NCBI GenBank assembly: GCA_002269645.1
Contig: NIVC01002201.1
Span: 1 to 64,000, forward strand
Length of the DNA: 64,000 nt
Source: Macrostomum lignano
Lineage: Eukaryota
Direction of reading: 5' to 3'
Every line of letters begins with the position of its first letter. Position 1 is the stretch's first letter. Below, piece by piece: positions 1 through 64,000 of this stretch. Made by a program: the position numbers and the translations under genes. The notes under the pieces were generated by a model that saw only the letters and a list, made by a program, of their open reading frames with translations, searched no databases and had not been told where the DNA came from.

Positions 1-430
1 TCTCGGTGCGCGAGCGAACATTGTTTCGGTGCTTGTTTCGTATTCCGGCAGACTTCAAGCGTTAGCCAGCGCTATCTTTAATCTGAGTGAACTGCATCAA
101 GCCAGGATTCACAATAGACATTACTTCCGGGCCTTCCAGGGTTGCTGTTTTTCGGAGAAGCTTGTTTTAAACAAATAACAATGATTTGTGATGATCGATA
201 TCTATTTAGCTAGCCTTTATAAGGCAAGCCAAACCAACTATTGGCGCGAATATATTTATTTTAGTAGCAACTCCCTAATTTTTAGCTCGGAGCCTTAATA
301 GCCGCAGGCCAGTCACAGACTTGGGCAAAGACCAGAAAAAAGAAGTGTGGAAGCTATACTAGCGCAATTCAGCTGGGCCGCACAATTCGCTTCCTTATCA
401 TGCGCCTCGAAAATCGGCTGAGCAAGTGCG
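1..430 (-). promoter_or_regulatory. Possible promoter and start of a minus-strand gene running off the left edge
   Basis: ATG at 21-19 in AAACAATG context opens MFARAPR to the window edge. An ETS-type CCGGAAGT lies at 123-130 on the minus strand. Too little sequence to confirm. Confidence 0.2.
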
Positions 431-1264
431 CTAGTGATTATAATATAGGCCAAGAAGGATCCTTCGTTTGCACTGAATTGCTTATCCTTGTCCGAACTGC
501 GCTCTAGGGCCTAGTCTTAGCCGAATCAAGGGGAAAAGGATTAAGAGGGAGTATGCCGGCTGGACCGTCGAAGGTTTGTTGGCGGGAAGGGCAGAAGACG
601 GTCGGCATCGGCAGGTTCCTCTCTTTATTTGCACACAAACACGCGGAGCCCACCCCCACCCCACGCCCAGTGCAAATCTCGGACTGGCTGTCTAGTGTTG
701 CCCACTGGGCTAGACGGCTCTAGCCAATGGCAGGAGGCCTGGGGGTCTCCTATTCAAATTGAAATAACAAACCAGCGCCAGCCCTAGAGCTTTAAATGCA
801 GATTAAAGAAGCATTAAATAAAATGAAGGATTGATTTTTAAAGCATAGCTTGCCTGACCTGACCGACTGCACTACCCGAGTGATCCAAATTCCATTTTAA
901 TAATTAAAATTTTGAGTCAACTTTTGTGACAATTTTTGTCAGTAGCACAGGCTTTCGCTGCTGTTACGGAGTATTTAACCCTCTACGGCTCTAGCATCTC
1001 TTTCTGAGCGTTAACTCAATTTTTATTTCTATCTTTAATTCATTGAAATGTCTTCCATGTGTGGCTCAATAGCAGTTTGATATGTACTCAAACGTCAACT
1101 GTACTTAGATTTTCGCGATGTACACTCGAGAGAAATATATCCAGGAGGAAAACATAATTCCTCAAGTAACGTCATTGTGTTGACGATATTACATCTTACG
1201 AGCGATGCGGAATGACAGTCAATTACATCCAGCACTTTATGAGCTAGTCAGTTTTCACCACAAA

Positions 1265-2300
1265 TTTCAGGTGCAGGAAATAGGGTAGCTAGTGATTTCA
1301 GGTGCAAGGAAGAGGGTAGCCCAATCATTTCAGGTGCAAGGAATAGGGTAGCCTAAGGACTTCAGATGCAAGGAATGCAAGGGTAGCCTAAGGACTTCAG
1401 GTGCAAGGAAGAGGGTAGCCTAAGGACTTCAGGTGCAAGGAAGAGGGTAGCCTAAGGACTTCAGATGCAAGGAAGAGGGTAGCCTAAGGACTTCAGATGC
1501 AAGGAAGAGGTAGCCTAAGGACTTCAGATGCAAGGAAGAGGGTAGCCTAAGGACTTCAGATGCAAGGAAGAGGGTAGCCTAAGGACTTCAGATGCAAGGA
1601 AGAGGGTAGCCTAAGGACTTCAGATGCAAGGAAGAGGGTAGCCTAAGGACTTCAGGTGCAAGGAAGAGGGTAGCCTAAGGACTTCAGATGCAAGGAAGAG
1701 GGTAGCCTAAGGACTTCAGATGCAAGGAAGAGGGTAGCCTAAGGACTTCAGATGCAAGGAATAGGGTAGCCTAAGGACTTCAGATGCAAGGAAGAGGGTA
1801 GCCTAAGGACTTCAGATGCAAGGAAGAGGGTAGCCTAAGGACTTCAGGTGCAAGGAAGAGGGTAGCCTAAGGACTTCAGATGCAAGGAAGAGGGTAGCCT
1901 AAGGACTTCAGATGCAAGGAAGAGGGTAGCCTAAGGACTTCAGGTGCAAGGAAGAGGGTAGCCTAAGGACTTCAGATGCAAGGAAGAGGGTAGCCTAAGG
2001 ACTTCAGATTCAAGGAAGAGGGTAGCCTAAGGACTTCAGATGCAAGGAAGAGGGTAGCCTAAGTAATTCAGGTGCAAGGAATAGGGTAGACTAAGGAATT
2101 CAGGTGCAAGGAATAGGGTAGTCTAAGGAATTCAGGTGCAAGGAATAGGGTAGACTAAGGAATTCAGGTGCAAGGAATAGGGTAGACTAAGGAATTCAGG
2201 TGCAAGGAATAGGGTAGTCTAAGGAATTCAGGTGCAAGGAATAGGGTAGTCTAAGGAATTCAGGTGCAAGGAATAGGGTCCAATGATTTCAGATGCAAAT
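1265..2300. repeat. 32-bp minisatellite
   Basis: Unit AAGGACTTCAGATGCAAGGAAGAGGGTAGCCT, about 30 copies. Confidence 0.97.
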
Positions 2301-2903
2301 AATTGAGTCGATATTCAGCTAACTGAAATAAAAATGAGATAAACGAAAAACCTGATAAAGTTTACTGCGATGAGAAATTTTACGATGCAGTTTCGTACAA
2401 GTCTGTGAGTGGAGTAGCTGATCTCACTTCTCTAATTTAATTGGTTAAGTCATTTTTACTTGGCATTAAGCTTTGAAATGTATTTTTAGCCCAGCGTGTA
2501 GTAAAAATTTAAGCAGTAAAATTCACAAAATGATAATAATATAATATACAAATATACGAGCCAGATAATTAGCATTAGAAAATAGAATGCACATTAAACT
2601 TTAGATTCACAGAAAGTAAGCTAAAATATATTATATACTCGTATTTCCATTTGGAACACAATAATAATGACAATAATTTGGGACAAGACGCACACCAGTA
2701 TAAGCAGTATTTAGTCAAGGAATGGACCGCGTGCAAATCAGCACAGATTTGTTAAATTAACATTGCGACCGGCACAACTGTATAAGCTTGGACGGGACAG
2801 AGCTCACAAAGAATGAGTTCATAGTTTATTTGTGTTAACGCAAAAATATATTTAAATGTTTATATAATAAAATATCCAACTAAAAGCTAAGATTAAGCTA
2901 CAA

Positions 2904-2909
2904 TTTATT
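2904..2909 (-). promoter_or_regulatory. Candidate polyadenylation signal AATAAA for the CEP350-like gene
   Basis: tttatt on the + strand, about 90 nt downstream of the stop codon. The region is AT-rich, so this may be chance. Confidence 0.35.
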
Positions 2910-2999
2910 GGTAATAATAAACGTGTTTAGGCGGCAGCGACCCGATCAAATATTCGAAACAAAAAATGAAACAATGGAAAACTTCCGGTTGGTCAACTC

Positions 3000-3155
3000 T
3001 CAGGACGCCCGACTATGCAAGTCGCGCAGACAGATGGCCGTGTCTGCCAGCAGCTGGGCGAGCACTTCGTCGGCCACCTTCAGCTTGGCCTCGGTCTCGT
3101 CCACCTCGTAGTCTACCCAGCCCGGCTCTTCTTGGCGAAGCTCTTCAACAAGAAC
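3000..3155 (-). CDS. CEP350: CEP350-like terminal exon (DUF4378-like)
   Basis: Acceptor CAG at 3156-3158, phase 0. Reads VLVEELRQEEPGWVDYEVDETEAKLKVADEVLAQLLADTAICLRDLHSRAS*, with TGA at 3000-3002. Not in the ORF track because it has no start codon. Confidence 0.9.
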   Translation of the reverse strand, partial: VLVEELRQEEPGWVDYEVDETEAKLKVADEVLAQLLADTAICLRDLHSRAS

Positions 3156-6100
3156 CTGGAGGGTGGAGTGGCGAAATAATTTGAGGTATTAGGGATTAAG
3201 CAAGGTCTAATTCAATGCTTCAGTGACTTCCGGTCAGTCTGTGGGTGTTCAACTATAGGCGACAGTCAGTGACTTCCGGTCAGCCTGTGGGTGTTCAACT
3301 ATAGGCGACAGTCAGTGACTTCCGGTCAGCCTGTGGGTGTTCAACTATAGGCGACAGTCAGTGACTTCCGGTCAGTCTGTGGGTGTTCAACTATAGACAA
3401 CAGTCAGTGACTTCCGGTCAGTCTGTGGGTGTTCAACTATAGACAACAGTCAGTGACTTCCGGTCAGTCTGTGGGTGGTCAACTATAGGCTATAGCCAGT
3501 GACATCCGGTCGCTCTCTGTCCCCATTTTTCAAAGATTTCCAATGCTCCAAACACCCGAAACACAAGACCCAAAAAATTACCTGGTCCACTCGATCGCAT
3601 CGTTTCATTGCTGACCAAGCTTGAAGCTTGCCGATGCGCTGGGGAGCTGGCTGAGGGCGCGACGTGTCCGCCGGTGACTCCGCTGTGGACAGCCGGCAAA
3701 CGCCGGGCACGCCGGCCAGCCGCTGACGGACAGCTTCCACCAGCTCGGCCTCATCCGAGGGCGGGCGTCGGCGAAAGCGTGGCCGAAGAAAGTAGCGCGT
3801 CCGCTCCGGCGGCTCCCAGTCGGCAGGACCGACGGCCGCGGTCGGCGAGGCCTCCTCATCAGGCCCAGCGGATGCTGGCTCGACTGTCGGCGCCGGCGGA
3901 AGCGGTGGCGGCGGCAGCTGCAGGACTTCCCGCAGTTCGTCAGTAACCAGCTGGTGAATGCCCACGGCGAAAGCGCGCCCGGCTTTGGCGGCGGCCGCAA
4001 CGACATTGGCGGCAGAAGATCTCCCACCTTCATCGTCCTCCTCTTTGTCTTCGTCCGACTCGACTGACGCAGCGACTGCTGCCGCCGCAGCAACAGCGGA
4101 CGGGTCAAGCGTTGCCATGGCAACTAGGTCTTCAGGCGCCTCGTCGTCTAATTGCTGACCGGAGGACAGGCGGGCCAGCTGGATACGCAGCGAGTGGCCG
4201 GCCAGCTCGGCTACCTCAGCTTCCGAGCTTGGCACAAGCGGCGTCGGAGGTGGCGGCGTCGGGGGCAGCGGCAGAGCCGGCGTTAGCAGACGTGGCAGCG
4301 GTCCCTCGTTGCGATCATCGATGACCAACGATCGCTTTCCAGCTTCGGCAACATCCAGGAGGTCCTCTTCCCACATATCCTCGTCAAGCAGGCCGTGGCT
4401 GCCAACAGCACCTGCTGGTGGACGCGGCGGAATTGGAGGAGCCTGTTGCGGTGTCGGTGCGGTGGTGGCGCATCGATTTTGTCGCCTCAACTGCAGCGCT
4501 TCGTCCAGAGCTCTGCTCAGCAGCTGGTTGGTCAGCTCGTCGCTCAGTTGGTCCGCGCGCAACTCTGAGCGATGCAGCGAGGCCTCCTGAATAGCCGTCT
4601 CCAGCTGCTTATCGCTGGCCTCATCGTCGGCAGGCTCTTTGGCCTCCTTCGATTCCATGAGGTACGGTGGTGGCTTCTCATCGAAGATAAGCTCGTCCTC
4701 TTCGTTTTCATCGTCAAATGGCAGATCCTCGACAATTTCCTCTTCTTCGTCTTTGACTTCGACGTTCGACGGTTCGCGTTTCGCGCTGTCCTGCTCGGAC
4801 GCCGGCTTGTCGCGAGTGGACGGGACCGAGTCGCTGTCGTCGCTGGCCTCGCTGGGTAGGTCAGACATCTCCGATGGGATTGTGCGGGCCGACATTGGCA
4901 CGTCTTCGTCGTCGTCTTCTTCTTCGTCCGCGCCCGCCTGCTCGTTCTGGCCCGGTTTAATCTCCAACGAGGCCGGCTTAGTCGGCGACTTCGGCGGCTG
5001 CTGGGCCGGCCGTTTCTCGTCGTCGCTGTGGAAGCTGTACTCTTCATTAATCTCGGAGAAGTTCACAACGCGAGGAGTACGCGGTGTTCTAGCTGAGGTT
5101 GGTGCATCCTCGTAATCGTCTTTGTAGTCGGCGTCTTCTTCCTCGTCGACTGCGGCTGCTGACGCCGAAGCCTCCTCGGCCTCCTCGTGCCGACGTTGGT
5201 CCGGCTCCGGCTCCGATACGGTGACTTGGCGCGAAGCTGTACGCACGCTGTCGTCTCTCGAGTCCAACACCCGCCTGCGCTGGCTGCTGCCAGAAGAAGT
5301 CGCCGAAGCCGCCGACGGGGAGGCCTCATCGGCTTCGAAATCCTCTGAGTAGGCGCCGGCGCCAGCTGAGTCGCTACTCGGCGGGATGTCCTCCTGAACT
5401 GAGGCGGCGGCGGCGGCGGAGGCGGTGGGTACGACGCGGCGACTGCTGCTGACGGTGGCGGATGAAGACGACTCGGAAGCGGCGGCCTCGATCTCCTCGG
5501 TCATGCTGCTGGCCGAACCTGTCCGGCGGCTTCTGGCCGATGCTCTAGGAGTGGTGGCAGCTGTTGTTGGCAACTGCTCGGACACGGCATCGTCGATCTC
5601 TTCTTCGACGGCTTCAATCACCGAAGCTGTTTGGGTGCGCGGTGACCTCGCCGAAGCTGGAGCCGACGCTGGCGAAGCAGTTGACGATGCTTTGCGAGGC
5701 GAAGCTGCTGAAGTAGCCGTCGATGATTCCGAAGAGGCCGCGGCGGTGCGCCGCGATGCCGCCGAGGCTGCCGACGCTGTTGCCGACTTGGCCGAGCGGC
5801 GGCCGTTCGAAGCCGAGGCCGAAGCCGACGCCGACTCGGACGAAGTCTCGCTAGGTGTCGGCGAACCCTTCGACCGGCGTAAGTCTTTCTCTAAATCGGC
5901 AATGTTTTTATCGTAGGCCTCGATTCGGCGACGCAGTTCCCGTTCCCGCTGACGCAGTTGGTCCTTGGAGACGCGGCTGTGCTCACGTTTCAGTTGTTTG
6001 AGCACATGCTGACGCTCCTGCAACTGGTGACTCAGGGCCTTAATGCGGCTTTCGTATTCGGATACGTCCGTCTCTGCAAAGATGGTAGCCAGATGGTATA

Positions 6101-9100
6101 TCAGATGGTAGCCAGATGGTATATCAGATGGTAGCCAGATGGTATATCAGATGGTAGCCAGATGGTATATCAGATGGTAGCTAGGTTGGAGAATTTTTCT
6201 ATAGATTACCTCAGACTCCAGGACTTCTATATTCTCTCAGATTTCAGGATCTCAATATTCTCCCAGATTTCAGATTGCCACTGCTTTCAGTATTTTCAGA
6301 CTTCCTTGACAGACAACAAACTATTCGCTAAAACTTTTAATAGACAAGCGGATAACCGCCCAGCCTCACCATTAGCAGTAGTCTCATTAACCGTTCTAGG
6401 CGTAGCAGTTGCCGCTTTAGACCGCGCCGCCTCCGAAGCCTCGGTGTCAACTGCAGCGGTGGTGACGCTCTCTGACCGGGCGGATCGGCCGCTGCGGGCC
6501 GTGTCTACAGGGGCAGCCGAAGCGGAACCGGCCGAGCCTTCGAAGCTGTCCGCGTAACTACGCGTCGCTGTCGGCGGCTGCAGCTCAGTGGCGATGGACG
6601 ACGAAGTTGTAGAATTGGACGGCGATGACCGGCCAGGCGCAGCGGCCTGATGGCTGCGGCTGACTAAAGTTGACGCACTGCTGCCGCTGTCCGAGTCATC
6701 GACAGCCTCAGCCGTGACCGAGGCCGCTGCCGGCGCCGGGACTGCCGTCGCAACCGACGGCTTGCTGCGGCTAGTTGATCGATCGGCCGAAGCGGACGCC
6801 GTAGGCGAGGCAGCCGATCGCCAGCTGACTAATTCGCGAGACTCTTTGCGGCGCTGGTGAAGGCGCTGCTCTCTTGGCGTCAGACTGTCCGGGCGGAGCT
6901 TCCGCATTTGCCGGTCCAGCTGGCTGAGGCTGTTTCGGGGGGGGAATGAACAGCAAAATGCTGTAGATGTAGAAACCTTGGAGCCTACCAACTGAACAGG
7001 TGTAAAAATATTCGCAGGCGGGTTGCGGGCACCCTGGCGCAACGCCTTCGGCGACATCATTCCACAACCAGTGATAAGACAATTCTGCCCATTCTGCTGC
7101 CTCCTGAGCACATACAAGTGCGCTAATACTGTACGAAGGCACGCACTCATACACACGCTTTTCGCTCACACAGGGTGTACAGCGGCCTTGACTCTGACAG
7201 ACTTGTACACTCTCTGCGCCTTGGGAGTTAGCCCTCATGGCCTGATTTTTGTGAAAAAGCCCGAAATTAATGTGGATTCCGCACACAGAATCAAACCAGG
7301 AGGGTCCGGTGCGAGAGCAGCTGATCTACTCTGCCCCCAGAATTTTTACAGGTGCACTTACAGGTTGACTATGCCATACCATACACTTGACTTTGCTTTA
7401 CCATACAGTTGACTACGGTAAAGCAAGCAGCCGCGTACTAACGTATAACGATTATAACGATTAACGATTACTGGTTTGTAAATTCCAGCCACTTTTATAC
7501 CATTCTCTAGATGTCTCACCAATCGTCGGGTTTGACAGACTTCGCTACGTATCTAAGGCCCTACCAGGCCTTAGATACGTATCTAAGGCCCTACCCTACT
7601 CAGGCTGCAGTCGCAGTAAACAGTAATCAGGATCACATGGGGATGGGTGGGGTGAAAATGCCACTGCCTACAGCCTATTGATCTGTAGACTCTTCAATAA
7701 GTGTTTATTGGTTAAACAATTTTGTGCATCAACCATTAGATTATTACAGCTGGGCATGATTACAAGTCAGACCCGCCTTGCTTGCACCTGCTCACTAACT
7801 GAAAGAAACTGACTGAAGAAAACTAGAAAGAAGCCTCATTTCTCTTCGCCAAATAAAATCACAGATCAAAGAAACTTAGAAACACAAAAGGAGCGAAGTT
7901 AGAAAAGAAATACAAAGTTAAGCATATAGTTGAGCGAGTAGGTGGGATAGCAGCTGCTGACAGGCGGATAAGTCCCGCCAAAATACGGAAAAATAAAATT
8001 AGAGCAGTGAAAAACAAGAGGAAAACGAATCGGAAAGACAGTTATCAACAGCTGATAAAACTCTGGAAACAGCTTATAGCTGCGCTTCCTGCTAATAGCC
8101 AAGTGCGCGCACTACTAGGAAGATTTGGCAGCTTATGACGGACGGGACTGGCAAAGAAACTTGTGATAGTTTCATTTAGATGTAGCTTTGTATTCTATTG
8201 ATTTTACTGGCTCGGATTCCACTGACTGTGGTGTTCCACTGACTGGGATTCCACTGACTGTGGTGTTCCACTGACTGGGATTCCACTGACTGTGGTGTTC
8301 CACTGACTGTGGTGTTCCACTGACTGTGGTGTTTCACTGACTGTGGTGTTCCACTGACTGGGATTCCACTGACTGTGGTGTTCCACTGACTGTGGTGTTC
8401 CACTGACTGGGATTCCACTGACTGTGGTGTTCCACTGACTGTGGTGTTCCACTGACTGTGGTGTTCCACTGACTGTGGTGTTTCACTGACTGTGGTGTTC
8501 CACTGACTGGGATTCCACTGACTGTGGTGTTCCACTGACTGTGGTGTTCCACTGACTGGGATTCCACTGACTGTGGTGTTCCACTGACTGTGGTGTTCCA
8601 CTGACTAGGATTCCACTGACTGTGGTGTTCCACTGACTGTGGTGTTCCACTGACTGTGGTGTTCCACTGACTGTGGTGTTCCACTGACTGTGGTGTTCCA
8701 CTGACTGGGATTCCACTGACTGTGGTGTTCCACTGACTGTGGTGTTCCACTGACTGTGGTGTTCCACTGACTGGGATTCCACTGACTGTGGTGTTCCACT
8801 GACTGTGGTGTTCCACTGACTGTGGTGTTCCACTGACTGTGGTGTTCCACTGACTGGGATTCCACTGACTGTGGTGTTCCACTGACTGTGGTGTTCCACT
8901 GACTAGGATTCCACTGACTGTGGTGTTCCACTGACTGTGGTGTTCCACTGACTGTGGTGTTCCACCGACTGTGGTGTTCCACTGACTGGGATTCCACTGA
9001 CTGTGGTGTTCCACTGACTGTGGTGTTCCACTGACTGTGGTGTTCCACTGACTGTGGTGTTCCACTGACTGGGATTCCACTGACTGTTGTGTTCCACTGA

Positions 9101-10461
9101 CTGTGGTGTTCCACTGACTAGGATTCCACTGACTGTGGTGTTCCACTGACTGTGGTGTTCCACTGACTTTGGTGTTCCACTGACTGTGGTGTTCCACTGA
9201 CTAGGATTCCACTGACTGTGGTGTTCCACTGACTGTGGTGTTCCACTGACTTTGGTGTTCCACTGACTGTGGTGTTCCACTGACTGTGGTGTTCCACTGA
9301 CTGGTGTTCCACTGACTGGGATTCCACTGACTGGGATTCCACTGATTGGGATTCCACAGCGTTGGCCTCATTCACGCCAAAGTGGTTTTAGCAAGTTATT
9401 AACCAATAACTGATTCTAAACGACGCGTCACCAACCTGGACGAGTCGGCCTCCTCGTCATCATCTTCGTCAGGCTTGCTGTGCAGTAGCTGCTGCTGTTG
9501 TTGTTGTTGCAATCCGTGGAGCCGTCGCAGCGCCCGAACCTGCTGCTTCTCCAGGCGGTACTGCTCCAGCACCAGCCTCTCGTTTGCCGCTATCCGTTCG
9601 CGCGGCCAAACTTCATTCTGATCGACAGAGCTGCCTCCGCCTCCGCTGCCTCCGTTGGCCAGACTGCGCAGAAATCTCAGCGACTTTCTAGCCGTCTCCT
9701 TGGCGCTGCGCTGTCTCAGAGCCAACAGTTTAGCCTGATAGGCTCGCCTGCCGGTCTCGTCCTGCTGGTACATGCGGGCGATGTCCAGCGTCAGCTTCAC
9801 GTAGGATGCGTCCGCGCGGGCCGGAGTGGCAGCCGGAGGGGCGGCGTTGTCAACCGTGTCGCCGCCGGCGGTACGGCGCTGCCGTTTCACAGTTTGCCGG
9901 CGTTGACTCTCCGACGGCAGGACTTCGCGCAGCGATTTATCGTCTTCTAGATCCTCATCTTCGTCGACATCGGTGGCGTCGGCAGCCTGCAGTAGACTCT
10001 GGCTGACTGTCAGCTGAGTGGTGGACGCCGATGAAGTGTCCCGACCAGCAGTGTTAGTCAATGTCAGATCTTCGTCAAGCGCCGCCTGCAGCGATGACGG
10101 CTGCGGCTGTGCAGCTGCGGTGTCAGGCGCCTGTGTGCGGTTTAAAAAATAGCAAAGGTATAAATACTCGTATATTGCTTGTACAAACTAGAGATTTCTC
10201 TTCTATCCATCTATTCAATAGGAAATCTTCCTACCTACCTACCTACTTATCTGTCTATCTGTATACGTAACTTCTATCTATCTATACCTGTCTACGTATC
10301 TATCTATCTATATCCGTCTACGCATCTATCTATCTATACCTGTCTACGTATCTATCTATCTATATCTGTCTACGTATCTATCTATCTATACCTGTCTACG
10401 TATCTATCTATCTATACCTGTCTACGTATCTATCAATCAATCTATATCTGTCTACGTATCT

Positions 10462-10504
<43 letters not shown>

Positions 10505-13500
10505 TGTCTACGTAATCTATCTTCAAGAAGCCTTCAATAAGAAAGCCTATTGAGTCAATCCAGACACAGGTTACTTGGCGAATAGGTCAGCAATGGTGCA
10601 AAAATATCTAAACTGTAAAAAGCAAAATCGCTTGCCTTAGCATCATTTCGCTGCTGCTGTTGCAACTGCTCCGCGGCTCTGTCGGCAACTGGCGCAGGGA
10701 CAGTTGAACTCGGCGCCGCGGTTGCCGCATTGGCGGACGTCCTAGACGGCTTTGGCGTCGATGTAGCAGCAGTCTGAGTGGCGTCCTACAAATGCAACAT
10801 CGGATTGTGCTTGCTTAATATTGACCCAAGTATTCCCTATATTTTGTTTTATTTGCATCTCTGTTACTAATAGTAGCGTCACGCAGTGAGAATATGAAAT
10901 AAAACACGTAGAAACTCTTGTTTTCTATAATTCTTGTTACCTCGCGAAGTACAACCGCCGGTTTGGCTTGGAACTGGGCCAGAATGGCATTTAATCGCAG
11001 ATTGTCGTCGCGAATCTATATATTAGGTAGTTTAATAAAGTTCTAAGGTTAGATAGTGTTAGATTAAGATTTTGTTACGAACTGCAACTATATTTAATGT
11101 TAGAAACGGTGCTGAATGGCATGCATTTCTGTGTGTGTAAACTCCTCAATGTCAATAAAGTTATTGGAGATTTTTACAGATCTGTACTAGCCAAGAATCT
11201 GTCTGTACTAGCCAAGAATCTGTCTGTACTAGCCAAGAATCTGTCTGTACTAGCCAAGAATTTGTCTGTAATAGCCAAGAATCTGTCTGTACTAGCCAAG
11301 AATCTGTCTGTACTAGCCAAGAATCTGTCTGTAATAGCCAAGAATCTGTCTGTAATAGCCAAGAATCTGTCTGTACTAGCCAAGAATCTGTCTGTACTAG
11401 CCAAGAATCTGTCTATACTAGTTAAGAATCAGTTTGCCTTAGGTTTATAATAGGGCACTGACAATGCGCTGACATTTTACTAGTGTTATATTGATATAAA
11501 CCGTACTGTAGGTGCTCCAGGCAAAATATGTTAGAACGTACAGTAGCTGATGTTACAGAGTGCAGCAGTTATTCAATAGTGAACAGCAATATGCAAAAGC
11601 AAGCAGGAAACTAGAACCTTTGCCAGCCGGCTTGCAGTTTCCTCTTCTAGATGGGCATTTCTAGCTTTGGCCTCGGCAACGAGTGCTCGCGCTTCTTCAA
11701 CTTCTTTGTCGCGCGAGTCTTTCGCGGCGGCCGCCTCCTGAGATTGACTGAATCGATTGGCCTTAAGCACCTGGGCTAGCGCAACTGTCTCCTGATTGGA
11801 CTGGGCCACCTGCCTGTGCCGGTCCAGCTCAGTCAGCTGACGATGCGACTCCTCTAGGGAGTCGTAGAACTGCAGTTCCACTTGGAACATGCGCTCCAGG
11901 CTGGCTGGCGACAGGCGGCCATCGTGCGGCTGCGACTGGCGAGGCGGCGATGGGGTGGGTCATTGGCGATTTTGGGGGCTTACGGGCGATTCTTATGTGG
12001 GTTTGGGGGCGATTCCTAATAGGGTTTGGGGGGCGGTTTTTAATGGGGCTGTGGGGTTTGGGTGATTCTTGATGGGGTTCGGGCGATTCTTAAAGGGATT
12101 GGGGACGATTCTTAAAGGGATTAGGGGCGATTCTTAAAGGGATTAGGGGCGATTCTTAAAGGGATTGGGGCGATTCTTAAAGGGATTGGGGGCGATTCTT
12201 AAAGGGATTGGGGGCGATTCTTAAAGGGATTGGGGGCGATTCTTAAAGGGATTGGGGGCGATTCTTAAAGGGATTGGGGACGATTCTTAAAGGGATTGGG
12301 GACGATTCTTAAAGGGATTGGAGACGATTCTTAAAGGGGTTGGGGCGATTTCTAAGAGGGTTTAAGGCGGATTTTTTTATTTAAATTAAAGGGGTTGCGG
12401 CAGATCCTTTTTTTAGTTTGGAGGCGACTCTTAATGGTTATTATCATGAGACGATTCCTTTGGCAAGTTTTGGGGCCATTCTTAGGGGGCTGAGAAGCGA
12501 CTCTTATCGTAGAAAACGAGGTTTCTGGGCGATTTTCCATTTGAGAGACTATTTTTATGGGCAATAGATAATTTTCCCCAAATCAACAAAAACAAGCAGA
12601 TAATGAGGAAACCCACCTGACTCTGATAGCGCCTACTAGCCACAGCAGGCGGCGGCGAAGCCGGCCTCTTTAGCTCATCGCTATTTTTATTCTCTTCTTT
12701 CTCCTCGCTGCCACTGCGACTCCGGCTCCGGCTTCGACTGCGGTGGTCACGCTGCCGCTGACGCTGACGCCGACGAGTATCCCTGTCAGCGGCGGTGTAA
12801 GAGGAATCGGCGCCGATAACTGCTGTCGGAGCAGCCGAGGGCGCTGTCTGAACGTCTCGGTCAACGACTGGCCGCGACGGCGCCACCGCTACGGTAGCCG
12901 CCGCTGATGGCGACAGCCGGAGATCCTCCGGTCGCATGGAGCCGTCCATCATGCCGCCGCCGCCGGCTCCGCCACTACTACGAATATCACGACGTCGAGA
13001 GGTTGACGACGCTGCCGCCATCGGAGGCTGCGGCGAGGTTGTCAAACTGCTGCCGCCGTTCTGTCGCCTAGCATAGGCCTCCCGTTGCCTATTGTAGACG
13101 GCTCGAAATGCAAACGGATCGGCTGATTCGTGCTCCAGGGTGTGCAGCAGGTTGTACCTGGGCGAATCAACAAGGGAAATCAGAGATGCTTAATGACTGG
13201 AAGGGAGGGACGACAATGCCAAGGGAGTGAATCAGAGAAGCAAGAGTGAAAATAGAGGGAATCAGAGACCGAGGGCACTGAATGACAAGGGAGGGAATCA
13301 GAGAGGCACTGAATGACAAGGAAAGGAATCAGAGAGGCATTGAATGACAAGGAAAGGAATCAGAGAGGCACTGAATGACAAGGGAGGGAATCAGAGAGGG
13401 AATCAGAGAGGCACTGAATGACAAGGGAGGGAATCGAAGAGGGAATCAGAGAGGCACTGAATGACAAGGGAGGGAATCAGAGAGGGAATCAGAGAGGCAC

Positions 13501-15773
13501 TGAATGACAAGGGAGTGAATCAAAGAGGGAATCAGAGAGGCACTGAATGACAGGGAGGGAATCAGAGAGGCACTGAATGACAAGGGAGGGAATCAGAGAG
13601 GCACTGAATGACAAGGAAAGGAATCAGAGAGGCATTGAATGACAAGGAAAGGAATCAGAGAGGCACTGAATGACAAGGGAGGGAATCGAAGAGGGAATCA
13701 GAGAGGCACTGAATGACAAGGGAGGGAATCAGAGAGGGAATCAGAGAGGCACTGAAAGACAAGGGAGGAAATCAGAGAGATGCAAAATGATCTGCAAGGA
13801 AAAAATCTAATTAGTCAAACGGAATTACGAAATCCGCCATCATGGCATCTTAGTCTTACCGTTTAGGCGGGAGCGCCCCTTCGGATCGACGCGTCCGACG
13901 TCCAAGCGGCGATTTCGGCTGCTTCCGCGACTGCTGAACAGCGGGCTGCCCGGCGCAGAAATTGTGCAACAGCAAAGCCCGGCCGATGCGGTCTAGGCCA
14001 CGCGGCATCTGCTCAGCTAGCCGTTGCGCTTCAGCGTAGGCGTAGCCATTATCGCCGATGTCTTCGACGCCATCGTCAACAGCGTCGGCTGGTGTGACGG
14101 CTCGAGCCATCGGGGCTGGCGGCGATTCACGATAGCCGGGCAGCGGCAGCCGGGCCGTCGGGTTGGCTGACGTTGCGGCCGCTGACAGGTGCGGCGGGTG
14201 CAGAGTGCCCAAAATTGGCCCCAGGCCTGGCCATGCGGCTGACCCGGTCCTCCAGGGACGAGGCCGCGTCTCGAACTGCGCACCACCTGTTCAAAGTGTC
14301 AACTGACGGCTGCTGCTGCCTGTACTGCAACTGCGGAGACTGCCAGTTATAATTGTCATCATTATCATCTATATTATCGTCTGTTTCAACATCCGGACTG
14401 TCGCTGCCGCTGCCGATGCTATTAGCAACTGCTGTTCTGCGCAACTGCGGCTGCGGCTGCTGCTGTACACGCAATTGAGGCTTCTTTCTAGCCTGCGGCA
14501 TCGGCTTCTCTGACGGTTGCTGCTGCTGCTCCTCTTGTGGTTCAGCAACAATTTCTACAGTGGCTAAAGGAGCCGGAGCAGATCTTCGAGTAGCTGCGCC
14601 AGACGGCTTGCCGCCGCCAGCAACGGCTTCCAATTGTCGCTGGCGCAAGTCTTTGAGCTTCTGTTGCAGCGCCGCGGCTTCGGCTGCACGCTGACGCTCA
14701 GCTTCGATTTTAGCCTGCCTTCGGCGCTCCTTCTGCTGCTGCAGGTATTCTTTGATTTTCTCCTGATCGTATGGCCGGCTGCGCTGCTGCTGCTGCTGGG
14801 GTGACGATTGATCAGCCGCAGGCGGCTGCGACGGCGGCGGCGCAGGCCGCGGATGCGGACGTACAGTGGCGGTCTCTGCAAAAGATAACAATAGAATATG
14901 ATCAGGTGAAAGTCTATATGTAGTGTAATTAAGTTAGGAAAGGCTAAAAAGCTTTTTAAGAGCTGTTCTTTAATTTTAAAATTGAACAGGAAACGCACGT
15001 GATGAATATTAATTAACAAAACACATTAATTCAATCGAAAAAAGTTGGAATGCTTTAAACAGACATCAAAATTAGCTGAAGAATAAATGCGCGCCTGATT
15101 TATACCGAACATACCCTTAATAGTAAGTAAGTACCTTTATCATCTATATCAATAGTTAGCGAAACACTACAGTTCTAGTTTAGCTGAACCAGTTAATAAA
15201 TACGAGTAGTACGAGCCATAGTGGAACACAAACCTGCTACAGTCGCTGTAGCCGTTTCTGATTGGTGAATTTTTAATGGATAATAAAGATATAATCAACT
15301 TGGCAATAGGGCACTGAATCTTATTACACCAATCATAATGAATTACGTCTTACTTTTTCCCGATGACTCTGTCTGCTGCTGCTGAGGCGGCGACGACTTT
15401 GGCAGTGGAGGCGCCGGGCCCAGCTCCCGCTGGGTGAGCTCGAGGCCCCTTCGCCAGTCGCTGGGCGTCACCGCGCGAGCTCGCCGAGATGCGGTCGCGG
15501 ATGTCGCTGTTCCTGTTTCGTCTTGTTTGACGGCTGTCGCAGCTGCTGATGGCGACTGCTGGTGTTGTTGCTGATTATGCTGGCTCTGATGCTGACCCGG
15601 CGTTGAAAATCCCGGATACGATTTTGGCGCCGGAGCTGGCGCCACTTTTCGCGTCTTTTTAGGCGGCGCCGGAGAGAATTTAAATTGTTCAGCGTCGCGA
15701 GCTTGCTGTTTGCGAACGCGTTCGCGCAGCTGTTCGAGCTCGTCTTCGAACTGGACGGCTCGCTGGCGGCCGC
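3000..15773 (-). CDS. CEP350: CEP350-like centrosome-associated protein, spliced, 5'-incomplete (whole-gene model)
   Basis: Exons joined with consistent splice phases: 15354-15773, 13860-14875, 12617-13157, 11618-11935, 10636-10785, 9436-10130, 6370-6929, 3582-6073, 3000-3155. Total 6348 nt, about 2115 codons plus one extra nt. Motifs in the order I recall for CEP350: RKVAPAPAPKSYPGF, YDQEKIKEYLQQQ, LSPASLERMFQVELQFYDSLEESHRQLTELDR, DVSEYESRIKALSHQL, and C-terminal DRVDQVLVEELRQEEPGWVDYEVDETEAKLKVADEVL (DUF4378-like). Confidence 0.85.
3221..3490. repeat. 46-bp minisatellite in the last CEP350 intron
   Basis: Unit CAGTGACTTCCGGTCAGTCTGTGGGTGTTCAACTATAGGCGACAGT, about 6 copies. Confidence 0.95.
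3582..6073 (-). CDS. CEP350: CEP350-like large exon (coiled coil plus acidic/Ser-rich region)
   Basis: Contains the 846-aa ORF. Acceptor TTTGCAG at 6074-6080; donor CAG|GTAATT at 3582/3581. Phases match both neighbours. Confidence 0.9.
6081..6182. repeat. 23-bp minisatellite abutting a splice acceptor
   Basis: Unit GATGGTAGCCAGATGGTATATCA, about 4.5 copies. Confidence 0.93.
6370..6929 (-). CDS. CEP350: CEP350-like exon
   Basis: Within ORF 6296-7156. Acceptor AAACAG at 6930-6935; donor G|GTGAGG at 6370/6369. Confidence 0.85.
7020..7300. repeat. Dispersed repeat, copy 1 (TE-derived, family unknown)
   Basis: Shares collinear blocks with 25893-26140, e.g. GGGTTGYGGGCRCCCTGGCGCAACGCCTTCGG, AGGCACGCACTCA and TGTACACTCTCTGCGCC. 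Confidence 0.7.
8218..9358. repeat. Mixed 17/15-bp minisatellite
   Basis: CCACTGACTGTGGTGTT interspersed with CCACTGACTGGGATT. Confidence 0.97.
9436..10130 (-). CDS. CEP350: CEP350-like exon
   Basis: Extends ORF 9399-10061 upstream in frame. Acceptor CACACAG; donor AG|GTTGGT (phase 2, matches the next exon). Confidence 0.8.
10215..10525. repeat. (CTAT)n / (ATCA)n-based simple repeat
   Basis: CTAT tetramers within a CTGTCTACGTATCTATCTATCTATA-like unit, then (ATCA)n. Confidence 0.92.
10636..10785 (-). CDS. CEP350: CEP350-like 150-nt exon with GC donor
   Basis: Acceptor TTTGTAG. 50 open codons (DATQTAATSTPKPSRT...QQQQRNDAK). Donor AAG|GCAAGC, phase 0. Confidence 0.7.
11177..11430. repeat. 21-bp minisatellite
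   Basis: Unit AATCTGTCTGTACTAGCCAAG, about 12 copies. Confidence 0.96.
11618..11935 (-). CDS. CEP350: CEP350-like exon (conserved helical motif)
   Basis: Reads GRLSPASLERMFQVELQFYDSLEESHRQLTELDRHRQVAQSNQETVALAQVLKA. Acceptor CTCGCCAG (an alternative in-frame CAG lies 6 nt downstream); donor AAG|GTTCTA. Confidence 0.85.
11965..12540. repeat. 21-22-bp minisatellite
   Basis: Unit GATTCTTAAAGGGATTGGGGGC, degenerate at both ends. Confidence 0.92.
12617..13157 (-). CDS. CEP350: CEP350-like exon
   Basis: Acceptor CGCCCAG; open frame YNLLHTLEHESADPFAFRAVYNR continuing into ORF 12482-13045; donor CAG|GTGGGT. Confidence 0.85.
13180..13790. repeat. 31-bp purine-rich minisatellite
   Basis: Unit GAATCAGAGAGGCACTGAATGACAAGGGAGG, with 12-bp sub-duplications. 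Confidence 0.95.
13860..14875 (-). CDS. CEP350: CEP350-like exon containing an apparent +1 frameshift near 14225
   Basis: Acceptor TTTTGCAG; donor CG|GTAAGA. ORF 14127-14891 and ORF 13856-14212 overlap in different frames; the exon is one nt too long for its flanking phases. Confidence 0.75.
15354..15773 (-). CDS. CEP350: CEP350-like most 5' visible exon
   Basis: Acceptor ACCCCAG at 15774-15780. Reads GRQRAVQFEDELEQLRERVRKQQ...KKTRKVAPAPAPKSYPGF. Donor A|GTAAGA. Confidence 0.85.
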
Positions 15774-15789
15774 CTGGGGTGGGCCAGAG

Positions 15790-16305
15790 GTGGTGGAGCA
15801 GTGTTATGCAAGGTGATGGTGAGGCAGTGTTATGCAGGGGGATGGTGGGGAAGTGTTATCCAGGGGGATGGTGGGGAAGTGTTATGCAGGGGGATAGGGG
15901 AAGTGTTATGCAAGGGGATAGTGGGGAAGTGTTATGCAGGGGGATGGGGGAAGTGTTATGCAAGGGGATAGTGGGGAAGTGTTATGCAGGGGGATGGTGA
16001 GGCTGTGTTTTGCAGGGGGATGGTGGGGAAGTGTTATGCAAGGGGATAGTGGCGAAGTGTTATGTAGGGGGATGGAGGAGAAGTGTTATGCAAGGGGATG
16101 GTGGGGCAGGGTTATGCAGGGGGTGGTGGGGCAGTGTTATGTAGGGGGATGGTGGGGCAGTGTTATGCAAGAGGATGGTGGGGCAGGGTTATGCAGGGGG
16201 TGGTGGGGCAGTGTTATGTAGGGGGATGGTGGGGCAGTGTTATGCAAGAGGATGGTGGGGCAGGGTTATGCAGGGGGGTGGTGGGGAGTTATGTAGGGGG
16301 ATAGA
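15790..16305. repeat. 26-bp G-rich minisatellite
   Basis: Unit GTGTTATGCAGGGGGATGGTGGGGAA; starts about 15 nt from a splice acceptor. Confidence 0.95.
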
Positions 16306-19300
16306 AGCAAGGAGTAAATTATTTTGCAACATTGTTTAATTTTTATTACAAATTCAAAAAAAAATTAATAGTAATGGGATATTATGCAGATAAGGCAATT
16401 TTTTATAAAATAACTGTAAAGAATTTATTTAAGACAGGCTAGTAAATAACAAACTATTTACCTATTTGGCCAATGTTCTCATCATTTGCAATTTGATAAC
16501 GTACCCGTGACATCTGATGTTAACATGCAATAAATTGAGTATTGCCATTTACAAATAAGTAAAAAATGATTAGGCTTATTACTATTGAACCTAACATTAA
16601 AAATGATATGAATATAACAAATTTAATTGGCCTCTATATATTATAAGTATTAAACTAAGCACTAGCTATCTAAACTTGATACCAAATTTATAAAACCTTT
16701 ATCTTCTAAAATATAGATAGCCACAGGTATTTTATATGTTATAAATATTTTAACATTCTTTTTTGGTTTAGGAAATAGAGACAACTGTTTATTGGCTATT
16801 ATATCTATACCTATTTGTTTACTAATGAAAAATGTAAACAAATAATAATATATAATATAAAATAATAATATAAAATTATTTAATATTTAAGTTTAATATA
16901 AGTTCAATATCTAGTTACAAAATGATTTCGAATCCAAGTCAAGATATTGTTTTTTCTAAAAAAGAAAATTTTGCCAAAAAATAGTATGTATGACATCCAA
17001 AGTCAAATTTAAAGATATAAATTAGAAACTCAGGATGCTATAAGCACAAAATACCTATTCTATTATTGTATAAAAATTATCTATCTTTAAAACTATGTAT
17101 GGAGATAATTTTTGTCCAATGGGTATCTCACAATGAGTAGAATACTTCAGACAACTTTTAGTTTATGTGGGTCATTCTTGTTGCCCTATTAGTATTATGC
17201 TTTAATTTTACAGCAGCTATACTTTTATAATAGTGTTACTTAAGTATATTTTTGTACAGCTAATCATTTAGAATCAATGATAATCTTTTAGCAGCCTTGG
17301 AAATGCCAGTTAACAATTAAAAGAAAAGATAACAGAACAATAAATGGATTGAATTTGATAGATGGACCAATGCACAAGATTTTAAATAACTTGATTTTTA
17401 GAATGCATTACTTTTTTTGTGCTGCATGAACATTAAAATAAAAAAATGGCCTTCAAACTTTTTTCTACAAATCAGGAATGTAGTGTCCTGATGTATTGCT
17501 ATGCTAGTTATCCTTGTTAGAAAACTTTCGAGGAGTTGTTAAAGGATGCTTATTGTTTTGAAAGTGCCTTGTTCTAATCTAGCATTAGTAGTTACCAACA
17601 ATTACTTTAATTCTATGATTCTATGATGCTTAAACATGCTTTAACTTAAAGAGCAACAACCATACAAACTAGGATCATCTCTTTTTTACCTTTTTATAAT
17701 TGTAGTACAAGTATTTTGGTGAAAGTTTTGTGCTTTAAAGAAATATTTAGTGCTAAATTGGCTATTTTTGGCACATAAAAATTTATTTTAAGTACCAGAG
17801 GACTGGATTTATAAAAAAGTAGGCCTAACTTCCATTACCCAAGTCTGGCATTCTGAAAAAAAGAACCGGAAAAAATTGCTGCTTTGAAAAAAGTAGGGCC
17901 TAACTTCTAGTACTAAAAGTGCCAGAACTTTGCCCAGTACTGGCTATAGCCTATGTGGAAATAAAATAAAGGTCTAAAGCATGTCTTATTTAACTTGGTA
18001 TTTTTTTCTGAGACTTTGTCGCTTTGTGACTGTCTTTAGGAGCAGTCTCATTTTAGATTTAAAAAATATAAAAATATCTCTGATATTACAATACATAAAC
18101 TAACTAACTGATGTAAGAATTAAAAAAATAACTCTAAGTTAAAGTGTATTCATTTTAAAAGAACTACAGAAATTAATTCAGCTTACAGCTTTAAAACAAA
18201 AAATTAAAATTAGGCAATTTAGCCTAGCTTTTTCTCAATTTAAAATTGACAAGATTGAGATACAAATGTCAGCTCCTGGACACTTCGTCATCTAACCATG
18301 TTGTCATCTTGATGACAAAGTGACCATGGTTTTTGGACGCTTCGTCATATCAAAGAATTGTTAGTAAATCTAGATGACAAAGTGACCAAATTTTGAGAAC
18401 ACTTCGTCATCCCAAGATTTAGCAAGGCTATAAATTGTTATTTGATTGTTATTGTTATAAATTGTTACTCAATTAATTTAGTCTGTAAAATATAGGATTA
18501 AATACACAACTTAGAGATTCAACTTGTTGCTATAATTGGCATCCAATGTACACAATGTATATGCAGTTTGCATACACACGCTTCAATGTACGAGTACATA
18601 CATGTAGATACTAGTGCTCATTGTAATTTTATTCTATGTTCAAACTTGCCAAGCTCTAATAATTATTTTTGCTTCCTTGCTAAAGCCTAAAATTAATTGG
18701 CATTATCACTTCTGCAACCCAGGGGAGGCAACAAAGTATGTGGCCATGGATTTCTCCTTGCTCCACCTGCAGGGACTTAACCAACCCTTCACACGCATAT
18801 AGTCTGAGCTAGAGCATTTTCACCCCCTAAATAAATGTGCTAAGCCGTACATGCATTTGTGTCTATGAGTTGCAATGTGCCAATTCTCCAACCAACTAAC
18901 CACAGTGGCGGATCCAAGAGGGGTGCAGGTGCAGAGATGGTCCCTTTACCCCTCAAGACTGAAGTGGCCAGCCTACTCCTACCCAGAATTTTATAATAAA
19001 TATGGTGCATGAAATCATATATGAGAAGCAAATACATGTAAGAAACAGCTAGTTTATAAGTGAAAATGGCAGACATTTGCATTTTTGCCAAGAGCCAGTT
19101 AGCACAAAATAGCAAGTGCTTCAATGTGATGTTTGTCAGCAATGGAGGCATTATCAGTTAATTTTCAGTTAACTTTAATGAAATTAGGAGTTAATAAGTT
19201 AGGATTTTTTTGTTTTAATGCTAACGCTTTTGCCATTAACGGAAGTTAAGATTTTCATTAATGGTGCCCAACACTAGAAGCAGATTAAAGAGATTTTAAT

Positions 19301-22074
19301 TGTCTTCTTTCCAGACAATTTTGAATCTTTAGGCAAAAACGCGATCAAAATCGGTGAAGAATTGCAAGCTCTAAAGCATTATGAACATACTGTACAGGGC
19401 CCCTCCCGATTTCTTTATAAAATAGTCACCGTTTGGTCAATTTGAATTCATGCCAAAACTAAGAAAGATATTTTGTTTTAATACTCATATTTTCTATAAT
19501 ATTTTGAGCTAACGAATTTTTGTTTAAAACTGTAGCAAATTTTATAGTATAAATAGAAGCAATTTTGGCAGAGAGAGAACCAACCTCGCGCACCGCGGTT
19601 CACTAACAAAATAGTTGATAACAAATAGTAAGAGTTCCGAGAAAATAAGAATTAAAGAAGTGTTTTCTGTGTTAATTCCTTTTAAGAAGTAAGAGTGAAA
19701 TAGACTGAAACGTATACAGTACATACTATTGAGAAGCAGCAATATTGAGTAATAAGAATATACGAAGTAGATCTGAAGTAATACAAGTAAGAATAACTGG
19801 AGGCTGTGACCCTCTGATCTTGGTAATGCCTAGGATTGGAAGTACATGCAATACATAGGGCCTTTTTATTCTAGGCGTCTTATTATTAAAAATCTTGTTT
19901 CGTTTTGTGTCTGGGCTGCTGTGCACTGGGACTATACCTCGTGTCCTCATCATCTCATCTCGAACCCAGCATGCCATTTGGGTTCCTGGACACTTCGTCA
20001 TCTTACCACTTCGTCATCCACTCTTATTGTTGGACACTTCGTCATCTTACCACTTCGTCATCCACATTACTAATGTGGACACTTCGTCATCTACTCCCTG
20101 GACACTTCGTTATCCACTTTTTGTATGAAAAACTTTGCTATATGTAACATGTATACTCATACATGCAATTATATACTCGTAACTATATAATTATATAAAG
20201 ATAAAGATTAAACATTATACATGTATATATATCTACATATAATCACCCTCCTCCTTTCACATTCTGGGCTTGAGACCAGACAATGGCGGAGTTCACAACC
20301 CACAAAGATAGTCGTTAAATACTATAATTCATAGCTACATGTAGGCACAAAGATAAAAAAGTTCACAAAGCACAAAGAGAATATCATTAAGACCTATACA
20401 TTTAAATTACTGCAGAATTAATTCTATCCTTTCCTTCTAAATCTATCTAAATCTCTAATATTTGTTTGTTTATTTGTTTGTATTGTTACAGGCATGTTTC
20501 CTCTTACTGAAATTATCCCACTGTTATGTCACCAAGCTATGCTAGGCCTCTTGGCTCTGTCCTATAAAGTTCTAATTCTTAGCCTTTGCCTAGTCCTTAT
20601 GCTGCCACCAAAGTTGTCAAAGGCATTTTAGCTCTCTCTAGAATTATCCTACTGCTGCAACCAAGTTGTGCTAGGGGTAACTTCTGTCCCTACAAATGAT
20701 TCCACAGCTGTCACTAAAGTTGTCACAGGGCTTAATTTTCTATCTTTATAAATGTTGGTAGCTACTACCAAGACAATATTCTATTAATAAATTATGAGTT
20801 TATAATTCTAATAATAGAGAATAAGTCTGAGAAATGATTCTTGGAATTAGTCTAAGTATATATCCAAGTACTTATCTGAGTATTTATCTGAGCATAAGTC
20901 TGAGTACTTGGTCTATGAATTATTCTTAGAATACTATTTAGCCTTTACAAGTATCATTCTCCTGTTATTTCAGTAGCGTTTACTATTGTTCTGGTAGCGT
21001 TTACTGTTATTCTGGCCTGAGCAGTATATTGGCTTACTAGCATAGGCCTACCAGAATAAATAGAACAGATACTGAGAATCTGAGATCTAGTTAGTTGTAA
21101 TAATAGGCATATAGTCATTATAGATTATGTCTTACGACTTAAGTAATAGAATATTCGAATGTATCAAAATAGTGTAACCTCAGGTTACGACCACAAACAA
21201 GCCACAAGCTTAAAGACAACCCAATATATGAGGGTAATGAGGCGTTGAGACTGAGTGGCCGGCATAGACTAACTAAGGCCAAACTATTTTTAAACGTACG
21301 AAAAGATTAGGAGTTAAAAAAACGAAATTTTAGTACTGCGTAGAGAACTTACTTAAAATATAAACATAAGCAAAAGGCTTAAGTAAGCTTTAAAAAACTA
21401 TAACATAACAAACTTAAACAGCTTAAACATTTTTCTTACTGGCGTCTTAAATAATTTGTTTAGCTAGTTGCTTTCAATGAAATTAACTTTTAATGCTAAT
21501 TCAAGTTACTATCGCTTCGTCAATTTATATTATAGTGTCTCGACTCGAGTCTTACTGGACCGACAACCACAGGTACACAACACAACAAAATACCATAATA
21601 TAGTGAGAACTTAAATTTTGTCATGCAGCATCATGATTGTAACTGTATTATTATTTTTAGAATGTCTTAATTACTTAGTCGTCTGGGCTCTTTTTAATTG
21701 ATTTTGTTAATAAATTATTCTTTGCTGATCTGAGAGCACCATGATGGCCTGATGCCAAATTGCCAGTGGCGTAATCAAAACTCAAAATTAATTATAATAA
21801 AATTATTTATTTTACTGGTGAACTGCCAGTCATATAATTCTTACCCTTTGTTTCTGAGGAGAAACCAAAATTCTTTGCTAATAACTTTTGAACTTTCTAG
21901 CTTGGAAGTTTCAGTTACTAGCAAGTAGGAACTTTCTAGCAAGCAACTTTTATTTTAGCTAACAACTAGATCTATAATTAAATAAACTTTGATACAGTAA
22001 TATAAACTGTAAATAAATAAATAAATGGATTATATACTATAATTGGTTTTAGTTTGTATTTTAGTGTATTTATT

Positions 22075-22520
22075 TTATTGAAGGCAGTTGTTATTGTTAC
22101 GGTGACCATATAAATAGCAAGACAGTTATTTTTACAGTTAACACTTAAACAAATACCACCTAAATGAAGTGACAAACTTGCTATGCAAATAATATGATGT
22201 TTAATTTTTTAAAATAAAGAAATGGCATTAATAAATTATATGATAGTAACTTTTAGTAGTTCTTGTCATGGTAGCTTACTTTAGGTAATTGTTAACTATT
22301 ACATTGTAATTTAACTGAAATTTCTTCCACATGACCGTAGAAATAGCCATTTTGCTTCCTACCTATGGTAACCATAAAAATAACAGTTTTGCTATTGATA
22401 CAGTTATATTAAGTAAAGACCATAGGCGTAGGCCCAGATAGTGTCTTATGTGTTAACTATAAAAATAACCATTTTGTTATTTATACAGTCACCATGATAA
22501 TAACAACTGCCTTTATTGAA
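22075..22520. mobile_element. Foldback/MITE-like element with ~70-bp inverted arms
   Basis: 22075-22144 (AAGGCAGTTGTTATTGTTACGGTGACC...TACAGTTAACAC) is the reverse complement of 22450-22520 at roughly 80% identity by eye. Confidence 0.65.
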
Positions 22521-23137
22521 TGTTGTATCTATGCCCTTAAAATAAATGCTTTAATTAGAGTGTATTAGACTTTTAAATATTAAAATAAGATACTAAACAC
22601 CTTTGACATTATATAAAAATATTATCAAAATAGCTTAAATCAAAATGAATTTTTGTTACAATGTTAATAGAGAAAATTTATTATAGAGTACCCTTTTAAT
22701 GGCTCTTATATTCAAGTAAGAAAGGGATAAAGTATACTTTTGCTTATTTAACTTTTTTATTTGAATGCATATTGCTATTTTAACCAATTTAGAAAATCTA
22801 TCAAATATATGCTCTATATAGTTATCTATGAAAAAATATATACCATATCAATATCAAAATATTATATATATCAAACTTTCTACTTTATAGAGGGAGCTAT
22901 ATTTTGGATAATTATATTGTAATTATAACTATACTAGCATTGGCTATAAGCCAATTAAGGGTTATGGCATAAGGTCACTGGTCAAGACCCTTTAGACCTA
23001 TAAAATTTTTATTTGTTATAAAATTTAGTCATTTGCTAATAAGTAATCATGATTAACACTTACATTCCATTTTATTCTAAATATATTATAATGCATTATA
23101 TAAAAGAAAAATAATAGTATAGTATATAATAAAATAT

Positions 23138-24627
23138 TGTGGCAGCCAGACTATGTGACTGGCAGCACCAGTGCAGCTGCATTGGAACACCCCCTCCAAT
23201 CTCTGTCTAGCTGAAGTGGGATGGGTGCACACCAAGCTAGCTGGCTTGCTAAGCCAAGGGGGTGGCATAGCCTATAATGCCACATCACCTTTTTGCACCT
23301 CCCTAGGCCCCTCAATATTGTGCTATTTTTGTAAATATAAATATATGTGCAAAGCAGGGCAAAATCTTCATTGCCATTCCATCTATTGAAATAAAAAGGC
23401 CTTCTGCCTAATTGGTAAACCTGATGCCCAGTATGAAATGCTGGGCCTACCTGGTTGGCCCTGTGCAGTCCCGGCAGCCAACCACCTTGGCGCTGATTGC
23501 ACCAGCAGCACCACAGCCCAGCAGCACTGCAGCCCAGTAGCACCGCAGCCCAGCAGCCATAGCAATACCCTATGGCCCTATGGCCCAGCAGCCTATGGCC
23601 CAGCCATAGCAGCCATAGTAGGGGTTGTAGCCTAGTAGGGGTTGTAGCCTAGTGGTTAGGGCGTCGGACTCACGACTTGAAGGTCGGGGGTTCGATTCCC
23701 GATCCCTCTGCAACAATTTGTGTCCTTGAGCAAGACACTTAACTCTGCGTTGCTTCAGTTTACCCAGCTGTAAAATGGGTACCAGCATTAGCTGGGGTAA
23801 TTGAGGGTGTGTGTGGCGACCCCCCAGTCCTTGGACTGAACAGCCGTATGCAGCCTTCAGATGCGCCGCGCAATAGCTGCGGCTGAGCTGTCGGTTGCAC
23901 ATCTGCCCATTGGGCAGGTGTAATCAATTATTATTATTATAATACCCTGCAGCACAATGCAGCACATTTGGCCCCCACATTGGACCAACCACTGCCACAC
24001 ACTGCAACTCATTCTAGGCTAGCACTGCACCGCTGTTGCTAGCTTAATGTCCCCAGCCTCTGTGCAGGAGCATCAACCTGGCTCACAGTGGCAACTGACT
24101 GTCGATTGTCTTGGGTGTGGTTGGGCTGCGCTCCTGCTGCCTTTGGTGCCTACCTGGTGCCCTACTGCCTATGGCGCCCGCCTTGCGCCCTTCTGCCTTT
24201 GGTGCCCCTGCTGTCTTTGGCGCCCTGCCATCTTCAGTGCCTTGCTGCCTTTGGCGCCCAGCTAATTTCAGTGCCTGCTCCTCGGCACTCTCGCTGCCTT
24301 CGCTATCAACCAACGTTCAGGGCCTAGCTTGGTTCTAGGGGAAGCTGTGTGGTGGCCAGACTATGCAACCGGCAGCACCAGTGCAGCCGCACTGGAATAC
24401 CCCTCCCAACCTCTGTCTAGCTGAGGTGGGGTGGGTGCGCACCAAGCTAGCTGGCTCGCTAAGCTGGGGGGGGGGGTTGGCATAGCCTATCAGACCCCAC
24501 GCCACCTTTTTGTACCTCCCTAGGCCCTCAATATTGTGCTGTTTATGTAAATATAAATATACATGCAACACAGCGCAAAATCTTTGCTACCATTCCATCT
24601 ATTGAAATAAAAAAGCCTTCTGCCTTG
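23138..24627 (+). mobile_element. Small non-autonomous LTR retroelement (TRIM-like)
   Basis: Direct repeats of about 275 bp at 23138-23411 and 24348-24627 start with TGTGG and contain AATAAA near their ends. TGGT (PBS-like) lies 1 nt after the 5' copy; a purine tract AGGGGAAG precedes the 3' copy. ATAT flanks both ends (4-bp TSD). No recognisable gag/pol inside. Confidence 0.75.
23638..23942 (+). mobile_element. tRNA-derived CORE-SINE nested in the LTR element
   Basis: A box TAGCCTAGTGG (23645-23655) and B box GGTTCGATTCC (23689-23699). The segment TGTGTCCTTGAGCAAGACACTTAACTC...CTGTAAAATGGG (23719-23779) closely follows the MIR/CORE consensus as I recall it. A 3' stem-loop (23899-23921) and a (TTA)n tail follow. 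Confidence 0.85.
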
Positions 24628-25892
24628 ATATATAAAAAAAAATCAATAGTTCTAGAAACAAACTATATTGCACATAGTAAATAATAGCAAACTAGTATTA
24701 AAGGACCAGTTGGGATTAGAGATTAATGCTATACAGTTTTGATTTTAATATGATTTAAATATTAGATTTTTATTTCTTATCATATTTCTATAAAAAATCT
24801 TTGAAATGGAAATCTTACTGTATAAATTAATCATGTATTTTTATATTTTATTAGTGTTTTTTAAACATAGTTGTTTATAGTTGTCAAGCTTAGAAAAATA
24901 TTTTACCTAATAATTTTTATCTAAATTACCTAATAAAAAATCTTTTTTTTGTTTGTTTAACCAAAAAATTGTTTAACTATGCTGCAAAATGTAGTTTGTT
25001 AATACTATAAGCAAACTTTTCTAAAATGTGTTATTATACAACTTATATACACATCTATATAGACTTTTGCTAAATAATAGCAAAGCCCCAATATCTAAAT
25101 GCATCTAATGAACATTTCTTGCTTTTTGTCTGCTACTAGTAAAAGTACATCTATATCTCTTTTAAGTGCTGGGTACTAAGGGTATTTAAGGTCACTCTAA
25201 GATGTCTCAAAGTAGTTTAAAGGGATTTCCTAAATTGGCACCATAGGTTATTTAACACCAGGAACCATGTATTACTGTTTTAGTGAATAGATAAAGCCTA
25301 AAACATATTAGGAAATGGTGAGTTTATGAATAGTGCTAGGGGTCCAAATTTCTAGTTGATGTTTTTGGATCTGTGTGTCTAAATTCATAAGGCTTGGACA
25401 TTGCATTGTAATTGTTAATTAATAAAGAAATAATTGTTAGTTCATTTGTCAATGCATTTTAAGCTATTTATAACTCAGAAAACCAAATGCTTTGCAACAT
25501 TAAATCGTCAGTTAATCTAACCTGACAGAACTGTTCCATCGTATTCACCTTCGTTCTTCCAACTATTTTTTCACACGCTTTTACACTCTCAGCTACTTAA
25601 ACTACTCGTGCCCTCGTCGCAGTTTCTCTAGTAGTAATTTCTCTAATAGTTCTATCTCTTTGCATTGTGTATGCATCCCGCTGTGCTGCCCTTTTCTCCT
25701 CGGCCTGCTTGCCTCCTCGGGTCTACCCCAGCGCTATTGAAGCTTCTGTGTTCAGTAGCTTTGCCTGTCGGTATCGCTGCCCAATTACTGCCACCGAATT
25801 GAGTCTAGGACTGCTTTCGCTTAACTCACAGTAGATTGGATTATCTTTTTGTTCGGCTGCAACTTTCCATTTACAACTATCGTTGTCAGGAA

Positions 25893-26220
25893 GGGTTGTG
25901 GGCGCCCTGGCGCAACGCCTTCGGTGACCACTGACTTCGTCCAGCGTGATCAGCGGCGAGGCAGTTCTTGCCCATTCCGCTGGCTCCTGAGCGCGTCAGC
26001 ACCTTGTACACAGGCACGCACTCAAACACAAGCATGTACACTCTCTGCGCCATGGGGGTTGACCCTCGTGGCTGTTAATCGCACGACAACCCCCCTGGCT
26101 AATTTTCGTAAACACACGCCCCAAATTAATTTGGCTGCGCACGGAGTATAGGCCTCGCTGAGCTGCTCTGCCCTACCCCTCAAGACCTCCAGAGGGGTGT
26201 GGAGGTCCCGGACTCGGTAC
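25893..26220. repeat. Dispersed repeat, copy 2
   Basis: Collinear similarity to 7020-7300. Confidence 0.7.
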
Positions 26221-26649
26221 CTTTGATTTTCCAATGTCCAGTATTAATTACTTAGTACTGCTGATATTGTATTCACTCTTTAGCTTGGGTATTGCCAATG
26301 CTTGCATATCTGCATAATATGAAACCTATGACTCTCCTCTTTGTATGCGATAATCTAATTTACTCATTTTGCTTGAAGCATTCTTATAAATTAATTTCAT
26401 TATAGAATCTTGTCGTCTAACTTCTTTTAATAAGCAAAGTAGTAGTATCTTTGCCGAAAATTAAATTTGTTTCACAATTTAAGTATGCTTGTCGAGAAAT
26501 GTTGTGGTATAGTCTGTAGTTATCAGTGACGTAGCCACGACTTTCATCTGTGTGGGGGTTTGTGGTCACGAGCCAGATCCGCAGCACCTATTAGTCAATG
26601 TATCACCACTGTCATAATGGTCGGGCGTCTGGCGGGGTCATGACCCCCC

Positions 26650-27200
26650 ATTAGAAGTTTTCTTATCAATATTCTGTAGAGAAGGTTTCAAGCTGTAGCT
26701 ATTTTAATGTTCCTGACTGACTTTAAGTTGGGGGCTCCATTATGGGCTTTTGCCTGTTTGCACTGCCTACTCGTATGTACCATTCAAAGCTATAATAGTA
26801 CTTACTTTGGAGCTATTCACATCACATCCAATTCATATTCACAGCCTCTGACACCCAAATCAAAGCCTCTGACACCCAAATCAAAGCCTCTGACACTCAA
26901 ATCAAATCCTCTGACGCCCAAATCAAAACCTCTGACACCCAAATCAAAGCCTCTGACACCCAAATCAAAGCCTCTGACACCCAAATCAAAGCCTCTGACA
27001 CCCAAATCAAAGCCTCTGACACTCAAATCAAAGCCTCTGACACTCAAATCAAAGCTTCTGACACTCAAATCAATTCCTCTGACACCCAAATCAAAGTCTC
27101 TGACACTCAACGCAAAGCCTCTGACACTCAAATCAAAGCCTATGAGTGGCTATGACACCCATTTCGGTGACAATGACATCCAGTTTTAAGTTCTTGACAC
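26650..27200 (+). mobile_element. Dispersed element carrying a 21-bp minisatellite, copy 1
   Basis: Array of CCTCTGACACCCAAATCAAAG at 26844-27150. The left flank (GAAGTTTT...TGTAGCTATTTTAATGTTCCTGACTGACTTT) and right flank (GACAATGACATCCAGTTT) are shared with 32415-32870. Confidence 0.65.
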
Positions 27201-28304
27201 TCAAATTGAAGAAATTGGCACCATTTTACAAGCCACTGACACAATTTTTACATGCAAATGGCACATTTGACAAAGCCAAGTATAGAAGTCAGTTGTTTTT
27301 TATTTACTTTTTTCTTTTTCATTGATCTGGAGCACAAATTATAAGCTTTTATTTAGTAATGCAGTCTTATCTACAGATGCAGGACTGCGAAAAGTTGCGC
27401 CTCAAAGTCGCTTAGTGCGTTAGGCCGGTCAGTATATAATATTATAGTTACATTGGGATTAGGTCGGTCCAGTCAATCCCAATCTATTTCTGGCTGCCTT
27501 TAGCCTGACCTCGTCGCGTGCTAAAACGCAAATACTTGCCTAGTTAATAGGCTAAATGCAAAAATTCTCGACTAGCTCTTTCTTCCCGAGTTCGAATCGG
27601 GGAGGAGAGAGAGAGAGAGCTCGAATCAATTTGCTGACAATCGCACGCGAAGTCTCCCCCCCCAGTGTTTTTATCTACGCAACTCAACGTTTTAATTAGC
27701 AGCTGAAAAAAACACAGTTCGCTCCGGTCGAAAAACTTTTTATTTCCTTTTTATCTCGATCTCCCCTCTCTGTCCCTCTCTCTATCTATCGATTCAAACT
27801 ATTTCTGCTGACTCGAAATTCGAATTCGCAGGCTGAGGTTGATCGGGTATTGGGCGGCGGTAGATTATATATATTTTCGTATGGAGCGGAAGTGCGGAAC
27901 TGGAATGCCTATAGATTAACTTTTTTGAGTTGGTTCGGTGCTATCTTTATGGGCGTATGAGTAGAGCACAGTAGAGAGGGTAGTAAGCTTGTGTCTGCGC
28001 GCTCTGCGACACTTCCGCTGCCACTGCACTGCTGCAAGCCCTCCCTCCCTCTTGCTCTCTGCCCTTTCGTCCGACTTTACTAAACACTACTCGGCCTTAT
28101 CTGTGCCCAAGTGCTCAGCTCAACTTGGCCTGCAATTGTGCGAACTCGCTATGCTGATCCAAAAATTTACAACTCTTGCTTTTGACTTTGCCTGACCACT
28201 TGAGGCCCTGGACTTGGGACATTGTTTGGCAGTGTTCTCTAGTCTAGATAATTTGATAGGACTCTAGTCTATTAATGTAAGTGAATAAGAGTTATGAAGT
28301 AAGG

Positions 28305-29465
28305 TGAGACCAATAGATCCAATGATATGGAAGTGGGTGAGATCGATAGATCTAATGCTATTGAAGTGGGTGAGACCGATAGATCTAATGGTATGGAAGT
28401 GGGTGAGATCGATAGATCTAATGCTAATGAAGTGGGTGAGACCGATAGATCTAATGGTATGGAAGTGGGTGAGATCGATAGATCTAATGCTAATGAAGTG
28501 GGTGAGACCGATAGATCTAATGGTATGGAAGTGGGTGAGACCGATATATCTAATGCTATTGAAGTGGGTGAGACCGATAGATCTAATGCTATTGAAGTGG
28601 GTGAGACCGATAGATCTAATGGTATGGAAGTGGGTGAGACCGATAGATCTAATGCTATTGAAGTGGGTGAGACCGATAGATCTAATGGTATGGAAGTGGG
28701 AAGTGTGTGAGACCGATAGATCCAATGCTATTGAAGTGGGTGAGACCGATAGATCCAATGCTATTGAAGTGGCCAAGTGGGTGAGACCGATAGATCCAAT
28801 GCTATTGAAGTGGGTGAGACCGATAGACCCAATGCTATTGAAGTGGGTGAGACCGATAGACCCAATGCTAATGAAGTGGCCAAGTGGGTGAGACCGATAG
28901 ATCAAATGCTAATGAAGTGGGTGAGACCGATAGATCCAATGCTAATGAAGTGGGTGAGACCTATAGATCTAATGGAATGGAAGTGGGTGAGACCGATAGA
29001 TCCAATGCTATTGAAGTGGGTGAGACCGATAGATCCAATGCTATTGAAGTGGGTGAGACCGATAGACCCAATGCTAATGAAGTGGCCAAGTGGGTGAGAC
29101 CGATAGATCAAATGCTAATGAAGTGGGTGAGACCGATAGATCCAATGCTAATGAAGTGGGTGAGACCGATAGATCTAATGGTATTGAAGTGGGTGAGACC
29201 GATAGATCCAATGCTAATGAAGTGAGTGAGACCGATAGACCCAATGCTAATGAAGTGGGTGAGACCGATAGACCCAATGCTAATGAAGTGGGTGAGACCG
29301 ATAGATCCAATGCTATTGAAGTGGGTGAGACCGATAGATCCAATGCTAATGAAGTGGGTGAGACCGACAGATCCAATGCTATTTTAGGGGGTGAGACCGA
29401 TAGATCCAATGCTAATGAAGTGGGCGAGGCCGATAGATCTAATGCTAATGAAGTGGGTGAGATCA
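28305..29465. repeat. 33-bp minisatellite
   Basis: Unit GAAGTGGGTGAGACCGATAGATCTAATGCTATT, about 34 copies. Confidence 0.97.
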
Positions 29466-30485
29466 GCTAGAGTAAGCTAGAAAACTAGGTTATTAAGCAT
29501 TCGTCACAAATGCAATGAAAAGTGTGTTTGTAAGTACGCTAAAATTAGGTGTAAGTGAAGAGAAGACGTCTCCTTCTCAATAGTCTGTTACATTTTTTCG
29601 TTCAGTTTCTTTTGTCGTTCATCTAACCATAACTAGCGAACGACTCAATTATACTGCATTTTTGCGCTTGCCTCACCTATAAGATAATATATATTGGCTA
29701 TTGGACTGACTGGGGCTAAACTACAAGCAACTAGGACAGAGGCCTTACAGCATCCGCTTGTTGGAGGCTGACGGGTCTTTTTAGACAGATAAGGAAATGA
29801 ACGGGAGAGCTGAAAAAGACGGTCCCATGTCTGTCTGTCCGTAAGCGGGTGGGCCCGTCGCCTTCAAAGAGATAATTACCAACAATAAGGGCCGAGGGCA
29901 CAGCTTTAAGATTCAGTCGCAGTTGGAAAGCTTCTAATTTGCTAGCCTGCACAGCTAAGGCTGGCTGCGTGTCGTTTCTCTACCTCAACGCCTCTCTGAC
30001 TTGCATTTGGGGGTGGAAAACATGGAGGGGGTATAGAAAAATTAGCTTCTTTAGCCGGGAAGAAGAAAGATAAAGGAGGATCAAGCGAAGGAATCGGGCA
30101 TAGATAGGATTTTGGATAGGCGGGCATGCCGGAGAAATAAGCCGCTGAGCATGCGGCTGGCGCATTCGAATGTTATTAAATTGAAATAATCCTCCCCCCC
30201 GCAGTCTTGTGTTTCCGTATCGGGGCATTCTGTTTTGGTGCGCGTTCCCATGAATACGCGGATTGCTTTGGAGCGGAGATAATTAAAAAAATGTGTTGTT
30301 GTTTCTTTTTTCGCTTTGCCTTTAATATATTTTTGTCTATTTTGTCACCGAATTCGAGCAATATGGGTTCTGCATCTTGGTGATAGTTCCGAGGTTATGT
30401 TTATAGTGGTTAGATTTTGAAACTGTCGTAGTACACAGAAGAGTGAGATTTTGATTTTACCTTGTCCAGCTGGTTGAGATTTTGT

Positions 30486-30880
30486 TTGAGGCTACCGTAG
30501 ACAGCAAGGGATGAGATTTTGAGGCTACCATAGACAGCAAGGGATGAGATTTTTAGGCTACCGTAGACAGCAAGGGATGAGATTTTGAGGCTACCGTAGA
30601 CAGCAAGGGATGAGATTTTGAGGCTACCATAGACAGCAAGGGATGAGATTTTGAGGCTACCGTAGGCAGCAAAGGGTGAGATTTTGAGGCTACCATAGAC
30701 AGCAAGGGATGAGATTTTGAGGCTACCGTAGGCAGCAAAGGGTGAGATTTTGAGGCTAAAATAGACAGCAAAGGGGTGAGATTTTGAGGCTACCGTAGGC
30801 AGCAAGGGATAAGATTTTAATTTTTTTCCAGCAGGGGTGAGAGGCCACAACAGAAAGGGTGAGATTCTGAGGCTAACTCG
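30486..30880. repeat. 33-bp minisatellite family A, copy 1
   Basis: Unit GAGATTTTGAGGCTACCGTAGACAGCAAGGGAT. Confidence 0.96.
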
Positions 30881-31110
30881 TCCATCAGGGGTATATAATT
30901 TTGAGGCATCCGAATTTTAGTGTTCTCAATTATTTTATTGTAGAGAGTATGAACTACATGAGCATAAATTTGCGATGATAATGTCATGTTTCATGCTGCC
31001 CGCCTCCGCCTGTCGACCGTCGGGCGTTTAACAGTTTCTTCTTACTCAGCAGCGCAGCCTGTACTAAATCGGCCCAGTCCCCATCCTCTCCTCGGACCCG
31101 CCGCGGCAAG

Positions 31111-49763
<18,653 letters not shown>

Positions 49764-50039
49764 AGTTTGTGACAGGGGAACAACAAGGACCACTGTAGTA
49801 TATCAGGATGGTGCAATTTTTTTCGAGGCCTGTTTTCTAGAGCGGAGTTAGGAACAAAATCATTATTTGCATCACAAAATCTGTGATTAGACTAACAATC
49901 TTCGCCGCCCAATGAGGGACATCTGGATAGAATGCTTGTTCTTTACGAATAACAAATGGACAGCGAAATAAAGCCTTCATAAAAAAATAACAGACATTCC
50001 CTCTAAAAAACATTCCAAGACAGCACTCAAGCATCGATC

Positions 50040-50515
50040 CCCAAATAGCAAGCAACCCCAGACTGCAAGCATCCCCCAGATAGCAAGCATCCCCCAGACT
50101 GCAAGCATCCCCCAGATAGCAAGCATCCCCCAGATAGCAAGCATCCCCCAGACTGCAAGCATCCCCCAGACTGCAAGCATCCCCCAGATAGCAAGCATCC
50201 CCCAGATAGCAAGCATCCCCCAGATAGCAAGCATCCCCCAGACTGCAAGCATCCCCCAGATAGCAAGCATCCCCCAGACTGCAAGCATCCCCCAGATAGC
50301 AAGCAACCCCAGATAGCAAGCATCCCCCAGATAGCAAGCATCCCCCAGATAGCAAGCATCCCCCAGACCGCAAGCAACCCCAGATAGCAAGCATAACCTG
50401 GGATACAAAGAGACCTTATAGATATCTAGCAACCCCCTCTCAGATAGCAAGTTCCCTTCACCCCCAAGAGCAAGCATCTCCCAATAGCAAGTTAACCCGG
50501 TAGCAAGCATCCCTA
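50040..50515. repeat. 18-bp minisatellite
   Basis: Unit AGATAGCAAGCATCCCCC; about 280 nt downstream of the PPP1R16 stop codon. Confidence 0.95.
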
Positions 50516-52031
50516 AAATAAAACAAAATGAAAATAAAACTTTTACTTCGCAAATATATATAACACAACAGGGTAACATTTTTGTTCTAAAAAATCGACC
50601 TACAAAAAGAATTACACAATTGTTAAGAGTAGCGTACTAATATACTACTATTGGTCCCTGTCTGCATGAGCTCGCTCTGTCATTGTTGTTGCTTGTTCTA
50701 AGAAATCGTACCGCTTGGCTTTTTAATTGCTGTAATGTTATATGAATAAATTCTGCTTGGTAGCCCCTACACTTAGCGTCTTCCGCAGGTGGCTCATCCA
50801 GATTTCTATGCGCGTGCGGTCACGGATAATGAAACCATAGAATACGTAAAATGCTCATTCAAACTACTATTTAGTTAATAAGTAGGCTCTGACGAGTATG
50901 CACTTAGATAAATTTATTAGCCTGAATATCTGTCCATGGTTTCTGTGTCTGTGACTTCTGCTGCTGCTGAACATGAAACAAATATAGGACCAATGCTAGC
51001 TAATTCGATGTATTAGATATGGATATGCATATTTTCATCTGTCTATATGTATTTGCAGATGCTGAAATATACTTATTTATCGTTTTACACACAGATATGA
51101 TGATTGTAGACTGTCTTTATTTTGACTCGCGTAAAACAAACAAAAACAGTTATGATTATGATTTATGATTAGGATTATTATTAGTGAGAAAATATTTCAC
51201 TGTCTACTGCCTCAGTAGCAAGTTAAAGGACTTGGTTATCATCTGTTATATAATGTTGTATTCATTTTTTACCCAGAAAAGAACTTTCCGCGCACCATTT
51301 TCGCATTATACTACTTATTTTATACGCCCCGCGAGTAAAAAAACGTGTATAGAGCATTGTTTTAAATTTAGCTTTGATTCTGCAACAATGTCAATTTCTT
51401 ATGACCAAAATTATGTAAAGTACACAGTGTTTTTTATTATTATTCAAATTATTGGTTAATTTTTTGTCATCGAATTGCAAGCCGCGCATACGCGCAAGAT
51501 GCTACTTATCCTAGTAGGAAGTGGCGAATCTTTTTTCCGCATAGAAATACTATATTATTTATGAATTACTATGCTAAAATATAGACAGCTTGTCAGATCT
51601 CAATGTGTTTGGCGCCAGTGCACCTGTTGTTCTTAAATTGCCTCTTCAAATTTTGTAGCTAACTGCGAAGCCTAAAAGTATGCTTTTGTTATACCTTTTA
51701 CATTTTATATAATTCCGCTATACTCCAGCCCGTCACTTGCTATTTTTTCACTTGCATGTGTTTTCTGTCGGCCAACTTCACAACTCCTTTGGATTCCCAG
51801 CTGTGGGGCTCGGCAGGCGGGTGGGGCGCCCCATTTGCCCCTCATTTTATGCATATTTTATCTGTGCGATAATATACGGTTAGGTCCACACGGTGGTGCC
51901 TCAAATATTGGCGCATCATTTCAGCATTGCACTGTCATCCTTGCAGCTTTAGCTGCTCATCACATTGGTGACGCTAACCCGGCGCCAAGATGGTCTTGCT
52001 GCTGCCTTTCTTTCCTGCCATTTTGACACCC

Positions 52032-52852
52032 CAGCTGCTGGGCCAGCCTCTCACATCCTCAGTTTCTGGGCCAGCCTCCCAGATCCTCAGTTGCTGGGCC
52101 AGCCTCCCAGATCCTCAGTTGCTGGGCCAGCCTCCCAGATCCTCAGTTGCTGGGCCAGCCTCCCAGATCCTCAGTTGCTGGGCCAGCCTCCCACATCCTC
52201 AGTTGCTGGGCCAGCCTCCCACATCCTCAGTTGCTGGGCCAGCCTCCCAGATCCTCAGCTGCTGGGCCAGCCTCCCAGATCCTCAGTTGCTGGGCCAGCC
52301 TCCCACATCCTCAGCTGCTGGGCCAGCCTCCCAGATCCTCAGCTGCTGGGCCAGCCTCTCAGATCCTCAGCTGCTGGGCCAGCCTCCCACATCCTCAGTT
52401 TCTGGGCCAGCCTCCCACATCCTCAGTTTCTGGGCCAGCCTCCCACATCCTCAGTTGCTGGGCCAGCCTACCACATCCTCAGTTGCTGGGCCAGCCTCCC
52501 ACATCCTCAGTTTCCTGGCCAGCCTCCCACCTCCTCAGTTGCTGGGCCAGCCTCCCAGATCCTCAGTTGCTGGGCCAGCCTCCCACATCCTCAGTTGCTG
52601 GGCCAGCCTACCACATCCTCAGTTTCTGGGCCAGCCTCCCACATCCTCAGTTGCTGGGCCAGCCTCCCAGATCCTCAGTTGCTGGGCCAGCCTCCCAGAT
52701 CCTCAGTTGCTGGGCCAGCCTCCCAGATCCTCAGTTGCTGGGTCAGCCTCCCAGATCCTCAGCTGCTGGGCCAGCCTCCCACATCCTCAGTTGCTGGGCC
52801 AGCCTCCCAGATCCTCAGTTGCTGGGCCAGCCTCCCAGATCCTCAGCTGCTG
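52032..52852. repeat. 28-bp minisatellite family B, copy 2
   Basis: Same unit as 41485-42245. Confidence 0.96.
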
Positions 52853-53041
52853 GCTCGGTAGCTTGTCTCATTGGTCAGTTGGCATTTAGCCAATTAGAAG
52901 GAGCCTAGAGCACGTTACACACGTGACGCTGCTAAGATAAATAGCCCAACTTTTACGTTAAAGCAGGCAGTTGAAGAAGTCAGTATTAGTCGAACTTCTA
53001 AAAAGAGAAAGAAGCTGTAACGAGCACTCTGAAGCAAAATT

Positions 53042-56000
53042 ATGTCTGATACTTCTAAATATTATTGGCTGTTGTTGCTTTTTCTGCTCGGCATGACTCA
53101 AGCAGCCGAAGCAGCAGCAGCAAATGCCAACGAGGCAGATGTTGTCGGCCAGCTAGACGAGTCGGAGGTCGCAACCGACCAGCGCGTCGTGGCCAGGCGC
53201 ATTCAGATTTTACTGCGCCGAAAGCGCAGCAGCGGCCTCTCATTGCGCGAGCTGAATGACACCTTCGTGCCCAGGGTGCTGGGCGAGCTGCAGTCGCAGG
53301 CGCGCCGATTCCACCTGACCACTTGCGCTGATAGCGAGCGAAACGACGGCGGCGGAGTCTGCGTTCGGTTCAGGGTTGAGTACCCAACTGCCTCTGAGTG
53401 GCGCGGTGAGCTGAACTGCTCTTTGCAAAGTGCTTGCTAGCAGACTTAAATTTCCGCTGGCAAAATTTGTACGCACACTTTAGGGTGTACATGTAGCTTG
53501 AGCACACTTCAGGGAGTACATGTAGGTTGAGCAAACTTCAGGGTGTACATGTAGGTTGAGCACACTTCAGGGTGTACATGTAGGTTGAGCACACTTCAGG
53601 GTGTACATGTAGGTTGAGCACACTTCAGGGTGTACATGTAGGTTGAGCACACTTCAGGGTGTACATGTAGGGTTGAGCACACTTCAGGGTGTACATGTAG
53701 GGTTGAGAGCACAGTTCAGGGTGTGGGATGAGAGCACAGTTAAGGGTGTGGGATGAGAGCAAGTTCAGGGTGTGAAATAAGAGCACAGTTAAGGGTGTGG
53801 GATGAGAGCAAGTTCAGGGTGTGAAATAAGAGCACAGTTAAGGGTGTGGGATGAGAGCAAGTTCAGGGTGTGAAATAAGAGCACAGTTAAGGGTGTGGGA
53901 TGAGAGCACAGTTCAGGGTGTGGGATGAGAGCACAGTTCAGGGTGTGGGATGAGAGCACAGTTCAGGGTGTGGGATGAGAGCACAGTTAAGGGTGTGGGA
54001 TGAGAGCAAGTTCAGGGTGTGAAATAAGAGCACAGTTAAGGGTGTGGGATGAGAGCACAGTTCAGGGTGTGGGATGAGAGCACAGTTCAGGGTGTGGGAT
54101 GAGAGCACAGTTCAGGGTGTGGGATGAGAGCACAGTTCAGGGTGTGGGATGAGAGCACAGTTCAGGGTGTGGGATGAGAGCACAGTTCAGGGTGTGGGAT
54201 GAGAGCACAGTTCAGGGTGTGGGATGAGAGCACAGTTCAGGGTGGTTGGTTTAGGTTAGGGCTTTTGTGTCTCCCTTCATGGTAACTTCAGTAGACTCTG
54301 AAGAGAAGACTCTGAACAAGAAGTTTTTCTAAGTGCAAGAACTCTATCAAATAGGAACTTCATGTTTATTGGTAATTTTGTTAGATTTTTAATTTCTGAA
54401 TTTCGCTACCAATTGGACTGGACTAACCGCTGCCACTTTTCTCAAACAGTCCATATCTCTTCACAAGGTATCAGATTTCCACATGGGTGCCTGCTACCTG
54501 CCCGCCTGCTCGGAATTTGCATTAAATTAGTCAGTGCCTACCTGGCACAGCCTGGCCGCCGTCAGGTGCGGGCGGAGTTGCTTCTTATTTAATTTATTCG
54601 CAATCGGCCACTCTCCAGGCAGTGGCTGCGGTTGAATATTCAAATCATGCCCATCTAATCAAGATAAATAAGTCAGCTGCACTCTTTCGAGCTAGCTGTT
54701 TCCTAGAAAGTGGTTGGTTGCTTCTCAATAAGCGCGTGTGTGCGTTCGAATGTCTTAATCATATTTCAGCGAATAATGGATGCCTTATTTATTAAAAGCA
54801 TAAACTATTATCAGTTTGCAAACCTTTATATTCAATTCTGATGCGCTCCAATGGCGCTAAAATGCGCGTTTAATATGTTCACCACTAGCCAGCAGCCCCT
54901 ATGCATGCAATCCACCCCGACAACAGAGCTGCGGGTGGCCGCTCTGCTGCTGCGGCCGCCGGCCAGCCAGCCGGAGCCGGGCGAACTGCGCGCCTTCGCC
55001 AACCTGGCCGAGGACCGCCTGCGCTCGGTGGAGGGCCTCGACAGCCACTTCGAAGTTACCGCCTTCTGGCGAAACGGCGCCAGCGGCGGTGGCACCGACG
55101 GCGTCACCAAAAATGGCAACGGCAACGGCGGCATCTGGCTCTTCGACTTCGGCGATGGTGGAGGCGGCGGCGGCGGCGGCGGCGGCGGCCCAAGGCTGCT
55201 CAGAGCGGCTTTACCGGCCGCAGCCGCCGCCGCAGCGGCCCTTGCCCTGGCTGGCCTGCTGGCGCGCCATCTGCGGCGCCGGCGCCGACTTCAACAACGC
55301 CGCCTTCAGCAGAGCCGTCGCCGCTGCCGACTATGGAGCGTCGAGACCGCGTCCACCTGGGTTGAAGATGGCGACTCCGGCACCGTCAGGAGCGGCGACT
55401 CCTCCGACTCCGAGGCCGAGCCGCCCAGCCGCCCCATCCGCTTCCGCGGCAGCTCCGACCGGCCGTTCGTTGACGCCTCCGACGCCGCCGCCAAGTTCGC
55501 CAGCCTGGTCGGCCTGCCGCCGCTGGTCGCCCCAGCCGCCGCTACCCCCGACTTCCAGACCGTCGCGAGCCTGGAGCCCTGGTGGCCGCACGGCTTCGCC
55601 CTGGTTTCGGCGAACGCCGAGCCGACGGCTCTTCTGGCCGGACTGTGGGAGGCCAACTGCACCGTGGTGTGCAGCCTGCGGCCCGCGGCCACCGGCCTCG
55701 ACGACAGCGGCGGCGGCCAGTTCCGGCTGTGGGGTCTCCGCGCCTCCTGCCACCCGAGCCACACGCTGCGCTACCTGAGCCTGGCCTGCCTGGACTCCAA
55801 CCTGATGAAGCGCCTCACCCTATGCAGCTTCACCGCCGCCTGGGACCCGGCCTCCGGCCTGCCGCTCGGCCGGGCCAACTTCGTCCGGTTCGGCGTCGCC
55901 TGCGCCGCAGCGCTGGCCGCTGCGCCCGACTCCGCCAGGGCGGCCTTCATCGGCCCTGGGCCCGGGCTGGCCGGCTCCGCCCTGCTGCCAGCCTTCCTGG

Positions 56001-56173
56001 CCGCTGCCGCCGAGGTTCGACGTAGCCGCAGCTGCGACCTGCTCCGGCTGATCGGCCGGCTGCGCAGGCGGTGCCCGGCTGCCGCGGCCGCCGAGCTGGG
56101 ACCCCGGCAGTACGTGTTCCTGCTGGAGTGCCTGCACCTGTACGCCTACCTGCTGCGCCAGAGCGTGCTGTAG
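53042..56173 (+). CDS. Type I membrane protein with a degenerate PTP-like cytoplasmic domain (putative receptor pseudophosphatase), about 536 aa
   Basis: Exon 1 is 53042-53405 (signal peptide YYWLLLLFLLGMTQA, RRKR site, donor G|GTGAGC). Exon 2 is 54927-56173 (acceptor ACAACAG; phases match). Hydrophobic AALPAAAAAAAALALAGLLA is followed by RHLRRRRR. Vestigial PTP motifs follow: LWEANCTVVCSL, FTAAWDPASGLP, LRRR...RQYVFLLECL. Confidence 0.7.
53478..54243. repeat. Compound 29-bp / 25-bp minisatellite in the intron of the PTP-like gene
   Basis: GGGTGTACATGTAGGTTGAGCACACTTCA to about 53700, then GGGTGTGGGATGAGAGCACAGTTCA. Confidence 0.95.
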
Positions 56174-56289
56174 TTGCTGTGGGCAGCTCAGCTGAATTCA
56201 ATCAGCTCGACTATTCAACATCGCGTCGTATTGCATAATTTTCATTGATTTTGAGAATTATTTCAATGTCTCACAATATGAGTCAGACT

Positions 56290-59200
56290 CTGGAGGGGAG
56301 ACTGGGAGACTGGGAGAGAGGGAAAATGGGAGAGTGGTAGAGACTGGGAGAGTGAGAGACTGGGAGAGTGGGAGAGTGACTGGGAGAGTGAGAGACTGGG
56401 AGAGTGAGAGACTGGGAGAGTGAGAGACTGGGAGAGTGAGAGACTGGGAGAGTGAGAGACTGGGAGAGTGAGAGACTGGGAGAGTGAGAGACTGGGAGAG
56501 TGAGAGACTGGGAGAGTGAGAGACTGGGAGAGTGAGAGACTGGGAGAGTGAGAGACTGGGAGAGTGAGAGACTGGGAGAGTGAGAGACTGGGAGAGTGAG
56601 AGACTGGGAGAGTGAGAGACTGGGAGAGTGAGAGACTGGGAGAGTGGGAGAGTGACTGGGAGAGTGAGAGACTGGGAGAGTGAGAGACTGGGAGAGGGAG
56701 AGACTGGGAGAGTGAGAGACTGGGAGAGTGGGAGAGTGACTGGGAGAGTGAGAGACTGGGAGAGTGAGACTGGGAGAGTGGGAGACTGGGAGAGTGAGAG
56801 ACTGGGAGAGTGGGAGAGTGAGAGACTGGGAGAGTGAGAGACTGGGAGAGTGAGACACTGAGAGAGTTAGAGTGAGAGACTGGGAGAGTGAGAGACTGGG
56901 AGAGTGAGAGACTGGGAGAGTGAGAGACTGGGAGAGTGAGAGACTGGGAGAGTGGGAGAGTGACTGGGAGAGTGAGAGACTGGGAGAGTGAGAGACTGGG
57001 AGAGTAAGAGACTGGGAGAGTGAGAGACTGGGAGAGTGGGAGAGTGACTGGGAGAGTGGGAGACTGGGAGAGTGAGAGACTGGGAGAGTGAGAGACTGGG
57101 AGAGTGAGAGACTGGGAGAGTGAGAGACTGGGAGAGTGAGAGACTGGGAGAGTGAGAGACTGGGAGAGTGAGAGACTGGGAGAGTGGGAGAGTGACTGGG
57201 AGAGTGAGAGACTGGGAGAGTGGGAGAGTGACTGGGAGAGTGAGAGACTGGGAGAGTGGGAGAGTGACTGGGAGAGTGAGAGACTGGGAGAGTGGGAGAG
57301 TGACTGGGAGAGTAAGGGACTGGGAGAGTGAGACTGGAAGAGTGGGAGACTGGGAGAGTGAGAGACTGGGAGAGTGGGAGAGTGACTGGGAGAGTGAGAG
57401 ACTGGGAGAGTGAGACACTGGGAGAGTTAGAGTGAGAGACTGGGAGAGTGAGAGACTGGGAGAGTGAGACACTGGGAGAGTGAGAGACTGGGAGAGTGGG
57501 AGAGTGACTGGGAGAGTGAGAGACTGGGAGAGTGAGACTGGGAGAGTGGGAGACTGGGAGAGTGAGAGACTGGGAGAGTGGGAGAGTGACTGGGAGAGTG
57601 AGAGACTGGGAGAGTGGGAGAGTGACTGGGAGAGTGAGAGACTGGGAGAGTGAGAGACTGGGAGAGTGAGAGACTGGGAGAGTGAGAGACTGGGAGAGTG
57701 GGAGAGTGACTGGGAGAGTGAGAGACTGGGAGAGTGAGAGACTGGGAGAGTGAGAGACTGGGAGAGTGAGAGACTGGGAGAGTGGGAGAGTGACTGGGAG
57801 AGTGAGAGACTGGGAGAGTGGGAGAGTGACTGGGAGAGTGAGAGACTGGGAGAGTGAGACTGGGAGAGTGGGAGACTGGGAGAGTGAGAGACTGGGAGAG
57901 TGGGAGAGTGACTGGGAGAGTGAGAGACTGGGAGAGTGAGACTGGGAGAGTGGGAGACTGGGAGAGTGAGAGACTGGGAGAGTGGGAGAGTGACTGGGAG
58001 AGTGAGAGACTGGGAGAGTGAGAGACTGGGAGAGTGAGACACTGGGAGAGTTAGAGTGAGAGACTGGGAGAGTGAGAGACTGGGAGAGTGGGAGAGTGAC
58101 TGGGAGAGTGAGAGACTGGGAGAGTGAGACTGGGAGAGTGGGAGACTGGGAGAGTGAGAGACTGGGAGAGTGGGAGAGTGACTGGGAGAGTGAGAGACTG
58201 GGAGAGTGAGAGACTGGGAGAGTGAGACACTGGAAGAGTTAGAGTGAGAGACTGGGAGAGTGAGAGACTGGGAGAGTGAGACACTGGGAGAGTGAGAGAC
58301 TGGGAGAGTGGGAGAGTGACTGGGAGAGTGAGAGACTGGGAGAGTGAGACTGGGAGAGTGGGAGACTGGGAGAGTGAGAGACTGGGAGAGTGGGAGAGTG
58401 ACTGGGAGAGTGAGATACTGGGAGAGTGGGAGAGTGACTGGGAGAGTGAGATACTGGGAGAGTGGGAGAGTGACTGGGAGAGTGAGAGACTGGGAGAGTG
58501 AGACACTGGGAGAGTGAGAGACTGGGAGAGTGGGAGAGTGACTGGGAGAGTGAGAGACTGGGAGAGTGAGAGACTGGGAGAGTGAGACACTGGGAGAGTT
58601 AGAGTGAGAGACTGGGAGAGTGAGAGACTGGGAGAGTGAGACACTGGGAGAGTGAGAGACTGGGAGAGTGGGAGAGTGACTGGGAGAGTGAGAGACTGGG
58701 AGAGTGAGACTGGAGAGTGGGAGACTGGGAGAGTGAGAGACTGGGAGAGTGGGAGAGTGACTGGGAGAGTGAGAGACTGGGAGAGTGAGAGACTGGGAGA
58801 GTGGGAGAGTGACTGGGAGAGTGAGAGACTGGGAGAGTGAGACACTGGGAGAGTGAGACACTGGGAGAGTGAGAGACTGGGAGAGTGGGAGAGTGACTGG
58901 GAGAGTGAGAGACTGGGAGAGTGAGACTGGGAGAGTGGGAGACTGGGAGAGTGAGAGACTGGGAGAGTGAGACACTGGGAGAGTGAGAGACTGGGAGAGA
59001 GACTGGGAGAGTTAGAGTGAGAGACTGGGAGAGAGACTGGGAGACTGGGAGAGTGAGACACTGGGAGAGTGAGAGACTGGGAGAGTGGGAGAGTGGGAGA
59101 GTGAGACACTGGGAGAGTGAGAGACTGGGAGAGTGACTGGGAGAGTGAGAGACTGGGAGAGTGAGAGACTGGGAGAGTGAGAGACTGGGAGAGTGGGAGA

Positions 59201-62200
59201 GTGACTGGGAGAGTGGGAGAGACTGGGAGAGAGTGGGAGAGTGGGAGAGACTGGGAGAGTGAGAGACTGGGAGAGAGACTGGGAGAGTGGGAGACTGAGA
59301 GAATGAGACTGGGAGAGAGACTGGGAGACTGGGAGAGAGAGTGGGAGTGGGAGAGTGGGAGACTGGGAGAGAGTGGGAGTGGGAGAGTGGGAGACTGGGA
59401 GAGAGTGGGAGTGGGAGAGTGGGAGACTGGGAGAGTGAGACACTGGAAGAGTTAGAGTGAGAGACTGGGAGAGTGAGAGACTGGGAGAGTGAGACACTGG
59501 GAGAGTGAGAGACTGGGAGAGTGGGAGAGTGACTGGGAGAGTGAGAGACTGGGAGAGTGAGACTGGGAGAGTGGGAGACTGGGAGAGTGAGAGACTGGGA
59601 GAGTGGGAGAGTGACTGGGAGAGTGAGAGACTGGGAGAGTGGGAGAGTGACTGGGAGAGTGAGAGACTGGGAGAGTGAGACACTGGGAGAGTGAGAGACT
59701 GGGAGAGTGGGAGAGTAACTGGGAGAGTGAGACTGGGAGAGTGGGAGACTGGGAGAGTGAGAGACTGGGAGAGTGGGAGAGTGACTGGGAGAGTGAGAGA
59801 CTGGGAGAGTGAGACTGGGAGAGTGGGAGACTGGGAGAGTGAGAGACTGGGAGAGTGGGAGAGTGACTGGGAGAGTGAGAGACTGGGAGAGTGAGAGACT
59901 GGGAGAGTGAGACACTGGGAGAGTTAGAGTGAGAGACTGGGAGAGTGAGAGACTGGGAGAGTGGGAGAGTGACTGGGAGAGTGAGAGACTGGGAGAGTGA
60001 GACTGGGAGAGTGGGAGACTGGGAGAGTGAGAGACTGGGAGAGTGAGAGACTGGGAGAGTGAGAGACTGGGAGAGTGAGAGACTGGGAGAGTGAGAGACT
60101 GGGAGAGTGGGAGAGTGACTGGGAGAGTGAGAGACTGGGAGAGTGAGACACTGGAAGAGTTAGAGTGAGAGACTGGGAGAGTGAGAGACTGGGAGAGTGA
60201 GACACTGGGAGAGTGAGAGACTGGGAGAGTGGGAGAGTGACTGGGAGAGTGAGAGACTGGGAGAGTGAGACTGGGAGAGTGAGAGACTGGGAGAGTGGGA
60301 GAGTGACTGGGAGAGTGAGAGACTGGGAGAGTGAGAGACTGGGAGAGTGAGACACTGGGAGAGTGAGAGACTGGGAGAGTGGGAGAGTGACTGGGAGAGT
60401 GAGAGACTGGGAGAGTGAGACTGGGAGAGTGGGAGACTGGGAGAGTGAGAGACTGGGAGAGTGGGAGAGTGACTGGGAGAGTGAGAGACTGGGAGAGTGA
60501 GACTGGGAGAGTGGGAGACTGGGAGAGTGAGAGACTGGGAGAGTGAGACACTGGGAGAGTTAGAGTGAGAGACTGGGAGAGTGAGACACTGGGAGAGTGA
60601 GAGACTGGGAGAGTGGGAGAGTGACTGGGAGAGTGAGAGACTGGGAGAGTGAGACTGGGAGAGTGGGAGACTGGGAGAGTGAGAGACTGGGAGAGTGAGA
60701 CACTGGAGAGTGAGAGACTGGGAGAGAGACTGGGAGAGTTAGAGTGAGAGACTGGGAGAGAGACTGGGAGAGTGAGAGACTGGAGAGTGAGACACTGGGA
60801 GAGTGAGACACTGGGAGAGTGAGAGACTGGGAGAGTGGGAGAGTGGGAGAGTGAGACACTGGGAGAGTGAGAGACTGGGAGAGTGACTGGGAGAGTGAGA
60901 GACTGGGAGAGTGAGAGACTGGAGAGTGGGAGACTGGGAGAGTGAGAGACTGGGAGAGTGGGAGAGTGACTGGGAGAGTGAGAGACTGGGAGAGTGGGAG
61001 AGTGACTGGGAGAGTGAGAGACTGGGAGAGTGAGACTGGGAGAGTGGGAGACTGGGAGAGTGAGAGACTGGGAGAGTGAGACACTGGGAGAGTTAGAGTG
61101 AGAGACTGGGAGAGTGAGACACTGGGAGAGTGAGAGACTGGGAGAGTGGGAGAGTGACTGGGAGAGTGAGAGACTGGGAGAGTGAGACTGGGAGAGTGGG
61201 AGACTGGGAGAGTGAGAGACTGGAGAGTGAGACACTGGGAGAGTGAGAGACTGGGAGAGAGACTGGGAGAGTTAGAGTGAGAGACTGGGAGAGAGACTGG
61301 GAGAGTGAGAGACTGGGAGAGTGAGACACTGGGAGAGTGAGACACTGGGAGAGTGAGAGACTGGGAGAGTGGGAGAGTGGGAGAGTGAGACACTGGGAGA
61401 GTGAGAGACTGGGAGAGTGACTGGGAGAGTGAGAGACTGGGAGAGTGAGAGACTGGGAGAGTGAGAGACTGGGAGAGTGGGAGAGTGACTGGGAGAGTGG
61501 GAGAGACTGGGAGAGAGTGGGAGAGTGGGAGAGACTGGGAGAGTGAGAGACTGGGAGAGAGACTGGGAGAGTGGGAGACTGAGAGAATGAGACTGGGAGA
61601 GAGACTGGGAGACTGGGAGAGAGAGTGGGGGAGTGGGAGACTGAGAGAATGAGACTGGGAGAGAGACTGGGAGACTGGGAGAGAGAGTGGGAGAGTGGGA
61701 GACTGAGAGAATGAGACTGGGAGAGAGACTGGGAGAGTGAGAGACTGGGAGAGTGAGAGACTGGGAGAGTGAGAGACTGGGAGAGTGAGAGACTGGGAGA
61801 GTGAGAGACTGGGAGAGTGGGAGAGTGACTGGGAGAGTGAGAGACTGGGAGAGTGAGAGACTGGGAGAGTGAGAGACTGGGAGAGTGAGAGACTGGGAGA
61901 GTGGGAGAGTGACTGGGAGAGTGAGAGACTGGGAGAGTGAGACTGGGAGAGTGGGAGACTGGGAGAGTGAGAGACTGGAGAGTGGGAGAGTGAGAGACTG
62001 GGAGAGTGAGAGACTGGGAGAGTGAGACACTGAGAGAGTTAGAGTGAGAGACTGGGAGAGTGAGAGACTGGGAGAGTGAGAGACTGGGAGAGTGAGAGAC
62101 TGGGAGAGTGAGAGACTGGGAGAGTGAGAGACTGGGAGAGTGGGAGAGTGACTGGGAGAGTGAGAGACTGGGAGAGTGAGAGACTGGGAGAGTAAGAGAC

Positions 62201-64000
62201 TGGGAGAGTGAGAGACTGGGAGAGTGGGAGAGTGACTGGGAGAGTGGGAGACTGGGAGAGTGAGAGACTGGGAGAGTGAGAGACTGGGAGAGTGAGAGAC
62301 TGGGAGAGTGAGAGACTGGGAGAGTGAGAGACTGGGAGAGTGAGAGACTGGGAGAGTGAGAGACTGGGAGAGTGGGAGAGTGACTGGGAGAGTGAGAGAC
62401 TGGGAGAGTGGGAGAGTGACTGGGAGAGTGAGAGACTGGGAGAGTGGGAGAGTGACTGGGAGAGTGAGAGACTGGGAAAGTGGGAGAGTGACTGGGAGAG
62501 TGAGAGACTGGGAGAGTGAGACTGGAAGAGTGGGAGACTGGGAGAGTGAGAGACTGGGAGAGTGGGAGAGTGACTGGGAGAGTGAGAGACTGGGAGAGTG
62601 AGACACTGGGAGAGTTAGAGTGAGAGACTGGGAGAGTGAGAGACTGGGAGAGTGAGACACTGGGAGAGTGAGAGACTGGGAGAGTGGGAGAGTGACTGGG
62701 AGAGTGAGAGACTGGGAGAGTGAGACTGGGAGAGTGGGAGACTGGGAGAGTGAGAGACTGGGAGAGTGGGAGAGTGACTGGGAGAGTGAGAGACTGGGAG
62801 AGTGAGAGACTGGGAGAGTGAGAGACTGGGAGAGTGAGAGACTGGGAGAGTGAGAGACTGGGAGAGTGAGAGACTGGAGAGTGGGAGAGTGACTGGAGAG
62901 TGAGAGACTGGGAGAGTGAGAGACTGGGAGAGTGAGAGACTGGGAGAGTGAGAGACTGGGAGAGTGGGAGAGTGACTGGGAGAGTGAGAGACTGGGAGAG
63001 TGGGAGAGTGACTGGGAGAGTGAGAGACTGGGAGAGTGAGACTGGGAGAGTGGGAGACTGGGAGAGTGAGAGACTGGGAGAGTGGGAGAGTGACTGGGAG
63101 AGTGAGAGACTGGGAGAGTGAGACTGGGAGAGTGGGAGACTGGGAGAGTGAGAGACTGGGAGAGTGGGAGAGTGACTGGGAGAGTGAGAGACTGGGAGAG
63201 TGAGAGACTGGGAGAGTGAGACACTGGGAGAGTTAGAGTGAGAGACTGGAGAGTGAGAGACTGGGAGAGTGGGAGAGTGACTGGGAGAGTGAGAGACTGG
63301 GAGAGTGAGACTGGGAGAGTGGGAGACTGGGAGAGTGAGAGACTGGGAGAGTGGGAGAGTGACTGGGAGAGTGAGAGACTGGGAGAGTGAGAGACTGGGA
63401 GAGTGAGACACTGGAAGAGTTAGAGTGAGAGACTGGGAGAGTGAGAGACTGGGAGAGTGAGACACTGGGAGAGTGAGAGACTGGGAGAGTGGGAGAGTGA
63501 CTGGGAGAGTGAGAGACTGGGAGAGTGAGACTGGGAGAGTGGGAGACTGGAGAGTGAGAGACTGGGAGAGTGGGAGAGTGACTGGGAGAGTGAGATACTG
63601 GGAGAGTGGGAGAGTGACTGGGAGAGTGAGATACTGGGAGAGTGGGAGAGTGACTGGGAGAGTGAGAGACTGGGAGAGTGAGACACTGGGAGAGTGAGAG
63701 ACTGGGAGAGTGGGAGAGTGACTGGGAGAGTGAGAGACTGGGAGAGTGAGAGACTGGGAGAGTGAGACACTGGGAGAGTTAGAGTGAGAGACTGGGAGAG
63801 TGAGAGACTGGGAGAGTGAGACACTGGGAGAGTGAGAGACTGGGAGAGTGGGAGAGTGACTGGGAGAGTGAGAGACTGGGAGAGTGAGACTGGGAGAGTG
63901 GGAGACTGGGAGAGTGAGAGACTGGGAGAGTGGGAGAGTGACTGGGAGAGTGAGAGACTGGGAGAGTGAGAGACTGGGAGAGTGGGAGAGTGACTGGGAG
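56290..64000. repeat. Purine-rich ~16-bp satellite, >7.7 kb, running off the window
   Basis: Unit GAGACTGGGAGAGTGA with many variants (GGGAGAGTGACT, GACACTG, GAGTTAGAG). Confidence 0.98.

Follow-up and report, generated by a model that had tools for sequence, protein, structure and literature searches.

A predicted flatworm receptor with a probable relic of a tyrosine phosphatase domain that has lost its catalytic residues

Does the gene predicted at positions 53042 to 56173 of the window (the whole stretch of 64,000 nucleotides analysed here) encode a receptor in which a classical protein tyrosine phosphatase (PTP) domain has lost its active site? A sequence-only reading of this DNA had proposed a two-exon open reading frame with matching phases and a product of 536 aa, and this structure was borne out. 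Exon 1 (53042..53405, +; 364 nt) encodes aa 1-121 and the first base of codon 122, with the signal peptide and the N-terminal ectodomain. Exon 2 (54927..56173, +; 1247 nt) encodes aa 122-536 and the stop codon, with the membrane-proximal ectodomain, the transmembrane (TM) segment and the entire cytoplasmic part. The summed length is divisible by three, and the exons join in phase to give 536 aa plus stop. We consider it probable, at roughly three chances in four, that this is a real, fast-evolving receptor with a catalytically dead PTP relic; the estimate covers the whole reading, including descent from PTPs and a gene that is real, has two exons and belongs to a Macrostomum-like flatworm, its model being predicted from sequence.

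An exhaustive search of 1.84 billion representative proteins returned a sole match, PAA79041.1 of M. lignano (E 1.3e-17), and the lineage restriction that had been proposed is thus upheld, with one homologous cluster. The homologue is present as three copies, BOX15_Mlig019222g1/g2/g3 (PAA82043.1, PAA82040.1, PAA79041.1; UniRef A0A267FZ41, A0A267G7N4), and a query with the homologue itself retrieved M. lignano copies only. Non-exhaustive searches gave 0 matches, both for the complete protein and for a two-row alignment masked with X; for the complete protein this was probably due to poly-G/A/R words filling the list of 8000 candidates. Both loci have an ankyrin-repeat gene 7-9 kb upstream, with five collinear tblastx segments that are 63-76% identical. 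Overall identity between the window protein and the homologue is 33-35%, and the window gene evolves much faster than its neighbour gene. The literature and supplement sets searched contained nothing relevant on Mlig019222, flatworm PTPRN or Macrostomum tyrosine phosphatases. The term "orphan-like", which had been applied to the gene, does not hold in the sense of database content: the orthologue, though uncharacterised, has already been deposited and automatically labelled as a PTP-domain protein. The putative dead receptor PTP relic has so far been seen only in Macrostomum-like flatworms.

The window protein is predicted to be a type I membrane protein, in which a signal peptide would be followed by a fast-evolving ectodomain of about 185 aa and one TM helix. 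A basic juxtamembrane stretch, an acidic Ser-rich one and a C-terminal domain of about 250 aa would come after the membrane. All elements that had been listed for the N-terminal half are present in the sequence. A signal-peptide-like segment, MSDTSKYYWLLLLFLLGMTQAAEA (53042..53113, +; aa 1-24), was read from the sequence, and the orthologue likewise starts with a hydrophobic leader. The ectodomain has an NDT sequon (aa 72-74), two cysteines (Cys95 and Cys107) and a poly-Gly run, GDG11P (55151..55192, +; aa 197-210), which is encoded by a (GGC)n microsatellite. The proposed furin site stands as a dibasic furin-type motif, RRKR (53216..53227, +; aa 59-62); it is not conserved, the orthologue having ECPSQH there. 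No Pfam match to the ectodomain was obtained except a chance-level one to DUF7122 (E 0.21). The TM segment, LLRAALPAAAAAAAALALAGLLA (55196..55264, +; aa 212-234), is Ala/Leu-rich with a Kyte-Doolittle peak of 2.03, and aligns with a clear TM helix of the orthologue (peak 2.73). It is followed by the basic stop-transfer sequence RHLRRRRRLQQRRLQQSRRRCR (55265..55330, +), which includes RHLRRRRR; the orthologue has KRQRVKEQQRQQQQQ. The M. lignano homologue has a signal peptide, ectodomain, TM segment and relic PTP domain in the same order, but differs in lacking RRKR and poly-Gly and in having more ectodomain cysteines and N-glycosylation sequons and a Gln-rich juxtamembrane insert.

Profile comparisons make a degenerate classical PTP domain (55427..56170, +; aa 289-536) the most likely identity of the cytoplasmic part. 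The reference set comprised the PTP domains of LAR, CD45, IA-2, phogrin, SHP2 and PTP1B; four of the six sequences were confirmed against PDB, SHP2 and phogrin not being among the matches listed. In hhalign the two-member family scored 35.9 against these six domains in a local run (P 2e-4) and 34.4 with the platform tool (P 3.5e-4), at a probability of only 37-46%, so that the match is a weak one by profile-profile standards. All 178 aligned columns are collinear, and motifs M5-M10 lie within them. The alignment leaves out the N-terminal third of the PTP domain (helices alpha1'/alpha2', KNRY, DYINAS), for which by eye the conserved (I/T)RFR..D..VD (aa 292-304) could match NRY....(Y/F)D, and DFQTVAS could match DYINAS. 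All PTP motif remnants that had been quoted from the DNA are present, and their order is reproduced by this alignment. Used by itself, the window sequence scored 22.1 in a collinear alignment of 160 columns, and each of 100 shuffles scored lower; P values for single sequences were 0.024 and 0.028. With an unfiltered PTP HMM, the best local match was at the WPD region for the window sequence (rank 6 of 1000 against shuffles) and at the Q-loop region for the M. lignano sequence (rank 1 of 1000). The PTP-like region is also the part most conserved with M. lignano (38-43% identity vs 24-30% elsewhere).

It may be argued that the gene encodes a real membrane protein with a cytoplasmic domain unrelated to PTPs, the resemblance being a product of Ala/Gly/Leu/Arg-rich composition and alpha/beta periodicity. 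Several results point in this direction, among them the low hhalign probability and the single-sequence P values. The Pfam PF00102 profile, named in the sequence-only reading as a check, gave no match at E<=10 to the full window protein, its cytoplasmic part or ectodomain, or the three M. lignano copies. Searches of PDB with phmmer and hmmsearch, using single sequences and the family alignment, returned no PTP, only low-complexity and TM noise. AF2 models had a pLDDT of 42.3 (single sequence) and 39.5 (4-row alignment), too low to use, and Foldseek with the low-confidence single-sequence model (pLDDT 42) found nothing in PDB at E<=0.001. The order of elements in that low-confidence model (strands, alpha3, alpha4, alpha5, alpha6) looks compatible with the topology of PTP1B. 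However, the controls preserve composition and partly local periodicity, and none attained the observed score: all 300 column shuffles (mean 13.4, max 25.3) and all 240 block shuffles (max 29.0) fell below it, and the reversed sequence scored 12.9. The 178-column alignment stops at the C-terminus of the PTP domain and of the protein alike, and combining two diverged family members lifts the score from 22 to 36, as true homology predicts. The orthologue also has an independent, automatically assigned PTP-domain name ("Tyrosine-protein phosphatase domain-containing protein" in UniRef), which presumably stems from PROSITE. We regard an unrelated domain as unlikely.

Under the preferred reading, the C-terminal domain would descend from a classical PTP domain and would have lost all catalytic residues. 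The erasure of the active site, claimed from the DNA, is seen again in the hhalign alignment. At the WPD-loop relic SFTAAWDPASGLP (55826..55864, +), where the best local PTP HMM match lies, hhalign pairs PASGLP with PDFGVP, so that the position of the general-acid Asp (Asp181) is Ala or absent. The window protein has WDPASGLP here, with P..G.P retained; the loop is not conserved in M. lignano (GGLSRSPDSSP). The P-loop relic AAFIGPGPGLAGS (55940..55978, +) aligns without gaps to VVHCSAGIGRSGT when the window sequence is used alone. His is replaced by Phe, Cys215 by Ile and Arg221 by Leu, and the three glycines of GxGxxG remain; the M. lignano region reads AAI-GRGLSEAS, with G.GL conserved between the two. 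The alpha5/Q-loop/alpha6 relic, CDLLRL..LRRRCP..RQYVF..CLHLYAYLL (56033..56155, +), is the best-conserved block of the family and aligns to VDI..V..R.QR..MVQT..QY.F of PTPs. Ala stands at the position of Gln262 (PTP1B numbering), and the position of Gln266 is still Gln in the window protein (RQYVF) but His in M. lignano (AHYLF). None of the lost catalytic residues is restored in the M. lignano orthologue. Because Cys, Arg, the general acid of the WPD loop and Gln262 are lost, the alignment shows a domain that should be unable to dephosphorylate, and it probably cannot hold phosphate either.

IA-2 and phogrin had been cited for comparison with this protein, and an extremely diverged flatworm orthologue of IA-2/PTPRN, one of the R8 receptor pseudophosphatases of dense-core secretory vesicles, has to be considered; it would act in secretory-granule biogenesis or trafficking and would not be a lineage-specific invention. 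In gross plan the two are alike: both are type I receptors in which one TM helix is combined with one C-terminal PTP-type domain that lacks normal activity, and the window protein has a dibasic site (RRKR) in its ectodomain. Local likeness is seen by eye (WEANCTV vs WESGCTV, LRRQCP vs VRDQRP). Both IA-2 and IA-2beta count as pseudophosphatases (PMC2638020). The comparisons speak against orthology: individual hhalign scores of the family profile were 27.2 for LAR, 25.4 for CD45, 24.4 for IA-2, 23.0 for phogrin, 20.9 for SHP2 and 17.9 for PTP1B, and thus show no subfamily preference. The ectodomain of the window protein scored 9.6 in hhalign against the mature ectodomain of IA-2 (2qt7, confirmed), within the null (10.5 +/- 1.95), and a Pfam search of the window protein gave no match to RESP18 or Receptor_IA-2. 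Human IA-2 has an ectodomain of roughly 550 aa, against about 185 aa here. Moreover, the dibasic motif is lacking in the M. lignano orthologue. IA-2 has HCx5R with both P-loop Cys and Arg, a recognisable PF00102 domain, a SEA-like ectodomain and a RESP18 homology domain; of these, none could be detected in the window protein. An IA-2 orthologue at this locus is accordingly improbable, and a specific link to IA-2 finds no support in the scores.

Pseudophosphatases are an accepted class, and most of them are easily recognised and have a phosphate-binding pocket. STYX/MK-STYX and C. elegans EGG-3/4/5 have phosphatase folds with substituted catalytic residues and act by binding instead of catalysis. 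STYX proteins differ in having a dual-specificity fold, in being cytosolic and in usually possessing the phosphate-binding Arg, and EGG-3/4/5 are not type I receptors. The membrane-distal D2 domains of tandem receptor PTPs, and PTPRU, are classical PTP folds without catalysis, for which regulatory or scaffold roles have been proposed (PMC2638020, PMC7320164). D2 domains and PTPRU are easily recognised by sequence and mostly have the P-loop Cys and Arg, whereas the domain of the window protein falls below Pfam detection. A D2 domain also sits beside a D1 domain, whereas the putatively dead domain is the only PTP domain of the window protein.

Conservation is strongest in the strands that precede the WPD loop, in alpha3, in the P-loop glycines and in alpha5 and alpha6. 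This pattern suggests that the fold may have been retained as a non-catalytic interaction or scaffold module on a membrane anchor. With the phosphate-binding Arg lost too, a role as "phospho-ligand trap", also put forward from the DNA, is unlikely, and we infer that a scaffold is the better reading of the two. The very high GC content (GC3 0.88) would favour Ala, Gly, Arg and Pro, and probably helped to erase the motifs. A broader and tentative proposal is that this is a receptor family found only in macrostomids, with its sole PTP domain stripped of all catalytic and phosphate-binding residues and its fold conserved as a pure membrane-anchored scaffold. Divergence would have been driven by GC-biased substitution, and the family might even be the "missing" IA-2 of these worms; the proposal as a whole is possible, though doubtful. 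If it is true, few classical PTP domains known to us that are still under selection would be as degenerate as this one. The family would show the extent to which a PTP fold can decay in a gene whose frame is still open in two diverged lineages, and would offer a concrete case for the role of a PTP fold without catalysis or phosphate binding. RNAi and transgenesis are established in M. lignano, so the orthologue Mlig019222 is directly testable. The practical importance is modest, with two lineages only and a homologue that is already public under an automatic PTP label.

The arguments above depend on the gene model. Exon 2 is clearly coding, with strong codon-position periodicity (GC1/2/3 = 0.74/0.60/0.88). 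Exon 1 has values of 0.64/0.46/0.67 and a total GC of 0.59, vs 0.42 in the flank; GC content is 39-43% in the flanks and in that part of the intron which is unique sequence. A 5'-to-3' gradient in GC3 is common to the window gene and the M. lignano gene, GC3 being 0.75 in the latter vs 0.88 here. In-frame stops are found upstream of the ATG. The splice sites are canonical, with a GTGAGC donor at 53406 and a caacAG acceptor before 54927, and the phases match. By inspection, the stop-free stretch of the exon 2 frame upstream of 54927 offers no alternative acceptor for the phase-1 donor. A phase-0 GTTGAG donor after codon 112 (53377|53378) with a NAGNAG acceptor at 54929 was judged the less likely model, having a weaker donor and a phase unlike that of the orthologue intron. 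Similarity of the exon 1 peptide to the N-terminus of the M. lignano protein is not significant (its score was reached in 639 of 2000 shuffles), and the junction is predicted from the splice signals, from the signal peptide that such a protein needs and from the same-phase intron of the orthologue.

It is very unlikely that the model is wrong or the locus decaying, with either a foreign exon 1 or an exon 2 that is a chance GC-rich frame or a pseudogene: the dissimilar exon 1 peptide, a model predicted from DNA, several ORFs of 100-230 aa that overlap in the remaining frames of the GC-rich exon and a dN/dS near 0.7-0.9 between the M. lignano copies (0.67-0.90 among the three, on 11-24 differences, too few to inform on constraint) would fit this, but GC3 of 0.88 against GC2 of 0.60 singles out one frame, a stop-free run of 440 codons is reached by only 0.4% of shuffles, the intact frame is homologous from end to end to a transcript-based gene whose locus is syntenic and whose intron has the same phase, and a type I topology requires a signal peptide of the kind that exon 1 provides. 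Genome-guided assembly of RNA-seq data underlies the gene models of M. lignano (PMC5730564).

The intron (53406..54926, +) is of phase 1 and 1521 nt long, and about half of it consists of tandem repeats, in arrays of a 29-bp unit (53473-53724) and a 25-bp unit (53700-54244). The first intron in M. lignano likewise has phase 1 and lies 9 aligned residues away. A retrocopy origin, which had been suggested for this gene, does not agree with two observations: the intron matches that of M. lignano in phase and nearly in position, and the upstream ankyrin gene is common to both loci. A second intron occurs in the M. lignano gene only, and there the cytoplasmic part beyond the first 21 residues after the TM segment, with the whole PTP-like region, lies on a single exon of 1051 nt. 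In an Rfam search of the window, the only match was one tRNA, located elsewhere in the window.

The gene begins with an ATG at 53042 on the plus strand, with in-frame stops on its 5' side. Exon 1 (53042-53405, plus strand, 364 nt) is closed by a G/GTGAGC donor at 53405/53406, and exon 2 (54927-56173, plus strand, 1247 nt) runs from a caacAG acceptor (54925-54926) to a TAG stop (56171-56173). The phases of the two exons match, giving 536 codons, and inspection of the stop-free stretch in the exon 2 frame 5' of 54927 revealed no rival phase-1 acceptor. The sequence thus bears out the two-exon, in-phase ORF proposed at 53042-56173 in the sequence-only reading. Exon 2 is genuinely coding, since GC at its three codon positions is 0.74, 0.60, and 0.88, compared with 39-43% GC in the flanks and in unique intron sequence. 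Other-frame ORFs overlapping exon 2 are an expected by-product of its 74% GC.

Every feature named in that reading was found in the predicted protein, the cytoplasmic motifs in the order described. Computed coordinates place a signal-peptide-like segment at aa 1-24, RRKR at aa 59-62, NDT at aa 72-74, two cysteines at Cys95 and Cys107, and GDG11P at aa 197-210; RHLRRRRR is also present, as is a hydrophobic Ala/Leu stretch at aa 212-234 whose Kyte-Doolittle hydropathy peaks at 2.03.

An exhaustive phmmer search of 1.84 billion representative proteins, a collection from which the window protein itself is absent, returned a single match (E 1.3e-17). This is P0001, the M. lignano protein PAA79041.1 (BOX15_Mlig019222g3), 35% identical over the C-terminal half and represented by two further near-identical copies, g1 and g2. 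The Mlig019222 proteins carry the UniRef name 'Tyrosine-protein phosphatase domain-containing protein'. M. lignano gene models come from genome-guided RNA-seq assembly (PMC5730564); no expression or functional data for the gene were found in the literature. Full-length alignment (A2) showed the window protein and the M. lignano homologue to be alike in architecture throughout, with identities of 24-30% across ectodomain, TM segment, and juxtamembrane region and 38-43% over the C-terminal 250 residues. Similarity of the exon 1 peptide to the M. lignano N-terminus was not significant (p about 0.3), and that of the membrane-proximal ectodomain was marginal (p about 0.04). Comparison of dN/dS among the M. 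lignano copies was uninformative.

The cytoplasmic part is descended from a classical PTP domain with a probability of about 0.8, short of proof. Neither the window protein nor the M. lignano copies matched the Pfam PTP domain (PF00102) at E<=10, the first of the searches by which the sequence-only reading had proposed to recognize the fold, and no PTP was retrieved from PDB by sequence search, the family profile included. AF2 models were of low confidence (pLDDT 42.3 from the single sequence, 39.5 from a 4-row alignment), and a Foldseek search of PDB with the single-sequence model gave no match at E<=0.001. A reference profile was built from six classical PTP domains (PTP1B, IA-2, SHP2, LAR-D1, CD45-D1, phogrin); the PTP1B, IA-2, LAR, and CD45 sequences were validated against PDB, and SHP2 and phogrin were not among the 60 matches listed. 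Unfiltered hmmsearch with this profile scored the window sequence at a mere -0.2 bits and M. lignano at 0.6 bits. Their top local hits lay in the WPD region (window) and in the Q-loop/alpha6 region (M. lignano), ranking 6/1000 and 1/1000, respectively, against shuffles.

Profile-profile comparison of the family, which holds only two effectively independent sequences (n=2), with the PTP profile gave a score of 35.9 (P 2e-4, probability 46%) over 178 collinear columns, which start at the DFWxMVWE helix and extend through the whole of alpha6; a second hhalign run gave 34.4 (P 3.5e-4, probability 37%). The observed score was reached in none of 300 column shuffles (mean 13.4 +/- 2.5, maximum 25.3), and the reversed sequence scored 12.9. 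Block shuffles of 20 and 40 columns, which preserve local motifs and break their order, had means of 23-26 and a maximum of 29.0 (0/240 reaching the observed score); the score therefore draws both on the strongest local match and on the right order of several matches. Alone, the window sequence scored 22.1 over 160 collinear columns and beat 100/100 shuffles, and the M. lignano sequence scored 21.7 over 41 columns, below its top shuffle (23.0). Pooling the two lifts the score, as expected under true homology. These statistics, together with the independent automatic annotation of the orthologue, back the earlier proposal of a receptor-type, catalytically erased, lineage-restricted PTP relic.

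Orthology to IA-2, one of the known receptor pseudophosphatases IA-2 and phogrin (PTPRN and PTPRN2) to which the protein had been likened, is a minority possibility. The analogy is not supported: the family profile does not favour IA-2/phogrin over LAR or CD45, and the window ectodomain has no similarity to the mature IA-2 ectodomain and no RESP18 or Receptor_IA-2 Pfam match. RRKR, the proposed furin site, is present but is not conserved in M. lignano, and furin processing is not supported. The poly-Gly run is likewise not conserved there.

The active site is erased, as had been claimed, with nucleophile Cys, Arg, and WPD Asp all substituted in the alignment. In the window-only alignment the P-loop AAFIGPGPGLAGS is matched to VVHCSAGIGRSGT with no gaps; His214 is replaced by Phe, Cys215 by Ile, and Arg221 by Leu (PTP1B numbering), and Gly218, Gly220, and Gly223 are retained. 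In the WPD loop the Asp position is Ala, with P..G.P retained. Gln262 is replaced by Ala, and Gln266 is retained in the window protein only. None of the lost catalytic residues is restored in the M. lignano homologue (A2). Loss of nucleophile, general acid, and phosphate-clamping Arg together excludes catalysis by the relic, judging from its residues. From the established PTP mechanism, phosphate binding would be unlikely, and with it the suggested role as a phospho-ligand trap. Structural blocks common to the window protein and M. lignano (CLDSNL.KR, FVRF..AC, G.GL, SCDLLRL...LRR.CP, and Y.F..CLH.YA.LL), set beside the loss of catalytic residues, point to a fold preserved as a putative non-catalytic module. 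Receptor pseudophosphatases are a known class, of which the gene product represents an extreme new form.

Each of the three M. lignano copies is split into three exons. Their intron 1 shares phase 1 with the window intron, offset by 9 aligned residues; intron 2 lies within a Gln-rich juxtamembrane insert with no equivalent in the window protein, and a single 1051-nt exon covers what remains of the cytoplasmic part, with the PTP-like region in its entirety. GC3 climbs 5'-to-3' in both genes. At both loci, a gene with ankyrin repeats (Ank_2 by Pfam, E 3e-11) lies 7-9 kb upstream, at 41222-43602 on the plus strand of the window and at 697-2998 of L001, the M. lignano contig used for comparison, with five collinear tblastx segments of 63-76% identity; it is not in the list of called genes for L001. 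Based on architecture, intron phase, GC3 gradient, and ankyrin synteny, the two loci are orthologous or anciently paralogous. Since its protein is missing from the searched collection, the window probably derives from a different macrostomid or from a segment without annotation. The shared intron and synteny count against the retrocopy origin raised earlier.

The window protein is rich in Ala (15.5%), Leu (13.6%), Arg (10.6%), and Gly (9.7%), mostly residues with GC-rich codons, and contains poly-Gly, poly-Ala (within the TM segment), and poly-Arg runs (including 55151-55330) without counterpart in the M. lignano orthologue; together these suggest GC-biased drift and microsatellite expansion in the window lineage.

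UniRef A0A1I8HQZ0 (P0002, cluster 2), named 'Protein kinase domain-containing protein' and 870 aa long, is a chimeric model of the pseudophosphatase and downstream sequence. V-ATPase subunit C entries share its 90% cluster. The likely cause is read-through, or wrongly joined models, in an older assembly of M. lignano.

The surroundings are repeat-rich, in agreement with the 15% of simple and tandem repeats in the M. lignano genome (PMC5730564). Tandem arrays of 29-bp and 25-bp units make up about half of the intron. Upstream of the gene, a 28-bp array (52032-52853; 29 copies, 94% matches) stops 190 bp short of the ATG; it is open in three plus-strand frames, where it yields spurious ORFs of 250-300 aa. 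By eye, the unique 190 bp in between contain, within 52880-52950, CCAAT (52890-52894), CACGTGACG (52920-52928), in which an E-box and a CRE half-site overlap, and the TATA-like GATAAATAG (52936-52944). Beginning 120 bp past the stop codon, a GGGAGAGT array of about 7.7 kb (56296-63992; periods 8/16/32 bp, GC skew about +0.77) continues to the window end, and its minus strand carries long spurious ORFs (SLSQSLTLPVSHSP repeats). Far upstream, in AT-rich mid-window sequence, ARAGORN and Rfam identified a tRNA-Val (anticodon CAC, 23637-23711, plus strand); Rfam found nothing else in the window. An 846-codon stop-free stretch in 63% GC DNA (3483-6023, minus strand), whose product would be low-complexity, rich in Ser/Ala/Glu/Pro, and without a Pfam match, could be one exon of a gene for a large disordered protein. 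At 37654-39585 (minus strand), a 643-aa ORF consists of nothing but tandemly repeated TVTTGS and LHCHYR units; it almost certainly represents satellite DNA, not a gene.
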